A stretch of DNA of 64,000 nucleotides, taken from Shigella phage vB_SsoM_113. A model generated the notes under the pieces. The model searched no databases, had not been told where the DNA came from, and saw only the letters and a program-made list of their open reading frames with translations. The DNA is taken from sequence record LR746311; one strand, written 5' to 3'. Shown in pieces: positions 1-64,000 of this stretch. Numbering within the stretch: the stretch's first letter is position 1; every line of letters begins with the position of its first letter. The translations under genes were made by a program, and so were the position numbers.

Positions 1-111
1 GATTGCGGGCATGAATATGAAAAAATTAAAAAGATTTCTGAACGAGAAAATGATGTTTGCCCAAATGTCATCGTCTGTCTACTCGTCGGCCTTCTGCTCC
101 TAAGCATGTGA
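1..111 (+). CDS. 3' end of an upstream ORF (partial, starts outside window)
   Basis: Frame 1 is open from the window edge to TGA at 109-111; hydrophobic C-terminal tail. Confidence 0.25.
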   Translation, partial: DCGHEYEKIKKISERENDVCPNVIVCLLVGLLLLSM

Positions 112-139
112 ATGGTGGATTTTACGACTTACTTAAAGG

Positions 140-517
140 GTGATTATGTTTAAAATCGGTAAGAAATATCGCATTCGCGAAGGTGAAGAAAAGAAATATC
201 TATTTTCTGCTATTTATAGGAATGGTTCTATTAGTAATGTAATATCTACAAGCGAATTTATCGTTGAAGATATGAAAGGTAATAATGTTACAATGATTAG
301 TACAGCATCTGGAAATGACGGAAAAATTCTTCACAGTTTTCAGAGTAATGTTCTAATATATGATGAAGAATTTGACCTATTCGAAGAAGTCCCCGAAGGT
401 TTTGATTTTGAATGCACTATTACTATGAAATCCGGCGATCCTCTTTCTTTTACAGTTAAAGATGAAAGAAGTCGCTTGAGAATTATTAGTCTTCTTCAAG
501 CCATTAAATTTGAGTGA
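140..517 (+). CDS. hypothetical protein (gene 39.2 position)
   Basis: 125-aa ORF upstream of gene 39, co-directional; start may be 146. Confidence 0.45.
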   Translation: MIMFKIGKKYRIREGEEKKYLFSAIYRNGSISNVISTSEFIVEDMKGNNVTMISTASGNDGKILHSFQSNVLIYDEEFDLFEEVPEGFDFECTITMKSGDPLSFTVKDERSRLRIISLLQAIKFE

Positions 518-521
518 AATT

Positions 522-782
522 ATGAAATATATTAATCGTTCTATCGCAGCATTAGTATTAGCAGTGTCTTTAGCAGGATGTACTGATGCTGATAATGCAA
601 CCAAAGTTTTGTCTTCAAGCGGTTTTACTAATATTGAAATCACTGGATACAATTGGTTCGGTTGCTCTGAAAATGATTTCCAACATACTGGATTTCGTGC
701 TATTGGACCTACTGGGCAGAAAGTAGAAGGAACCGTATGTTCTGGTCTATTCTTCAAGGATTCGACTATCCGTTTTAAATAA
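522..782 (+). CDS. putative lipoprotein
   Basis: N-terminus MKYINRSIAALVLAVSLAGC has signal peptide plus lipobox (LAGC); ATG at 522 inside the track ORF 510..782. Confidence 0.5.
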   Translation: MKYINRSIAALVLAVSLAGCTDADNATKVLSSSGFTNIEITGYNWFGCSENDFQHTGFRAIGPTGQKVEGTVCSGLFFKDSTIRFK

Positions 783-801
783 AAGGCCTTCGGGCCTTTA
801 G
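783..801 (+). terminator. intergenic stem-loop (aaaggcc-ttcg-ggccttt)
   Basis: Perfect inverted repeat with UUCG-type loop right after the stop codon; weak U-run. Confidence 0.4.
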
Positions 802-851
802 CTTTATGATTACCGGAGTATAATATTCCCGAAACCAAACGAGGATAAGTG

Positions 852-2669
852 ATGATTAAGAATGAAATTAAAATTCTGAGCGATATTGAACATATCAAAA
901 AGCGTAGCGGCATGTATATTGGCTCTTCTGCTAATGAAATGCATGAGCGCTTTCTGTTTGGTAAATGGGAAAGTGTTCAGTATGTACCTGGTCTTGTTAA
1001 GCTTATTGATGAAATTATCGATAACTCAGTAGATGAAGGTATTCGTACTAAGTTTAAATTCGCGAATAAAATTAATGTTACTATCAAAAACAGCCAAGTA
1101 ACAGTTGAAGATAACGGTCGTGGTATTCCACAGGCAATGGTTAAAACACCTACCGGTGAAGAAATTCCTGGTCCTGTTGCTGCCTGGACTATTCCAAAAG
1201 CAGGTGGTAACTTTGGTGATGATAAAGAACGCGTCACTGGCGGTATGAACGGCGTTGGTTCTAGTTTAACTAACATTTTTTCTGTTATGTTTGTCGGTGA
1301 AACTGGCGACGGTCAAAATAATATTGTAGTTCGTTGTTCAAATGGCATGGAAAATAAATCATGGGAAGATATTCCTGGAAAATGGAAAGGAACTCGTGTT
1401 ACTTTCATTCCCGATTTTATGTCATTTGAAACTAATGAGCTATCTCAAGTTTATCTTGACATTACACTGGATCGTCTCCAGACACTTGCAGTAGTTTATC
1501 CTGATATTCAATTTACCTTTAATGGTAAAAAGGTTCAAGGTAATTTTAAGAAATATGCACGCCAATATGATGAGCATGCTATTGTTCAAGAACAAGAAAA
1601 TTGTTCTATTGCTGTTGGTCGTTCACCTGATGGTTTTCGTCAATTAACATACGTCAATAACATTCATACTAAGAATGGTGGCCATCATATTGACTGCGTT
1701 ATGGATGATATTTGTGAAGACCTTATTCCACAAATCAAACGTAAGTTCAAAATTGATGTAACTAAAGCACGTGTTAAAGAATGTTTGACTATCGTCATGT
1801 TTGTTCGTGATATGAAAAACATGCGATTTGATTCTCAAACTAAAGAGCGTTTGACTTCTCCATTTGGTGAAATTCGCAGTCATATTCAGCTTGATGCTAA
1901 AAAGATTTCACGTGCTATTTTAAATAATGAAGCAATTTTAATGCCAATTATTGAAGCTGCTTTGGCTCGTAAATTGGCGGCAGAAAAGGCAGCAGAAACT
2001 AAAGCAGCTAAAAAGGCTTCTAAAGCTAAGGTTCATAAACATATTAAAGCGAATCTTTGTGGTAAAGATGCTGATACTACTCTTTTCTTGACTGAGGGCG
2101 ATTCTGCTATCGGATATCTTATTGATGTTCGTGATAAAGAACTTCATGGTGGTTATCCATTGCGTGGTAAAGTTCTCAACAGTTGGGGTATGTCATATGC
2201 TGATATGCTTAAAAACAAAGAACTGTTTGATATTTGCGCAATCACTGGATTAGTTCTTGGTGAAAAGGCTGAAAACTTGAATTATCATAATATTGCTATT
2301 ATGACCGATGCTGATCACGATGGTCTAGGAAGCATTTATCCTTCTCTGCTCGGATTTTTTAGTAATTGGCCAGAACTGTTTGAACAAGGAAGAATTCGCT
2401 TCGTCAAAACTCCCGTAATCATCGCTCAGGTCGGTAAAAAACAAGAATGGTTTTATACAGTCGCTGAATATGAGAGTGCCAAAGATGCTCTACCTAAACA
2501 TAGCATCCGTTATATTAAGGGACTTGGCTCTTTGGAAAAATCTGAATATCGTGAGATGATTCAAAATCCGGTATATGATGTTGTTAAACTTCCTGAGAAC
2601 TGGAAAGAGCTTTTTGAAATGCTCATGGGGGATAATGCTGACCTTCGTAAAGAATGGATGAGCCAGTAG
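852..2669 (+). CDS. 39: DNA topoisomerase II large subunit (GyrB-like), contiguous 39+60 form
   Basis: 605 aa from ATG 852 (GAGGA RBS at 841-845; track starts at an in-frame GTG at 849); GHKL ATPase N-terminus MIKNEIKILSDIEHIKKRSGMYIGS; length matches the uninterrupted T2/T6-type gp39. Confidence 0.9.
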   Translation: MIKNEIKILSDIEHIKKRSGMYIGSSANEMHERFLFGKWESVQYVPGLVKLIDEIIDNSVDEGIRTKFKFANKINVTIKNSQVTVEDNGRGIPQAMVKTPTGEEIPGPVAAWTIPKAGGNFGDDKERVTGGMNGVGSSLTNIFSVMFVGETGDGQNNIVVRCSNGMENKSWEDIPGKWKGTRVTFIPDFMSFETNELSQVYLDITLDRLQTLAVVYPDIQFTFNGKKVQGNFKKYARQYDEHAIVQEQENCSIAVGRSPDGFRQLTYVNNIHTKNGGHHIDCVMDDICEDLIPQIKRKFKIDVTKARVKECLTIVMFVRDMKNMRFDSQTKERLTSPFGEIRSHIQLDAKKISRAILNNEAILMPIIEAALARKLAAEKAAETKAAKKASKAKVHKHIKANLCGKDADTTLFLTEGDSAIGYLIDVRDKELHGGYPLRGKVLNSWGMSYADMLKNKELFDICAITGLVLGEKAENLNYHNIAIMTDADHDGLGSIYPSLLGFFSNWPELFEQGRIRFVKTPVIIAQVGKKQEWFYTVAEYESAKDALPKHSIRYIKGLGSLEKSEYREMIQNPVYDVVKLPENWKELFEMLMGDNADLRKEWMSQ

Positions 2670-2698
2670 TTTACTTTACCACAAGGATGTGGTATAAT
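2669..2698 (+). promoter_or_regulatory. T4-type early promoter (GTTTAC -35, TATAAT -10)
   Basis: gtttac at 2669-2674, 18-bp spacer, tataat at 2693-2698, upstream of rIIA.1. Confidence 0.5.
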
Positions 2699-2723
2699 TA
2701 ATTGGGCAAATGAGGATATTGAA

Positions 2724-2927
2724 ATGAAATCATATAGAGTAAATTTAGAACTTTTTGATAAAGCAGTTCATCGAGAATATAGAATCATTCAACGCTTTTT
2801 CGATATGGGAGAAGCCGAAGAGTTTAAAAACCGCTTTAAGGATATTAGAGATAAAATTCAATCCGACACTGCAACTAAAGATGAACTACTAGAAGTTGCT
2901 GAAGTTATTAAACGTAATATGAATTAA
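2724..2927 (+). CDS. rIIA.1-like small protein
   Basis: 67-aa ORF immediately upstream of rIIA, same position and size as T4 rIIA.1. Confidence 0.5.
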
Positions 2928-2937
2928 TGAGGAAATT

Positions 2938-5115
2938 ATGATTATCACCACTGAAAAAGAAACAATTCTTGGTAATGGTTCTAAATCAAAAGCATTTAGC
3001 ATCACAGCATCTCCTAAAGTATTTAAAATTCTGTCATCTGATTTGTATACAAACAAGATTCGCGCAGTAGTCCGTGAATTGATTACCAACATGATTGATG
3101 CCCATGCTCTCAATGGAAATCCTGAAAAATTTATCATTCAAGTTCCAGGACGATTAGATCCGCGATTTGTTTGTCGAGATTTTGGTCCGGGTATGAGCGA
3201 TTTTGATATTCAAGGTGATGATAATTCTCCTGGGTTGTATAATTCATACTTTAGTTCATCTAAGGCTGAATCTAACGATTTCATTGGCGGATTTGGTTTA
3301 GGTTCTAAATCTCCGTTTAGTTATACTGATACATTTAGTATTACTTCATATCATAAAGGCGAAATTCGTGGTTATGTAGCTTACATGGATGGTGATGGTC
3401 CGCAGATTAAACCTACATTCGTAAAAGAAATGGGTCCAGATGATAAAACTGGTATTGAAATCGTAGTTCCAGTTGAAGAAAAAGACTTTAGAAACTTTGC
3501 TTATGAAGTTTCTTATATCATGCGACCATTCAAAGATTTAGCTATCATTAATGGTCTTGACCGCGAAATTGATTATTTTCCAGATTTTGATGACTATTAC
3601 GGCGTAAATCCAGAAAGATACTGGCCAGATCGTGGTGGATTGTATGCTATCTATGGTGGTATTGTTTATCCTATCGATGGTGTTATTAGAGACCGTAACT
3701 GGTTAAGCATCCGCAATGAAGTGAATTACATTAAGTTTCCAATGGGTTCACTTGATATTGCTCCATCACGCGAAGCTCTTTCATTGGATGATCGTACTCG
3801 TAAAAATATTATTGAGCGTGTTAAAGAGCTTAGTGAGAAGGCATTCAATGAAGATGTAAAACGATTTAAAGAATCTACATCTCCTCGTCATACATACCGT
3901 GAATTGATGAAGATGGGATATTCTGCTCGAGATTATATGATTAGTAATTCAGTCAAATTTACGACTAAAAATCTGTCATATAAGAAGATGCAAAGCATGT
4001 TTGAACCCGACAGTAAGTTATGCAATGCAGGAGTTGTGTATGAAGTAAATCTTGACCCTCGACTGAAACGCATTAAGCAAAGTCATGAAACTTCGGCCGT
4101 TGCATCAAGTTATCGTCTATTTGGTATTAATACAACAAAAATTAATATTGTTATTGATAATATTAAAAATCGTGTTAATATTGTCCGTGGATTAGCACAT
4201 GCATTAGATGATAGTGAATTTAATAACACTTTGAATATTCATCACAATGAGCGTCTTCTGTTTATTAATCCGGAAGTAGAATCGCAGATTGATTTACTCC
4301 CTGATATTATGGCAATGTTTGAAAGTGATGAAGTTAACATTCATTATTTGTCAGAAATTGAAGCTTTAGTTAAAAGTTATATTCCGAAGGTAGTTAAAAG
4401 TAAAGCTCCTCGTCCTAAAGCTGCTACTGCATTTAAGTTTGAAATTAAAGACGGACGCTGGGAAAAAGAGGAACTGTTTACACTCACATCAGAAGCAGAT
4501 GAAATTACTGGTTATGTAGCATATATGCATCGTTCTGATATTTTCTCTATGGATGGTACTACATCGCTTTGTCATCCATCTACGAGTATTTTGACTCGTA
4601 TGGCTAATCTTATTGGCATTAATGAATTTTATGTTATTCGTCCGCTTTTGCAGAAAAAGGTAAAAGAACTTGGTCAGTGCCAATGTATTTTTGAAACTCT
4701 GCGTGATTTATATGTAGATGCTTTTGATGATGTAGATTATGATAAGTATGTAGGTTATTCAAGTTCAGCTCAGCGATATATTGATAAAATTATTAAGTAT
4801 CCTGAACTCGATTTTATGATGAAATATTTTAGTACAGATGAAGTTTCCGAAGAATATACACGACTCGGTAATATGGTTAGTTCATTGCGGGGGATATATT
4901 TCAACGGTGGAAAAGATACCATCGGTCATGACATCTGGACAGTAACTAATCTTTTTGATGTATTATCAAATAATGCTTCAAAAAACAGTGATAAAATGGT
5001 TGCTGAGTTTACCAAGAAATTCCGTATTGTTTCCGACTTCATCGGTTATCGCAACTCTTTAAGTGATGATGAAGTTTCCCAAATCGCTAAAACTATGAAG
5101 GCCCTTGCGGCCTAA
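2938..5115 (+). CDS. rIIA: rIIA protein
   Basis: 725 aa (same as T4 rIIA), GHKL-like N-terminal region, followed by rIIB. Confidence 0.9.
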
Positions 5116-5126
5116 TAAGGAAAATT

Positions 5127-6065
5127 ATGTACAATATTAAATGCCTGACCAAAAACGAACAAGCTGAAATCGTCAAACTGTATTCAAGCGGTAATTATAC
5201 CCAGCAGGAATTGGCTGATTGGCAAGGTGTATCGGTTGACACAATCCGTCGTGTTTTGAAAAATGCTGAAGAAGCTGAGCGCTCCAAAGTTATTATTAGC
5301 GGTGATATTACAGTTAAAGTTAATAGCGATGCAGTTATTGCTCCAGTTGCTAAATCTGACATTATTTGGAATGCATCTAAAAAATTCATTTCAATTACTG
5401 TTGACGGTGTAACTTATAACGCAACTCCTAATACTCATTCAAACTTCCAGGAAATTCTTAATCTGCTTGTTGCAGATAAATTGGAAGAAGCGGCGCAAAA
5501 AATTAACGTTCGTCGCGCTGTTGAAAAATATATTTCCGGTGATGTTCGAATTGAAGGTGGAAGCTTGTTCTATCAAAATATTGAATTGCGATCTGGTCTG
5601 GTTGATCGTATTCTCTATTCGATGGAAAAAGGCGAAAACTTTGAATTTTATTTTCCGTTCTTGGAAAATCTGTTGGAAAACCCGAGCCAAAAAGCGGTAT
5701 CTCGACTCTTTGATTTCTTGGTAGCAAACGATATTGAAATTACAGAAGATGGCTACTTCTATGCTTGGAAAGTAGTTCGCAGCAATTACTTTGACTGTCA
5801 TTCAAATACTTTTGATAACAGTCCTGGTAAAGTAGTTAAAATGCCACGTACTCGTGTGAATGACGATGATACACAAACTTGTTCTCGTGGTCTGCATGTG
5901 TGTTCTAAATCTTATATTCGTCACTTTGGTAGTTCAACCAGTCGAGTTGTAAAAGTTAAAGTGCATCCGCGTGATGTAGTATCAATTCCGATTGATTACA
6001 ACGATGCTAAAATGCGTACCTGCCAATACGAAGTAGTTGAAGACGTTACTGAACAATTTAAATAA
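5127..6065 (+). CDS. rIIB: rIIB protein
   Basis: 312 aa (same as T4 rIIB), directly downstream of rIIA. Confidence 0.9.
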   Translation: MYNIKCLTKNEQAEIVKLYSSGNYTQQELADWQGVSVDTIRRVLKNAEEAERSKVIISGDITVKVNSDAVIAPVAKSDIIWNASKKFISITVDGVTYNATPNTHSNFQEILNLLVADKLEEAAQKINVRRAVEKYISGDVRIEGGSLFYQNIELRSGLVDRILYSMEKGENFEFYFPFLENLLENPSQKAVSRLFDFLVANDIEITEDGYFYAWKVVRSNYFDCHSNTFDNSPGKVVKMPRTRVNDDDTQTCSRGLHVCSKSYIRHFGSSTSRVVKVKVHPRDVVSIPIDYNDAKMRTCQYEVVEDVTEQFK

Positions 6066-6093
6066 GGGCTTCGGCCCTTAACTAAGGAAAATT

Positions 6094-6288
6094 ATGTTAG
6101 GTTATCAAGCACGAGTAAAAGAAGAATACGATCAATTAATGCTCAAAATTAATGCACTGAGCAAATTTTTAGAAAGTACAAAGTTTCTAACGATTAATGA
6201 AGTTGAGCAAGAATTACTGCTTTCACAGTTCATCTCAATGAAATCTTACGCAGATTGTTTAGAAAAAAGAATTGCACAATTCAAATAA
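6094..6288 (+). CDS. hypothetical protein (denB.1 position)
   Basis: 64-aa ORF flanked by GGGC-TTCG-GCCC hairpins at 6066-6077 and 6294-6306. Confidence 0.45.
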   Translation: MLGYQARVKEEYDQLMLKINALSKFLESTKFLTINEVEQELLLSQFISMKSYADCLEKRIAQFK

Positions 6289-6293
6289 AATAA

Positions 6294-6315
6294 GGGGCTT
6301 CGGCCCTTTTGTTTT
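6294..6315 (+). terminator. rho-independent terminator-like hairpin
   Basis: ggggcttcggccc followed by ttttgtttt. Confidence 0.5.
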
Positions 6316-6326
6316 AAGGAAAAATT

Positions 6327-6656
6327 ATGATTTATTGTATGAATATCGGTGATTCCGACACAAAAGAGATTAAACTGCATGGAAATCATCATGCTAATAT
6401 TGTGTACTGTAATAAATTTGAGTTTGGCCATGAAAAACTTGGGTTTCTTTACTGCAATGATGTTATAGTCATGGATAAAAAGGAACTCGATGAACTCGAC
6501 CATAAGTCTTTAGATGAAAATGATCGAATTTATTATGGCACTCTTAAAGTATATAACGCTTATCTCAGCGGTAAAAAGGAAAGTCTAAATGCAGAAAACG
6601 AATCCGGGTTTACAGAGACTATTTCAGATTCCGACATTTACCCTATCGAACAGTGA
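6327..6656 (+). CDS. hypothetical protein
   Basis: 109-aa ORF with RBS; 3' end overlaps the putative denB start by 68 nt. Confidence 0.4.
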   Translation: MIYCMNIGDSDTKEIKLHGNHHANIVYCNKFEFGHEKLGFLYCNDVIVMDKKELDELDHKSLDENDRIYYGTLKVYNAYLSGKKESLNAENESGFTETISDSDIYPIEQ

Positions 6657-7146
6657 CTTGACTAGTGAAATGAAGGTCAAAATTGCTGATACAGCAAGAT
6701 ACTCTTTAAAACAAGACCCGAACCAGGATAAAGCAGAAGTTATCGAAAGATGCCGTATCGCGGTGTACGCAGAGTTTTTTGTAGCAGATTGGCTGAGCGG
6801 GTATGTTAACAAAGGCCAAGAGGATGTTAATGACCCGTATACATACGCATGGGATGTATTGGCGCATCCAAGATACTGTGGGCTTCGTGTAGAAGTTAAG
6901 ACACACCAAACTGACTCACGTTGGATTTCGGTAACAACAGGATGCAGCGGGGAGTATCCATACGGTTCTGGAATAAATCTAGGGCCCATTCTGAATCACC
7001 AAGTCGCTGATTGTATAATTATATTCAACACTAAAGAAATTCATCCAGGTGTCATCCAGTACACTCCGAAGTTCATCGGTGACAGAGAAGACCTTCGTAA
7101 GGTTGTAAGAAAAAGCAACTACAATGGATGGTATCTTTCCATTTAA
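6589..7146 (+). CDS. denB: endonuclease IV (denB-like)
   Basis: 185 aa, same length as T4 EndoIV, at the conserved position between rIIB and ndd; alternative start at 6670. Confidence 0.55.
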   Translation: MQKTNPGLQRLFQIPTFTLSNSDLTSEMKVKIADTARYSLKQDPNQDKAEVIERCRIAVYAEFFVADWLSGYVNKGQEDVNDPYTYAWDVLAHPRYCGLRVEVKTHQTDSRWISVTTGCSGEYPYGSGINLGPILNHQVADCIIIFNTKEIHPGVIQYTPKFIGDREDLRKVVRKSNYNGWYLSI

Positions 7147-7200
7147 AAATTTTCACAAAACGGTTTACATACCACAAGGACTGTGGTACTATACAACTAT
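7146..7200 (+). promoter_or_regulatory. early promoter cassette (PeS-like repeat, copy A)
   Basis: aaaattttcacaaaacggtttacataccacaaggactgtggtactatacaactatc; -35 gtttac 7163-7168; spacer hairpin ccacag/ctgtgg; near-identical copies at 11165 and 28551. Confidence 0.6.
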
Positions 7201-7226
7201 CAACTGATACGGATTTGGAGAATAAA

Positions 7227-7433
7227 ATGTTTACTACGGCTGAATTAAAACGAGCAAAAGCTAAGAAAGGGCAAGGAAAATATAAAGCTGAATTAGTTAA
7301 AGAACTTCAGTTTGCTGAGGCTGAATTGAATTCGATGATTATTCAAAATGTTCCAGAAACTGAAATTGCTCTTAAACGTATTGCGAATAAATGTCTTCGT
7401 GATACAATCGTCGATCTTTTAGCGGATTATTGA
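7227..7433 (+). CDS. hypothetical protein
   Basis: 68-aa ORF starting downstream of the promoter; track ORF 7128..7433 begins inside the promoter so the ATG at 7227 is preferred. Confidence 0.45.
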   Translation: MFTTAELKRAKAKKGQGKYKAELVKELQFAEAELNSMIIQNVPETEIALKRIANKCLRDTIVDLLADY

Positions 7434-7702
7434 GTAAAATGAAATTTAAATTTTATTACGCTAAACATAAAATAACTGATGAGTTTGTGTCAGTTGAATA
7501 TTCTAGCGATGATGAAGGTATGATTTATACTCGTTTGGGATTATCACACTGGGAGTCTGATACGCCTTATTTTTCAACTCCCGAAGAAATTATACGCTTA
7601 GTTAATGGTCATATGAATGACCACTGGGATGTAATTCTTTCAGATAGTCTTAAAGCGGCTATTAATAGTAATGAAATGAAAATCGCTGAGATTGAACTAT
7701 GA
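7430..7702 (+). CDS. hypothetical protein
   Basis: 90-aa ORF, ATGA overlap with the upstream ORF. Confidence 0.45.
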   Translation: MSKMKFKFYYAKHKITDEFVSVEYSSDDEGMIYTRLGLSHWESDTPYFSTPEEIIRLVNGHMNDHWDVILSDSLKAAINSNEMKIAEIEL

Positions 7703-7785
7703 GTTCATTATGGTGGTGTTTTGTTTGGTTAATTAGTATTCCATTGATTTGTTTAGTATTTACTTTTGTGATGAGGTTATTATGA
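7699..7785 (+). CDS. small hydrophobic peptide (28 aa)
   Basis: MSSLWWCFVWLISIPLICLVFTFVMRLL; ATGA overlap with the upstream stop. Confidence 0.3.
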   Translation: MSSLWWCFVWLISIPLICLVFTFVMRLL

Positions 7786-7880
7786 AAATTTTGAATTCTG
7801 TACTTATTGCTTGTGCGTGGTGGATTGCGCAAGTTTCAGCGGTAGTGATTGGTATTCACATTTATTACGAATATTTTTAA
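7782..7880 (+). CDS. small hydrophobic peptide (32 aa)
   Basis: MKILNSVLIACAWWIAQVSAVVIGIHIYYEYF; start overlaps the previous stop. Confidence 0.3.
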   Translation: MKILNSVLIACAWWIAQVSAVVIGIHIYYEYF

Positions 7881-7887
7881 AAAAGTT

Positions 7888-7917
7888 GTTTACAAGACTG
7901 TTCCTCTGTGGTACTAT
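7888..7917 (+). promoter_or_regulatory. early promoter (PeS-like, copy D)
   Basis: gtttac 7888-7893 ... ctgtggtactatacaactatcaact, sharing its 3' half with copy A. Confidence 0.55.
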
Positions 7918-7945
7918 ACAACTATCAACTACGGAGGAACAGAAA

Positions 7946-8059
7946 ATGAAAAAGATTGTTAAAGCTATATGGAATGTAGTTATAATACTAGTAGTTTTGA
8001 GTATATTCCCAATCGTTTTAATGATTGATGTATTAAACGCTTACTTTGGATTTATGTGA
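7946..8059 (+). CDS. small membrane peptide (37 aa)
   Basis: GGAGGA RBS then MKKIVKAIWNVVIILVVLSIFPIVLMIDVLNAYFGFM. Confidence 0.35.
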   Translation: MKKIVKAIWNVVIILVVLSIFPIVLMIDVLNAYFGFM

Positions 8060-8066
8060 GGAAAAT

Positions 8067-8264
8067 ATGAAGCGTAAACGCAGTGCTTTTATATTTGTTG
8101 AATGGTTTTTTGATAATATTTTTCCGGCTTTATTCATTTTCATGCTGATTTTCGCCTTAGGTTCAGTTGTAGTTGGAATTTATTTGATGGCAGTTGTCGG
8201 AATGGATATTCACCAAAATGGCTTAAAATCTGTTGTTGAAACAATTTGGAATGGTGTAAAATGA
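8067..8264 (+). CDS. small membrane protein (65 aa)
   Basis: GAGGA RBS, two predicted TM segments. Confidence 0.4.
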   Translation: MKRKRSAFIFVEWFFDNIFPALFIFMLIFALGSVVVGIYLMAVVGMDIHQNGLKSVVETIWNGVK

Positions 8265-8371
8265 TGAATTTATTGAGTGGTTGGTTTTATATTCTCATGT
8301 TTTACGTCGGTGCAAATTTTCCGTATTGGATGGGATGGTCAACAACTGCATTTGGATTTTATACTCCCTGA
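8261..8371 (+). CDS. small hydrophobic peptide (36 aa)
   Basis: ATGA overlap; MMNLLSGWFYILMFYVGANFPYWMGWSTTAFGFYTP. Confidence 0.3.
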   Translation: MMNLLSGWFYILMFYVGANFPYWMGWSTTAFGFYTP

Positions 8372-8379
8372 GGTGAATT

Positions 8380-8595
8380 ATGAAAATTTTTAAAGATGTA
8401 AAAGTTGGCGAAATTTTTTGCTTAGATAGTGGTGATCAGTTAATTCGTATTTCACCTCTTAAGAGCACTAGCGAGAAAATGACAGTTAATGCTACTTTAG
8501 CAAACAACAGTAATGAACGTTTCTGTATTGAAAATGATACTGAAACTTATACCGTAGAAGAGTTCTGGGAATTGAGCGTCGACTGCGACGATTAA
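8380..8595 (+). CDS. hypothetical protein (ndd.1 position)
   Basis: 71-aa ORF with RBS upstream of ndd. Confidence 0.45.
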   Translation: MKIFKDVKVGEIFCLDSGDQLIRISPLKSTSEKMTVNATLANNSNERFCIENDTETYTVEEFWELSVDCDD

Positions 8596-8654
8596 TTTAT
8601 CGGCCGTGTGTATTCATGCGGCCTTGGAGTAGAAAATAATTAGAGGAAATTAAT

Positions 8655-9107
8655 ATGAAATACATGACTGTTACTGATCTGAATAATGCAGGTGCTACTG
8701 TTATTGGTACAATCAAGGGCGGTGAATGGTTTTTGGGAACTCCGCACAAAGATATTTTATCTAAACCTGGATTTTACTTTTTAATAAGTGAATTCGATGG
8801 TTCATATGGTTCATGCGTATCTGCACGATTTTATGTAGGTAATCAGCGTTCTAAGCAAGGGTTTAGTGCAGTTCTAAGTCATATTCGTCAACGTCGGTCT
8901 CAGCTCGCGCGCACTATTGCAAATAATAATGTTCCATACGCAGTATTTTATTTGCCTGCTTCTAAGATGAAACCTTTGACGACAGGATTTGGAAAAGGTC
9001 AGTTAGCTTTAGCGTTTACTCGTAATCATCATTCTGAGTATCAAACACTTGAAGAAATGAACCGTATGTTGGCTGATAACTTTAAATTTGTTTTGCAGGT
9101 ATACTAA
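8655..9107 (+). CDS. ndd: nucleoid disruption protein Ndd
   Basis: 150 aa, sequence matches recalled T4 Ndd, conserved position upstream of stp. Confidence 0.7.
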
Positions 9108-9187
9108 TGAGTAATTTCCATAACGAACATGTGATGCAGTTCTATCGTAACAATCTTAAAACTAAAGGCGTCTTCGGACGCCAGTGA
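9107..9187 (+). CDS. stp: Stp peptide (activator of the host PrrC anticodon nuclease / anti-restriction peptide)
   Basis: Translation [26 protein letters not shown] is the 26-aa T4 Stp; start overlaps the ndd stop (TAATG); not in the ORF track because under 60 aa. Confidence 0.9.
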
Positions 9188-9194
9188 GGAAAAT

Positions 9195-9350
9195 ATGAAA
9201 TTTGTTCACGGTATAACCTTTTTCTGTTGGTTCTTTTTATGCATCGGAACAGTAATAACTGGAGAAACTTCAGTATTTTTGCAAGCATCAGCTCAGGGCG
9301 TATTAGCGATTTTATCATTATTCGCGTACATTGGTTCTAAAAATAGTTGA
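9195..9350 (+). CDS. ac: small membrane protein (ac-like, acridine sensitivity)
   Basis: 51-aa hydrophobic ORF directly after stp, position and size of T4 ac. Confidence 0.55.
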   Translation: MKFVHGITFFCWFFLCIGTVITGETSVFLQASAQGVLAILSLFAYIGSKNS

Positions 9351-9360
9351 GGAGAATATT

Positions 9361-9519
9361 ATGAATATCGCAAAATTATTAGGAGTTATTTCATTTATTT
9401 GTTGGATAGTAGCATGTGTTTTAACTATCTGTATCGATGCTAGCAGTGTGTTTTCACAAGCTTTAGCCCAGGGTATGTGTGCATATTTAACATTTGTGTT
9501 GTTATCTACTAATGATTAA
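9361..9519 (+). CDS. small membrane protein, paralog of ac (52.1 position)
   Basis: 52 aa; shares a SVF-QA-AQG motif with the ac-like ORF. Confidence 0.45.
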   Translation: MNIAKLLGVISFICWIVACVLTICIDASSVFSQALAQGMCAYLTFVLLSTND

Positions 9520-9652
9520 GAAAATCTTGGGCTATTCATTAGCCCTTGCTACTTTATTGGTAGCACTATATTATGGAGTAATGTTCGGATTAATTCAAGT
9601 CGTGCTTTTCATTTCTGATGTTATTATGGCACTACATTCACTAGTATGGTAA
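9512..9652 (+). CDS. small membrane peptide (46 aa)
   Basis: Hydrophobic ORF overlapping the previous stop and ending 4 nt before gene 52. Confidence 0.3.
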   Translation: MIKKILGYSLALATLLVALYYGVMFGLIQVVLFISDVIMALHSLVW

Positions 9653-9656
9653 ATTT

Positions 9657-10985
9657 ATGCAACTGAATAATCGCGATTTAAAAAGTATCATTGATAATGA
9701 AGCATTGGCTTATGCTATGTACACGGTTGAAAATCGTGCTATCCCAAATATGATTGACGGATTTAAGCCAGTTCAACGATTTGTTATTGCTCGAGCTCTT
9801 GATTTAGCACGAGGAAATAAAGATAAGTTTCACAAACTCGCTTCTATTGCAGGTGGTGTAGCAGACCTTGGATATCATCATGGTGAAATCTCTGCACAAG
9901 ACGCAGGTGCTTTGATGGCTAACACTTGGAATAATAACTTTCCTTTGTTAGATGGTCAAGGAAACTTTGGTTCTCGTACCGTTCAAAAAGCAGCGGCAAG
10001 TCGTTATATTTTTGCTCGTGTAAGTAAAAATTTCTATAACGTATATAAAGATACTGAATATGCTCCGGTACATCAAGATAAAGAACACATTCCGCCTGCT
10101 TTCTATTTGCCTATTATTCCTACTGTTCTTCTTAATGGTGTTTCCGGTATTGCAACTGGTTATGCAACTTACATTCTTCCTCATAGTGTTTCTTCTGTCA
10201 AGAAAGCTGTATTGCAAGCTCTTCAAGGAAAGAAAGTAACTAAACCTAAGGTAGAATTCCCAGAATTTCGTGGTGAAGTCGTTGAAATTGACGGTCAATA
10301 TGAAATTCGTGGAACGTACAAGTTTACTTCACGAACTCAAATGCATATCACTGAGATTCCGTATAAGTATGATCGTGAAACTTATGTGAGTAAAATCTTA
10401 GACCCGCTTGAAGATAAAGGCTTCATTACATGGGATGATGCTTGTGGTGAGCATGGTTTTGGCTTCAAAGTTAAATTCCGTAAAGAATATTCCTTGAGCG
10501 ATAACGAAGAAGAACGCCATGCAAAAATTATGAAAGACTTCGGGTTGATTGAGCGTCGTTCCCAGAATATTACCGTTATTAATGAGAAAGGAAAACTACA
10601 AGTTTACGATAACGTAGTTGATTTAATCAAAGACTTCGTTGAAGTTCGTAAAACTTATGTCCAAAAACGAATTGATAACAAAATCAAAGAAACTGAATCA
10701 GCATTTCGTTTAGCCTTTGCCAAGGCACATTTCATTAAGAAAGTAATTTCAGGTGAAATTGTTGTACAAGGTAAAACTCGTAAAGAACTGACCGAAGAAC
10801 TTTCTAAAATTGATATGTATTCTTCTTATGTTGATAAACTAGTTGGAATGAACATTTTTCATATGACTTCCGACGAAGCAAAGAAACTTGCTGAAGAAGC
10901 TAAAGCTAAAAAAGAAGAAAACGAATATTGGAAAACTACTGATGTAGTTACCGAATACACTAAAGATTTAGAGGAAATCAAATGA
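9657..10985 (+). CDS. 52: DNA topoisomerase II medium subunit (GyrA-like)
   Basis: 442 aa (same as T4 gp52), N-terminus with GyrA-like motifs, upstream of motA as in T4. Confidence 0.9.
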   Translation: MQLNNRDLKSIIDNEALAYAMYTVENRAIPNMIDGFKPVQRFVIARALDLARGNKDKFHKLASIAGGVADLGYHHGEISAQDAGALMANTWNNNFPLLDGQGNFGSRTVQKAAASRYIFARVSKNFYNVYKDTEYAPVHQDKEHIPPAFYLPIIPTVLLNGVSGIATGYATYILPHSVSSVKKAVLQALQGKKVTKPKVEFPEFRGEVVEIDGQYEIRGTYKFTSRTQMHITEIPYKYDRETYVSKILDPLEDKGFITWDDACGEHGFGFKVKFRKEYSLSDNEEERHAKIMKDFGLIERRSQNITVINEKGKLQVYDNVVDLIKDFVEVRKTYVQKRIDNKIKETESAFRLAFAKAHFIKKVISGEIVVQGKTRKELTEELSKIDMYSSYVDKLVGMNIFHMTSDEAKKLAEEAKAKKEENEYWKTTDVVTEYTKDLEEIK

Positions 10986-11131
10986 GTCCATTCATTGGTA
11001 TTACAAGCGCTGCGTTAGTATCCGGTGGCATTTTACTGGCGGGTTTAGGTGTTGTTCCTGCTGTAGCAGGAGGTCTTCTTGCGTTCGGAATTCAACGTGT
11101 TATCATGACAGTTATCACAGTCATGCAGTAA
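10982..11131 (+). CDS. small membrane peptide (49 aa)
   Basis: ATGA overlap with the gene 52 stop; Gly/Ala-rich TM peptide. Confidence 0.35.
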   Translation: MSPFIGITSAALVSGGILLAGLGVVPAVAGGLLAFGIQRVIMTVITVMQ

Positions 11132-11136
11132 TTTTA

Positions 11137-11164
11137 GGGAGAGCCGAGGCTCTCCCTTTTTTTA
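11137..11164 (+). terminator. rho-independent terminator
   Basis: gggagagc-cgag-gctctccc followed by ttttttt. Confidence 0.6.
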
Positions 11165-11218
11165 TTTCAAAAATTTTTTCACAAAACGGTTTACAAGCAT
11201 AAAGCCTTATGGTACTAT
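11165..11218 (+). promoter_or_regulatory. early promoter cassette (PeS-like, copy B)
   Basis: aaaattttttcacaaaacggtttaca...tggtactatacaactatc; -35 gtttac at 11189-11194. Confidence 0.6.
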
Positions 11219-11266
11219 ACAACTATCAAATAAATGAACTGAAACAAACAACCCGGAGATACAAAA

Positions 11267-11494
11267 ATGAAATTTAAAATCGAAAACGAAATCGTTAAAG
11301 CTAAAAATGCTCTGACTGCTAACAAACTGGTTGTAGATGGTATTGAATATGATATCTGTGGAGTTCGTGAAGAAAAACCCGGTGTTCTGACTTTCTTCAC
11401 AATGATTTTTAAATTTAAAGGTGACACAGAATTCAAACAGTTTGATTTTGCCCATGAAGACGAAATCGAAGTTCGTAATCTGAACATTAAGTAA
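11267..11494 (+). CDS. hypothetical protein (motA.1 position)
   Basis: 75-aa ORF between gene 52 and motA. Confidence 0.45.
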   Translation: MKFKIENEIVKAKNALTANKLVVDGIEYDICGVREEKPGVLTFFTMIFKFKGDTEFKQFDFAHEDEIEVRNLNIK

Positions 11495-11533
11495 GTACTT
11501 TATTAGAGCTCTTGAAAAAGAGTGCAAAAAAGT

Positions 11534-11562
11534 GTTTACTTCTGCTTTAAACATGATACTAT
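11534..11562 (+). promoter_or_regulatory. early promoter upstream of motA
   Basis: gtttac 11534-11539, 17-bp spacer, tactat; downstream leader ctatcaaataaatgaactgaaac is identical to the leader after copy B. Confidence 0.5.
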
Positions 11563-11599
11563 AGACCTATCAAATAAATGAACTGAAACGGAGATTAAA

Positions 11600-12235
11600 A
11601 TGTCTAAAGTAACTTACATCATCAAAGCTTCTAACGATGTTCTGAATGAAAAAACTGCTGCGATTTTAATTACCATTGCTAAGAAAGATTTCATTACAGC
11701 CGCAGAAGTTCGTGAGGTGCATCCAGATTTAGGTAACGCAGTAGTTAATAGTAATATTGGGGTATTGATTAAAAAAGGCCTGGTGGAGAAATCTGGTGAT
11801 GGATTAATCATTACAGGCGAAGCTCAGGATATTATTTCAAATGCAGCAACTTTATACGCGCAGGAAAATGCTCCTGAACTACTGAAAAAACGAGCAACTC
11901 GTAAAGCTCGCGAGATTACTTCCGATATGGAAGAAGATAAAGACTTCATGTTAAAACTTTTAGATGAAAATGGATTTGTTCTTAAAAAGGTTGAAACTTA
12001 CCGCAGTAACTATCTTGCTATTTTAGAAAAACGCACTCACGGAATTCGTAATTTTGAAATTAATAACAATGGAAATATGCGAATTTTTGGATACAAAATG
12101 ATGGAACACCATATTCAGAAATTTACTGATATTGGAATGTCATGTAAAATCGCTAAAAACGGCAATGTGTATCTTGACATTAAACGCTCGGCAGAAAACA
12201 TTGAAGCAGTAATCACCGTAGCATCTGAACTGTGA
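11600..12235 (+). CDS. motA: middle-transcription activator MotA
   Basis: 211 aa; N-terminus MSKVTYIIKASNDVLNEKTAAILITIAKKDF matches T4 MotA. Confidence 0.9.
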   Translation: MSKVTYIIKASNDVLNEKTAAILITIAKKDFITAAEVREVHPDLGNAVVNSNIGVLIKKGLVEKSGDGLIITGEAQDIISNAATLYAQENAPELLKKRATRKAREITSDMEEDKDFMLKLLDENGFVLKKVETYRSNYLAILEKRTHGIRNFEINNNGNMRIFGYKMMEHHIQKFTDIGMSCKIAKNGNVYLDIKRSAENIEAVITVASEL

Positions 12236-12245
12236 GGAATAAATA

Positions 12246-12590
12246 ATGAACAAGTTAGAAATTGTTAATGAACTTCGTCGTTGTGCAGAACCCACTCAAG
12301 AGGGGTGGGACATCTGGTACCATGGAGCTTATCTTGGAACTATTGTTAAAGTTAGAACTGGGCTATATTTAATTATTCGTGAAAATTCTGAATTACCCAA
12401 CGGAGTAGCTCCTGGCGGTGTACGTAAAAACTTCATGGCAGCGATTAGTACCTTTGTTCAATCGGCTTACGAAATTTACCTTGCTGATTATAAAGAATTC
12501 CAGGAATCTCAACCAGTTATTCGCTCAATTGGTGTTAACAAAGCTCGACAGAAAACTTTGTGGCAGCGTATTAAAGGATGGTTTAAATGA
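12246..12590 (+). CDS. hypothetical protein (arn.x region)
   Basis: 114-aa ORF with RBS. Confidence 0.45.
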
Positions 12591-13048
12591 ACCCATTTAT
12601 TAATCGTTTAAAAATGCTGAGTGTTCCTTTATCTCGCGAAACTCCAGAAAGTCTTGTTGAAAAATTTAAAGCGCATGGTTATAAATGCACAGAAGAAGAT
12701 ATTCTGAAAGAAGTTCCTGAAATCTGTTGGCAGTCTGCATATTGGGACGAAAATCAAAAATATCAACGACGAATTGTTTGCGCAGCCAACCGTTTTAAAT
12801 TAAAAGATGGACGAACTCTTGTTATTCCAGGTGCTCGTCATTATTCTAAAGATATGGCAGAAGTTTTAGATGTAGTTAAACCCCAATTAGTTACTCAGCA
12901 AGTTTGTGATGATGACCAAGGGTTTATTGATCAGTATAGTAATTATTGGACACGTGAAGAAGCAATGATTATTGCAACTTACGCAGGACAAGTACGTATT
13001 GAACGCGGTGGTAGTGAAAAAGAACTTTACTCTGAGGACCTTTACTAA
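12587..13048 (+). CDS. hypothetical protein (arn.x region)
   Basis: 153-aa ORF, ATGA overlap. Confidence 0.45.
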
Positions 13049-13344
13049 TGAATATTAAAAAGTTTCAAATTGATGGAATTAAGAATCAAATCCAGGCGTT
13101 GGAATATGCCAATAAAATGATGTCATCTAATTGGGGAATTTATGCCAATGAACCGGCATTTCAGTTCTGTGATATGGAATTCACCAAAAAGCTCGTAGGA
13201 AAAGATTATGTATGTCCATTTAGTTCTATAATAAATGACATGTTAAAACCTGCTTTACGCGATCTTTATATTGCGATGAACGAAGAAATGATAAAAGAAC
13301 TAAAACGTCAACTGAAGGTGATTCAATTTGGCCAGGGAAATTAA
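13048..13344 (+). CDS. hypothetical protein (arn.x region)
   Basis: 98-aa ORF, TAATG overlap. Confidence 0.45.
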   Translation: MNIKKFQIDGIKNQIQALEYANKMMSSNWGIYANEPAFQFCDMEFTKKLVGKDYVCPFSSIINDMLKPALRDLYIAMNEEMIKELKRQLKVIQFGQGN

Positions 13345-13546
13345 TTCAAAATCCGATTATTTTAATTCTCTCAATGATAAAGATAAAAATCTAATACGGC
13401 ATTTTATCGTTGAGATGGGATATACTGATACACGTGATTTAAGAGAACATATATTTGAATGTGGTGTAGCTAAAAAGTTTTCATTCACGTGCAATTGTTT
13501 AAGAGAGGTAATTCAGCACTATGAACAATTTAGTCGCAAAACATAA
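13328..13546 (+). CDS. hypothetical protein
   Basis: 72-aa ORF; start uncertain, overlaps upstream ORF by 17 nt. Confidence 0.35.
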   Translation: MAREINSKSDYFNSLNDKDKNLIRHFIVEMGYTDTRDLREHIFECGVAKKFSFTCNCLREVIQHYEQFSRKT

Positions 13547-13629
13547 TTTTAATAAAGCTTCTGTCCATAAGGATAAGAAGAAAGCGTTTAAAGAATCTAA
13601 TCGCAAACAGAAACATAAGGGGAAGGTCT

Positions 13630-13908
13630 ATGATTATTGATTCTCAGTCTGTGGTTCAATACACAATCAAAATTGATATTCTAGAAAAGCTATACAAGTT
13701 TCTACCAAATTTATACCACTCAATTGTTAATGAATTAGTTGAAGAACTACATCTTGGGAATAATGATTTCTTGATTGGAACTTATAAAGATAACTCAAAG
13801 GCGGGATATTTTTACGTAATTCCAGCTCCAGGAAAAAGTATTGATGATGTATTAAAAACTATAATGATTTATGTCCTTGATTATGAAATTGAAGATTATT
13901 TCGAATGA
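13630..13908 (+). CDS. arn: anti-restriction nuclease Arn (McrBC inhibitor, DNA mimic)
   Basis: 92-aa acidic protein at the conserved position upstream of asiA; sequence resembles recalled T4 Arn. Confidence 0.7.
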   Translation: MIIDSQSVVQYTIKIDILEKLYKFLPNLYHSIVNELVEELHLGNNDFLIGTYKDNSKAGYFYVIPAPGKSIDDVLKTIMIYVLDYEIEDYFE

Positions 13909-14057
13909 GTCATAATCTTGAAAAAGTAATCGAGCATAATGTAGCTCAGGAACGTAAGTCGTTCAAGGAATTCGTAGAAAAAATTTTTGAAGAAAATACC
14001 ACAGACCAGTTTACAAATCAAGCGTCTGATGATATTATAACAAAGTCAACTAATTGA
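13905..14057 (+). CDS. hypothetical small protein (50 aa)
   Basis: ATGA overlap with the arn stop. Confidence 0.3.
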   Translation: MSHNLEKVIEHNVAQERKSFKEFVEKIFEENTTDQFTNQASDDIITKSTN

Positions 14058-14069
14058 GTGGTATAGTTA

Positions 14070-14342
14070 ATGAATAAAAATATTGATACAGTTCGTGAAA
14101 TTATTACTGTTGCGTCTATTTTGATTAAATTTTCCAGAGAAGATATTGTTGAGAATCGCGCTAATTTTATTGCATTTCTGAATGAGATTGGAGTAACGCA
14201 TGAAGGTAGAAAGTTAAATCAGAATTCATTCCGTAAAATTGTTTCTGAATTAACTCAAGAAGATAAGAAAACCCTCATCGACGAATTCAACGAGGGTTTT
14301 GAGGGTGTATATCGATATCTAGAGATGTATACGAACAAATAA
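14070..14342 (+). CDS. asiA: anti-sigma70 factor AsiA
   Basis: 90 aa; MNKNIDTVREIITVASILIKFSREDIVENRANFIAFLNEIGVTHEGRKLNQNSFRKIV matches T4 AsiA. Confidence 0.95.
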   Translation: MNKNIDTVREIITVASILIKFSREDIVENRANFIAFLNEIGVTHEGRKLNQNSFRKIVSELTQEDKKTLIDEFNEGFEGVYRYLEMYTNK

Positions 14343-14999
14343 TTATTTAGCCCTTCCTAATATTCTGGCCGCCTGAGCACATATTGATTCAAGGCGGTCA
14401 TTACTTATATGATCATTTCTATACCAGTACATGGTTATTGTTCCAGCATAGATATTATCCAAATTAAAATATGGACAACTGTACATGTAATTTATTTCGG
14501 GAGTAGGCTTTTTAGTTGGTAAAAAAGCAAATTTTGAGTTTGAATAATAATGACGTCCATTTAAATGAACTGCATATTCATCCATAGTTTTATCAACAGG
14601 ATATCCTCCAAGTGATTTTTCACTTATTGTTGAAGGTAGTTTTCCTTCGTATGCTATAATATCAACAAAATAGTTTAAGTTTTTAGGGCGGAAAGAATAC
14701 ACCGCACTAAAGTCTGCCTCAGATGATATATGAACTATCTGGAGTTGTTCCAGGGCGACAGATTCAAAGCGTGCATTTCTTTCCTTTTCAATAATTTCAC
14801 TGTATGTTTCATACTTTGATTGCTTATAGTACTCAAAGAAACTATCTCCCCTATACCAAACAATCGCCATTATAAACAAAAGAATTACGACAGCTACCCG
14901 GGAAGCAAGAACTTTCCCGGTAGCATTATCTTTGAACAAGCGATCTAGAACACCAAACAGAATATCAGAGGGCGAAAATGATATTCTAGGTGCTGCCAT
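14343..14999 (-). CDS. t: holin T
   Basis: 218 aa; MAAPRISFSPSDILFGVLDRLFKDNATGK with an N-terminal TM segment; convergent with asiA as in T4. Confidence 0.9.
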   Translation of the reverse strand: MAAPRISFSPSDILFGVLDRLFKDNATGKVLASRVAVVILLFIMAIVWYRGDSFFEYYKQSKYETYSEIIEKERNARFESVALEQLQIVHISSEADFSAVYSFRPKNLNYFVDIIAYEGKLPSTISEKSLGGYPVDKTMDEYAVHLNGRHYYSNSKFAFLPTKKPTPEINYMYSCPYFNLDNIYAGTITMYWYRNDHISNDRLESICAQAARILGRAK

Positions 15000-15029
15000 A
15001 GACCCTCCTTTTAAGGGTATTTATTTAAA

Positions 15030-15812
15030 TTATACTCTTGGACCATATATTGCTCCAACGTTTTGCCATGTCGGTGTAGACCCTATGACGGCATAACCAG
15101 CAGCTCCGCCATCGTATTCATATCCTTGACCACGAATATTACATCTACCTCCTGCGGAGCCAACTTCACCACCAGACCCGCCGTTGTAGATACCGTTCAC
15201 AGACCCTGCGCCTGGCGCAGAAATAGTACCAGCAGTTGCTCCTGATTGCATATCAATAGATCCGCCCGGTGCGCCAAACGGACGACCGCCGCCACCGCCA
15301 AAGGTCAATCTCATTTGTGAAAAAGGAGAATAATACCCGCCGCCACCGCCGCCACCGCCGCCAGCAATAGCTCCACCATTATTAATTCTTAGTCTCCCAC
15401 CAATATCATTTTGAATACAATGACCCCCAGCTGAGCCAGGACTATTGCTACCGCCATTCCCGCCACGGCCATACATCGTTACACCATGTATGTTCAACTG
15501 AACATATTCATTCGGTGTATCTCCGTACATGAAGAATAAAGGAACATCTTTAGAATATGATACTAAATCTCCAGTGATATTAAACACTATAGGTGCACTA
15601 CCTGCCTCAAAACATCTATCTCGGAACCATTGACCATTGAAGTTATGGTCTGCTCCAAGTGTATGAATAATTTCTCTTGAGCGACCTGCAAATTGACTCA
15701 TCCAGCAAGGAACACCCAATCTTAATTGACCAGCTGCTTGACTCATCCAGCGCTGACCCGTTTCATTTACGGCTGAACTTCCAATCCAACCAGGAACACC
15801 AACTACTGCCAT
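15030..15812 (-). CDS. 38: long tail fibre tip adhesin gp38 (T2/T6 type, glycine-rich motifs)
   Basis: 260 aa; conserved N-terminus [40 protein letters not shown]; several poly-Gly stretches including G9. Confidence 0.85.
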
Positions 15813-15845
15813 AATTTATCTCCAAAGGGGCAATGCCCCTTGTTA

Positions 15846-18800
15846 TTAGAATTTAAAGTATTTACCAATTTTGCGAGCAATTTTAGTGAAGAAAGGCGTT
15901 TTCAATTCTTTAATTTCTTCACTCATTTCCTGAATGGCCTTAATTAAAAGAGCATTCACAGCAGAGTTAGAAATTGTTAAAATTTCTTCTGGGTTATCCT
16001 GAGATCCGACACTAGAAGTGCTAACAGCTTCCGGTAATACTTCTTGCAAATCCTGTGCGATAATACCAATCTCATGGCCGATAACTTCGCGGTCAGAAAG
16101 AGATTTAACTTTATCATAGGTTTTAACTTTGAGTTTATTTACCTTATCCACCGCATTCTCTTCGTAGTCTTCAACATTAATTTTCAGACGACGGTCAGAA
16201 CGAATATAAACGTCGTTACAATATACAGCAGCACCAGCAGTAAAATCACCGTTAAATGAAAATCCAAAATCATTCCCACCCACATGCAATACAACATAAG
16301 GATTACCACCTCCAGCATGAGCACCCATCGCCGCAATGTGCTGTTCGCCCCAATGAGTAGCTTTCCAAATGTTATATGCTTGATTTCGTGAGTCCTGACA
16401 GTCTACTAACAATCCAGCCGGACGATCTCGCCAGTCTACCCATGCACCACCGGAAATATTACCACGGATAAGAGCGTATTCACCATTATATGGAACACGC
16501 TCTCCCGCTTTAATCATTGCACCCTGGAAGTGATGACTAAATGAACCCCCATGATTATTGCGAATATGTAAAATACCCTCATCTGTAGCCCAGATAACAG
16601 CCTTTTCCGTATCGCTATCATCTCTAAACCAGATATGGCGTGCGCCAGAGGTTTTGACGGTTATTCCGTTAGGTCCATGCACGGTCAAAGCACCAGATAC
16701 ATCAAATAAAACGGTGTCATCTGTCCTACGTTCAGTATAGAAGTGATAACCTTTGGAATCACCGACTTCCATCACTGCCGCGCGACCAACTTCTGAATTT
16801 CCCCAATTATTGATATGGAATCGTTCAGAGCTATTATTCATCTGATTTAGGTATAATGTACCATCAGTGAATGTTTCGCCAAAGAAACGAGTTTTAATTG
16901 CACCAGTCGCTAAAGTACGTTCAGTAGAAAAATGAACTCCTTTGCTGTCTTCTAACTGAATAATGTTATCACGCGCATTATTACTATCACCCCAATGGTT
17001 AAATTTAAAATAATCTCGTGATCCTAAACGTCCAGCGTCAAAAGTCATCAAGCCTTTTATATTAATATCACCACCAAAAAATGCGGTGAGAGAATCACGT
17101 TTTAATTTTAAAACGTTAGCACCACTAGTACCACCTAAAGTAACATCACCAGTTCTCAATTCATAACGGAAAGGTCTATTTGTATTAAAGTTTCCATCTT
17201 GATCATCTTCGTCGGTGGAAAGAATATAAAGACTCTCTCCATCATTACGGAAAATTGCGCCAAACTTACCGCCGTACATTTTAAATGCATTCAATGAGCG
17301 GAATTTAACTTCTGTTTTAAAAGTGGTAGTGTTATTAAGGTTAACAGTAGAGTTAAAATTGGTAGGAGCACCGAAGTTAACTGCGCCATTAAAATCTTGC
17401 TGCGCTGTCCATTTGTGGCGACCATCTTCAAGAACAACACGACGAACTGTGCAAGTTCTATTTCCTGAATTACCGAATACACGAACGACAAAATAACGGT
17501 AGTTTGTCTGGGATACAGTACCACGCCAAACCTGAACAGTACGCCCTGTGCTAGTATGTTCGCTAGGACCGACGGAAAACATAACCAAGTTTCCATCAAT
17601 CGTCCCCCAATTCATATTTGCTGGCATGTTCTTTATTTTGTTCAAAGGAACGCTAAACATACTACCAGGGACAAAATCAAAGGTTTGCCAATCTAACTCC
17701 GCTAATTGAGCTTTAATACCACCCATACCCAAAGTAATTGGCAGAGAATAAGATGTATATACTTCGTTCCATGTACCCCAAACACCATTAGTGTATGCAC
17801 GCTCAAAAATACGTCCGCGAGTAGTTGTACCTGTTCCGGCAGTAGTAAATTTTTGGAAAATAGCACCACCAGAAGCACGCTGTTTAACTTCTAGCAAACC
17901 AATAATAACGGCTGGTAAACCTTCACCTGTAGGGCAGTTAATAACGGCATCAGTGCCTAAAATATTATATAACCCAGGAGTTTTAAAATCATTCAGGTTT
18001 CCATCATAGAAAGTCGCTGGTGTGACATTACCGACTTGTTGCCACGGTCCCCATTTAGGAGCAGTAGCATTCCACGCGGCAGTAAGACAGCGAGTATAAA
18101 CAACACCAAACATGGTTGTATATCTTTGCGTACGAGAATAGCTTCCCCCTTCATATACTTCCAAAAGACCTTTAGCTGACGATCCCTCTTCTGGGAAATT
18201 TCTGTCAAAGGTGGCAATGGAATTTGAACTATTCCTCCACAAGCCAAAGTGTTCAGCACCTCCTAGATCATTAAGATCAATTGTTGTTGACAGTGGACGA
18301 GTACCGGATTGAATATTTCGCCACACACTCCACGGACCATTTACTCCGTTCCATGTAGCAGTCAAGGAACGAATATAAACATTTCCGTATCTGGTTGTAT
18401 ATCTCTGAGTACCAGCAAATTGACCGGCCACAAATACTTCTAGCACACCTACAGCATTTTCTTCTGGAAATTTATTTGCTGGTTGAGCGTTGGTTGAAGT
18501 TGCTTTCGACCAAACTCCAAGATATTCTTCAACAGGCCCATACTCATCTAAATTAGCATCAACCGGTAATTCGCCGTTATTTTTTATAAACGTTGTGCTA
18601 TTGACATTTATGTCAGATGGAGTTAGCGTGATATCTTTTGACCCATCAAAGGATATACCATTAATTTTTCGTGCTGTTTTTAATTTCGTTGCAGTTGCAG
18701 CGTTACCTGTTAAATTTCCAACTATACTTCCATTAACAGTTAAAGAACCATCAATTGTTCCTCCATATTTTAAACCTAATTCTATAACACTGCCTGAGTC

Positions 18801-18926
18801 ATCTTTTGTGAAAATTGTTTTATCTTTTAAATTAATAGCCAATTCACCTTCGGCTAATACTGAAGCAGCAGGACGTTGACCTGCAGTTTTGCTTCTTTTA
18901 AATTGTATTTGTTTTAAAGTAGCCAT
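15846..18926 (-). CDS. 37: long tail fibre distal subunit gp37
   Basis: 1026 aa; conserved N-terminus [35 protein letters not shown]; C-terminal region resembles an intramolecular chaperone domain, not the T4 His-box needle. Confidence 0.9.
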
Positions 18927-18934
18927 AAGTCCTC

Positions 18935-19585
18935 TTAATAATAGCCGAAATCTTGAACAGAATCCTTAATCACGATTTGGTCAAATCGTGGAACATGTGA
19001 GGGTTGAGATGCAGGATTCTGCGAGAAAAAGTTTGGCGCTGTTAAATTACCTGTCATGGTGTCACCTTTACGCAAAACTCTAGAATTCGCATTTGCCGTA
19101 ACAGTATTTATTGCTCCATCGACATAATCTTTACGAGTAACATCAGACGCTGCTGAAGGAGTAGATGTAACAGTTACAGATGGAGCCGTTACAGCCCTAG
19201 TAAATGTTGTCAAACCTTCTGGCGTAATAGTAATTTGTCCAGTAGTGATTTCACTACCTGCAGGTCTAAAACTAATACCACCAGAAGAGCCACCAACTAC
19301 AAGAGTATTACCGGTACCGCCACCAGAACGAATTCGAATGGGGGTTTCATTATTACTTAATTGAAGATAACTATTTACCCCGTAATTAATAGTAATTGGA
19401 CCGGTGTAAGTACCACCATTAGCTTTAGAAACGAAATCGTTATCAGCTGCCTGTGGTTTGTTATATTCTGAATATATTTTAAATGATTTGTAGAGTACAT
19501 CGTCACCGGCTGAATTCAATGGAAAATTTCCTTGATGCCAAATGACAGATCCACCCACAGTTGAACCTACTTTTAAATCAGCCAT
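18935..19585 (-). CDS. 36: long tail fibre distal connector gp36
   Basis: 216 aa; conserved N- and C-termini (MADLKVGST...SVQDFGYY). Confidence 0.85.
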
Positions 19586-19608
19586 TATATGCCCCTTTAT
19601 TTTAATAT

Positions 19609-19616
19609 TATTTATA
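19609..19616 (-). promoter_or_regulatory. late promoter (TATAAATA) for gene 36
   Basis: TATAAATA on the - strand about 25 nt upstream of the gene 36 start. Confidence 0.45.
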
Positions 19617-19623
19617 AAGAAAA

Positions 19624-19646
19624 AGGGAACCCGAAGGCTCCCTCAG
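19624..19646 (-). terminator. stem-loop/terminator after gene 35
   Basis: - strand GGGAGCC-UUCG-GGUUCCC followed by a U-run. Confidence 0.4.
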
Positions 19647-19647
19647 T

Positions 19648-20763
19648 TTAAACTTCTCTAAATTCTTGCCCAAACACTTTGCCAGTTTTAGAAGAGGATT
19701 GTGTAGGAAGTACCATTATATCTGGAGGTGAAGCCGATTCACAGACATAATTAACGCGAATACCGTTGACGCCAAATTCGGCAGGTTTTGAAATGCCGCC
19801 ATTTCTTGATACTTCAGAAAAGCTTAAATTCCTCAGTCCGCCTTGACCAGCTTGAGCAGTTCTCTGCGCATATATAGTAAATCCGACTGCATTTTCAGGA
19901 ACAACTACATAATCTTCCTTTAATTCCCATGACCCAGCTTGCCCAGTAAACTCAGATTGGGTCGAGGAAATATATCCATTTGATTCATTATAAAAACGGA
20001 TAGATATATTTGTAGTTCCAAGATCAAGTAAATCAGCATCAGCATATAACTGTGCTTTAAGATAAAGAACATCACCAGGAATTAAATTATAATCAGATAG
20101 TTTACTTATAGCAGCTGAAGTTGGCAATCGCGCAATTTCGTTATTAGTTCCACCAACCGCTGACATAAATTGCTCGGCACTTTCATATGTTCTTTTAGGA
20201 AATCCCGTAGCTCCGACGTCTTCTAAACTATCAAATACAACATCTAAAATAGTTTGATAATCATCTGTGCTTTTTCTATTACTTAGTTTAACATGCTCTA
20301 ATGCAATAGCTCTTTTAGAAGAAGTATAAAAAGCAGCATATGATACGTCAAATCTTGACAATACTGAATCTGATGGAAAAACTGAAGTTCCTGCTTTCCT
20401 TAGCCAAGATACCACTTCAGGAGGAAAATTAACCTTTCCGCTAGTCAATATAGCAGCAAGTCTATTGTTTGACAAAGAATTCATGAAACTAACAAAAGCA
20501 GCTGATGTAGTATTATTTGAAGTAGAAAAAGCATATGACTTACTATCAACTAATGCTCCCGTAGAAGGATCAAAAACTCTTAAATGAAGACCTGCACTAA
20601 ATGTTTGATTTCCAACGGGGTTATCCTGAAATTTAACATACGGTCCTGCTGTGGAAAGCGGGCAAGAACCCGCTATACTTATTTTGTATCTTACTGAATT
20701 ACTTTCCGATAAAAATGGCGTTTGGACATATCCTTGTCCAAACTCTGCCATAAATTTTTCCAT
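19648..20763 (-). CDS. 35: long tail fibre hinge gp35
   Basis: 371 aa (T4 gp35 is about 372), between 34 and 36. Confidence 0.8.
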   Translation of the reverse strand: MEKFMAEFGQGYVQTPFLSESNSVRYKISIAGSCPLSTAGPYVKFQDNPVGNQTFSAGLHLRVFDPSTGALVDSKSYAFSTSNNTTSAAFVSFMNSLSNNRLAAILTSGKVNFPPEVVSWLRKAGTSVFPSDSVLSRFDVSYAAFYTSSKRAIALEHVKLSNRKSTDDYQTILDVVFDSLEDVGATGFPKRTYESAEQFMSAVGGTNNEIARLPTSAAISKLSDYNLIPGDVLYLKAQLYADADLLDLGTTNISIRFYNESNGYISSTQSEFTGQAGSWELKEDYVVVPENAVGFTIYAQRTAQAGQGGLRNLSFSEVSRNGGISKPAEFGVNGIRVNYVCESASPPDIMVLPTQSSSKTGKVFGQEFREV

Positions 20764-20771
20764 AATACCTC

Positions 20772-23700
20772 TTATTCAATCCACTCAAATTTAACAGTTT
20801 TATTCACTGGGTCAGGAATAATGCGAACATTACCAATTCGTAAGAAATCGCGAATAGTAAGATTACCTATTATTCCGTTATCAGATGGGATCGCTCCTAT
20901 ATCTGAAGGTTGAGGAGGGTTACCTCCGTCAAATACCTGAACAAAACTTGACCAAGAGTTTTTGGTTTTCTGCCATGTACGTGTCCAGCGAGTGGTACGT
21001 GCTTCTGGAGTCGTTGGATAAGTAATCCAATCTTGGTAAAGTGAATCAAGTGTGTTACCAAACTGAGTCAATGTACCAGGAGATTTAACTTCTTCGCCAC
21101 GTTCTAAGTATGGAAGTCCAGTCACTTCATTAGTTTTTTCAACCATTTTAAAATAACCCGGGAACTGGTTATAAGTGGCTGAATCATTAATATCGATTGA
21201 CCAGAATCCTACAGTATCAGATGTTGGCGCACGGGTATATAAATCAGGTGTTTTAACACCTTGAGAACGAATTCTCGAGTTAACAGTTAAACCACCTGAA
21301 TTTATAGTAGCACCTTTAGCAATGATCAAGCTTTCACCAATCGTTACTTGACCGGACTGATTATTAATTGATAATGGACGTAATGCATTAAATCCACCAG
21401 TTTGGTCACCGGCTGCAGTGAGCATAAAATAGGTGTCATTACCAGCGTTACGAATAATGAAACCATAATTTCCATTAATAGCACGGAAAGCATTTGCGCT
21501 TCGAGAAATAATTTCACCAGTTGCAGTGACTGAATTACCAAATGTTGCAACACCATTCGCATTCAATGTTCCTGAAGCATTCACATTTATCGGTGTTACT
21601 GTACCGTTGATATTAAATGTTATATTACCAGCTTTATTACGCTGAGAATAAAAATGACTAGAAGTTTCATCACTAACTTCAAATACAGTAGAACGTGTTG
21701 TGTCTGACTCCCCACTAAATTGATTTCCCCACACTTTTACAGTCATTGTTTGAGTCGGGTTTGTTCCAGTTTGAGGTCCTTTCTCAAAAATTAATTGAGT
21801 TGCCATTCCAGTATTAGAAATAGTTAGTGTACTATTTGCTGAAACTGATCCACCAAACGTAGCAGTACTAGATGATACAAGAGGGGCACTCAGGTTCGTT
21901 TGTTTGGTTAAGGTTAGTGAACCATTAACTGTCTGGGCAATATCCCTACGAATGAACTGAGATGAATCTAGACCATCTAATAAATTTGCGTCAGCAGCTT
22001 TTGCTTTTAACGGCAAATAATTTGCTAATACACGGTTTAATTCATATGGTGATACTGCATAACTATTTTTCTCGTATAGCTCTAAGTCCTGCGTAGAACC
22101 AGCTGTATCATTACCAACGAATGTAATTGAACCGGATGAAGTTTTAACAAATCCTCTTATGGCTGGAGTGGCTGCCCAAGTAGGTTCACTCTGCACAATC
22201 CATTTTAAATTTTTTGGAGATACAGCAGTATTTGCTGACGTTCCAGTCACGGTTTCAGACTGAGTTGCAACTTTAATAACACCTTCTTGCGATTCGGTAG
22301 ATTTAGTACCTAAAAGCTTTTTAGGAGTTATTAAAACATTATCTAATTTTCCTGCAGCAGCTTCAACTTGTGTAGCTACACGAAGTGTACCACGTTGTGT
22401 CTCATTTGCTTCAAGAATATTAAGGGTATAATGGTCCCAGAGAGTTCCTGATTCAACTAATCCAGATAGAGCAACAACAGAAGTACGATCAGTACTATTA
22501 AATCTAGTTTTAATTTTTAATGGTGTAGAGATACGAGTATCGTCGACGCCTGCGTCGAATTCAACTTGCGTAGCAATTTCAGCTATACCACTTAAACTTT
22601 CAGTTGCTCTACGGTCATTTAAAGTTTTAGGAGTGACTGCACGAGTATAATCAGTTCCTGTATTAACTTCACTTTGCGTAGCAATTTCAATTAAACCAAT
22701 TCTTCCATCAGTTGATGTCTTTTTATGTAACGTTTCTGGTGTTACAACCGCATTTGCCCATCCTTCTTGGCTTTGTCCAGCAATTACTTCACTTTCAACT
22801 GCTAAAATTACTGCACCTTGTTGCGTTGGAGTAGCTTTATACTGATCCAAAGCTTTAGGCGAAACAACTAAATTATTAGTATTTTTATTATAAACATTTG
22901 TACCATTTAATTCACGACTAGAGGCTGGAGTAGCTCCTGCGGTAGATACAAAAGTTACAATACCCGATAATGTTTCAGAACCTTGACGAGCTTGAAGCTT
23001 TTTAGGAGTGATGATTGTAGTATCATCAGTACCTGTATTAGTTTCCTGCTGCGTAGCAATTTCAGCAACACCTCTGCGAGTTTCTGTAGCAGTTCTTTCA
23101 TTCAGCTTTTTAGGAGTGATGATAAGGTCATCAGCAAAAGAGAATGTAGTGTTCTGATTTACTTGAGCAGTAGTTGCTATTCTTGCGATACCTCTACGAG
23201 TTTCTGTAGCAGTACGGTTAGCTAATGTTTCTGGAGTAATTGCTAATTCTTTTTGTGGAGAATTTTCTAAATCGACGTTAGCTTGAGCTTGTGTAGCTAA
23301 AGCAATTACGCCTAATCTTGCTCTAGTAGAATTATTTAAAGAATCGACTCTTTCAACTGTTGGAACGTTTTGCTGTACAACCCAGTATTTTCCGTCAGAA
23401 TCTTCTATATAAGCAAGTTGTAAAACTGGAACATAATTAGTTTCACCGTTAAAAACTAATTCTTGAACAGTCACCCATTCAGCTTCAGGTGGATATTCTG
23501 AGCGTTTTGGGAATTGCAGCAATTGAACTGAAGAAGCAATTTTATCTTCACCGGCAGCTTTGATTTTAACTGTTTGTCCTTTTCTCATGTAATTCATGGA
23601 AATTTTAACAGTATCACCAACAGAAATATTGGTTGGAAGCTGAAGTTCAATCGTTTGAGTTGTTCCGTTATTTGCACCAAATACCATAACTTCTTCATTT

Positions 23701-24641
23701 GGACGAATGTTTGAATTAGTTGTTATGATACGTAAACGTGCTTTACTATCCCCGTCAAACAATCTCCATAATTTTTCACTATCATCAAACATCAAGAAAC
23801 CGTCAATCGATGTACGGCCTTCAATGGAATGAGTTCCAACTTCTTGTACTGAAGTTGTTTCATCATATGTCGTGACAATTGTATGATAAAGTGGATTTAA
23901 TTTATCTAAATCAACGAAATTAATAATATCGCCATGATTAGCAAATCTTGGAAGTTTAATATTAATCGGCGCTGCGGAAGTAAATCTACGCACGATAAAA
24001 TCATTAGATTGTGCTTGATATGCAGTCGATGGAGTAACAATTGCAGCTTCTCTGCTATAATCAGCAACATACATTTGCCACAAACGATTATTAAAAATGA
24101 ATATCATCTGTGACTTTGGATGAGTCATTAAAACTGAACGTACTTGTTCACCTCTAAAATTAACAATGCTCTGATTTGAAGAACTTATTTTAACCTGATT
24201 TATACCAGGTTTTCCACCGATATCTTGAATTATTACTGTTTCTCCATCGAGCGGAGAAGGTGGTAAAGTAAACTCAATGTCATTACCAACTGACGTATCT
24301 ACTGAAATTGCTTCTCCGGATTTTAATTGATACGGTCCAGATGATACGGTTGTATATACAGCATCAGTACGTAATGCTTTCCAACGAATTCTATTAAAAC
24401 TTCCAGCAGGTTTTGGAATATTATCCGTTGCTGCCCAAAAACGATTATTATAAATGATTACAAAATCTTTTAAATATCCACGAGTTGGATCATATTGTTG
24501 AACTGTGTTTTCTTGAATTAAGTAATCAACGTTAACACCGTCAGTTCCTACGGTACGATCAGCTAAAGCTACGTTGATTATTTTATCGCCACCTGCGTCC
24601 AGACCATCTTCTGCTCTGAACTTTCTTTTAATCTCGGCCAT
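20772..24641 (-). CDS. 34: long tail fibre proximal subunit gp34
   Basis: 1289 aa (same as T4 gp34); internal repeats of the form ITPKKL..TATETRRG..IAT. Confidence 0.85.
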   Translation of the reverse strand: MAEIKRKFRAEDGLDAGGDKIINVALADRTVGTDGVNVDYLIQENTVQQYDPTRGYLKDFVIIYNNRFWAATDNIPKPAGSFNRIRWKALRTDAVYTTVSSGPYQLKSGEAISVDTSVGNDIEFTLPPSPLDGETVIIQDIGGKPGINQVKISSSNQSIVNFRGEQVRSVLMTHPKSQMIFIFNNRLWQMYVADYSREAAIVTPSTAYQAQSNDFIVRRFTSAAPINIKLPRFANHGDIINFVDLDKLNPLYHTIVTTYDETTSVQEVGTHSIEGRTSIDGFLMFDDSEKLWRLFDGDSKARLRIITTNSNIRPNEEVMVFGANNGTTQTIELQLPTNISVGDTVKISMNYMRKGQTVKIKAAGEDKIASSVQLLQFPKRSEYPPEAEWVTVQELVFNGETNYVPVLQLAYIEDSDGKYWVVQQNVPTVERVDSLNNSTRARLGVIALATQAQANVDLENSPQKELAITPETLANRTATETRRGIARIATTAQVNQNTTFSFADDLIITPKKLNERTATETRRGVAEIATQQETNTGTDDTTIITPKKLQARQGSETLSGIVTFVSTAGATPASSRELNGTNVYNKNTNNLVVSPKALDQYKATPTQQGAVILAVESEVIAGQSQEGWANAVVTPETLHKKTSTDGRIGLIEIATQSEVNTGTDYTRAVTPKTLNDRRATESLSGIAEIATQVEFDAGVDDTRISTPLKIKTRFNSTDRTSVVALSGLVESGTLWDHYTLNILEANETQRGTLRVATQVEAAAGKLDNVLITPKKLLGTKSTESQEGVIKVATQSETVTGTSANTAVSPKNLKWIVQSEPTWAATPAIRGFVKTSSGSITFVGNDTAGSTQDLELYEKNSYAVSPYELNRVLANYLPLKAKAADANLLDGLDSSQFIRRDIAQTVNGSLTLTKQTNLSAPLVSSSTATFGGSVSANSTLTISNTGMATQLIFEKGPQTGTNPTQTMTVKVWGNQFSGESDTTRSTVFEVSDETSSHFYSQRNKAGNITFNINGTVTPINVNASGTLNANGVATFGNSVTATGEIISRSANAFRAINGNYGFIIRNAGNDTYFMLTAAGDQTGGFNALRPLSINNQSGQVTIGESLIIAKGATINSGGLTVNSRIRSQGVKTPDLYTRAPTSDTVGFWSIDINDSATYNQFPGYFKMVEKTNEVTGLPYLERGEEVKSPGTLTQFGNTLDSLYQDWITYPTTPEARTTRWTRTWQKTKNSWSSFVQVFDGGNPPQPSDIGAIPSDNGIIGNLTIRDFLRIGNVRIIPDPVNKTVKFEWIE

Positions 24642-24675
24642 TCTCCCGGGCTCCTATTGTGTTTTCAATAATAAG

Positions 24676-24683
24676 TATTTATA
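24676..24683 (-). promoter_or_regulatory. late promoter (TATAAATA) for gene 34
   Basis: TATAAATA on the - strand about 35 nt upstream of the gene 34 ATG. Confidence 0.5.
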
Positions 24684-24686
24684 CTT

Positions 24687-24714
24687 GTTTACTTTAAGAT
24701 TTGGAGTATATAAT
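24687..24714 (+). promoter_or_regulatory. early promoter for rnh
   Basis: gtttac 24687-24692, 16-bp spacer, tataat 24709-24714. Confidence 0.5.
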
Positions 24715-24743
24715 AGAAATCTCACTAATTGAACGAGGTTCAT

Positions 24744-25661
24744 ATGGATTTAGAAATGATGCTGGATGAAGATTACAAAGAAGGAATTTGCTTAATTGAC
24801 TTTAGTCAGATTGCGCTTTCAACTGCTCTGGTAAACTTCCCAGATAAAGAAAAAATTAATTTATCAATGGTTCGTCATTTGATATTGAACTCAATTAAGT
24901 TTAATGTCAAAAAAGCAAAAACTCTTGGATACACTAAAATTGTGCTGTGTATTGATAACGCGAAATCTGGATACTGGCGCCGTGATTTCGCTTATTATTA
25001 TAAGAAAAACCGCGGAAAAGCACGAGAAGAATCTACTTGGGACTGGGAAGGTTATTTTGAATCCAGTCATAAAGTTATAGATGAATTGAAAGCTTATATG
25101 CCATACATCGTTATGGATATTGATAAGTATGAAGCAGATGACCATATTGCTGTTCTTGTTAAAAAGTTCTCTTTAGAAGGACATAAGATTTTAATCATTT
25201 CGTCGGATGGTGACTTTACTCAACTTCACAAATACCCAAATGTTAAGCAATGGTCACCGATGCACAAGAAATGGGTTAAAATTAAAAGCGGTTCTGCTGA
25301 AATTGACTGTATGACTAAAATCCTTAAAGGTGATAAAAAGGATAACGTTGCTTCAGTTAAAGTACGGTCTGACTTTTGGTTTACTAGAGTTGAAGGTGAA
25401 CGAACTCCTTCAATGAAAACCTCTATTGTTGAAGCTATTGCTAATGACCGTGAGCAAGCTAAGGTGCTTCTCACAGAATCTGAATATAATCGTTATAAAG
25501 AAAATTTAGTTCTAATTGATTTTGATTATATTCCTGATAATATTGCTTCAAACATTGTGAATTACTATAATTCATATAAATTACCACCGCGTGGCAAAAT
25601 TTATTCATATTTTGTAAAAGCGGGTCTTTCTAAATTAACTAATAGCATTAATGAATTTTGA
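24744..25661 (+). CDS. rnh: RNase H (5'-3' exonuclease / flap endonuclease)
   Basis: 305 aa from ATG 24744 (MDLEMMLDEDYKEGICLIDFSQIAL), matches T4 RNase H; track ORF starts 5 codons upstream. Confidence 0.9.
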   Translation: MDLEMMLDEDYKEGICLIDFSQIALSTALVNFPDKEKINLSMVRHLILNSIKFNVKKAKTLGYTKIVLCIDNAKSGYWRRDFAYYYKKNRGKAREESTWDWEGYFESSHKVIDELKAYMPYIVMDIDKYEADDHIAVLVKKFSLEGHKILIISSDGDFTQLHKYPNVKQWSPMHKKWVKIKSGSAEIDCMTKILKGDKKDNVASVKVRSDFWFTRVEGERTPSMKTSIVEAIANDREQAKVLLTESEYNRYKENLVLIDFDYIPDNIASNIVNYYNSYKLPPRGKIYSYFVKAGLSKLTNSINEF

Positions 25662-25669
25662 GGTGAATA

Positions 25670-25939
25670 ATGGCTAAAAAAGAAATGGTTGAATTTGATG
25701 AAGCTATCCATGGCGAAGACTTGGCTAAATTTATTAAAGAAGCATCTGATCATAAACTGAAAATTTCTGGTTATAATGAATTGATTAAAGATATTCGAAT
25801 TCGTGCCAAAGATGAACTTGGCGTTGATGGTAAGATGTTTAATCGTCTGTTAGCTTTGTATCATAAAGATAACCGTGATGTGTTTGAAGCTGAAACTGAA
25901 GAGGTAGTTGAACTTTATGACACAGTTTTCTCTAAATGA
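25670..25939 (+). CDS. dsbA: dsDNA-binding protein DsbA
   Basis: 89 aa, conserved position between rnh and 33. Confidence 0.7.
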   Translation: MAKKEMVEFDEAIHGEDLAKFIKEASDHKLKISGYNELIKDIRIRAKDELGVDGKMFNRLLALYHKDNRDVFEAETEEVVELYDTVFSK

Positions 25940-26255
25940 TATTCGTCCGGTCGATGAGACCGGTCTTTCAGAAAAAGAACTTTCAATTAAGAAAGAAAAG
26001 GATGAAATTGCAAAGCTTCTTGACCGCCAAGAAAATGGATTTATTATTGAAAAAATGGTAGAAGAGTTTGGAATGAGTTATCTTGAAGCTACAACAGCAT
26101 TCTTAGAAGAAAATTCTATTCCTGAAACTCAATTTGCTAAATTTATTCCTTCGGGTATAATTGAAAAAATTCAGTCAGAAGCTATTGACGAAAATCTTTT
26201 ACGTCCTTCTGTTGTTCGTTGTGAAAAAACTAATACATTAGATTTTCTACTATGA
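25917..26255 (+). CDS. 33: late transcription co-activator gp33
   Basis: 112 aa from ATG 25917, acidic, conserved position. Confidence 0.7.
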   Translation: MTQFSLNDIRPVDETGLSEKELSIKKEKDEIAKLLDRQENGFIIEKMVEEFGMSYLEATTAFLEENSIPETQFAKFIPSGIIEKIQSEAIDENLLRPSVVRCEKTNTLDFLL

Positions 26256-26905
26256 TTAAACTCCGCATGCCTGCTGGTGGTGAAAGATACATTGATGGTA
26301 AATCAGTTTATAAATTATACTTAATGATAAAACAACATATGAATGGAAAGTATGATGTAATTAAGTATAATTGGTGCATGCGGGTGTCTGATGCCGCTTA
26401 TCAAAAGCGAAGGGATAAGTATTTTTTCCAGAAGTTATCAGAAAAATATAAATTAAAGGAACTTGCTTTAATCTTTATAAGCAATCTTGTTGCTAACCAA
26501 GATGCTTGGATTGGTGACATCTCTGACGCTGATGCACTTGTGTTTTATCGTGAATATATCGGACGCTTAAAGCAAATTAAATTTAAGTTTGAAGAAGATA
26601 TTCGCAACATTTATTATTTTAGTAAAAAAGTTGAAGTTTCTGCTTTTAAAGAAATCTTTGAGTATAATCCAAAAGTCCAATCAAGTTATATTTTTAAACT
26701 ACTTCAATCGAATATAATTTCGTTTGAGACGTTTATCTTGCTTGATTCGTTTTTAAATATAATCGATAAACATGATGAACAGACTGATAATTTAGTCTGG
26801 AATAATTATTCTATAAAGTTAAAGGCTTATAGAAAAATTTTAAATATTGATTCACAGAAAGCCAAAAGTGTTTTTATTGAAACTGTGAAATCTTGCAAGT
26901 ATTAA
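26252..26905 (+). CDS. 59: helicase loader gp59
   Basis: 217 aa (same as T4 gp59), immediately upstream of the gene 32 region. Confidence 0.75.
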   Translation: MIKLRMPAGGERYIDGKSVYKLYLMIKQHMNGKYDVIKYNWCMRVSDAAYQKRRDKYFFQKLSEKYKLKELALIFISNLVANQDAWIGDISDADALVFYREYIGRLKQIKFKFEEDIRNIYYFSKKVEVSAFKEIFEYNPKVQSSYIFKLLQSNIISFETFILLDSFLNIIDKHDEQTDNLVWNNYSIKLKAYRKILNIDSQKAKSVFIETVKSCKY

Positions 26906-26906
26906 T

Positions 26907-27539
26907 ATGAATATAGTATATTGGTTTACATTTGAAGACCGTGTCAAAAATAAGACTCCGCCATACTACTATATCGGTAGTAAATTAAATTGCTCATTTG
27001 AGAACGGAATAATATATGACTCTTCCGGAAAGGAATACTGGAGCTCATGTAAACAAAAAAGATTTTTGAATGCGGTAATGCTTCAAAAACCGAGCGTTAA
27101 AATAATTCAAATTGATGATGACTTGGATGTTATTGAAGCAGAACGAAAATACCAACTTGAAGTAAATGCCAGAGATAATCCAGATTATTTCAATCTGGTA
27201 TATGCTGGTGGTGGATTTGGTGTGAGTGGTGAAACTCATCCAGCCAAAGACCCGGAAGTTAGAGAGCATATGAGATTGGCTAATTATATGAACCGTGACG
27301 ATTTTAGACCTTGGAAAACATCACGAGCTAATATAGAGTCTTGGAAATTATCTCATATTGCTTACGAGAATTATGTGTTATTATTATCCTCTAATCTTTA
27401 CGGTAAAACTCCTGGATGGCGAAGAGTTAAAGGTAATATAAATATAACTGATACAACTGCTAAATCGATGGTAAAGTATTTCAACTCAGGTTGGATACCT
27501 CTCGAAGACCCAGAGTATTGCGAATTATGCCAGCTATGA
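26907..27539 (+). CDS. GIY-YIG family homing endonuclease-like protein (Seg-like, possibly SegG-type)
   Basis: 210 aa; degenerate GIY..YIG pair near the N-terminus (IVYWF...PPYYYIGSK); free-standing ORF between genes 59 and 32. Confidence 0.5.
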   Translation: MNIVYWFTFEDRVKNKTPPYYYIGSKLNCSFENGIIYDSSGKEYWSSCKQKRFLNAVMLQKPSVKIIQIDDDLDVIEAERKYQLEVNARDNPDYFNLVYAGGGFGVSGETHPAKDPEVREHMRLANYMNRDDFRPWKTSRANIESWKLSHIAYENYVLLLSSNLYGKTPGWRRVKGNINITDTTAKSMVKYFNSGWIPLEDPEYCELCQL

Positions 27540-27588
27540 GGTAAAGTGTCATAGCACCAACTGTTAATTAAATTAAAAAGGAAATAAA
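27530..27588 (+). promoter_or_regulatory. gene 32 autoregulatory translational operator (pseudoknot plus AU-rich tract)
   Basis: gctatga-ggtaaagtg-tcatagc hairpin with downstream acc able to pair the loop, then ttaattaaattaaaaaggaaataaaATG. Confidence 0.6.
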
Positions 27589-28497
27589 ATGTTTAAACGT
27601 AAATCTACTGCTGAACTTGCTGCACAAATGGCTAAACTGAATGGCAATAAAGGTGGTTTTTCTTCTGAAGATAAAGGCGAGTGGAAACTGAAACTCGATA
27701 ATGCGGGTAACGGTCAAGCAGTAATTCGTTTTCTTCCGTCTAAAAATGATGAACAAGCACCATTCGCAATTCTTGTAAATCACGGTTTCAAGAAAAATGG
27801 TAAATGGTATATTGAAACATGTTCATCTACCCACGGTGATTACGATTCTTGTCCAGTATGTCAGTACATCAGTAAAAATGATTTGTACAATACTGACAAT
27901 AAAGAGTACGGTCTTGTTAAACGTAAAACTTCTTACTGGGCTAACATTCTTGTAGTAAAAGACCCGGCTGCTCCAGAAAATGAAGGTAAAGTATTTAAAT
28001 ACCGCTTCGGTAAGAAAATCTGGGATAAAATCAATGCAATGATTGCAGTTGATGTTGAAATGGGTGAAACTCCGGTTGATGTAACTTGTCCGTGGGAAGG
28101 TGCTAACTTTGTACTGAAAGTTAAACAAGTTTCTGGTTTTAGTAACTACGACGAATCTAAATTCCTGAATCAATCTGCGATTCCAAACATTGATGATGAA
28201 TCTTTCCAGAAAGAACTGTTCGAACAAATGGTTGACCTTTCTGAAATGACTTCTAAAGATAAATTCAAATCGTTTGAAGAACTGAGCACTAAATTCAGTC
28301 AAGTTATGGGAACTGCTGCTATGGGTGGTGCCGCAGCGACTGCCGCTAAGAAAGCTGATAAAGTTGCTGATGATTTGGATGCATTCAATGTTGACGACTT
28401 CAATACAAAAACTGAAGATGATTTTATGAGCTCAAGCTCCGGTAGTTCATCTAGTGCTGATGACACGGACCTGGATGACCTTTTGAATGACCTTTAA
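27589..28497 (+). CDS. 32: ssDNA-binding protein gp32
   Basis: 302 aa; [50 protein letters not shown]; acidic Ser/Asp C-terminus. Confidence 0.95.
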
Positions 28498-28519
28498 TAG
28501 ATTATATTACTAATTAATT

Positions 28520-28546
28520 GGGGACCCTAGAGGTCCCCTTTTTTTA
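28520..28546 (+). terminator. rho-independent terminator after gene 32
   Basis: ggggaccc-tag-aggtcccc followed by tttttttatttt. Confidence 0.65.
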
Positions 28547-28550
28547 TTTT

Positions 28551-28600
28551 AAAAATTTTTTCACAAAACAGTTTACATACCACAAGGACTGTGGTACTAT
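28551..28600 (+). promoter_or_regulatory. early promoter cassette (PeS-like, copy C)
   Basis: Near-identical to copy A: aaaattttttcacaaaacagtttacataccacaaggactgtggtactatacaactatc. Confidence 0.6.
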
Positions 28601-28643
28601 ACAACTATCGGCAATACTGCTGATGATTAAAGAGGAAAATAAT

Positions 28644-28871
28644 ATGGCTAAAGTTGATATTGACATCGTTGATTTTGAATATATTGAAGAAATTATTCGT
28701 AATCGTTATCCTGGACTTAGTATCACAAGCGTACAAGATTCTAAGTTTTGGAGTATTCAAATCGTTATTGAAGGTCCTCTTGAAGACCTCACTCGTTTTA
28801 TGGCTAATGAATATTGTGATGGTATGGATTCTGAAGACGCAGAATTTTACATGGGACTGATTGAACAATAA
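28644..28871 (+). CDS. hypothetical acidic protein (frd.x region)
   Basis: 75 aa from the ATG after the promoter; track ORF begins inside the promoter. Confidence 0.45.
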
Positions 28872-28915
28872 TTATCAAGGGGCTATAAAGCCCCTATTAA
28901 AATGAGGAAAACATA

Positions 28916-29296
28916 ATGTATATTGGCAAAAAGTATGAACTTGTTCCAAGACTTATTGATACATTTATTAATTATAGCCCACGATCCAACGCGTCAATAG
29001 TTAAAATTATTCGAGAAAATGGCGGGTGGTTTGAAGTTAAAGAAGTTTTCTTTGCTAATGGATTTAAAGCGGTAAAACACATTGAATGCGCTAATGGAAA
29101 GCATTTTTACCTTAAAGATAGACTTTTAGAAATTTGCGAAGATGAATTTCATTGTTTCCGTGAGTATAAAGAACCGACTTCTGAAGAAGATGAAATCGAA
29201 GACAAGGTTTCTGGCGTAACAAAAATTCACTGCATTGTTGACGAAAACAACGTAGACGAAATCATTGAACTTTTGCGAAAAACTTTTAAGGCCTAA
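28916..29296 (+). CDS. hypothetical protein (frd.x region)
   Basis: 126-aa ORF with RBS. Confidence 0.45.
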   Translation: MYIGKKYELVPRLIDTFINYSPRSNASIVKIIRENGGWFEVKEVFFANGFKAVKHIECANGKHFYLKDRLLEICEDEFHCFREYKEPTSEEDEIEDKVSGVTKIHCIVDENNVDEIIELLRKTFKA

Positions 29297-29297
29297 T

Positions 29298-29558
29298 ATG
29301 ACTAAAGATGATTTCCTGGATGCGGTAGAAAAAGCTAGTGAGAAATTTGAAGTGATGGGTGTACGGGTCCATAAAGACAGAAATTACGGACTCGATATTC
29401 AAACGTATTCGTTATGGCTTGTGGGTGAACACAGTCTTGTAACCAGTTTAGTTATGGGTGTCGATACCTATCCTCTATTGGTTAAGTTCAGAAGTATGGA
29501 AAAGGCTACTAAAGAAATGATTAAGCTTGGTAAGTGGCTCGATAAAATTCAAAAATAA
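29298..29558 (+). CDS. hypothetical protein (frd.x region)
   Basis: 86 aa from the ATG just after the upstream stop. Confidence 0.4.
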   Translation: MTKDDFLDAVEKASEKFEVMGVRVHKDRNYGLDIQTYSLWLVGEHSLVTSLVMGVDTYPLLVKFRSMEKATKEMIKLGKWLDKIQK

Positions 29559-29560
29559 TT

Positions 29561-29590
29561 GTTTACAACAGGCTATAGTAGTGATACTAT
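29561..29590 (+). promoter_or_regulatory. early promoter with palindromic spacer
   Basis: gtttac 29561-29566; ggctatagta...tactatagcc inverted repeat spans the -10. Confidence 0.5.
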
Positions 29591-29615
29591 AGCCTTATTA
29601 ACTAAGGAGAATAAA

Positions 29616-29858
29616 ATGAGATTACAACGTCAGAGCATTAAAGATTCAGAAGTTAGAGGTAAATGGTATTTTAATATCATCGGTAAAGATTCTGAACTTG
29701 TTGAAAAAGCTGAACGTCTTTTGCGTGATATGGGATGGGAAGATGAATGTGATGGATGCTCTCTTTATGAGGATGGAGAAAGCGCAGGATTCTGGATTTA
29801 TCATTCTGATGTTGATCAGTTTAAAGCTGATTGGAAAATTGTGAAAAAGTCTGTTTGA
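29616..29858 (+). CDS. hypothetical protein (frd.x region)
   Basis: 80 aa, AGGAGA RBS, Cys-rich acidic. Confidence 0.45.
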   Translation: MRLQRQSIKDSEVRGKWYFNIIGKDSELVEKAERLLRDMGWEDECDGCSLYEDGESAGFWIYHSDVDQFKADWKIVKKSV

Positions 29859-29868
29859 GAAAAATATT

Positions 29869-30224
29869 ATGTCTAACATTCATATAACTGGAATTACCCA
29901 AGTAAAAATTCGTTGCCAACTTAAAACCGCGCCTGGGACGGCTTTTATTAATTTATCACACGACATAGATTCCCGTGAAAGCCAGTTAATGGGTGTAATT
30001 ACATTTTACGCTGGATTTGGCGGAAACGAATTTACTGTAGGCGAAATTGTCGGCCGTAAATTAAAAGTTCAGAAGAACGTATTAGAACTTTTTAATGACC
30101 TTTACGATGATAGTGACGAAGTTTTTGATGAAATCGCGCAAGCAGTTAACAGAGGAATGGTAACTTTAGTTAAAATGATTGACGCTAGCGGATATGCTCA
30201 TGACCCTTTTCAATGGGAGATAAT

Positions 30225-30228
<4 letters not shown>
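29869..30228 (+). CDS. hypothetical protein (frd.x region)
   Basis: 119-aa ORF. Confidence 0.45.
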
Positions 30229-31256
<1,028 letters not shown>

Positions 31257-31257
<1 letters not shown>

Positions 31258-32117
31258 TGAAACAATACCAATTTTTAATTAAAGATATCCTGGAAAATGG
31301 CTATGAAACCGATGACCGAACAGGCACAGGAACAATTGCTCTGTTCGGTACTAAATTACGCTGGGATTTAACTAAAGGTTTTCCTGCAGTAACGACTAAG
31401 AAGCTCGCCTGGAAAGCTTGCATTGCTGAACTAATATGGTTTTTATCGGGAAGCACAAATGTCAATGATTTGCGATTAATTCAACATGATTCATTAATTC
31501 AAGGCAAAACCGTTTGGGATGAAAATTACGAAAATCAAGCAAAAGATTTAGGATACCATAGCGGTGAACTTGGTCCAATTTATGGAAAACAATGGCGCGA
31601 TTTTGGCGGTGTAGACCAAATTATAGAAGTTGTTGATCGTATTAAAAAACTGCCAAATGATAGACGTCAAATTGTTTCTGCATGGAATCCAGCTGAACTT
31701 AAATATATGTCATTACCACCTTGTCATATGTTTTATCAATTTAATGCGCGTAATGGCTATTTGGATTTGCAGTGGTATCAACGTTCAGTAGATGTTTTCC
31801 TCGGTCTTCCATTTAATATTGCGTCATATGCTGCGTTAGTTCATATTGTAGCTAAGATGTGTAATCTTATTCCGGGAGATTTGATATTTTCTGGCGGTAA
31901 TACTCATATCTATATGAATCACGTAGAACAATGTAAAGAAATTTTGCGTCGTGAACCTAAAGAGCTTTGTGAACTGGTAATAGGCGGATTGCCTTATAAA
32001 TTCCGATATCTTTCTACTAAAGAACAATTGGAATATGTTCTTAAACTTAGGCCTAAAGATTTCGTTCTTAAAGGTTACGAATCTCACCCGCCAATTAAAG
32101 GAAAAATGGCGGTATAA
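31257..32117 (+). CDS. td: thymidylate synthase (intronless)
   Basis: 286 aa from ATG 31257 (MKQYQFLIKDILENGYETDDRTGTGT...), collinear with spliced T4 Td; no intron. Confidence 0.95.
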
Positions 32118-32123
32118 ATTTAA

Positions 32124-32399
32124 TTGCGAGGATATATGATTTTACGATTTAAAGATACTTCTGGTGTAGTTCTTTTTACACTTCCTAATCCAAGCGAGTT
32201 AGAAGTTCCAGGACCAAATCAGCCTATTATCATTTATGGCAAAAAATATTATACTCATAAAATGACTCGTGAGTATTTTGATAATAAAATTTCCACAGTT
32301 AAAACTTCTTCTGACTGTTATTATGATATTACTGTTTTAACGGAAAAACAATATGACGAATTATCACCGCGCGAGCCGTCTATGCCAGGTAGTGAATAA
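32124..32399 (+). CDS. hypothetical protein (nrdA.2 position)
   Basis: 91-aa ORF. Confidence 0.4.
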
Positions 32400-32679
32400 A
32401 TATAAATCCGACTTTGATGTTAATATTCACCGTGGTACATTTTGGGGAAATTACGTCGGTAAAGATGCTGGCAGCCGGGAGGCTGCCATTGAATTATTCA
32501 AAAAAGATTTTATACGTCGAATTAAATCCGGAGAAATAACTAAAGCACATTTAGAGCCTTTACGTGGAATGAGGCTAGGATGCACATGTAAACCAAAGCC
32601 GTGTCATGGTGATATAATAGCTCATATAGTTAACCGATTGTTTAAAGACGATTTTCAAGTTGAGGACTTATGCAATTAA
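32353..32679 (+). CDS. hypothetical protein with C-terminal Cys/His cluster (nrdA.1 position)
   Basis: 108 aa; [13 protein letters not shown] motif; 47-nt overlap with upstream ORF so start is uncertain. Confidence 0.35.
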
Positions 32680-34934
32680 TTAATGTTATCAAAAGTAGTG
32701 GTGTTTCTCAGAGCTTTGACCCGCAAAAAATTATTAAAGTTTTATCTTGGGCAGCTGAAGGAACATCTGTAGATCCTTATGAATTATATGAAAATATTAA
32801 ATCATATCTCCGTGATGGAATGACCACTGATGACATTCAAACCATTGTAATTAAGGCTGCTGCGAATTCTATTTCAGTTGAAGAGCCTGATTATCAATAT
32901 GTAGCTGCGCGCTGTTTAATGTTTGCTCTTCGTAAGCATGTTTATGGACAATATGAACCATGTTCATTTATTGACCATATTTCTTACTGTGTAAATGAAG
33001 GTAAATACGACCCTGAATTGTTGTCAAAATATTCTGCAGAAGAAATTACATTTTTAGAATCAAAAATTAAGCACGAGCGGGATATGGAATTTACTTATTC
33101 CGGGGCGATGCAATTAAAAGAAAAATATCTCGTTAAAGATAAAACCACTGGTCAAATTTATGAAACTCCCCAGTTTGCATTTATGACTATTGGAATGGCA
33201 TTGCATCAAGATGAACCTGTTGATAGACTAAAACACGTTATTCGTTTTTATGAAGCAGTATCTACTCGACAGATTTCATTGCCAACTCCTATTATGGCTG
33301 GTTGTCGTACTCCAACTCGACAGTTTAGTTCATGTGTTGTTATTGAAGCAGGTGATTCATTAAAGTCTATCAATAAGGCTTCCGCTTCAATTGTTGAATA
33401 TATCTCCAAACGCGCTGGAATTGGTATTAACGTTGGTATGATTCGTGCCGAAGGTTCTAAGATTGGCACAGGTGAAGTACGCCATACTGGCGTTATTCCT
33501 TTTTGGAAACATTTTCAGACTGCTGTTAAATCATGCTCACAGGGTGGAATTCGTGGCGGCGCTGCTACTGCTTATTATCCTATTTGGCATTTGGAAGTTG
33601 AAAATCTTCTCGTTTTGAAAAATAACAAAGGTGTAGAAGAAAACCGTATCCGTCATATGGATTATGGCGTTCAACTGAATGACCTAATGGTGGAACGATT
33701 CGGAAAGAATGATTACATTACTTTGTTCAGTCCACATGAAATGGGTGGCGAACTTTATTATTCTTATTTTAAAGACCAAGACCGTTTCCGTGAATTATAC
33801 GAAGCCGCAGAAAAAGACCCTAATATTCGTAAAAAGCGTATTAAAGCCCGTGAACTGTTTGAATTGCTCATGACTGAACGCTCAGGAACAGCAAGGATTT
33901 ATGTGCAGTTCATTGATAATACGAATAACTATACTCCATTTATTCGTGAAAAGGCGCCTATTCGTCAGAGCAACTTGTGTTGTGAAATTGCTATTCCAAC
34001 AAATGATGTGAATAGTCCTGATGCTGAAATTGGATTGTGCACGTTATCTGCATTTGTGTTAGATAACTTTGATTGGCAAGACCAAGATAAAATTAATGAA
34101 TTGGCAGAAGTCCAAGTTCGTGCTCTTGATAATCTTTTGGACTACCAAGGATATCCAGTTCCTGAAGCAGAAAAAGCTAAAAAGCGTCGAAACCTTGGCG
34201 TAGGTGTTACTAACTATGCAGCTTGGCTGGCAAGTAATTTTGCTTCTTATGAAGATGCTAACGATTTAACACATGAACTATTTGAGAGATTGCAGTATGG
34301 ACTCATTAAAGCATCCATTAAGCTCGCCAAAGAAAAAGGACCTTGCGAATATTATTCAGACACTCGTTGGTCTCGAGGCGAATTACCTATCGACTGGTAC
34401 AATAAAAAGATTGACCAAATCGCAGCTCCAAAATACGTTTGTGACTGGTCGTCGCTGCGGGAAGACCTTAAGCTCTTTGGCATCCGTAATAGCACATTAT
34501 CAGCACTTATGCCATGTGAGTCATCTTCCCAAGTTTCTAACAGTACAAACGGTATCGAGCCTCCACGTGGACCAGTCTCTGTTAAAGAATCAAAAGAGGG
34601 TTCCTTTAATCAAGTCGTGCCCAATATTGAACATAACATAGACCTGTATGATTACACTTGGAAATTAGCTAAGAAAGGCAATAAACCTTATCTTACGCAA
34701 GTAGCTATTATGCTGAAATGGGTATGTCAGTCAGCTTCAGCTAATACATATTATGACCCGCAGATTTTTCCAAAAGGAAAGGTTCCAATGTCAATAATGA
34801 TTGATGACCTTTTGTATTTTTGGTATTTTGGCGGAAAAAATTTCTATTATCATAATACCCGTGACGGTTCTGGTACTGATGATTATGAAATAGAAACTCC
34901 AAAAGCTGAAGATTGTTCATCCTGTAAATTATGA
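32670..34934 (+). CDS. nrdA: ribonucleotide reductase large subunit
   Basis: 754 aa (same as T4 NrdA); class I RNR active-site motifs. Confidence 0.9.
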   Translation: MQLINVIKSSGVSQSFDPQKIIKVLSWAAEGTSVDPYELYENIKSYLRDGMTTDDIQTIVIKAAANSISVEEPDYQYVAARCLMFALRKHVYGQYEPCSFIDHISYCVNEGKYDPELLSKYSAEEITFLESKIKHERDMEFTYSGAMQLKEKYLVKDKTTGQIYETPQFAFMTIGMALHQDEPVDRLKHVIRFYEAVSTRQISLPTPIMAGCRTPTRQFSSCVVIEAGDSLKSINKASASIVEYISKRAGIGINVGMIRAEGSKIGTGEVRHTGVIPFWKHFQTAVKSCSQGGIRGGAATAYYPIWHLEVENLLVLKNNKGVEENRIRHMDYGVQLNDLMVERFGKNDYITLFSPHEMGGELYYSYFKDQDRFRELYEAAEKDPNIRKKRIKARELFELLMTERSGTARIYVQFIDNTNNYTPFIREKAPIRQSNLCCEIAIPTNDVNSPDAEIGLCTLSAFVLDNFDWQDQDKINELAEVQVRALDNLLDYQGYPVPEAEKAKKRRNLGVGVTNYAAWLASNFASYEDANDLTHELFERLQYGLIKASIKLAKEKGPCEYYSDTRWSRGELPIDWYNKKIDQIAAPKYVCDWSSLREDLKLFGIRNSTLSALMPCESSSQVSNSTNGIEPPRGPVSVKESKEGSFNQVVPNIEHNIDLYDYTWKLAKKGNKPYLTQVAIMLKWVCQSASANTYYDPQIFPKGKVPMSIMIDDLLYFWYFGGKNFYYHNTRDGSGTDDYEIETPKAEDCSSCKL

Positions 34935-34985
34935 TATAATTTGACTCACGGACGAGTCACTATCTATTAACTAAGCGGAAAATTT

Positions 34986-36164
34986 ATGAGCACAGTTTTT
35001 AATACAAATCCAGTTGATGTTTTAAAAGAACCTATGTTCTTCGGTTCAGGTCTTGGTATTGCGCGTTATGATATTCAACGCCATAAAGTTTTTGAAGATT
35101 TAACCGAAAAGCAATTGTCATTTTTCTGGCGTCCTGAAGAAGTAAACTTGATGATGGATGCTGCACAATTTAACAAGCTTCCCCAGTATCAGCAAGATAT
35201 TTTTACTAATAACCTGAAGTATCAATCACTTTTGGATAGCATTCAGGGTCGTGCACCGTCTGCTGTACTTATGTCGTTAATTTCAGACCCAAGTCTTGAT
35301 ACATGGGTTGCTACATGGACTTTTAGTGAAACTATTCACAGCCGTTCATATACTCATATCATGCGAAATCTTTATACTGATCCGTCAAAGGTATTTGATG
35401 AGATTGTATTAGATAAAGCTATTATGAAACGTGCTGAATCTATTGGTCGTTATTATGATGATGTTATTGAGAAAACTCGTGAATGGGAAAACGCAAAAGA
35501 AATTTTTAGGTGTTTTTCAGAGAATGAATATGATTTGGACGCATATTCAAATAGCCTTATGCATGTAGAAGAATGCAAATACGAACTAATGCGTTCTCTT
35601 TACCTTTGTCTGCATGTAATCAACGCATTGGAAGCTATTCGTTTTTATGTATCTTTCGCATGTACCTTTAACTTCCATAAGAACATGGAAATCATGGAAG
35701 GTAATGCCAAGATTATGAAGTTCATTGCACGTGATGAGCAGCTTCACCTTAAAGGCACCCAATATATTATTCGTCAACTTCAACTTGGCACTGATGGTGA
35801 TGAATGGGTTAAAATCGCCCAAGAGTGTGAACAAGAAGCAGTTGATATTTTCATGGAAGTTAACCGTCAAGAAAAAGACTGGGCAGTTCATTTATTTAAA
35901 GATGGTGATGTTCCTGGATTAAATACAAATAGCATGTGGAGCTTTATTGATTACTTAACCGTATCTCGTATGAAACAGTGCGGTCTTCCATGCCCAATTA
36001 CCGATGCTCCGGTTAAACATCCGTATCCTTGGATTCGTGAATATCTTAATTCTGATAATGTTCAATCCGCGCCACAAGAAGTAGAACTGTCATCTTACCT
36101 TGTAGCACAGATTGATAATGATGTTGATGATAAAGTTATGATGAGTTTTAAAAAATATTTTTAA
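34986..36164 (+). CDS. nrdB: ribonucleotide reductase small subunit (intronless)
   Basis: 392 aa continuous ORF with di-iron/tyrosyl-radical type motifs; no intron. Confidence 0.9.
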   Translation: MSTVFNTNPVDVLKEPMFFGSGLGIARYDIQRHKVFEDLTEKQLSFFWRPEEVNLMMDAAQFNKLPQYQQDIFTNNLKYQSLLDSIQGRAPSAVLMSLISDPSLDTWVATWTFSETIHSRSYTHIMRNLYTDPSKVFDEIVLDKAIMKRAESIGRYYDDVIEKTREWENAKEIFRCFSENEYDLDAYSNSLMHVEECKYELMRSLYLCLHVINALEAIRFYVSFACTFNFHKNMEIMEGNAKIMKFIARDEQLHLKGTQYIIRQLQLGTDGDEWVKIAQECEQEAVDIFMEVNRQEKDWAVHLFKDGDVPGLNTNSMWSFIDYLTVSRMKQCGLPCPITDAPVKHPYPWIREYLNSDNVQSAPQEVELSSYLVAQIDNDVDDKVMMSFKKYF

Positions 36165-36169
36165 GGAGT

Positions 36170-36189
36170 GGGCCGCAAGGCCCATTTTA
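36170..36189 (+). terminator. stem-loop after nrdB
   Basis: gggccgcaaggccc followed by attttatt. Confidence 0.4.
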
Positions 36190-36191
36190 TT

Positions 36192-37779
<1,588 letters not shown>

Positions 37780-37782
37780 GCT

Positions 37783-37840
37783 GTTTACAAGTCCCTCGTG
37801 TTGTGTTACAGTAGTTTTACTGACATAACATGAGGACTTT
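37783..37840 (+). promoter_or_regulatory. promoter plus 5' leader hairpin covering the RBS (repeat copy 1)
   Basis: gtttac 37783-37788; arms ctcgtgttgtgtta / tgacataacatgag can pair (G-U tolerant) over the SD-like gagga; repeated at 53574. Confidence 0.45.
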
Positions 37841-37843
37841 ATG

Positions 37844-38347
37844 ATGGATTTGCAGCTTATTACTACTGAGATGGTCGTTGAAGCATACGGTGATACTACA
37901 GATGGGATTTCTGTATTTAAAGGAAATCGTCGAGTTGGATATATCACCGATCTTAAGAAAGATTTAGCTAAGCAAGTCAAGCGGAAAACGACCATTAAAG
38001 AATATCGAAATCGTCGTCTTGAGCAAGCCCGTGATATGCTTCCTGATGCAGTTGAGGAGATGAAAGTCTTTTTAGAAAATCAGCTTGCAAAATATGATTG
38101 TGATGTGTTCATTAATCAGACTCAACCTAATGTTCATATCAATAACTGTAAATGCTATATCATCGTTAATCCTTTGACTGGAAAACATCGTCTTGGAATT
38201 AGTAATCCAAATCGTAGCGCATCGGATATGGCAGAAGATGTTGAGGCATGCTTTAAAATTTCTAAATCTCCTGCTGAACATCATATTTTAATTAACGGTC
38301 TTTCTCAAGACGATATTATAGAGGTTATTAAAACTTTATGCAATTAA
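37844..38347 (+). CDS. alc: Alc (blocks transcription of cytosine-containing DNA)
   Basis: 167 aa from the second ATG, conserved position after rnlA. Confidence 0.7.
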   Translation: MDLQLITTEMVVEAYGDTTDGISVFKGNRRVGYITDLKKDLAKQVKRKTTIKEYRNRRLEQARDMLPDAVEEMKVFLENQLAKYDCDVFINQTQPNVHINNCKCYIIVNPLTGKHRLGISNPNRSASDMAEDVEACFKISKSPAEHHILINGLSQDDIIEVIKTLCN

Positions 38348-38691
38348 GTAATACGACAACAGGCTTGCTATTAATTGTAATTGCATTGGGCGGAACTTCT
38401 TTAATTTTAAAAAATAAAATTGAAAGATTAGAAACGTCTGTTGTAGAAATTACAAAAACGGCCAATGAAAACGCTTTAGCATTAAATAATTTGCGAATTC
38501 AGTATAATTATATTGATGCGATGAATAATAAAAATCGTGAGGCAATTGCTGCTATTGAGCGTGAAAATGAAAAACTGCGCAAAGACGCAAAGAAGGCGGA
38601 TGTGGTGGCTCATAAGCCAGGATTGGTTGAAAAACAAATCAACAACTCCTTCAACAAGTTCGCAGAAGACATCCAGGACCTTTCTAAATGA
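38338..38691 (+). CDS. i-spanin (pseT.3-like)
   Basis: 117 aa; N-terminal TM helix then coiled-coil periplasmic domain; followed by a lipoprotein ORF. Confidence 0.6.
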   Translation: MQLSNTTTGLLLIVIALGGTSLILKNKIERLETSVVEITKTANENALALNNLRIQYNYIDAMNNKNREAIAAIERENEKLRKDAKKADVVAHKPGLVEKQINNSFNKFAEDIQDLSK

Positions 38692-38987
38692 TTAAACTAT
38701 CAGCATTAATATTATCTATTGGTCTTCTAGTTGGTTGTTCGACAAAGCCTCTAGAAGTAAAGAAAGAAACAGTTCATCCTAATTGGCCAGTACAAATAAA
38801 GTCATATGATGAAGCTAAACTATCTTGGCAAGTTAAAGTTATTGATGGTAAAGCTTGGGTCGGTATGCCATTCGAAGATTCCCAGGAATTTCGTATTTGG
38901 CTCAATGATGTAAAACGATATGTACATGATCAGAAAACTATGATATGTTATTATCGTCAAGAGTTAAAAGAGGATAAATGTAAATGA
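38688..38987 (+). CDS. o-spanin lipoprotein (pseT.2-like)
   Basis: 99 aa; signal peptide with lipobox LLVGCS; ATGA overlap with the i-spanin. Confidence 0.6.
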   Translation: MIKLSALILSIGLLVGCSTKPLEVKKETVHPNWPVQIKSYDEAKLSWQVKVIDGKAWVGMPFEDSQEFRIWLNDVKRYVHDQKTMICYYRQELKEDKCK

Positions 38988-39208
38988 TTTCATGGCATCA
39001 ATTTGAACATCTCAAAGGATTGATTTATGAATCCGAGATGGCTGCAATGATTTACGGACGCCAGATTCAGCGGTTAGAATCTTTACCTCCAACTAATGAT
39101 GTTTTATTAGCTCAATCACGTGCTAATCTTAAAAATGAATACCAAAATAAGTGGGGTAAAGCATCTAAAGACCTACATGATTATATTCAATCATTGGTTG
39201 AGAAATAA
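38984..39208 (+). CDS. hypothetical protein
   Basis: 74-aa ORF, ATGA overlap. Confidence 0.4.
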   Translation: MISWHQFEHLKGLIYESEMAAMIYGRQIQRLESLPPTNDVLLAQSRANLKNEYQNKWGKASKDLHDYIQSLVEK

Positions 39209-39211
39209 TAA

Positions 39212-40436
<1,225 letters not shown>

Positions 40437-40437
<1 letters not shown>

Positions 40438-40634
40438 TGGCGTGGCATCATGAAACTTGGTCTATTGTTATTGTAAATAGTGGTTTAGTTGGTACTAGTG
40501 ATGGGCAATTTTGTGTATTCACTAGTGAAATCAGAGCTTGGGAGGAATGCCTTAAATTAAGAGAAAAGAATCCTGATGTTGAACTAACAGTAAAGAAAAC
40601 TAAACTGCCTTTACCATGGAAAACTTATGAATAA
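40437..40634 (+). CDS. hypothetical protein (cd.x region)
   Basis: 65 aa, TAATG overlap with the pseT stop. Confidence 0.4.
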
Positions 40635-40827
40635 CATAGAAAAGATTTATCGGCTTTGTGATAAAATTGAAAAAGAAAAGAAATATCTATTTTGTTTATG
40701 GCCTATTGTTGATGGAAGAGTAGGCTTAGATGTTCTTGATTATGAAACAGAAGACAAAGTAGATGGTTCAACTTTTGATAATGCGTTGGATGTTATTGAT
40801 TGGCTTGAAGAAAATTATGTGAGGTAA
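40627..40827 (+). CDS. hypothetical protein (cd.x region)
   Basis: 66-aa ORF. Confidence 0.4.
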   Translation: MNNIEKIYRLCDKIEKEKKYLFCLWPIVDGRVGLDVLDYETEDKVDGSTFDNALDVIDWLEENYVR

Positions 40828-40829
40828 AT

Positions 40830-41105
40830 ATGTTTCCGACTTATTCTAAAATCGTAGAAGTAGTGTTTAGCCAAATTATTGCTAATAATATGTTTGAAAA
40901 GCTTGATAACGCTGCCGAGCTTCGAATTCATGCTCAAGTGACTCATGTATTGAACACTTTGCTTCCAGACCAGGTGGATTCTATTGCCATTACGCTGTAT
41001 CCAGGTTCTGCGCATATCATTGTCGTATTCGGTCTTGATGCTGAGCTAGTCATCAAAGGCGATATTCGCTTTGAATCACAGACATCAGAATTCAAAGCAA
41101 TTTAA
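40830..41105 (+). CDS. hypothetical protein (cd.x region)
   Basis: 91-aa ORF. Confidence 0.45.
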   Translation: MFPTYSKIVEVVFSQIIANNMFEKLDNAAELRIHAQVTHVLNTLLPDQVDSIAITLYPGSAHIIVVFGLDAELVIKGDIRFESQTSEFKAI

Positions 41106-41107
41106 TA

Positions 41108-41137
41108 GTTTACTTTATGGTAGAGTTGTGATATTAT
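41108..41137 (+). promoter_or_regulatory. early promoter
   Basis: gtttac 41108-41113, 18-bp spacer, tattat. Confidence 0.5.
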
Positions 41138-41167
41138 AGCTATACCAAAACAAATGAGGAAATTGAA

Positions 41168-41695
41168 ATGAGCGAATGGTTTGAAGAAGATAAGGTTTAT
41201 CGCTTTAAAGCTGGATATAAAGATATTTTTAATGAAACTTGCGGGGCTAATAAACGAATTGCCCAGTTTATTGGGGAAAATTCATTTAAAGTAAAAATAG
41301 ATCCTGCGAAAAATGTTATTAGCATTAAACGCGAAATTGATGACCGCTGGTATAAAGCTGTTGATGTAATGGGCGAATCCTATAAAGTTAGCCCGCTATT
41401 TTCAATTGCTTATATGTTAGAATATTCTTTTTTCGAAGAAGTTCAAAAAGATGATTCTGTCAGTAAATTTGAAATTAAAACTGATAAAGAAATTAAGTGG
41501 AAAGTAGTAGGTATTACTGGTTGTATGTTTTATATCTATGCTCAAACTGATACGAAGGAAGAAGCTAAAAAGAAAGCTCTAGAATATCTTGAAGAGTATG
41601 AAGAAGGCCCGGTAATGATTACACAAGATGCTGAATTAGTTTCTGTCAAATTAGTTAAAAACGTTGAAAGTAAGGAGCTGGGATCAACATGCTAA
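41168..41695 (+). CDS. hypothetical protein (cd.x region)
   Basis: 175-aa ORF with GAGGA RBS. Confidence 0.5.
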   Translation: MSEWFEEDKVYRFKAGYKDIFNETCGANKRIAQFIGENSFKVKIDPAKNVISIKREIDDRWYKAVDVMGESYKVSPLFSIAYMLEYSFFEEVQKDDSVSKFEIKTDKEIKWKVVGITGCMFYIYAQTDTKEEAKKKALEYLEEYEEGPVMITQDAELVSVKLVKNVESKELGSTC

Positions 41696-41925
41696 GTGAA
41701 AAACCAATTACTGTTAAAGAATTCCAAGAAAAAGTTAAACTATTTGCTCAGGAATTGGTAAATAAGGTTTCTGAACGATTTCCAGAAACATCGGTTCGCG
41801 TTATTACCGAAACTCCTCGTTCAGTATTAGTAATTGTGAATCCAGGTGATGGTGACCAAATAACACATCTCAAATTGGATTTTGATGGATTAGTTGAAGC
41901 ACAAAGGGTGTATGGCGTACTATGA
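41689..41925 (+). CDS. hypothetical protein (cd.x region)
   Basis: 78-aa ORF. Confidence 0.45.
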   Translation: MLSEKPITVKEFQEKVKLFAQELVNKVSERFPETSVRVITETPRSVLVIVNPGDGDQITHLKLDFDGLVEAQRVYGVL

Positions 41926-42260
41926 TGAATTTAACTGATATAATTGATAATTGTCTTGAAAATGATACTGGCGATCATAGAGCGCTTGACTCTGAAACAG
42001 CTCAGTTCATTAGAATAACTTTAATGAATGATACTCTAGTGAATAGTATTCATCCTTCTGTGTATGATGCTATTATTGTGACGAAGTATCCAGTTGAGCT
42101 TCACAAAAAGATGGTTGGCGCAATTTTTATTGATAAGAAAAACCGCTTTAAAGATGGGCAGAATATAATTAGTTCTGTTATTAAAAGTATAACTAAACTT
42201 CGTCACGAAATTTATCGTGTTGAAACTGCTAAATCTGCTTATCTGGTGATTATGAAATGA
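41922..42260 (+). CDS. hypothetical protein (cd.x region)
   Basis: 112-aa ORF, ATGA overlaps. Confidence 0.45.
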   Translation: MMNLTDIIDNCLENDTGDHRALDSETAQFIRITLMNDTLVNSIHPSVYDAIIVTKYPVELHKKMVGAIFIDKKNRFKDGQNIISSVIKSITKLRHEIYRVETAKSAYLVIMK

Positions 42261-42838
42261 AAGCGAGTACAGTACTTCAAATTGCATATTTAGTATCACA
42301 AGAATCAAAATGTTGCTCCTGGAAGGTAGGAGCAGTAATTGAAAAGAATGGACGTATTATTTCTACTGGATATAATGGTTCACCTGCAGGTGGTGTGAAC
42401 TGCTGTGATTATGCTGCTGAGCAAGGTTGGTTGCTGAATAAGCCTAAACATACTATCATTCAAGGTCATAAGCCTGAATGTGTATCATTTGGTTCAACTG
42501 ATCGTTTTGTCTTGGCGAAAGAACATCGTAGCGCGCACTCTGAATGGTCGTCTAAAAATGAAATTCATGCTGAACTAAATGCGATTTTGTTTGCTGCACG
42601 AAACGGTTCTTCAATTGAAGGTGCTACTATGTATGTAACACTTTCTCCTTGCCCAGATTGTGCAAAAGCAATAGCTCAATCTGGTATTAAAAAGCTGGTT
42701 TATTGTGAAACATACGATAAAAATAAACCTGGCTGGGATGATATTCTGCGAAATGCAGGTATTGAAGTGTTTAATGTTCCTAAGAAAAACTTGAATAAGT
42801 TAAACTGGGAAAATATCAACGAATTCTGTGGTGAATAA
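42257..42838 (+). CDS. cd: dCMP deaminase
   Basis: 193 aa; cytidine/dCMP deaminase zinc motifs (HAE...PCxxC). Confidence 0.85.
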   Translation: MKASTVLQIAYLVSQESKCCSWKVGAVIEKNGRIISTGYNGSPAGGVNCCDYAAEQGWLLNKPKHTIIQGHKPECVSFGSTDRFVLAKEHRSAHSEWSSKNEIHAELNAILFAARNGSSIEGATMYVTLSPCPDCAKAIAQSGIKKLVYCETYDKNKPGWDDILRNAGIEVFNVPKKNLNKLNWENINEFCGE

Positions 42839-43074
42839 TGAAATTTCGTTTGGTACAGCTCACAGCAATTAGTTCTTATTCTACCGAGAACATTTCATTT
42901 GCTGTAGAGTATAAGAAATATTTTTTCTCTAGGTGGAAACAGTATTATAAATCAAACTGGGTTTGTATTGATAGACCGCATAGTTGGAAATCTGATTTAG
43001 AAAAATATCAAAAATTACTTTCCACTCTTAAAGAACGTGGAACAATTTATCATAAAACTGTAATAGGTAAATAA
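42838..43074 (+). CDS. hypothetical protein (31.x position)
   Basis: 78-aa ORF. Confidence 0.4.
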   Translation: MKFRLVQLTAISSYSTENISFAVEYKKYFFSRWKQYYKSNWVCIDRPHSWKSDLEKYQKLLSTLKERGTIYHKTVIGK

Positions 43075-43383
43075 ATGAAACTGACGACTGAACAAAAAGT
43101 AGCAATTCGTGAAATTTTGAAAACTAAATTGTCCATGGGGGTTTCAAACGTAGTTTTTGAAAAGTCTGATGGTACTATTCGTACTATGAAAGGCACTCGT
43201 GATGCGGACTTTATGCCAACCATGCAAACTGGTAAATTGACTGAATCTACTCGGAAAGAATCTACTGATATGGTTCCAGTATTTGATGTTGAACTCGGTG
43301 CATGGCGAGGTTTTTCTATTGACAAATTGATTTCCGTTAATGGTATGAAAGTTGAGCATTTGCTTCAATTTATTGGTAAATAA
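43075..43383 (+). CDS. hypothetical protein (31.x position)
   Basis: 102-aa ORF. Confidence 0.45.
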   Translation: MKLTTEQKVAIREILKTKLSMGVSNVVFEKSDGTIRTMKGTRDADFMPTMQTGKLTESTRKESTDMVPVFDVELGAWRGFSIDKLISVNGMKVEHLLQFIGK

Positions 43384-43439
43384 ATGCTTTAAGAATTATT
43401 TGTTATTATTAATTCATCTGTTAACAAAAAGGAAAAACG

Positions 43440-43775
43440 ATGTCTGAAGTACAACAGCTACCAATTCGTGCTGTCGGTGAATATGTGATTTTAGTTTCTG
43501 AACCTGCACAAGCCGGTGATGAAGAAGTTACAGAATCAGGGCTTATTATCGGTAAACGCGTCCAAGGCGAAGTTCCTGAACTGTGTGTAATTCACTCTGT
43601 TGGTCCTGATGTTCCTGAAGGTTTCTGTGAAGTTGGTGATTTGACTTCTCTTCCAGTTGGTCAAATTCGAAACGTTCCGCATCCTTTTGTAGCTCTGGGT
43701 CTTAAGCAGCCAAAAGAAATTAAACAAAAATTTGTTACCTGTCACTATAAAGCTATTCCGTGTCTTTATAAGTGA
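43440..43775 (+). CDS. 31: co-chaperonin gp31 (GroES analogue)
   Basis: 111 aa; [40 protein letters not shown] matches T4 gp31. Confidence 0.9.
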
Positions 43776-43922
43776 TATAAATAATAATATGAATTGGGTG
43801 TCGGAATAATAAGTTAACCGAACAATTCTATGTGGTAGTCTACAACTGAGAGATCTGTCGAAAGAAGATGAAATTCAGAAGAACGTGACTACCGAGTTTT
43901 AATCTCTAACGAGAATTTTTAA

Positions 43923-44171
43923 ATGATTAAACAATTACAACACGCTCTTGAACTGCAACGAAACGCATGGAATAATGGTCACGAAAACTATGGCGCATCT
44001 ATTGATGTTGAAGCCGAAGCTCTTGAAATCCTGCGTTATTTCAAACATCTGAATCCTGCTCAAACTGCATTAGCTGCTGAGCTTCAGGAAAAAGATGAAC
44101 TTAAGTATGCTAAGCCTCTGGCTTCTGCCGCACGAAAAGCAGTTCGTCACTTTGTGGTAACACTGAAGTAA
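43923..44171 (+). CDS. rIII: lysis inhibition accessory protein RIII
   Basis: 82 aa, conserved position after gene 31. Confidence 0.75.
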   Translation: MIKQLQHALELQRNAWNNGHENYGASIDVEAEALEILRYFKHLNPAQTALAAELQEKDELKYAKPLASAARKAVRHFVVTLK

Positions 44172-44567
44172 TTTATTGGAGATTCACTGCCTTAGTGTGA
44201 GCTAAAATCGAGGAGCCGTCGAACTGTCTGATTAATGATTTGCGAATCATTATAGTTTTAAGACCCCGGCAGTTTTACGGTGTACCTCTTGAATGTTATT
44301 CTTATAGCGGCAAGTGCATGCTACCCCGAGGTGATGGCCAATCGGGAGTACGCCTCAAGGCCTATATATCCATCAGTATATATCTTATCCTCGAGAAATC
44401 GAACCCGGAACCTTTAAGCTAACGGTGTGCAACAGATAAGAGTTATAAGTATGATGACGGGTTTATGGTTATCCTGTCGGTAAATACTCAAAACCTAAGT
44501 ACCCCCTTGAGGGCTTTCGCAGGCAATGCCAATAAGTCCTGCATTTTCATTTAAAAGAGAATTTATA
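44172..44567 (+). other. ORF-poor, GC-enriched structured region (candidate ncRNA or long structured leader)
   Basis: About 400 bp with no convincing ORF; hairpin taatgatt-tgcg-aatcatta at 44232-44251; long-range complement cctcaagg (44355-44362) with ccttgagg (44506-44513); terminal hairpin gcagg...cctgc 44519-44542 plus U-run. Confidence 0.3.
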
Positions 44568-44744
44568 ATGGCAAAACAAGCTAAAGCAAAGAAAGCAGTT
44601 GAAAAGAAAGTTGGTGATTCTAAACGCGCTGGTTACAAGCGTGGGTCGAACTCTCGTATCAATCAAACTGTTGAGAAGATCATGCGCCGAGCACGTGCGG
44701 TTCTTCGAGATGATGCTTCTCGTTTTGGTAAGCAGAAAGCATAA
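44568..44744 (+). CDS. small Lys/Arg-rich basic protein (58 aa)
   Basis: MAKQAKAKKAVEKKVGDSKRAGYKRGSNSRINQTVEKIMRRARAVLRDDASRFGKQKA; followed by a strong terminator. Confidence 0.45.
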   Translation: MAKQAKAKKAVEKKVGDSKRAGYKRGSNSRINQTVEKIMRRARAVLRDDASRFGKQKA

Positions 44745-44748
44745 GTTG

Positions 44749-44776
44749 AGGACTCCTTCGGGAGTCCTTTTTTATT
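44749..44776 (+). terminator. rho-independent terminator
   Basis: aggactcc-ttcg-ggagtcct followed by ttttttat. Confidence 0.65.
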
Positions 44777-44797
44777 TTCCAAAGACTGCACAAAGTT

Positions 44798-44830
44798 GTT
44801 TACAGTATGGTTCCTTTGTGATAGTATTAT
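44798..44830 (+). promoter_or_regulatory. early promoter
   Basis: gtttac 44798-44803, about 18-bp spacer, tagtattat. Confidence 0.5.
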
Positions 44831-44854
44831 CTTACACAAACAAAGGAGAATAAA

Positions 44855-45187
44855 ATGAAAACGATTAATCTGAACGCTGCAGTTAAAACTAAATGCTTCA
44901 ATGGTAAATATGATGAAACTATGTGGTTCTTAATGGCAGTTGAAGGTGATATTATTGAAGTAGAAACAACAGAAGGTATGGGAACAGATTTCACCTTTAC
45001 AATTCAAGTTCATAATTTCTTTACTGGTTGGATTTATGAATTGAATACAGTAATCGTTGGAAAAATTGAACAAAATGAATTGGGTGAATGGTATTATGTT
45101 ACAGCTCGCCAACGTGCCGAACGCTTAATTGAGAAGATGAAAAAAGTTGGTAAACTTGACATGCAGCACTGGAAAGTAGTAAAATAA
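44855..45187 (+). CDS. hypothetical protein (30.x region)
   Basis: 110 aa, AGGAGA RBS. Confidence 0.5.
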   Translation: MKTINLNAAVKTKCFNGKYDETMWFLMAVEGDIIEVETTEGMGTDFTFTIQVHNFFTGWIYELNTVIVGKIEQNELGEWYYVTARQRAERLIEKMKKVGKLDMQHWKVVK

Positions 45188-45189
45188 TT

Positions 45190-45229
45190 GTTTACTTTGG
45201 TACAGGATATGATATTATATACCTGTACC
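45190..45229 (+). promoter_or_regulatory. early promoter with palindromic spacer
   Basis: gtttac 45190-45195; ggtacagg...cctgtacc inverted repeat embraces the -10 tattat. Confidence 0.5.
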
Positions 45230-45254
45230 GCAATTAAACATCTTGGAGAATAAA

Positions 45255-45620
45255 ATGAACTACATCAACTTTGAACGTAAATATGTTTCTAACGGTATTG
45301 CAGGTTCTATTGATACTATCTGTCTTTGGAAACATCAAAATGGATCAGTATGCGAAATTGAACAGTATATGACTCCTAACTACGTTTATATGCGATTTGA
45401 AAATGGCATCACGGTTTCAATCACAATGGAAGGTTCCAACTTCAAAATCGCTTTGGATGATGATTTTCGTCAACGCGATTTAGGGACTCATCCTTGCTGG
45501 AATGGTGTTAATCGCAAGCTTCTGGTTAAAACTTGGATTCGTCATATTCTGAGTAACAGAGCTAAACCTGAGCATCTTGAAGCAATCTTTGATGTAGTTA
45601 TTAACGAATTTGATATTTAA
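45255..45620 (+). CDS. hypothetical protein (30.x region)
   Basis: 121 aa from the second ATG (MNYINFERKY...), GGAGA RBS. Confidence 0.5.
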   Translation: MNYINFERKYVSNGIAGSIDTICLWKHQNGSVCEIEQYMTPNYVYMRFENGITVSITMEGSNFKIALDDDFRQRDLGTHPCWNGVNRKLLVKTWIRHILSNRAKPEHLEAIFDVVINEFDI

Positions 45621-45661
45621 AATAAAATGAGGGGCTTCGGCCCCTTACTGAGGAAAATACT

Positions 45662-45949
45662 ATGTTTATGACTACTTATTTTGACACCCGCAAAAATTTC
45701 TGTGAAGTGGTTTTCTCTAAGGCGCCTAAAGACCTTCCTGCTCATTTGCAACCTACCAGTGAATCAATTAAAAACTACGTTAATATAGTCTGCCCTTTGG
45801 AGTTCCGTATTGTAAATGGGTGCGATACTTTAGCTATCACTAAACTCAATCGTGAAATTGACATTGACCCTTCAATTGCGCGTGAAATTAATATTTCTGA
45901 TATTGGCGGCGGTAATGTTAAATCACATGGCTTTCAGATGAGATTTTAA
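45662..45949 (+). CDS. hypothetical protein (30.x region)
   Basis: 95-aa ORF preceded by the ggggcttcggcccc hairpin at 45631-45644. Confidence 0.45.
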   Translation: MFMTTYFDTRKNFCEVVFSKAPKDLPAHLQPTSESIKNYVNIVCPLEFRIVNGCDTLAITKLNREIDIDPSIAREINISDIGGGNVKSHGFQMRF

Positions 45950-45953
45950 TAAA

Positions 45954-46169
45954 ATGTTTAAGAAATTAATCCAGAAATTACTGGGCACGGAAATGGTTGA
46001 AGTTACTTATCGTGTGACTGATGTCTCTCCGCTCACTGAAGACCATTTAGAGCCATATATTATGACAATTAAAATGCTTAAATATGATGGCGGATTATCT
46101 GTTGAAGACCGTTTACCAAGTTATGGTCATTGGGCTGATATTGAAATTATAAGTATTGAAAATGTCTGA
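45954..46169 (+). CDS. hypothetical protein (30.x region)
   Basis: 71-aa ORF. Confidence 0.4.
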   Translation: MFKKLIQKLLGTEMVEVTYRVTDVSPLTEDHLEPYIMTIKMLKYDGGLSVEDRLPSYGHWADIEIISIENV

Positions 46170-46620
46170 GCTAGAGATAAGAAGCAATTTTAAATGGCCA
46201 TCATGCGCATTAAGTAATTTTGCCCAATGGCCTTTCGTTATGGATGGTATTCAATTTGGAGGTCTAGAAGGATTCCTCCAAGGGTGTAAGGTGAAAAATG
46301 TTGAACAACAACGTCGTATATTTGGGTTATCCGGGCTTGCCGCCCAACAGGCTGGAAGGTCTTATGCTAGAGCTCAGGACCGTGGCACGTTGTTCTGGCT
46401 TGGAGTTCCGTTTTCAAGATACTCCCCGGCGTGGAAAGAATTATACACAAATGCATATTTTGAAGCAGCGTTCCAAAACAAGGGCTTTCGCGATGCATTA
46501 CAAGCCTCGAAAGGAAAAGTTTTGAAGCACAGCATGGCTAGTGGTCTAACAAAAGATGATACAATACTAACCGAAGCTGAATTTATTGATGTGTTAAACC
46601 TATTAAGAGACTCTCTATGA
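46156..46620 (+). CDS. NADAR (YbiA/DUF1768)-like protein, candidate ADP-ribose-processing enzyme
   Basis: 154 aa; motif series SNFAQWP..DG..LEGFLQGCK...AAQQAGR...FEAAFQN..FRDAL resembles the recalled YbiA/NADAR pattern (SNFA.WP..DG..E.YFQA.K...AARMGR); the His of the recalled EH motif is replaced. Confidence 0.5.
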   Translation: MKMSELEIRSNFKWPSCALSNFAQWPFVMDGIQFGGLEGFLQGCKVKNVEQQRRIFGLSGLAAQQAGRSYARAQDRGTLFWLGVPFSRYSPAWKELYTNAYFEAAFQNKGFRDALQASKGKVLKHSMASGLTKDDTILTEAEFIDVLNLLRDSL

Positions 46621-47456
46621 AGCCTACTATTTTAACTGATATTGATGGAGTGTGTTTAAGCTGGCAATCAGGTCTTCCTTATTTTGCTCAGAAATATAAT
46701 CTTCCGTTAGAACATATTTTAAAAATGATCCAAGATGAGAAATTTATTTCTCCAGGTAAACTCTTTAATTGTGATGAAGAACTTGGTGTCAAGCTAATTG
46801 AAAAATACAATCGATCAGATTTTATTCGTTACTTGTCTCCATATAAAGATGCCTTGTGCGTAATTAACAAACTAAAAGAAGATTATAATTTTGTAGCTGT
46901 TACAGCGCTGGGTGATTCTATTGACGCTCTGTTGAATCGTCAATTTAATTTGAATGCTCTTTTTCCTGGTGCCTTCTCAGAAGTAATGATGTGTGGTCAT
47001 GATTCTTCAAAAGAAGAGTTGTTCAAAAAGGCAAAAGAGAAATATAACGTAATTTGTTATATTGACGATCTTGCTCACCACTGCGACCACGCGAGTGAAA
47101 TATTAAATGTTCCGGTTTATTGGATGGCTCGAGGAGAGCGTGACAATATTCCAAAAACTGCGCAGCGAGTTTATACATGGAATGATGTAGAAAATAAGTT
47201 TTTTTCGCCGAAGGAAAATAAAGAAAGTTTTGATAGTGAAAAAGCTATAAAAGATTTAATTGAGAAGATGGTTAAAAACGATTCTTTTCCTTGGAACACT
47301 ACCTGGAAAACGCCTGGATTTAATCCTTATAATCATCTATATCATCCATATCAGACACATCCGTTTCAGACATGGAACTACATTAAACCTGGTGGCATAG
47401 AGTATTTGTATAATAGACCTACTAGCGGTGATAATATTTTCCAAGGAGCATTCTAA
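46617..47456 (+). CDS. HAD-superfamily phosphatase/nucleotidase-like protein
   Basis: 279 aa; HAD motif I ILTDIDGV at residues 5-12, Ser/Thr motif VAVTALG, Lys, and YIDDLAHH acidic motif; ATGA overlap with the NADAR-like ORF. Confidence 0.55.
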   Translation: MKPTILTDIDGVCLSWQSGLPYFAQKYNLPLEHILKMIQDEKFISPGKLFNCDEELGVKLIEKYNRSDFIRYLSPYKDALCVINKLKEDYNFVAVTALGDSIDALLNRQFNLNALFPGAFSEVMMCGHDSSKEELFKKAKEKYNVICYIDDLAHHCDHASEILNVPVYWMARGERDNIPKTAQRVYTWNDVENKFFSPKENKESFDSEKAIKDLIEKMVKNDSFPWNTTWKTPGFNPYNHLYHPYQTHPFQTWNYIKPGGIEYLYNRPTSGDNIFQGAF

Positions 47457-47725
47457 TGTTTGTTGTTCACACTATTTATGAAAATGAAGGTAATACTACA
47501 CGTGATTACGGTCACGTAAATCAATTTTTTAGATGTAATCCAGAATTCCGAGCTCAAAAAGACGAACGAATTTTTAAAAAATGTGTAGAGCAAGGTTTCA
47601 TTTACGTTAAGCACTGGATGCAAGGAAATAAAGTTAGAACTACATATCATAGGTCTTTGCCTGAGCTTAATGATGAATTGATTTATAATAGAGCTGTAAA
47701 CCAAACCTTGAAGGATGAGCAATGA
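47456..47725 (+). CDS. hypothetical protein (30.1 position)
   Basis: 89-aa ORF, overlapping stop/start on both sides. Confidence 0.45.
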   Translation: MFVVHTIYENEGNTTRDYGHVNQFFRCNPEFRAQKDERIFKKCVEQGFIYVKHWMQGNKVRTTYHRSLPELNDELIYNRAVNQTLKDEQ

Positions 47726-49182
47726 TTCTTAAAATTCTGAATGAAATAGCATCTATTGGATCAACTAAGCAGAAGCAAGCAATTCTTGAAAAGAATAAAG
47801 ATAATGAATTGCTTAAACGAGTATATCGTCTGACTTATTCTCGTGGGTTACAGTATTATATCAAGAAATGGCCTAAACCTGGTATTGCTACCCAGAGTTT
47901 TGGAATGCTGACTATTACCGATATGCTTGACTTCATTGAATTCACGTTAGCTACTCGGAAATTGACTGGAAATGCTGCAATTGAGGAATTAACTGGATAT
48001 ATCACTGATGGTAAAAAGGATGATGTTGAAGTTTTGCGTCGAGTGATGATGCGAGATCTTGAATGCGGTGCTTCAGTATCTATTGCAAATAAAGTTTGGC
48101 CAGGTTTAATTCCTGAACAACCTCAAATGTTGGCAAGTTCTTATGATGAAAAAGGCATTAGTAAGAATATCAAATTTCCAGCCTTTGCACAGTTAAAAGC
48201 AGATGGAGCTCGGTGTTTTGCTGAAGTCCGAGGCGATGAATTAGATGATGTTCGTCTTTTATCACGAGCTGGTAATGAATATCTAGGATTAGATCTTCTT
48301 AAGGAAGAGTTAATCAAAATGACCGCTGAAGCTCGCCAGATTCATCCAGAAGGCGTGTTAATTGATGGCGAATTGGTATACCATGAGCAAGTTGAAAAAG
48401 AGCCAGAAGGCCTAGATTTTCTTTTTGATGCTCCTGAAATCAGTAAAGCTAAAGAGTTTTCCGAAGTAGCTGAATCACGTACTGCTTCTAATGGAATTGC
48501 CAATAAATCTTTAAAGGGAACTATTTCAGAAAAAGAAGCTCAATGTATGAAGTTTCAGGTCTGGGATTATGTCCCGTTAGTAGAAATATACGGTCTTCCA
48601 GCATTTCGTTTGAAGTATGATGTACGTTTTTCTAAACTAGAACAAATGACATCAGGATATGATAAAGTAATTTTAATTGAAAACCAGATAGTAAATAACC
48701 TAGATGAAGCTAAGGTAATTTATAAAAAGTATATTGACCAAGGTCTTGAAGGTATTATTCTCAAAAATATCGATGGATTATGGGAAAATTCTCGTTCAAA
48801 AAATCTCTATAAATTTAAAGAAGTAATTGATGTTGATTTAAAAATTGTAGGAATTTATCCTCACCGTAAAGACCCTACTAAAGCAGGTGGATTTATTCTT
48901 GAATCAGAGTGTGGAAAAATTAAAGTAAATGCTGGGTCAGGCTTAAAAGATAAAGCCGGTGTAAAATCGCATGAACTTGACCGTACTCGCATTATGGAAA
49001 ACCAAAATTATTATATTGGAAAAATTCTAGAGTGCGAATGCAATGGTTGGTTAAAATCTGATGGCCGCACTGATTACGTTAAATTATTTCTTCCGATTGC
49101 GATTCGTTTACGTGAAGATAAAACTAAAGCTAATACATTCGAGGATGTATTTGGTGATTTTCATGAGGTAACTGGTCTATGA
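47722..49182 (+). CDS. 30: ATP-dependent DNA ligase
   Basis: 486 aa (T4 ligase is 487); conserved position upstream of alt. Confidence 0.9.
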   Translation: MILKILNEIASIGSTKQKQAILEKNKDNELLKRVYRLTYSRGLQYYIKKWPKPGIATQSFGMLTITDMLDFIEFTLATRKLTGNAAIEELTGYITDGKKDDVEVLRRVMMRDLECGASVSIANKVWPGLIPEQPQMLASSYDEKGISKNIKFPAFAQLKADGARCFAEVRGDELDDVRLLSRAGNEYLGLDLLKEELIKMTAEARQIHPEGVLIDGELVYHEQVEKEPEGLDFLFDAPEISKAKEFSEVAESRTASNGIANKSLKGTISEKEAQCMKFQVWDYVPLVEIYGLPAFRLKYDVRFSKLEQMTSGYDKVILIENQIVNNLDEAKVIYKKYIDQGLEGIILKNIDGLWENSRSKNLYKFKEVIDVDLKIVGIYPHRKDPTKAGGFILESECGKIKVNAGSGLKDKAGVKSHELDRTRIMENQNYYIGKILECECNGWLKSDGRTDYVKLFLPIAIRLREDKTKANTFEDVFGDFHEVTGL

Positions 49183-49367
49183 AAGCTTACTTAGAAACAA
49201 TTGTCGTGGCTCAAAAAGAAGGTGGAGATGTTTCTACTTCTGTATCACAAATTATGATTGAATTTATAGATGCATATGCTTATAATAAATTCACAGAAAC
49301 ATTTGATACCTATGAAAAAGGTCCAAAGTTTGAAATATATCGTACTCTCTTACCAATAGATTATTAA
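49179..49367 (+). CDS. hypothetical protein (alt.1 position)
   Basis: 62 aa, ATGA overlap with the ligase stop. Confidence 0.4.
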   Translation: MKAYLETIVVAQKEGGDVSTSVSQIMIEFIDAYAYNKFTETFDTYEKGPKFEIYRTLLPIDY

Positions 49368-49390
49368 AGGCCTTCGGGCCTTTAATTTTA
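49366..49390 (+). terminator. terminator-like hairpin
   Basis: aaaggcc-ttcg-ggccttt followed by a T-rich tract. Confidence 0.45.
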
Positions 49391-49419
49391 TAAATAGAAT
49401 AAACACTAGAGAGGATATG

Positions 49420-51513
49420 ATGGAACTCATTACAGAATTATTTGACGAAGATACTACTCTTCCGATTACAAACTTAAATCCAAAGAAGAAAATACCGCAA
49501 ATTTTTTCAGTTCATGTTGATGACGCAATTGAACAACCAGGTTTTCGTTTATGTACCTATACATCTGGAGGTGATACTAATCGCGATTTAAAAATGGGCG
49601 ATAAAATGATGCATATTGTTCCTTTTACATTAACTGCTAAAGGTTCAATTGCTAAATTAAAAGGTCTCGGTCCAAGCCCAATTAATTACATCAATTCAGT
49701 TTTTACTGTTGCGATGCAGACGATGCGTCAGTATAAAATTGATGCATGTATGCTCCGTATTCTTAAGTCTAAAACTGCTGGTCAAGCTCGTCAAATTCAA
49801 CTTATTGCTGATAGACTTATCCGTAGTCGTTCAGGTGGCAGATACGTCCTTCTTAAGGAACTCTGGGATTATGATAAAAAGTATGCATATATTCTTATAC
49901 ATCGCAAAAATGTATCATTAGAAGACATTCCAGGAGTTCCAGAAATTAGTACCGAGCTCTTTACTAAAGTTGAATCGAAGGTCGGTGATGTTTATATCAA
50001 TAAAGATACTGGAGCTCAAGTAACTAAAAATGAGGCAATTGCTGCATCTATTGCGCAAGAAAATGATAAACGTTCTGACCAAGCGGTAATCGTTAAAGTT
50101 AAAATTTCCCGTAGAGCAATTGCACAAAGTCAGTCATTGGAATCTTCTAGATTTGAAAGTGAATTATTCCAGAAGTATGAATCTACCGCAGCTAATTTCA
50201 ATAAACCTGCTACAGCTCCTTTAATTCCCGAAGCAGAAGAAATGAAGCTTGGAATTAATTCATTAGCTTCTAAAACTAAGGCAGCAAAAATTATTGCTGA
50301 AGGAACTGCAGATGAACTTCATTATGACTATAAATTCTTTTCAAAAAGTGAGGTTAATGAAGTTTCTGAAAAAATTAAAGATGTAATTCTTAATGCGATT
50401 AAAAATGAACCAACTACTTCAATAAAATGTTTAGAGAAATACGCAGCAGCTGTTAATCAATTATTTGAAGAATATAAAGATAACTGGCTTGATAAACATA
50501 ATAAAACTCGTAAAGGACAAACAGATGAAGTCTGGGAAGAAATAACTAAAAATTCCTGGAACGCAGCAAAAACTAAATTCCTCAAACGAATGATTTATAG
50601 CTTTTCCGGAATTGGTGCAGGTCCAATGATTGATATTACTATTGCCCGTGATGGTTCTAAATATACTCCATCACAAAAGCGCGGCATTAGAGAGTATTGT
50701 GGTTCAGGATATACTGACATCAATAATCTTCTTTTGGGTCGTTACAATCCAGAACGATATGATGTAATGAGTGAAAAAGAAATTGAATCTGCTATAAATA
50801 ACTTAGATTCAGCTTTTGAAAACGGTGACCGTATACCAGAAGGCATTACAGTTTATCGTGCTCAAAGCATGACTGCTCCTATATACGAAGCATTAGTTAA
50901 AAATAAAGTATTCTATTTCAGAAATTTTGTATCTACTTCTTTAACTCCTATCATTTTTGGACGTTTTGGAATTACACATGCTGGTATTGGTCTTTTAGAA
51001 CCAGAAGCTCGTAATGAATTGACAGTTGATAAAAATGAAGAAGGAATAACTATTAATCCAAACGAAATAAGAGCATATAAAGAAAATCCTGAATACGTTA
51101 AAGTTCAAATAGGATGGGCAATTGATGGAGCTCATAAAGTTAATGTTGTATATCCAGGAAGTCTCGGAATAGCAACAGAAGCTGAAGTTATTCTACCACG
51201 CGGATTGATGGTCAAAGTTAATAAAATAACTGATGCTTCTAATAATGACGGAACAACATCTAATAATACAAAACTCATTCAAGCTGAAGTTATGACTACG
51301 GAAGAACTCACCGAATCAGTAATTTATGACGGTGATCGTCTAATGGAAACTGGTGAAGTAGTTGCAATGACAGGTGATATTGAAATAGAAGACAGAGTTG
51401 ATTTTGCATCATTTGTTTCATCAAATGTTAAACAAAAAGTAGAATCATCTCTTGGAATTATTGCGTCTTGCATAGATATTGCAAACATGCCTTACAAGTT
51501 CGTTCAAGGATAA
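49420..51513 (+). CDS. alt: Alt-type ADP-ribosyltransferase, paralog 1
   Basis: 697 aa; N-terminus MELITELFDE...; C-terminal R-S-E ART triad: VYRAQS, FVSTSL, TEAEVILPRG. Confidence 0.75.
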   Translation: MELITELFDEDTTLPITNLNPKKKIPQIFSVHVDDAIEQPGFRLCTYTSGGDTNRDLKMGDKMMHIVPFTLTAKGSIAKLKGLGPSPINYINSVFTVAMQTMRQYKIDACMLRILKSKTAGQARQIQLIADRLIRSRSGGRYVLLKELWDYDKKYAYILIHRKNVSLEDIPGVPEISTELFTKVESKVGDVYINKDTGAQVTKNEAIAASIAQENDKRSDQAVIVKVKISRRAIAQSQSLESSRFESELFQKYESTAANFNKPATAPLIPEAEEMKLGINSLASKTKAAKIIAEGTADELHYDYKFFSKSEVNEVSEKIKDVILNAIKNEPTTSIKCLEKYAAAVNQLFEEYKDNWLDKHNKTRKGQTDEVWEEITKNSWNAAKTKFLKRMIYSFSGIGAGPMIDITIARDGSKYTPSQKRGIREYCGSGYTDINNLLLGRYNPERYDVMSEKEIESAINNLDSAFENGDRIPEGITVYRAQSMTAPIYEALVKNKVFYFRNFVSTSLTPIIFGRFGITHAGIGLLEPEARNELTVDKNEEGITINPNEIRAYKENPEYVKVQIGWAIDGAHKVNVVYPGSLGIATEAEVILPRGLMVKVNKITDASNNDGTTSNNTKLIQAEVMTTEELTESVIYDGDRLMETGEVVAMTGDIEIEDRVDFASFVSSNVKQKVESSLGIIASCIDIANMPYKFVQG

Positions 51514-51516
51514 ATC

Positions 51517-53574
51517 ATGGAACTTATTACAGAATTATTTGACGGCGCTTCGGCGCCGGTTGTTAACTTAAATCCTAAGCATAAAATACCTCAAATTTTT
51601 GCTATTCAAGCCGGTGAAGAAAGCGTGCTTCCTGGATTTAGATTTTGTACATACACCTCTGGTGGTGATACAAATAAAAACGTTAAGCCAGGCGATAAAA
51701 TGATGCATATCGTAATGATAGGTGTCAATGAGAAACTATCATTAGTTAAACTTAAAAACTTGGGTGGAAATCCAATTGGTGTCATTAATGCCGTTTTTGA
51801 TACTGCTCTTCAAACAATGAAACAGTATAAAATTGACGCATGCCTATTCCGCGTACTAAAGAGTAAAACAAATGGCGCAGCTCGTCAAATGCAAGTTATT
51901 GCTGACCGTTTAGTACGTACTAAAGGAGCAGGTCGATATGTTCTTTTAAAAGAAATCTGGGATTATGATAAAAAGTATGCATATATTATGGTTTACCGTA
52001 AAAATGCCAATTTAGAAGACATTCCAGGTGTACCTCCTATTTCAACTGAGTTATTCACAAAAGTTGAATCAAAGGTTGGTGATGTTTATGTAGATGTTAA
52101 AACAGGTAATGCTGTTCCTAAAGCCGTTGCTGTGGCTGCTTCTATTGCTTTAGAAAATGATAAGCGCACGGATCAAGCTGTTATTCAGAAAACTAAAATT
52201 AGCCGTCGATTAGCAGCACAAGCTCAATATTCTACTGTCGATGCTTCACTTCAGGGTGATAGCTTCGCTGCCAAGAAATATCAAGAGTTTGAATCTAAAG
52301 TTCCGGTATATAAAGCAGAAGGACCAATGAACTCTGGTGTTATTCAGATTGGTTCCAACTTCAGCAAAGGAGCTATCGGTGGTATGAGAAGTGCTTCTCG
52401 TTTTAAATCTAACGATTATGAACTAGAAAGCTTCCGAAATCATATTGCATTGGCCCATGCACGTTTACGTGATCCGTCTATCAGACTGCAGAGCGATATA
52501 ACATATCAAGGTTCTCAAGAATATTTAAAGAATAAAGAATTTTTTGATTATAAAACCGATAAAATTTTGAGCGATCTCGCTGACATTAATATTTCTAATA
52601 GCTTTGATGTTATTAAGAAAATTGTCAATGATTTAGTTAAAGGTTCTAAAGCCGCACCAGACGAAAAGGTAGCTATTATTCAATTTGTCATGAATAGCAT
52701 TTATAAATTGATTAATGAATCTGCTGCTCAGGCATATGAATACGCAAGCACCGAAGTAACTCCAAAAGGATTAACTCAGTCTGAGTCTGATGTAATTGAA
52801 GATTATTGTGCAGATTCATATGTTGAAATGAACTCGTTCCTCTTGGGTAAACCAGATTCTACCCGTGAAGAATACATGGAACGAGCTATTAAACACATCG
52901 AGACGCTGGATTCTGCATTCGCCAAAGGATCAGTTCTTCCTCCAGGAACTACGCTTTATCGTGGGCAAGAAGTTACTTTTAAAACTTTACGTCATAATAT
53001 TGAAAATAAAATGTTCTATTTTAAGAACTTCGTATCAACATCGCTTAAACCAAATATCTTCGGTGAGCATGGTAAAAACTATATGGCTCTAGATGATTCA
53101 GGTGCAGTATTTTCTGGTGAAGGAGAAGGTTCTGTTGATGCTGAAGATTTAATGCATATGGGTAGTCATTCTGCATATGCTAATGAAGATGCTGAAGCTA
53201 GCGTAGGTATGGTAATTAAAGGGGCTGAGCGAATCAAAGTTATCGTTCCAGGTCATTTATCAGGATTTCCATCAGAAGCTGAAGTTATTCTACCACGTGG
53301 AATTTTGTTAAAGATTAATAAAGTAAGCACGTACATGATGAAAGAAACTGCTTATAACAAGTATCTAATCGAAGGCACAATCGTTCCTCCTTCTGAACAA
53401 TTAGAAGAATCAGTATATGATGGCGATCATCTAATGGAAACTGGTGAAGTTCGTCCAATGGCTAGGTTTAATCAATTCCTTGTAGAAGAATCAAAAGAAG
53501 AGGAAAACGAAGTTTCTCAAATCTTGGCTTCTTTGGTTAACATCAATGGAATGTCTAAAAAGTTCAAGATGTAG
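51517..53574 (+). CDS. Alt-type ADP-ribosyltransferase, paralog 2
   Basis: 685 aa; same N-terminus MELITELFDG and C-terminal ART motifs (LYRGQE, FVSTSL, SEAEVILPRG); divergent central region. Confidence 0.75.
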   Translation: MELITELFDGASAPVVNLNPKHKIPQIFAIQAGEESVLPGFRFCTYTSGGDTNKNVKPGDKMMHIVMIGVNEKLSLVKLKNLGGNPIGVINAVFDTALQTMKQYKIDACLFRVLKSKTNGAARQMQVIADRLVRTKGAGRYVLLKEIWDYDKKYAYIMVYRKNANLEDIPGVPPISTELFTKVESKVGDVYVDVKTGNAVPKAVAVAASIALENDKRTDQAVIQKTKISRRLAAQAQYSTVDASLQGDSFAAKKYQEFESKVPVYKAEGPMNSGVIQIGSNFSKGAIGGMRSASRFKSNDYELESFRNHIALAHARLRDPSIRLQSDITYQGSQEYLKNKEFFDYKTDKILSDLADINISNSFDVIKKIVNDLVKGSKAAPDEKVAIIQFVMNSIYKLINESAAQAYEYASTEVTPKGLTQSESDVIEDYCADSYVEMNSFLLGKPDSTREEYMERAIKHIETLDSAFAKGSVLPPGTTLYRGQEVTFKTLRHNIENKMFYFKNFVSTSLKPNIFGEHGKNYMALDDSGAVFSGEGEGSVDAEDLMHMGSHSAYANEDAEASVGMVIKGAERIKVIVPGHLSGFPSEAEVILPRGILLKINKVSTYMMKETAYNKYLIEGTIVPPSEQLEESVYDGDHLMETGEVRPMARFNQFLVEESKEEENEVSQILASLVNINGMSKKFKM

Positions 53575-53632
53575 TTTACAAGTCCATCGTGTTGTGTTAT
53601 AATAATCTTACTGACATAACATGAGGAACACA
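53574..53632 (+). promoter_or_regulatory. promoter plus 5' leader hairpin covering the RBS (repeat copy 2)
   Basis: gtttac 53574-53579 overlapping the alt-2 stop; tataat 53598-53603; same stem arms as the element at 37783 with a different loop. Confidence 0.45.
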
Positions 53633-53634
53633 AA

Positions 53635-53925
53635 ATGAAATCTTCTTTACGCTTTTTAGGTCAAGAACTTATAGTTGAAGGCGTTATTCCTGCTGATAAT
53701 GCTTTTAATGAAGCAGTTTATGATGAATTTATCAAAATTTTTGGAATAGATAAAAAGTTCGGAATTTTTCCTTCTGAAAATTTTTCAAAGCCAGAGCAGA
53801 CTGAAAGCATTTTCCAAGGTGTAGTAACAGGTAAATTCGAGTCAGAAGCTCCGGTAAAAATTGAAGTTTATATTGAAGACAGTTTAGTTGCTTCAGTTGC
53901 TGCTTTTATTTCATTCCGTAAATAA
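53635..53925 (+). CDS. hypothetical protein (alt.-1 position)
   Basis: 96-aa ORF after the repeated leader element. Confidence 0.5.
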   Translation: MKSSLRFLGQELIVEGVIPADNAFNEAVYDEFIKIFGIDKKFGIFPSENFSKPEQTESIFQGVVTGKFESEAPVKIEVYIEDSLVASVAAFISFRK

Positions 53926-53931
53926 AAATAT

Positions 53932-53949
53932 GGGGACCAAAAGGTCCCC
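53932..53949. terminator. bidirectional terminator between convergent units
   Basis: ggggacc-aaaa-ggtcccc perfect hairpin between the + ORF ending 53925 and - strand gene 54 ending 53954. Confidence 0.55.
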
Positions 53950-53953
53950 ATTG

Positions 53954-54919
53954 TTATATTGCTCCTAATATTTTACTTTGCGAATTGACAATTCCCGTCA
54001 TAGTATTAATGTTTGAAATGCTTCCAGCAGTTCCCCCTAATCTACTAAGTCGTGAAAGCGAATTAGATAATCCAGTAACACCTCCACTATTTCCGAGAAC
54101 GCTTTGAATGCCATTTATAGCAGCAGATTCAAGCCACTCAAGCGCAGCTTGTCTATCAACTGACCCAGCTTGCATGACTCTATACGCAAAAGTAACATCA
54201 AATGTAGTTATTTGGTTATCTCCATCATATGATAACTCAGGAGCGCTCACTGACACTGGAATGCATCCGGTGAACATCACTGCAGTATGAGGTAATCCAT
54301 TACGAGCATGAAGATTAACCTGAATATCTGCCTCGACATCTTGTGGCAAAGCGCGCAGTCCAGTTACTGGGTCTTGAACAGCGTTAACCCAGTCTTGCAT
54401 TGCACGATAGTTACAAGCTTCTGAATCCATTCTAAATGAAATAACCAAAGGGTCTAATTCTCTCCCAGTTATACGAATATTAGGAGAGTTATAGTTCCAG
54501 TCAGTTTCATAGGATAATCTATTCTCTGGCATTTTTACAGAATATATCATCAATCCAGACGAGTTATATGCCATGTTAAAGAAGTCAATTAAATATGTAC
54601 CGACGGTAAATGAGCCCAATAAACTTTGAACTGTACGTTGACTCATGGCACCAATAAGATATTTACTAACCCCTGATTTTCTTATCAGTTTTTGTGTGCC
54701 AGCAGTAATTAGCGTGGTAATTCCCTGATTAATATCGCCTTGAGACAATCCTAACCAGTCTGAATTTAAACCCAAATTATTATAAGAAAAGTTGCTAATT
54801 GAACTTATCAACGAAGAGCTTTTAGTTGATGGAGTTGTCGCAAAAACACAGCTAAACATATTATTACGTTGAAAATCTGCGTTTATTGCTTGATTATTAA
54901 ATTCCTCTAAAGAATACAT
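53954..54919 (-). CDS. 54: baseplate tail tube initiator gp54
   Basis: 321 aa (T4 gp54 is 320), last gene of the 51-27-28-29-48-54 block. Confidence 0.8.
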   Translation of the reverse strand: MYSLEEFNNQAINADFQRNNMFSCVFATTPSTKSSSLISSISNFSYNNLGLNSDWLGLSQGDINQGITTLITAGTQKLIRKSGVSKYLIGAMSQRTVQSLLGSFTVGTYLIDFFNMAYNSSGLMIYSVKMPENRLSYETDWNYNSPNIRITGRELDPLVISFRMDSEACNYRAMQDWVNAVQDPVTGLRALPQDVEADIQVNLHARNGLPHTAVMFTGCIPVSVSAPELSYDGDNQITTFDVTFAYRVMQAGSVDRQAALEWLESAAINGIQSVLGNSGGVTGLSNSLSRLSRLGGTAGSISNINTMTGIVNSQSKILGAI

Positions 54920-56013
54920 TAAAAAGTCCCCGCATATAAAGAAGCACGATTTAACGTGATAATTTCTCTCATAGTAATCTCAAGAGTAAATGTACTAGGG
55001 AGGTTTGGAGCAATAGCTAATCCGTTAAAATTACCATTCGGAGTTTTATCAAATCTAATACTTTGAATTTGACACGGTCCAAACACTTCTGTTTTTCCGT
55101 CAAATTTAGAAGTTGCGCCAAAGTTTTTAACCATCCAAATTGTCGGGTTTGAAACTACAAGAACGTTAGTTAAACTCGATGTCATTTTCTCAAATAACGT
55201 CTTATTTTTAACTGCATCTTCTGGAGTTAATGGCTCAATAAAAGTAGAGCGATACCACTCATCTAAATATCCTTTTATTTCAGCAGCATATTGAGATTTA
55301 CCCGTTTCACCATAAGAAAAATAGTTAAAATATTGATAGATATTAATAATAGCCATTAAATCTTCTGTGGAACGCGGAGTCAAATCCCAAGTGAACACTT
55401 TAGTTCTATTCTCAGCACCACCATACATACTTCTGGCTGTCGTATAAATCTGTTCATTATTATCAGCCATTATACCTTGTGTTATACTTTCCAGTGCTCC
55501 AAATACTGCAGTTGAAGCCATATTGCTTAACACGCCAGTAGCAGTACCTCCACCTTTTGTAATAAGACTATCTTGAACATCGTTAAATCTATGTGATGAT
55601 GTATCAACATCGGATTTAGATCTCGGTAAAAGAATATTTGCAACAGGAACTTTACTTATTGTTCCTGAATTATTATCTGATATTAATCCATTTGACAGTT
55701 TTGATACTGTATTACTGATAGTGTTTCTGGCTGTACGTAAAATACTAGAAGATGAAGAAGAGTAGTTAGATCTCATCGTTCTGAGACTTCCAGAATCCCT
55801 AGATGACATATTGTATGCAGTAAATAATAATCCATTCTTATATAGATCTGTTACCTGGAAGTCCCCTGTAGTGTCATTCCCACTAGCACGCCCAGTTGGA
55901 AACTGGGCTGTGTATGTTTTAGTTCCTACTTCTGATTTAGTACTCTGTCCGGCTGAAATTTTCTCACCGGACTTTTTAATTAAATCAGCAGTTATTTCTT
56001 TAACAATTGCCAT
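54919..56013 (-). CDS. 48: baseplate tail tube cap gp48
   Basis: 364 aa (same as T4 gp48), conserved position. Confidence 0.8.
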   Translation of the reverse strand: MAIVKEITADLIKKSGEKISAGQSTKSEVGTKTYTAQFPTGRASGNDTTGDFQVTDLYKNGLLFTAYNMSSRDSGSLRTMRSNYSSSSSSILRTARNTISNTVSKLSNGLISDNNSGTISKVPVANILLPRSKSDVDTSSHRFNDVQDSLITKGGGTATGVLSNMASTAVFGALESITQGIMADNNEQIYTTARSMYGGAENRTKVFTWDLTPRSTEDLMAIINIYQYFNYFSYGETGKSQYAAEIKGYLDEWYRSTFIEPLTPEDAVKNKTLFEKMTSSLTNVLVVSNPTIWMVKNFGATSKFDGKTEVFGPCQIQSIRFDKTPNGNFNGLAIAPNLPSTFTLEITMREIITLNRASLYAGTF

Positions 56014-56021
56014 ATTATTCC

Positions 56022-57794
56022 TTAATTAACTCCAGTCGCGCCAAATACACCAGGAGCAGTTGTGCTCGTTACGGGTGTCATATTATGAACGACAGTATTT
56101 TTCTTAATAACATTATTAGTATTATTGATCGAAGGAGATGCTTGTTGAACAGGAGCCTGTTGTGCTTTGTTCTTTTCTATTACCTGGACTTGTTTTGCTT
56201 CTGGCGATTTAGCAGAAGTTTCAGGTTTGGCATTAGGCTGATTTTTCTTGAGCTCTTGATAAGTAGCATCAATTTTAGAAAATCTAGCAGCAAGTTCTTT
56301 TTTAACTGCTGGTGAATTATTTAAATCCGGGTCATCCATCCGTTTTTTAAGGTCTTCATAGGCAGCTTCAACTGATTTAACCGTTGAGTCTTTACTCATA
56401 TCAGCCGAATCAGCGTATTTTTCAAAACGAATCATCGCAGCACGAGCTTCATTAGCCTTCATTAAAGCGTTTTTTCTTTCTTCTGGTGAAAGTTGCTTTA
56501 ATTTTTCTTCTTCTGCTGCGCGTTCTTCATCAGTTGTCAATGCTTCTTTATTATCAACACCACGAATCCAGTTAGATGCACGGGTTTTCCAATTAGCAAT
56601 TTTATCTAATCCTTTTGCTATTGGACCAAGATCGTCATTCATTCGTTTATCTTGATAATTTGCTACTTTTTCTTGGTCTTCTTTATTGAGAGATGCTCCA
56701 GTAGAATTTTGGAAATTTTCTAATGCTCTTCCTTCTACTTCATCAGCAGTATCTTTCATACCAGGAATAACTCGAAGAATTGCTGCTGATAATTTAGCCA
56801 TTCCAAGTTGAATAAGTTCTCCTAAATTATAAAGAACACTTCCAAGTCCTTCCACAATAGCTACTGTCAATCCACCCCAGTCTCCAGCTTCCCAGAACTT
56901 TTTAATTTTATCAATAGATTTAAAGATGCTCTGTAATAAAGGACCCCAAGTTCCGGTTTCGCTTGAAAAAGTTTTAAAATCAGTGCTAAACAAATCCCAG
57001 GCTTTTGAAAATTTATCTGACCAATATTTAAAATGAACCATCAGTAGGTCTATTCCAATAACAACAGCCATTATTAATGCAACCATTTTAGCAGCTTCAA
57101 TAGCAGCACTGACAGTATACTTAAATAGCATGCTTGATATTTTATCAGTAATTGAAATGGATTTTTTAAATCCAAAATCAACAGTCTTTGTTAATTTATC
57201 TAAAGCTTGAGATAATTTTAAATTAAATGCTTCTTTTTTCTGTTTTTCTTCCGGTGACTCTCGCTTAGGTTCAACTGGTTGAGGGGCAGGGAAAAAATCA
57301 GCGTCAGGATCATTATTAACTGCTTCAGGAGCTGGTAATAATGGACCAACAAATTCAGCTGTATCATCCTCAACAACTTTAACGGGAATAGCACTTTCGA
57401 CTACAGCTAAGCTGGTTCCTGTCTGTTGAATTCCAGCTGTTTGAATTTTTTGTTCTAGTAAACTCGTTAATTTATCTAATTTACTTCCGAGTGATTCACC
57501 GATTTCTTTATTAATATTGTTGCCAATTTCTACAGTTTCAGCAATTAACTCAGAACCAGCAGTAGTATCACTCACTGCGCTTTCGACATTGTCAATTGCT
57601 CCAATTATTTCATTCGATTTTTCTTCAACAGTTTGAGCTATTAATTCAGAAGCAGCTTGAGCATCATCCAATTTTGTAGAAATGTCATTAAGCCCAGATA
57701 AAGTGTTAGAAGCGGATTTAGCCGCTTCCTGAACTGGTTTATTATCTGAAATAACTTTTCTACGCATCGTTTGCATTTCTTGTGGCTTTTTCAT
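56022..57794 (-). CDS. 29: baseplate hub / tail-length determining protein gp29
   Basis: 590 aa (same as T4 gp29), conserved position. Confidence 0.8.
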   Translation of the reverse strand: MKKPQEMQTMRRKVISDNKPVQEAAKSASNTLSGLNDISTKLDDAQAASELIAQTVEEKSNEIIGAIDNVESAVSDTTAGSELIAETVEIGNNINKEIGESLGSKLDKLTSLLEQKIQTAGIQQTGTSLAVVESAIPVKVVEDDTAEFVGPLLPAPEAVNNDPDADFFPAPQPVEPKRESPEEKQKKEAFNLKLSQALDKLTKTVDFGFKKSISITDKISSMLFKYTVSAAIEAAKMVALIMAVVIGIDLLMVHFKYWSDKFSKAWDLFSTDFKTFSSETGTWGPLLQSIFKSIDKIKKFWEAGDWGGLTVAIVEGLGSVLYNLGELIQLGMAKLSAAILRVIPGMKDTADEVEGRALENFQNSTGASLNKEDQEKVANYQDKRMNDDLGPIAKGLDKIANWKTRASNWIRGVDNKEALTTDEERAAEEEKLKQLSPEERKNALMKANEARAAMIRFEKYADSADMSKDSTVKSVEAAYEDLKKRMDDPDLNNSPAVKKELAARFSKIDATYQELKKNQPNAKPETSAKSPEAKQVQVIEKNKAQQAPVQQASPSINNTNNVIKKNTVVHNMTPVTSTTAPGVFGATGVN

Positions 57795-58324
57795 TCAAAT
57801 AATCCAATAATATTGCCAATTCCAGTTATTGGACCATTAGGGCCAGGAATTGCTAAAGTTGTAGAAATATCATTTGCCCATTTTAATACAAATGCTGGCA
57901 TCTCAAGAAAATTAATTTCTTTAACTTCATCATTGACCTTAAGCAAGCATTTAGATAACATATCGCTTACTGTCAAAAATTGCTCAAATTTTCCAGGAGG
58001 TCTAAAATAAAATGTATTTCCTTGGTATTGAAATTCTAATCTTTGGCATACATAAACGTCATTTATGTCATAAGTATAACCATCTATTTCTTTACGAGAT
58101 TTAATCTTTCCATTAAATTCCAATAAATGAATGGAAACGAAATCAACTTCTGCTGGTGATAAATTCGGACAAATAGAATCGATCAAAAGTTTTAAATTTT
58201 CATCAGGACCTTTAACATCTTTTAAAATGTTATAATGTTTAAGACCCATTTTAGGAATAGAAACTTCTTTATTGCTTATTGGAAGAACTACTTTCTTCAG
58301 TGGTAGTATCAGATTTAAATTCAT
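57791..58324 (-). CDS. 28: baseplate hub distal subunit gp28
   Basis: 177 aa (same as T4 gp28); start overlaps the gene 27 end. Confidence 0.75.
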
Positions 58325-59444
58325 TTTTAACCTTAACTGGGTCTATTGTTTCCAGTTTCGTTGCATTAGTGAACATATATAGATGAGTTACTGAATTATT
58401 ATTGGATAATTCATGGATAACTTCATCAACGTAAAATTCTGTTTTAAATTGGTTTTTACTATCATTAAAAATAATTTTAACGCCAGGAGTCAAGTTAAAA
58501 TTACCGACAGTAGAACATTTAGCATAGCCATCGTATTGCGCCATAGTTTGAAGACGAATAGCTTCTTCATATCCATTCCTATAAGTCATTTCAGAATAAG
58601 CACCCGACCTTGACACTACAATAGAGTTTTCTCCCTTTCCTGTAGTAATCATTGGCAATGAAGAGTCTAAAAATGAATGCGCATAGATAGTAGCGTTTTT
58701 CATTGGGTCACGTTTGTGAGGATTCGATTTAGTCAACCAAATGAAATCATATGCTAATGGATATTTTAATTCTTGGATGAATTGACCTATTAAAGATGGC
58801 TCACCGACAATCATTGGATATGGTTCTTGATTTATCATCATATCATAGTCCATCATGTTAACTCCCATGATGTCTTGCCATACAAATACAAATTTGTCAC
58901 TTCCTACAGCTAGAGCAACTTCTCTGACATACGACAAATAGTTTTCAAATGTGCTAGTCCATGGAATATCAGGAACATAAGCATTTATAGCATTTATTGC
59001 TGGAGTTAATAACGTGCGATCCTGATAAATGACACCAAGCATTTCCTTTATAGATTCACCTGCATCAGGGAAAAACGGTCTGCCAAATTTAAGATTTTCT
59101 ATAGAATGAATAGTTCCCAATTCAATAGCAATGATGTTATCACCCTTTGAATCTACCGATACGGAAAAGTGCTTACATCCATAAATTCGTGTTTTAACAT
59201 TATTAATATCGTTTGCATTAGCTACAGAAATCTGAATTATTTCATTTCCATCCATTTTTGTATGGATATTTTTAGAATCATAAAACTGCAGCATTCCTTC
59301 ATTTCGACCATAAAGAGAATCCCGCATAGTTAATGTGGTAATAGTAGCAGCTAATTCAACAAATCTATTATTACTCCAAGCGTCATAACTCTCAAATAAT
59401 TTAACGCTGAGATTTGGATATCCGGGGCGTTGCAACATACTCAT
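58269..59444 (-). CDS. 27: baseplate hub subunit gp27
   Basis: 391 aa (same as T4 gp27). Confidence 0.8.
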
Positions 59445-60193
59445 TGTTGTTTATCCTTCTCAATCAGTTTTAATACGAATCCGCGCTCAGCAGGAATCAT
59501 TTTCATTATTGAATTTAAGCTATAATTACTTTTTACGAGCGTGTGATTGATTTGATAAAAAGTAAATATTTCATCTGGGTTAACTAATAGCTTAAACACA
59601 TCTACTATATCAGTGTATTTTTTTACATACTTATTACAACACGACATATGCAGTGTTAAATTAATAGGATTCATTGCATCGAGAATTTTTTCTAATGTTT
59701 CTATCTCGATGGCGTCAACAAGTTCTATTTGACTCGATTCGCTAATTTCCTTCCAATCATACCACATTTCATCTACTTGAACAGAATGAATATTTTCAGT
59801 AATCATCTTTGCTTTATTTTCATAAAACTCAGAAGGAAACTTTAATTTAATTTTAACATTAGCTACATCAAAAACAGGTTCCTTTAATTCTTTTTGATAT
59901 ATTTCAAATGGAACTGTCTTTTCTTTTTTGCATTTTGGACATACAAATGTGACCGGTACTTTAGTTTTACCTATTGACCCTACAAATACCTGCAAAAATA
60001 TAAATGGTTGCCAAGTCTTCGGATAGTCTCCAAAATAATCGGCAATTAAATCAGCAATTATTTCTTTTTGTTCTTGCGGTGACCGATGTTCTATATCGTT
60101 TCGAACTAACAAAAAATCTCGATAATCTTCTACCGTAAATGGTTTAAAACGATGAACACCATCTGGTAATTTACAACGAATAATGTTTGCCAT
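59441..60193 (-). CDS. 51: baseplate hub assembly catalyst gp51
   Basis: 250 aa (T4 gp51 is 249), divergent from gene 26. Confidence 0.75.
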
Positions 60194-60208
60194 AGATGCT
60201 CCTTTTAT

Positions 60209-60216
60209 TCTATTTA
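60209..60216 (-). promoter_or_regulatory. late promoter (TATAAATA) for the gene 51 block
   Basis: TATAAATA on the - strand 16 nt upstream of the gene 51 start. Confidence 0.5.
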
Positions 60217-60220
60217 TAAA
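60213..60220 (+). promoter_or_regulatory. late promoter (TATAAATA) for genes 26-25
   Basis: TATAAATA on the + strand 24 nt upstream of the gene 26 ATG; overlaps the - strand late promoter. Confidence 0.5.
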
Positions 60221-60243
60221 TATGATAAATAAAGGAGCTAAAT

Positions 60244-60870
60244 ATGTATGAATACAAATTTGACGTGAGAGTTGGTTCTAAAATAATCAACTGTCGCGCA
60301 TTTACTCTTAAAGAATATCTAGAACTTATTACTGCTAAAAAGAACGGTTCAGTAGAAGAGATCGTTAAAAAGCTAATCAAAGACTGTACAAATGCAAAAG
60401 ATTTAAACCGTCAAGAATCAGAACTACTATTGATTCATTTATGGGCGCATTCTCTTGGAGAAGTTAATCACGAAAACTCCTGGAAGTGCACCTGTGGAAC
60501 TGAAATACCAACCCATATAAATCTATTACATACACAAATAGATGCACCAGAAGACCTCTGGTATACACTGGGTGACATTAAAATTAAGTTCCATTACCCT
60601 AAAATTTTTGATGATAAAAACATAGCCAACATGATAGTATCATGTATAGAAACGATTCATGCTAACGGTGAAAGCATTCCAATTGAAGACTTAAATGAAA
60701 AAGAGTTGGAAGATTTATATTCTATCATCACAGAGTCAGATATTGTAGCTATAAAAGATATGCTTTTAAAGCCTACTATTTATTTGGCTGTTCCAATTAA
60801 GTGTCCAGAGTGTGGAAAAACTCACGCTCATGTAATAAGAGGACTCAAAGAATTCTTTGAGCTATTGTAA
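60244..60870 (+). CDS. 26: baseplate hub subunit gp26
   Basis: 208 aa (same as T4 gp26). Confidence 0.75.
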
Positions 60871-61268
60871 TGGCAAATATTAATAAGCTTTATTCTGACA
60901 TTGACCCAGAAATGAAAATGGATTGGGATAAAGATGTTTCTAGATCCCTTGGATTAAGGTCAATTAAAAATAGCCTTTTAGGAATTATTACAACCAGGAA
61001 AGGGTCAAGACCATTTGACCCAGAATTTGGATGCGATTTATCTGACCAGCTTTTTGAGAATATGACTCCTCTTACTGCTGATACTGTTGAGCGTAACATT
61101 GAAAGCGCAGTAAGAAACTACGAGCCACGTATTGATAAATTAGCAGTTAATGTAATACCAGTTTATGATGATTATACTCTGATAGTAGAAATACGCTTTT
61201 CAGTCATCGATAACCCTGATGATATTGAGCAGATAAAACTGCAACTGTCTTCTAATAACAGAGTATAA
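60870..61268 (+). CDS. 25: baseplate wedge subunit gp25
   Basis: 132 aa (same as T4 gp25), TAATG overlap with gene 26. Confidence 0.8.
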   Translation: MANINKLYSDIDPEMKMDWDKDVSRSLGLRSIKNSLLGIITTRKGSRPFDPEFGCDLSDQLFENMTPLTADTVERNIESAVRNYEPRIDKLAVNVIPVYDDYTLIVEIRFSVIDNPDDIEQIKLQLSSNNRV

Positions 61269-61294
61269 TGCTTCACGTATAAACGTGGTATAAT
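61269..61294 (+). promoter_or_regulatory. MotA-dependent middle promoter for uvsY
   Basis: MotA box tgcttca at 61269-61275, 13-nt gap, tataat at 61289-61294. Confidence 0.5.
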
Positions 61295-61334
61295 GAATCT
61301 AAGTCCATCCAATAACAATTGAATAGAGAACAAC

Positions 61335-61748
61335 ATGAAATTAGAAGATCTTCAAGAAGAATTGAAGAAAGATGTGTTTATAGATTCGACTAAATTACAG
61401 TATGAAGCAGCTAATAATGTGATGTTATATAGTAAATGGCTCAATAAGCATTCAAGTATTAAAAAGGAAATGCTTAGAATTGAAGCACAGAAAAAAGTTG
61501 CTCTTAAAGCTAAATTAGACTACTACTCGGGACGAGGAGATGGTGATGAATTTAGTATGGACCGTTATGAGAAATCAGAAATGAAGACAGTTCTATCAGC
61601 TGATAAGGATGTTTTAAAAGTTGATACTTCATTGCAATATTGGGGAATTTTATTGGATTTCTGTAGCGGAGCTCTTGATGCTATTAAATCACGCGGATTT
61701 GCTATTAAGCATATTCAAGACATGCGAGCATTTGAGGCTGGAAAATAA
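61335..61748 (+). CDS. uvsY: recombination mediator UvsY
   Basis: 137 aa (same as T4 UvsY), downstream of gene 25. Confidence 0.85.
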   Translation: MKLEDLQEELKKDVFIDSTKLQYEAANNVMLYSKWLNKHSSIKKEMLRIEAQKKVALKAKLDYYSGRGDGDEFSMDRYEKSEMKTVLSADKDVLKVDTSLQYWGILLDFCSGALDAIKSRGFAIKHIQDMRAFEAGK

Positions 61749-61972
61749 TGAAATATAGCATTGATGATGCTTTTAATTATGAAGAAGAATTCGAAACGGA
61801 AATTCAATTCTTAATGAAAAAGTATAATCTCAAGCGTCAGGATATTCGTATCCTGGCCGACCACCCATGCGGTGAAGATGTACTTTATGTTAAAGGAAAA
61901 TTTGCCGGATATCTTGATGAATATTTTTATTCTAAAGATATGGGCATTGATATGCATATGAGAGTTATATAA
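61748..61972 (+). CDS. hypothetical protein (uvsY.-1 position)
   Basis: 74 aa, ATGA overlap with uvsY. Confidence 0.45.
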   Translation: MKYSIDDAFNYEEEFETEIQFLMKKYNLKRQDIRILADHPCGEDVLYVKGKFAGYLDEYFYSKDMGIDMHMRVI

Positions 61973-62000
61973 ATAGATATATAATTTAGAGGAGACAATC

Positions 62001-62168
62001 ATGTCAGATAAGATTTGTGTTGTCTGTAAAACTCCAATCGATTCTGCATTGGTTGTTGAAACAGACAAAGGTCCTGTACATCCTGGGCCTTGTTATAATT
62101 ACATTAAAGAACTACCAGTTTCAGAAAGTTCGGAAGAACAATTAAATGAAACACAACTTTTGCTATAG
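62001..62168 (+). CDS. small Cys-containing protein (uvsY.-2 position)
   Basis: 55 aa with GGAGA RBS; CVVC...HPGPC suggests a zinc ribbon. Confidence 0.4.
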   Translation: MSDKICVVCKTPIDSALVVETDKGPVHPGPCYNYIKELPVSESSEEQLNETQLLL

Positions 62169-62191
62169 TGTGACCTTTAGTCTATAGTTTT

Positions 62192-62220
62192 GGCCCTTCC
62201 TTTTTGGTTGGGCCTTTTTT
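62192..62220. terminator. bidirectional terminator between convergent units
   Basis: ggccc...gggcc inverted repeat followed by tttttt, between + and - strand genes. Confidence 0.45.
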
Positions 62221-62223
62221 AAT

Positions 62224-62466
62224 TTAAAAGCTTTCTTCTACTTCATCGTCTGAATCTTCTAATTCAGCTCTTTTTCCTGCCAAAGCATCTCTCACAGAGA
62301 TGTCATCAGTATCTTTTAATTCAGTTTCTTTAACTCTTTTCTTGTAATAAGCTTCAAGTTCTTCTAGACCTTCTATCGTTTGACAAGAGGCAATTTTACC
62401 CATAAATTCATCAATAGAAGCTTCATAAAGAAATTGTTTAAATTCTAGTAACATCTTTTTCTCCAA
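62224..62466 (-). CDS. UvsW.1-like small acidic protein
   Basis: 80-aa ORF in the position where T4 uvsW.1 follows uvsW. Confidence 0.5.
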   Translation of the reverse strand: MEKKMLLEFKQFLYEASIDEFMGKIASCQTIEGLEELEAYYKKRVKETELKDTDDISVRDALAGKRAELEDSDDEVEESF

Positions 62467-62479
62467 AGGGCCGAAGCCC

Positions 62480-63172
62480 TTATAAATTAACTGTTTTTCT
62501 AAGTATTCTTAGTTTGTACATTGATAATCCAGTAGCTTTAGAAGCATCTTTCATACATTTATACTTAACACCATTTACTTCTATAGGTTTAGCAGCTGGG
62601 TTATTAGCTCCTGAATTATCTGGCATGTTATCTTTAATTTTCTGAATAGATTTAGCGGAATGCTTCCTTCCATACATGCCGTTATTTTTACCCGATTGAT
62701 TGATTGAATGTAATCTTTTAGCTTCTTCAGTCCATTTCGTTGGGTTCATTCTTTTAGTTTTACTAATTTTATTTCCCCATGTAATTGGACGGCTTTTCAT
62801 GAGTTTTGACATATATTGTTTATGTTCTTCCGTATGATGTTTTCCGTAAAATGGATTACCTTCGCCGGATTGAAGTTCTGCCATTTTACGACGTTCCCAT
62901 GCGTAAGATTTATTGACGTGTCTTTCATGAGTATTTGAATTCATTCCCATACATATAACGGCTTTAATTATACCGTAATGATTTGGATGAATTTTAGCTA
63001 AAAGTTTATGGGCTATAAAATGTTCTTCAGCCGTTAGTTCTACTAAATTACACTTATCATCTGTACCACCCATACATCTAGGAATTATATGATGAGTTTC
63101 AGTGTATCCATTAAGGCGAGCCCGATTCTGGGCTCTATTAATTAAATTATCATATATTAATTTATAATTCAA
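62480..63172 (-). CDS. HNH homing endonuclease with NUMOD3 repeats
   Basis: 230 aa; HNH core ETHHIIPRCMGGTDDKCNLVELTAEEHFIAH; three NUMOD3-like repeats (GEGNPFYGKHHTEEHK, GKNNGMYGRKHSAKS, DNSGANNPAAKPIEVNG); basic C-terminus. Confidence 0.75.
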   Translation of the reverse strand: MNYKLIYDNLINRAQNRARLNGYTETHHIIPRCMGGTDDKCNLVELTAEEHFIAHKLLAKIHPNHYGIIKAVICMGMNSNTHERHVNKSYAWERRKMAELQSGEGNPFYGKHHTEEHKQYMSKLMKSRPITWGNKISKTKRMNPTKWTEEAKRLHSINQSGKNNGMYGRKHSAKSIQKIKDNMPDNSGANNPAAKPIEVNGVKYKCMKDASKATGLSMYKLRILRKTVNL

Positions 63173-64000
63173 AGTTTAACCTCTTTCATCACATAATTAA
63201 ACTTTTCATCAGCATAACGCTGAATACGATCAAGTCCATGTTTTAAAAGATAGTTTAAATGCGAGTATTTTTTAGAAGATGTTTTTGATTTAGAAACTAC
63301 GCCCGCGTCATCTATAAGATCCCAGACCGTTGCGATTGTTTTAGAACCATGCTTACGTAATACGCGACCTATTGTTTGCAATACAATAATTTTAGATTTA
63401 ACACCGTGTGCTAAAACAACGTGATGCAGATTTTTAACTGAAATACCAGTAGAAAATACACCATAACTAGCTACTATAATTATTCCTTTACCGTTTTCAG
63501 CTAAGGTTTTCATTACATTGCGGGTTTCGGTATCAACTTCCCCTGATACGTAATAAACTTTATCGTATTCATTTTTAATTAAATCGAAAATAGCTTTACC
63601 GTGCGATACGTGTTTAAACATGACAAAAGCATTTTCATCTTTTTGCGCAAGCTTAATAGCTAATTTAGCGATCCATTTATTTCTTTTACTGAGCCCAGTA
63701 ATAATTTTTATTTCTTCTTGGTAAGTTTTTCCCTTTAATTTAGTAGTGAACTCATCGGGATAGCGAAGAAAAATACTATTAATTTTTAACTCAGTTACTT
63801 GTCCATCTTCCATTAATTTAGAGGTCGTTACTGGCTTAAATATTTCACCGAACATTCCAACATACTGCATGATATTAGCTTTGCCATCGCGCAATGAACC
63901 AGACAAACCAAATTTAAACATACAGTTATTTAAACCTGATATGATAGATGAAATACTTTTTCCTGTAGCAAGATGACATTCATCATTCATCATCATTCCA
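63169..64000 (-). CDS. uvsW: UvsW helicase, C-terminal part (partial; N-terminus beyond window end)
   Basis: Helicase C-terminal domain motifs; open frame runs to the window edge; convergent with uvsY as in T4. Confidence 0.8.
   Translation of the reverse strand, partial: GMMMNDECHLATGKSISSIISGLNNCMFKFGLSGSLRDGKANIMQYVGMFGEIFKPVTTSKLMEDGQVTELKINSIFLRYPDEFTTKLKGKTYQEEIKIITGLSKRNKWIAKLAIKLAQKDENAFVMFKHVSHGKAIFDLIKNEYDKVYYVSGEVDTETRNVMKTLAENGKGIIIVASYGVFSTGISVKNLHHVVLAHGVKSKIIVLQTIGRVLRKHGSKTIATVWDLIDDAGVVSKSKTSSKKYSHLNYLLKHGLDRIQRYADEKFNYVMKEVKL

Follow-up and report, generated by a model that had tools for sequence, protein, structure and literature searches.

Organization and distribution of the tandem alt genes

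The alt locus of Shigella phage vB_SsoM_113 is an ordinary Tequatrovirus alt region carrying two tandem Alt paralogs, and the second gene product, AltB, probably represents a packaged and injected arginine ADP-ribosyltransferase (ART) with targets distinct from those of AltA, a reading to which we assign a probability of about 0.7 on sequence grounds. The locus lies in a window of 64,000 nucleotides (record LR746311), which is the whole stretch of DNA analysed. Two adjacent ORFs of 697 and 685 codons had been noted in a preliminary description of this DNA, and both are full-length members of the family, encoding the following parts.

49420–51513, + strand: altA, 697 aa, T2/T6-type allele of alt (ORF list and family matches)
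49420–49437, + strand: altA propeptide, aa 1–6
49438–50133, + strand: altA N-terminal alpha/beta domain, aa 7–238
50134–50649, + strand: altA helical variable region, aa 239–410
50650–51315, + strand: altA ART domain, aa 411–632
50857–50859, 50932–50940 and 51178–51186, + strand: altA catalytic set, R480, STS 505–507 and EAE 587–589
51316–51510, + strand: altA C-terminal propeptide, after LTE-632, aa 633–697
51517–53574, + strand: altB (alias alt.-2 or 'Alt2'), 685 aa
51517–51534, + strand: altB propeptide, aa 1–6
51535–52227, + strand: altB N-terminal domain, aa 7–237
52228–52761, + strand: altB helical variable region, aa 238–415
52762–53409, + strand: altB ART domain, aa 416–631
52960–52962, 53035–53043 and 53275–53283, + strand: altB catalytic set, R482, STS 507–509 and EAE 587–589
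53410–53571, + strand: altB predicted C-terminal propeptide, after LEE-631, aa 632–685

Gene order follows gene 30 ligase, alt.1, alt, the second alt paralog, alt.-3 and gene 54 (opposite strand), and the neighbours match the alt-family position between gene 30/alt.1 and alt.-3/gene 54 according to the ORF map, Pfam and synteny with T4, T2, T6 and ime09. The altB start lies 3 nt past the altA stop and is preceded by an AAGGA Shine-Dalgarno sequence. An in-frame ATG at 49417 offers altA an alternative start, giving 698 aa.

The preliminary description regarded the pair as unusual against the single Alt of T4. This premise of novelty falls because the same pair is the ordinary annotated state in T2, T6 and relatives; the tandem arrangement is already known from hundreds of deposited genomes that annotate it. 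T2 (MH751506) and T6 (MH550421) have the same gene order and the same lengths (697 and 685 aa), with amino acid identities of 98–99% for AltA and 98% for AltB, and the layout recurs in RB32, ime09, AR1, Shfl2, BASEL phages and others. The second gene is labelled alt.-2 in RB32 and ime09 and 'Alt2' in the BASEL phage FelixPlatter (beside 'Alt'), and many records annotate 'Alt-like ... (x2)', 'alt.-2' or 'Alt2'. Across the 6.3-kb region, identity to many Tequatrovirus genomes annotating two Alt-like genes is 97–98%, and altB-specific DNA was found in 401 phage records. The pair in vB_SsoM_113 shows no difference of substance from those of T2, T6, RB32, ime09 and FelixPlatter, and the phage adds one more isolate to this group.

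The second gene is truncated by deletion in T4

Alignment of the T4 alt.-1/alt.-2 DNA, together with k-mer offset mapping, placed the ends of a T4-type deletion at two repeats that are both present in vB_SsoM_113.

51856–51864, + strand: left repeat copy CTAAAGAGT, altB codon 114, where the T4-type deletion begins (alignment and k-mer offset mapping)
53555–53563, + strand: right repeat copy CTAAAAAGT, altB codon 680, where the deletion ends (k-mer offset mapping)

In T4, altB codons 114–680 have been lost to a 1,699-bp deletion bounded by CTAAARAGT repeats, and a 1-nt deletion also splits the reading frame of the second gene. The DNA of T4 alt.-1 and alt.-2 matches the first ~345 nt of altB almost base for base, and the PHROG families of these two genes match AltB at 2e-40 and 3e-38 versus 1e-21 and 2e-19 for AltA. 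By these alignments, alt.-1 and alt.-2 are what remains of the 5' end of altB after frameshift and deletion; the T4 record already marks them as a duplication of alt. The altB of vB_SsoM_113 is not such a remnant, since it is an uninterrupted 685-codon ORF with both repeats and the intervening 1,699 bp in place. One T6 annotation words the difference as an 'insertion in alt.-2' in T2/T6; we rejected this for a deletion in T4 because the long form is intact and conserved, while the short form is frameshifted and its junction falls at a short direct repeat. The T4 junction sequence occurs in 91 phage records, and since about 90 records do without altB, the gene cannot be essential on every host. 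About four-fifths of the sequenced relatives of T4 retain the gene, under strong purifying selection, and the model phage itself is without it.

Divergence between paralogs and between first-gene alleles

AltA and AltB align from end to end at 41% identity (BLASTP, E = 4e-157), far beyond chance. Both match PHROG 802, 'Alt-like RNA polymerase ADP-ribosyltransferase', across their entire length (1e-271 and 8.6e-255, respectively) and the Pfam family PF03496, ADPrib_exo_Tox (1.5e-37 and 3.1e-20). NCBIfam returned no match for either protein, and the local Pfam copy gave no match for the N-domain of either, although homologs carry a precomputed PF26846. The near-identical N-terminus noticed earlier was confirmed: the first nine residues (MELITELFD) are identical, with the ITE site at residues 4–6.

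Identity between the paralogs is distributed unevenly, at 55–75% over aa 1–238, 5–20% over aa ~239–410 and 28–45% in the ART core, falling to 7% in an insert within the ART domain (AltA 525–560). The strong divergence of the centre reported in the preliminary description is therefore borne out, but its interpretation as a swapped middle domain is not, since synonymous divergence approaches saturation even in the conserved N-domain, where identity is 68% with dS 1.23, dN 0.29 and dN/dS about 0.24. A recent domain swap between the tandem copies was ruled out by dS, which reaches ~1.2 or more in each of three segments (N-domain, helical region and first half of the ART domain). Near-saturated synonymous sites in the N-domain indicate that the pair goes back to an old duplication, has diverged along its whole length and is unevenly constrained. 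Orthologs of AltB show dN/dS of 0.03–0.09, denoting strong purifying selection; as read from these substitution rates, the pair arose by old duplication and is maintained under purifying selection.

On the same sequence comparisons, the true cassette-like mosaic replacement distinguishes the T4-type from the T2-type allele of the first gene, not altA from altB. T4 Alt is 70% identical to AltA and 41% to AltB over the full length (BLASTP). Against AltA, its N-terminal 238 aa are 99% and its C-terminal 64 aa 95% identical, and the two share the ITE-6 and LTE cleavage motifs, the R/STS/ExE set, the upstream hairpin and the late promoter, whereas aa 239–633 of AltA form a different, anciently diverged allele (dS 1.0–1.5). 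An exception within this segment is the 525–560 insert, with dS 0.59 over 26 codons; the flanks have dS 0.16–0.23. The middle DNA of the first gene is T4-type in 175 records and T2-type in 323.

Domain architecture and catalytic residues

Both genes encode one four-part protein, comprising a 6-residue propeptide, an alpha/beta N-domain, a helical variable region and a C3/VIP2/Vis-like ART, followed by a poorly predicted tail; in AltB, pLDDT after residue 631 is mostly below 50 (segments 629–669 and 677–685). AltA (AF2 model) and AltB agree in fold, E-x-E motif and architecture. In an alignment of 25 family sequences, the arginine, both serines and both glutamates of R/STS/ExE are invariant, with the sets of AltA and AltB intact, in agreement with the R-S-E triad that the preliminary description read in both proteins; the second ORF has not lost its catalytic residues. 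AltB LYRG aligns to VYRW of VIP2, and its GFPSEAEV to GFASEKEI. The paralogs differ in the loop before ExE (SGFPSEAE in AltB, LGIATEAE in AltA) and in the insert between STS and ExE. The toxin ARTs of the R-S-ExE clade (Vis, C3, iota Ia, CDTa, VIP2 and Certhrax) share only 14–26% sequence identity, lack the phage N-domain, helical region and protease-removed termini, and use other delivery routes.

In one account, Alt is both an enzyme and a constituent of the prohead core (PMC11404850), which could suggest that AltB is an inactive structural component of the core with only an ART-like fold. We consider this highly improbable, since R482, S507, S509, E587 and E589 are intact and invariant and the ART domain has a confident predicted structure that superposes on active toxins in fold matches. 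Substitution E577A leaves T4 Alt catalytically dead (PMC11404850). Position 577 in T4 fits the second glutamate of E-M-E if numbering starts at the upstream ATG.

Transcription signals

Two elements precede altA.

49366–49383, + strand: terminator-like hairpin AAAGGCC-TTCG-GGCCTTT followed by a T-run, read from the sequence; the same element occurs in T4
49389–49396, + strand: T4-type late promoter consensus TATAAATA (pattern search and sequence reading)

The hairpin overlaps the alt.1 stop codon (49365–49367) and is absent from the list of the automatic terminator scan. The consensus TATAAATA sits 21–24 nt 5' of the altA start codons and is followed by the Shine-Dalgarno sequence GAGAGGA; an identical arrangement precedes T4 alt. 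Over the whole window, TATAAATA occurs about as often as chance predicts, and promoter and terminator scans of the region as a whole are likewise at chance level, so the argument for TATAAATA lies in its position, not its occurrence. A second copy falls within altA (50793), and pattern search found no late-promoter consensus belonging to altB itself. Because altB lacks its own consensus, starts 3 nt past altA and lies downstream of TATAAATA, the two genes are probably made late from one transcript, an argument from position and T4 precedent.

Prohead processing, packaging and the proposed role of AltB

T4 Alt, a capsid-packaged NAD:arginine ADP-ribosyltransferase, amounts to 40 copies per head, and the protease gp21 cuts it at ITE-6 and LTE-619 (PMC9026906, PMC5694885). 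Sequence motifs for gp21 occur at homologous positions in both paralogs, ITE-6 and LTE-632 in AltA and ITE-6 and LEE-631 in AltB, and the P1 glutamate of the C-terminal site (E631 in AltB) is invariant in the family alignment. Since the ITE-6 and L-x-E-631 positions and the N-domain are kept, AltB is most likely packaged and trimmed. In the mechanism we propose, AltB would be built into the prohead core and trimmed at both ends by gp21, like Alt, then packaged in the head and injected with the phage DNA, and would act in the host as an arginine-specific (E-x-E) mono-ADP-ribosyltransferase.

It is also conceivable, though unlikely, that AltB, an active ART, is left out of the capsid and acts only from new synthesis in the infected cell, as do ModA and ModB of T4. 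Such a reading would accord with the literature searched, where the second paralog is nowhere detected by proteomics, and with the virion proteome of SH7 (T4-like), where only the product of the first alt gene was detected, in a shallow analysis of 13 structural proteins with 3% coverage for that product. The length of the SH7 gene had suggested altB, but its coordinates place it at the first, T4-type gene. An ADP-ribosylase was reportedly detected in virions in a study of AR1. Our search returned no paper linking 'Alt2' with phage ADP-ribosyltransferase, nothing on the second paralog in the virion-proteomics literature and no functional or proteomic study of it; the ADP-ribosylation assays found concern T4 Alt only, and the HIDEN-SEQ preprint covers the first gene, bas37_0033, only. 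Against an unpackaged AltB stands its retention of Alt's first nine residues, ITE-6, the whole N-domain and the invariant C-terminal L-x-E, features with no obvious use beyond prohead targeting and processing, and altB also appears to be part of a late transcription unit.

Host substrates of Alt include RNA polymerase alpha, MazF and others. For a packaged AltB, a target set distinct from that of AltA is suggested by its sequence, because the helical region is unrelated and the STS–ExE insert and pre-ExE loop differ. Redundancy, in which AltB would modify the same targets (e.g. RNA polymerase alpha) as extra dosage or back-up, draws on the fold, E-x-E arginine-type motif and architecture common to both proteins and on the tolerated loss of altB in T4-type phages. 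We judge it quite improbable, because the helical region is unalignable (5–20%), the insert and pre-ExE loop differ, and both copies are separately conserved with dN/dS below 0.1 across hundreds of genomes, while simple redundancy usually decays. Even two first-gene alleles differ in anti-Mokosh activity: Mokosh type I is countered by Alt(T4) and not by Alt(Bas37_0033) (bioRxiv 10.1101/2025.11.20.689424), so Alt variants are not interchangeable. The earlier proposal of two co-injected ARTs with different substrates appears reasonable, and is strengthened by the conserved sites and the apparent shared late unit.

A broader interpretation, to which we give an even chance, would make Alt2 a second capsid-packaged, gp21-trimmed and injected arginine ART with its own host targets, possibly anti-defence, overlooked because the Alt experiments in the literature consulted were done on T4, the carrier of the 1.7-kb deletion allele. 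If this is true, infection by most natural T-even phages would begin, within seconds, with the delivery of two different ARTs, and the alt locus would count as a polymorphic effector locus whose two positions draw on at least three interchangeable middle-plus-ART variants. Because Alt alleles differ against Mokosh, the second paralog is a well-defined candidate, cheap to study, for the mapping of targets and for anti-defence screens.

Gene order at the alt locus

The segment around alt belongs to a Tequatrovirus (T4-like) genome and carries two adjacent alt genes, altA (the first, a T2/T6-type allele) and altB (the second paralog, alt.-2 or Alt2), in the following order.

Genes of the alt locus (ORF map)
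46617–47456, 30.2
47456–47725, 30.1
47722–49182, gene 30, DNA ligase
49179–49367, alt.1, 62-aa product
49420–51513, altA, 697 aa
51517–53574, altB, 685 aa
53635–53925, alt.-3, Pfam DUF5498 (2.5e-63)
beyond alt.-3, opposite strand to altA and altB, genes 54 and 48

Across 47700–54000 (6.3 kb), identity to many deposited Tequatrovirus genomes is 97–98%, with a single match covering at least 80% in 392 records. alt.1 shares 4 nt with the end of the ligase gene, stop codon included, and the alt.1 product gives a full-length match to Pfam PF24647 (‘Phage_blade’; 5.4e-29). The altA start consists of two in-frame ATGs (49417–49422), an ATGATG also found in T4; starting at 49417 adds one Met, deposited records are split between 697 and 698 aa, and the doublet may account for residue-number offsets among papers, such as E577 versus E576.

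Two intact Alt paralogs

altA and altB align over their full length at 41% identity (E 4e-157), are identical at residues 1–9, and both match Pfam PF03496 and, end to end, PHROG 802 (‘Alt-like RNA polymerase ADP-ribosyltransferase’). The catalytic set comprises R480, S505-T-S507 and E587-A-E589 in altA and R482, S507-T-S509 and E587-A-E589 in altB; the arginine, both serines and both glutamates are invariant in a family alignment of 25 sequences. Aligned to VIP2, altB LYRG and GFPSEAEV correspond to VYRW and GFASEKEI. Identity between the paralogs is 55–75% over residues 1–238, 5–20% over residues ~239–410, 28–45% in the ADP-ribosyltransferase (ART) core and 7% in an insert inside the ART domain. 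The preliminary description of tandem, full-length paralogs with a near-identical N-terminus, an intact catalytic triad and a strongly divergent centre is borne out by these comparisons.

AlphaFold2 models of the two proteins (mean pLDDT 74 and 72) share one layout: a short helix at the N-terminus and an alpha/beta N-domain up to approximately residue 225 are followed by an all-helical region (~240–415), the ART domain (~417–625) and a low-confidence C-terminal tail.

Distribution of the two-gene layout

The novelty attached to the pair, as a departure from the T-even norm, did not survive comparison. T2 (MH751506) and T6 (MH550421) carry the same two genes at equal lengths, their products being 98–99% (altA) and 98% (altB) identical to those of the window. 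Their second gene is labelled ‘hypothetical protein’ and noted as alt.-1 and alt.-2; it is ‘alt.-2’ in the ime09 and RB32 annotations and ‘ADP-ribosyltransferase Alt2’ in FelixPlatter, and many RefSeq records carry ‘Alt-like RNA polymerase ADP-ribosyltransferase (x2)’. In 401 phage records, altB-specific DNA (51900–53574) is matched at 93–98% identity over at least 80% of its length, some phages being counted under both GenBank and RefSeq accessions. The altA–altB pair is already known by sequence and annotation, and alt duplications have been reported before (Nolan et al. 2006, PMC1524935), among them that of phage 44RR, which is full-length.

Alt-family genes occur in 1,221 phage records (tblastn). 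Searches with altB placed three in MX01 (NC_031934) and two each in dhabil, JSE (NC_012740) and GEC-3S, all Escherichia coli T4-like phages; Aeromonas T4-like phages such as avDM7-IJDJ also have two or three separate places per genome, and Klebsiella and Acinetobacter T4-like phages are among the groups showing one. Copy-number variation of Alt is thus widespread among T4-like phages.

The second gene in T4

In contrast to the intact 685-aa altB, the second paralog of T4 is a frameshifted, deleted stump, described in the T4 record (alt.-1, alt.-2) as ‘an old duplication of the first part of gene alt’. This DNA aligns almost base for base with the first ~345 nt of altB apart from a 1-nt deletion within an A-run, then skips 1,699 bp and resumes at the final 20 nt of altB, with the junction in a 9-nt repeat (CTAAAGAGT at 51856, CTAAAAAGT at 53555). 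alt.-1 and alt.-2 have PHROG families of their own, which altB matches much better than altA does. Three features point to deletion on the T4 lineage and disfavour the ‘insertion in alt.-2’ of one T6 annotation note: the long form is an uninterrupted ORF that purifying selection maintains (dN/dS 0.03–0.09 among altB orthologs), the short form is frameshifted, and the junction lies at microhomology. The T4-type junction is present in 91 records, field isolates included, and therefore represents a natural minority allele rather than a laboratory artefact.

Duplication age and allelic mosaicism

The proposed swap of the middle domain between altA and altB gave way to a different reading. Their dS stays at ~1.2 or higher from the N-domain through the helical region and halfway into the ART domain, which makes the pair old. 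With dS 1.23 and dN 0.29 in the N-domain, against dN 0.95 in the helical region, the N-terminal likeness is, on substitution rates, a product of constraint and not of recent exchange.

By the same measure, the genuine mosaic is that between T4-type and T2/T6-type alleles of the first gene. Window altA and T4 Alt differ in their flanks (residues 1–238 and 634–697) by dS 0.16–0.23, within the range of orthologous alt genes of these phages (0.07–0.27), whereas residues 239–633 (50134–51315) reach dS 1.0–1.5, except for the 525–560 insert (0.59 over 26 aligned codons). Anciently diverged alleles within near-identical flanks form the pattern of a recombinational cassette. altA orthologs within one allele class show dN/dS 0.02–0.08. 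The first-gene middle is T2-type in 323 records and T4-type in 175, and altB accompanies either allele (SH7 combines T4-type Alt with altB), giving a minimum of three middle-plus-ART variants, all anciently diverged, over two gene positions.

Predicted processing, packaging and targets

Each T4 head holds ~40 copies of Alt, which leave it together with the DNA on ejection (PMC9026906); cleavage by the prohead protease gp21 at ITE-6 and LTE-619 shortens the protein by six residues at the N-terminus and 63 at the C-terminus (PMC5694885), and E577A abolishes activity (PMC11404850). E577 fits the second Glu of E-M-E if T4 Alt is numbered from the upstream ATG. Homologous cleavage motifs are ITE-6 and LTE-632 in altA and ITE-6 and LEE-631 in altB, every sequence in the family alignment has the P1 glutamate, and altB past residue 631 mostly has pLDDT <50 (629–669, 677–685). 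By homology, altB would enter the prohead core, be cut back to approximately residues 7–631, and be packaged and then injected as a putative arginine-specific mono-ART.

Our literature search found no experiments on the second paralog, and the one T4-like virion proteome covered, that of SH7, lists only the first gene's product (3% coverage); altB packaging, cleavage, activity and targets are thus predictions. The preliminary interpretation of the pair has partial support. The targets of altB probably differ from those of altA, given the unrelated helical region, the different STS–ExE insert and the different pre-ExE loop (the VIP2-like SGFPSEAE, which contains an aromatic residue, in altB versus LGIATEAE in altA). 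Functional differences among Alt variants are supported by the finding that Mokosh type I is countered by Alt(T4) and not by Alt(Bas37_0033) (preprint 10.1101/2025.11.20.689424).

Expression signals

Upstream of altA, a hairpin and T-run adjoin the T4 late-promoter consensus TATAAATA (49389–49396), exactly as upstream of T4 alt. altB starts 3 nt past the altA stop, its own upstream signal being only a Shine–Dalgarno sequence, and the two genes would be expressed as one late co-transcript. A second exact TATAAATA lies within altA (50793–50800, + strand); the motif occurs 10 times in the window against 9.6 expected, a chance level, so this copy may be fortuitous.

Directly after the altB stop, a near-consensus sigma-70 promoter (53575–53603; TTTACA, 17 nt, TATAAT, upstream TG; 11/12 matches) precedes alt.-3, which probably has an early promoter of its own. 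C-terminal extension mutants of T4 alt.-3 evade the CmdTAC defence system (PMC11618068). Between the convergent alt.-3 and 54, a hairpin with a 9-bp GC-rich stem (53930–53951) scores as a terminator on both strands.

Follow-up and report, generated by a model that had tools for sequence, protein, structure and literature searches.

Introduction

T4 MobE is a free-standing HNH homing endonuclease that is encoded between nrdA and nrdB and has nrdB as its target. The enzyme nicks one strand of nrdB and, in mixed infections, is passed on at high frequency (PMC2988022). A further T4 enzyme, the GIY-YIG free-standing endonuclease SegE, is encoded between inh and uvsW and targets uvsW (Table 1 of PMC2988022).

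The modular phage homing endonucleases I-HmuI and I-TevI, which have known structures, are, unlike the free-standing gene described here, intron-encoded, and the I-TevI nuclease is of the GIY-YIG type. Bonocora et al. (PNAS, 2011) reportedly described an endonuclease cassette in a coding sequence, in which added sequence keeps the host gene working. In the T4 MobA/gene 60 bypass element and in Aeh1 mobE in nrdA, the endonuclease is likewise inserted in a host coding region, and both cassettes, like the one described here, bring additional sequence through which the host gene stays functional and the target is altered (PMC2988022).

Here, we analysed a stretch of 64,000 nucleotides from Shigella phage vB_SsoM_113 (sequence record LR746311), hereafter the window, in which an earlier note had described a mobile HNH/NUMOD3 homing endonuclease gene next to uvsW. 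As to the kind of element this claim holds: some relatives have the ORF, and others lack it at the same site. We assign a probability of roughly 0.8 to the reading that it belongs to the free-standing homing endonuclease genes of the T4 Mob type and is located at one specific site, the last codons of uvsW. The gene is already annotated in GenBank and encodes an ordinary Mob-type endonuclease; a full-text literature search found no published description of it.

Results

The cassette lies inside the 3′ end of uvsW and brings a replacement tail

The last 5 kb of the window carry, in the order known from T4, gp27, gp51, gp26, gp25, uvsY, uvsY.-1, and uvsY.-2, followed on the minus strand by uvsW.1 (62224..62454; 76 aa from the ATG of the T4-type annotation; Pfam UvsW-1, 7.3e-30), a 230-aa endonuclease ORF, and the 3′ part of uvsW (63169..64000, minus strand; helicase C-terminal domain, Pfam Helicase_C), which continues past the window end. 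The earlier note had placed the ORF at 62480..63172 without giving a strand; these coordinates are exact, and the strand is minus. The ORF begins with a TTG codon (63172-63170), has GAGG 7 nt upstream, and ends with TAA. The reported 4-nt overlap with uvsW was also borne out, with the TTG start and the uvsW stop TGA (63171-63169) together forming TTGA, so that the junction reads CTT-TGA as the end of uvsW and TTG-A as the start of the endonuclease gene.

In RB14, NBG2, and five other carrier-free Tequatrovirus phages, uvsW and uvsW.1 are adjacent with a spacing of 25 nt, and T4 has the same junction sequence (in an unannotated record). The earlier description of an ORF wedged between two normally adjacent genes was thus right about their adjacency, but not about a placement strictly between them: alignment to empty-site alleles puts the insert not in the intergenic junction but within the uvsW reading frame, five codons ahead of the original stop. 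The segment missing from empty-site alleles in a MAFFT alignment measures 689 nt (62495..63183), with boundaries ambiguous by about 3 nt owing to an AAA common to both edges.

Empty alleles of uvsW end in AAT TAC GTA ATG AAA ACA GTT AAT TTA TAA (NYVMKTVNL-stop), and this stop is followed by the GGGCUUCGGCCC hairpin, a ribosome-binding site, and uvsW.1. In the window, uvsW instead ends in AAT TAT GTG ATG AAA GAG GTT AAA CTT TGA (NYVMKEVKL-stop). The new tail ATG AAA GAG GTT AAA CTT TGA (MKEVKL-stop; 63169..63189, minus strand) comes with the cassette; within it lie the Shine-Dalgarno sequence GAGG (63183-63180) and, overlapping its stop, the TTG codon at which the endonuclease gene starts. The original tail, AAA ACA GTT AAT TTA TAA (KTVNL-stop; 62480..62497, minus strand), is identical to that of empty-site alleles and now encodes the C-terminal five residues of the endonuclease together with its stop codon, so that the endonuclease ORF ends in AGA AAA ACA GTT AAT TTA TAA (RKTVNL-stop). 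Because the insert length of 689 nt equals 3n+2, the old tail is read in its original frame as the end of the endonuclease. Taken together, the new tail and the fate of the old one indicate that the cassette provides uvsW with a replacement tail that includes the ribosome-binding site and start of the endonuclease. Compared with each other, the old and the new tail agree at 12 of 21 bases and thus represent an imperfect direct repeat of 21 nt. Directly after the endonuclease stop lies a GGGC-UUCG-GCCC hairpin (62468..62479, minus strand), which is identical in empty-site alleles and part of the pre-existing spacer between uvsW and uvsW.1.

About 98 extra bases are present between uvsY.-1 and uvsY.-2 (window equivalent about 61973-62000) in NBG2 (1577-1699 of locus L004) and G2540-3 (1677-1799 of L091) and, judged by length, in BECP11, 11B_SA_NWU, and F26. 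They occur independently of the endonuclease gene.

The ORF encodes a Mob-type HNH protein with an I-TevI-like DNA-binding module

From its sequence, the product is of the T4 Mob type, an HNH nuclease followed by NUMOD3 repeats and an I-TevI-like DNA-binding module. The HNH core (63008..63094, minus strand; residues 27-55, HH...N...H...H) contains a complete motif, T-H27-H28-IIP...N42-L...H51...H55, in which H28, N42, H51, and H55 are invariant and H27 is nearly so in an alignment of 63 homologues. The motif also aligns to the HNH domain of group II introns. An AlphaFold model of the protein (mean pLDDT 89.3) folds residues 27-55 into two strands followed by a helix, and a match to PHROG 655 ('homing endonuclease') was obtained at 9e-61. 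The Pfam HNH model PF01844 scored 16.8 bits (E 0.0079), under its cut-off of 21.4; homologues in the database are mostly without a precomputed match to PF01844, and this model seems to be insensitive to the Mob subgroup of HNH proteins.

While the HNH core predicted by the earlier note is complete, the three NUMOD3 repeats that it counted were reduced to two stretches by Pfam scoring (E 7.6e-14; 62624..62893, minus strand; residues about 94-183), with further repeat-like units visible by eye. Residues 157-216 (62525..62704, minus strand) gave a weak Pfam match and aligned in sequence to the I-TevI DNA-binding domain (1i3j) with an E-value of 0.006. In a Foldseek search with the AlphaFold model, the same I-TevI domain came out on top (prob 1.0); structural matches to I-HmuI and I-TevI were under significance.

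BLASTP against T4 MobE gave an E-value of 1e-34 with 43% identity over 181 residues, the first 60 residues being near-identical. As in MobE, an N-terminal HNH domain is followed by NUMOD3-type repeats; the C-terminus after about residue 170 is, in contrast, unrelated to that of MobE and resembles the I-TevI DNA-binding domain. At the DNA level, 65 nt of the HNH core (63042-63106) are 92% identical to positions 1581-1645 of the T4 record X01804.1. The matching stretch belongs to 'orf D' of T4, which lies at the position of mobB, upstream of alpha-gt; over their whole length, the proteins are only 45% identical. Either gene conversion among mob nuclease domains or a strong constraint on them may account for the near-identity.

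The site is occupied in about one tenth of Tequatrovirus records

A 2.1-kb query around the ORF was matched best by Shigella phage ESh30 (98.5%) and by T6, PST, and ACG-C40 (about 97.8%), which identifies the window as a T6-like Tequatrovirus. Of the 817 matching records, 48 cover at least 80% of the query, and most other Tequatrovirus records cover 67%; as T4, RB14, and others do so in two pieces, the ORF is absent from them. Conversely, a 101-nt query made of the uninterrupted RB14 junction was found at full length in 450 records, of which 430 showed at least 99% identity, and at half length in carriers. tblastn retrieved 48 records with an endonuclease copy at 95% identity or above. The comparison among relatives that the earlier note had proposed therefore yields about 46-48 occupied and 450 empty sites, i.e., carriers make up roughly 10% of Tequatrovirus, and the numerous empty-site alleles show that the ORF is not present at this position in all relatives. 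Since a scan of IMG/VR gave two close relatives only, the population analysis is based on GenBank phage records.

The ORF is intact in 11/11 Tequatrovirus copies examined, with neither frameshifts nor internal stops. Mean dS among these copies is about 0.10 and dN/dS about 0.06, and 33 of the 41 segregating sites are at third codon positions, demonstrating that the gene is under strong purifying selection.

GenBank labels for the gene are inconsistent. The T6 record annotates it as 'homing endonuclease' and PST as 'mobD/MobE' between 'uvsW-A' and 'uvsW-B'; among the records of Metamorpho, Nispero, G2540-3, G8, ESh30, W143, and PST, the labels 'GIY-YIG homing endonuclease', 'group I intron endonuclease', and 'mobD' are found. 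In some records the TTG start is overlooked and the ORF is given as 197 aa, an annotation that would remove the HH of the HNH motif.

At the opposite end of uvsW, segE co-occurs with the endonuclease ORF in T6, PST, ACG-C40, ESh30, and G2540-3. Killian, W143, and BYEP01, though carriers, lack segE, and RB14 and HMD-9 have it without being carriers. The two genes assort independently. segE lies beyond the right end of the window, at 5281-5898 of locus L001 and 5280-5897 of L002 (PST); the T6 record labels it 'tail tape measure protein'.

Orthologues reside at the same site in other genera

All full-length homologues with at least 55% identity that were located occupy the same site. Their hosts are Jiaodavirus phages (Roth16 and others), Dhakavirus PSD2002, Gualtarvirus Rgz1, and two metagenomic T4-like contigs. 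In Jiaodavirus, 13 of about 145 records (at least 90% identity) are carriers, which corresponds to roughly 9%. The start of the endonuclease gene and the uvsW stop overlap as NTGA in 6/6 lineages (TTG in three, ATG in two, GTG in one), and the endonuclease stop overlaps the uvsW.1 start in four of the six. In Dhakavirus, the final 21 nt of the endonuclease ORF are the uvsW tail of the empty allele.

Endonuclease identity between lineages was always lower than UvsW identity and correlated with it (r = 0.61, from non-independent pairs), arguing for long residence and not for recent jumps; a recent cross-genus transfer was considered and is unsupported by these values. Nor does the locus agree with the earlier note's view of a recent insertion, given the dS among the 11 Tequatrovirus copies and the orthologues of 55-70% identity that three or more further genera have at this junction.

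The metagenomic Dhakavirus-like contig DRR827159 carries a second, unrelated homing endonuclease ORF between uvsY.-2 and uvsY (2897-3595 of locus L106; 232 aa; PHROG 314 at 5e-16), where PSD2002 has only a 34-aa ORF.

A tract of synonymous uvsW changes next to the insert marks a candidate target

For a detailed comparison of occupied and empty alleles, about 2.65 kb were aligned from 11 carriers and 7 non-carriers of Tequatrovirus. Fixed differences between the two groups were found at eight positions (63190, 63193, 63202, 63211, 63217, 63235, 63238, and 63256) and nowhere else in the alignment. All eight are synonymous changes at third codon positions, include the change of TAC GTA to TAT GTG, and are confined to the 70 nt of uvsW that adjoin the insert, forming a carrier-linked recoded tract (63190..63256, minus strand). 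In the proximal 76 nt of uvsW, divergence is 0.132 between groups and 0.004-0.011 within groups. In the next 740 nt (63261-63999), the respective values are 0.057 and 0.029-0.043, and in the 5′ half of uvsW as well as in the right flank (uvsW.1 to uvsY), divergence between groups is about equal to that within groups. Hence, carrier/non-carrier differentiation fades over about 800 nt and is absent elsewhere. Nearest neighbours in the right flank are mixed, carriers pairing with non-carriers. Intermixing of carrier and non-carrier flanks begins directly at the insert on the right and about 800 nt away from it on the left, so that the element occurs on many backgrounds. OES_C-3, a phage without the endonuclease gene, shares the haplotype of the carriers further upstream, with the switch located between 63256 and about 63262.

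A haplotype of eight changes beside the insert is what homing with co-conversion or target-site immunity predicts, and 63190..63256 is a candidate region for recognition, cleavage, and immunity. The target likely lies in the uvsW codons just upstream of the insertion point. Alternatively, the tract could reflect plain hitch-hiking of donor sequence and not functional immunity. In Jiaodavirus, carriers and non-carriers show six fixed synonymous differences, all within 32 nt of the insert. Across three genera, empty alleles read ...TTTAAYTACGTAATGAAA..., whereas carriers have TATGTG, TATGTT, or TATGTC, so that TACGTA is present in the empty alleles of all three and destroyed in carriers. The region around TACGTA is therefore a candidate target, a suggestion weakened by the fact that Tyr has two codons: a two-fold degenerate codon can change to just one synonym, which partly dictates the recurrence of TAT in carriers.

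Klebsiella phage vB_KpnM_GF (MK421971.1) is a carrier-free Jiaodavirus with a carrier-type uvsW haplotype upstream. At about 1540-1600 of its record (window equivalent about 63169-63205), exactly in the 35-nt candidate target, it combines a premature TAA with a deletion and an insertion of 1 nt each and with other substitutions; these changes truncate uvsW and lengthen uvsW.1. This cluster could be a scar of endonuclease loss, an allele that escapes cleavage, or a sequencing error in what is recorded as a 'partial genome'.

The endonuclease is probably translated from the uvsW transcript

uvsW is a late gene. The late-promoter consensus TATAAATA was not found on the coding strand near the endonuclease gene, and sigma-70-like matches near the gene were not above shuffle expectation. 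In T6, the sole late-promoter consensus on the coding strand lies upstream of segE. A conserved bidirectional terminator follows uvsW.1 (PMC1524935). With no late promoter of its own and a terminator after uvsW.1, the gene is probably read from the uvsW transcript and translated by weak, coupled re-initiation, and we infer low-level, late production by translational coupling to uvsW. The same mode of expression has been proposed for mobE, which resembles the present gene in being a promoter-less cassette with a start that overlaps the stop of the upstream gene, an arrangement that suggests translational coupling (PMC2988022); the start codon is TTG here, unlike the ATG of MobE.

An RNA hairpin masking the ribosome-binding site, as in Aeh1 mobE or I-TevI, was considered and rejected, as the fold of 63130-63270 gave z = -1.87 and paired the bases near the start only weakly, through A-U pairs. 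Codons 13-18 of the endonuclease ORF contain a G+C-rich inverted repeat, GAGCCCGATTCTGGGCTC (63118-63135). It was the sole terminator-like match in the scan, on the antisense strand, with no U-run following it on the coding strand, and recalls the weak terminator inside the 5′ end of T4 mobE (PMC2988022).

Discussion

A promoter-less cassette that is polymorphic among close relatives and tightly linked to a short tract of synonymous uvsW changes suggests the following course of events. In a mixed infection, the endonuclease would bind the genome of a carrier-free phage at the intact 3′ end of uvsW, around ...AAATTTAAYTACGTAATGAAAAC..., and nick or cut this empty site. Recombinational repair from the carrier genome would then copy in the cassette together with adjacent uvsW bases. 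The carrier's own genome would be immune owing to a site split by the insert and to recoded codons in the flank (TACGTA to TATGTN).

Among described systems, T4 MobE is like this gene in being present or absent among T-even phages. It differs in site and, by inference, in target, which is the uvsW 3′ end here and not nrdB, and whereas MobE is intergenic, the present endonuclease ORF lies inside a host ORF and brings a replacement tail. From the MobA and Aeh1 mobE cassettes it is set apart in that only the last five host codons are displaced and replaced, with neither a domain split nor translational bypass. SegE has the same host gene as target, but belongs to a different nuclease family and lies at the opposite end of uvsW.

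Once fixed, endonucleases that are purely selfish tend to decay, so the low dN/dS and the integrity of all 11 copies could also point to a domesticated or fixed former homing endonuclease, immobile, vertically inherited, and kept for a benefit to the phage, e.g., damage to the DNA of co-infecting competitors (marker exclusion) or some role with UvsW. That the gene has long resided at one site in four or more genera, that its divergence roughly tracks UvsW, and that its translation is tightly coupled to uvsW in all six lineages would be in line with such a role. However, the gene is far from fixed, being found in about 10% of records in two genera, and at this frequency continued homing can itself maintain selection for activity. 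Moreover, the mixed flanks of carriers and non-carriers place the element on many backgrounds. Given its frequency and these flanks, a domesticated, non-mobile gene is less likely than a mobile one, and we regard it as improbable; as competitor exclusion and homing are the same biochemical act, it differs from a homing endonuclease gene more in emphasis than in mechanism. An inactive remnant of an old invasion might be read from the TTG start, the lack of an own promoter, and two records that annotate only the shorter 197-aa ORF. Yet those annotations simply overlook the TTG start, and a non-ATG start within the NTGA overlap is conserved across lineages and looks like regulation rather than decay. 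Such a decaying relic is very unlikely and was rejected on the presence of all catalytic residues, the absence of frameshifts and internal stops, and the dN/dS.

The record of Klebsiella phage Metamorpho joins uvsW and uvsW.1 around the ORF as if spliced, and LIMEstone1, among other phages, has been reported to carry an intron in uvsW (PMC3296691), as would be the case if the ORF lay inside a group I intron or intein interrupting a single uvsW+uvsW.1 gene. Against this, a permissive Rfam scan of 61900-64000 revealed no intron family but only a chance miRNA match, carrier-free phages have their own uvsW stop and their own uvsW.1 ATG at the same positions, and uvsW and uvsW.1 are separate ORFs in T4 and five T4-like genomes analysed (PMC1524935). 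The ORF starts at a codon of its own and is read in another frame than uvsW, which is incompatible with an intein. With frames and stops incompatible and no intron family found, interruption by an intron or intein is hardly credible and was rejected; having its own start and stop, the gene is free-standing.

A more far-reaching version of the homing endonuclease reading is that the mobile unit is an 'endonuclease plus recoded host-gene tail' cassette, in which the replacement uvsW tail gives the ribosome-binding site, the start, and self-immunity, and which has resided at the uvsW/uvsW.1 boundary since before the Straboviridae genera diverged; in its strongest form, an ancestor of the cassette would have created the uvsW/uvsW.1 split. 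We consider this an outside chance. A word-index search for fused UvsW+UvsW.1 gave only proteins of about 75 aa, and none of the 36 matches in an exhaustive profile search of 1.84 billion representatives was a helicase with a C-terminal UvsW.1 domain, which leaves the strongest form without positive support. A clear N-terminal UvsW.1 domain was observed in proteins of about 260-300 aa from the profile search (P0213, P0214, P0216-P0220, P0222, P0223, and P0225-P0227; Pfam 1e-17 to 1e-23 in the four scanned), indicating that the UvsW.1 module is also fused to non-helicase sequence. The C-terminal part of these proteins is uncharacterised and gave one weak cytidylyltransferase-like match.

In practical terms, several GenBank records mislabel the gene, miss its TTG start, or, in one record, draw uvsW and uvsW.1 as a joined helicase CDS. 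The ORF adds a sixth Mob-type site to the catalogue of T-even homing endonucleases, none of T4's own five mob genes being located at the uvsW site. Its neat cassette structure comes with a testable predicted target: comparing carriers and non-carriers in three genera points to a putative uvsW target of roughly 25-35 bp centred on TACGTA and names the exact substitutions that would be expected to confer resistance. Bracketed by two unrelated, independently assorting endonuclease genes, uvsW lends itself to studies of the influence that such elements have on recombination and marker exclusion between T-even phages.
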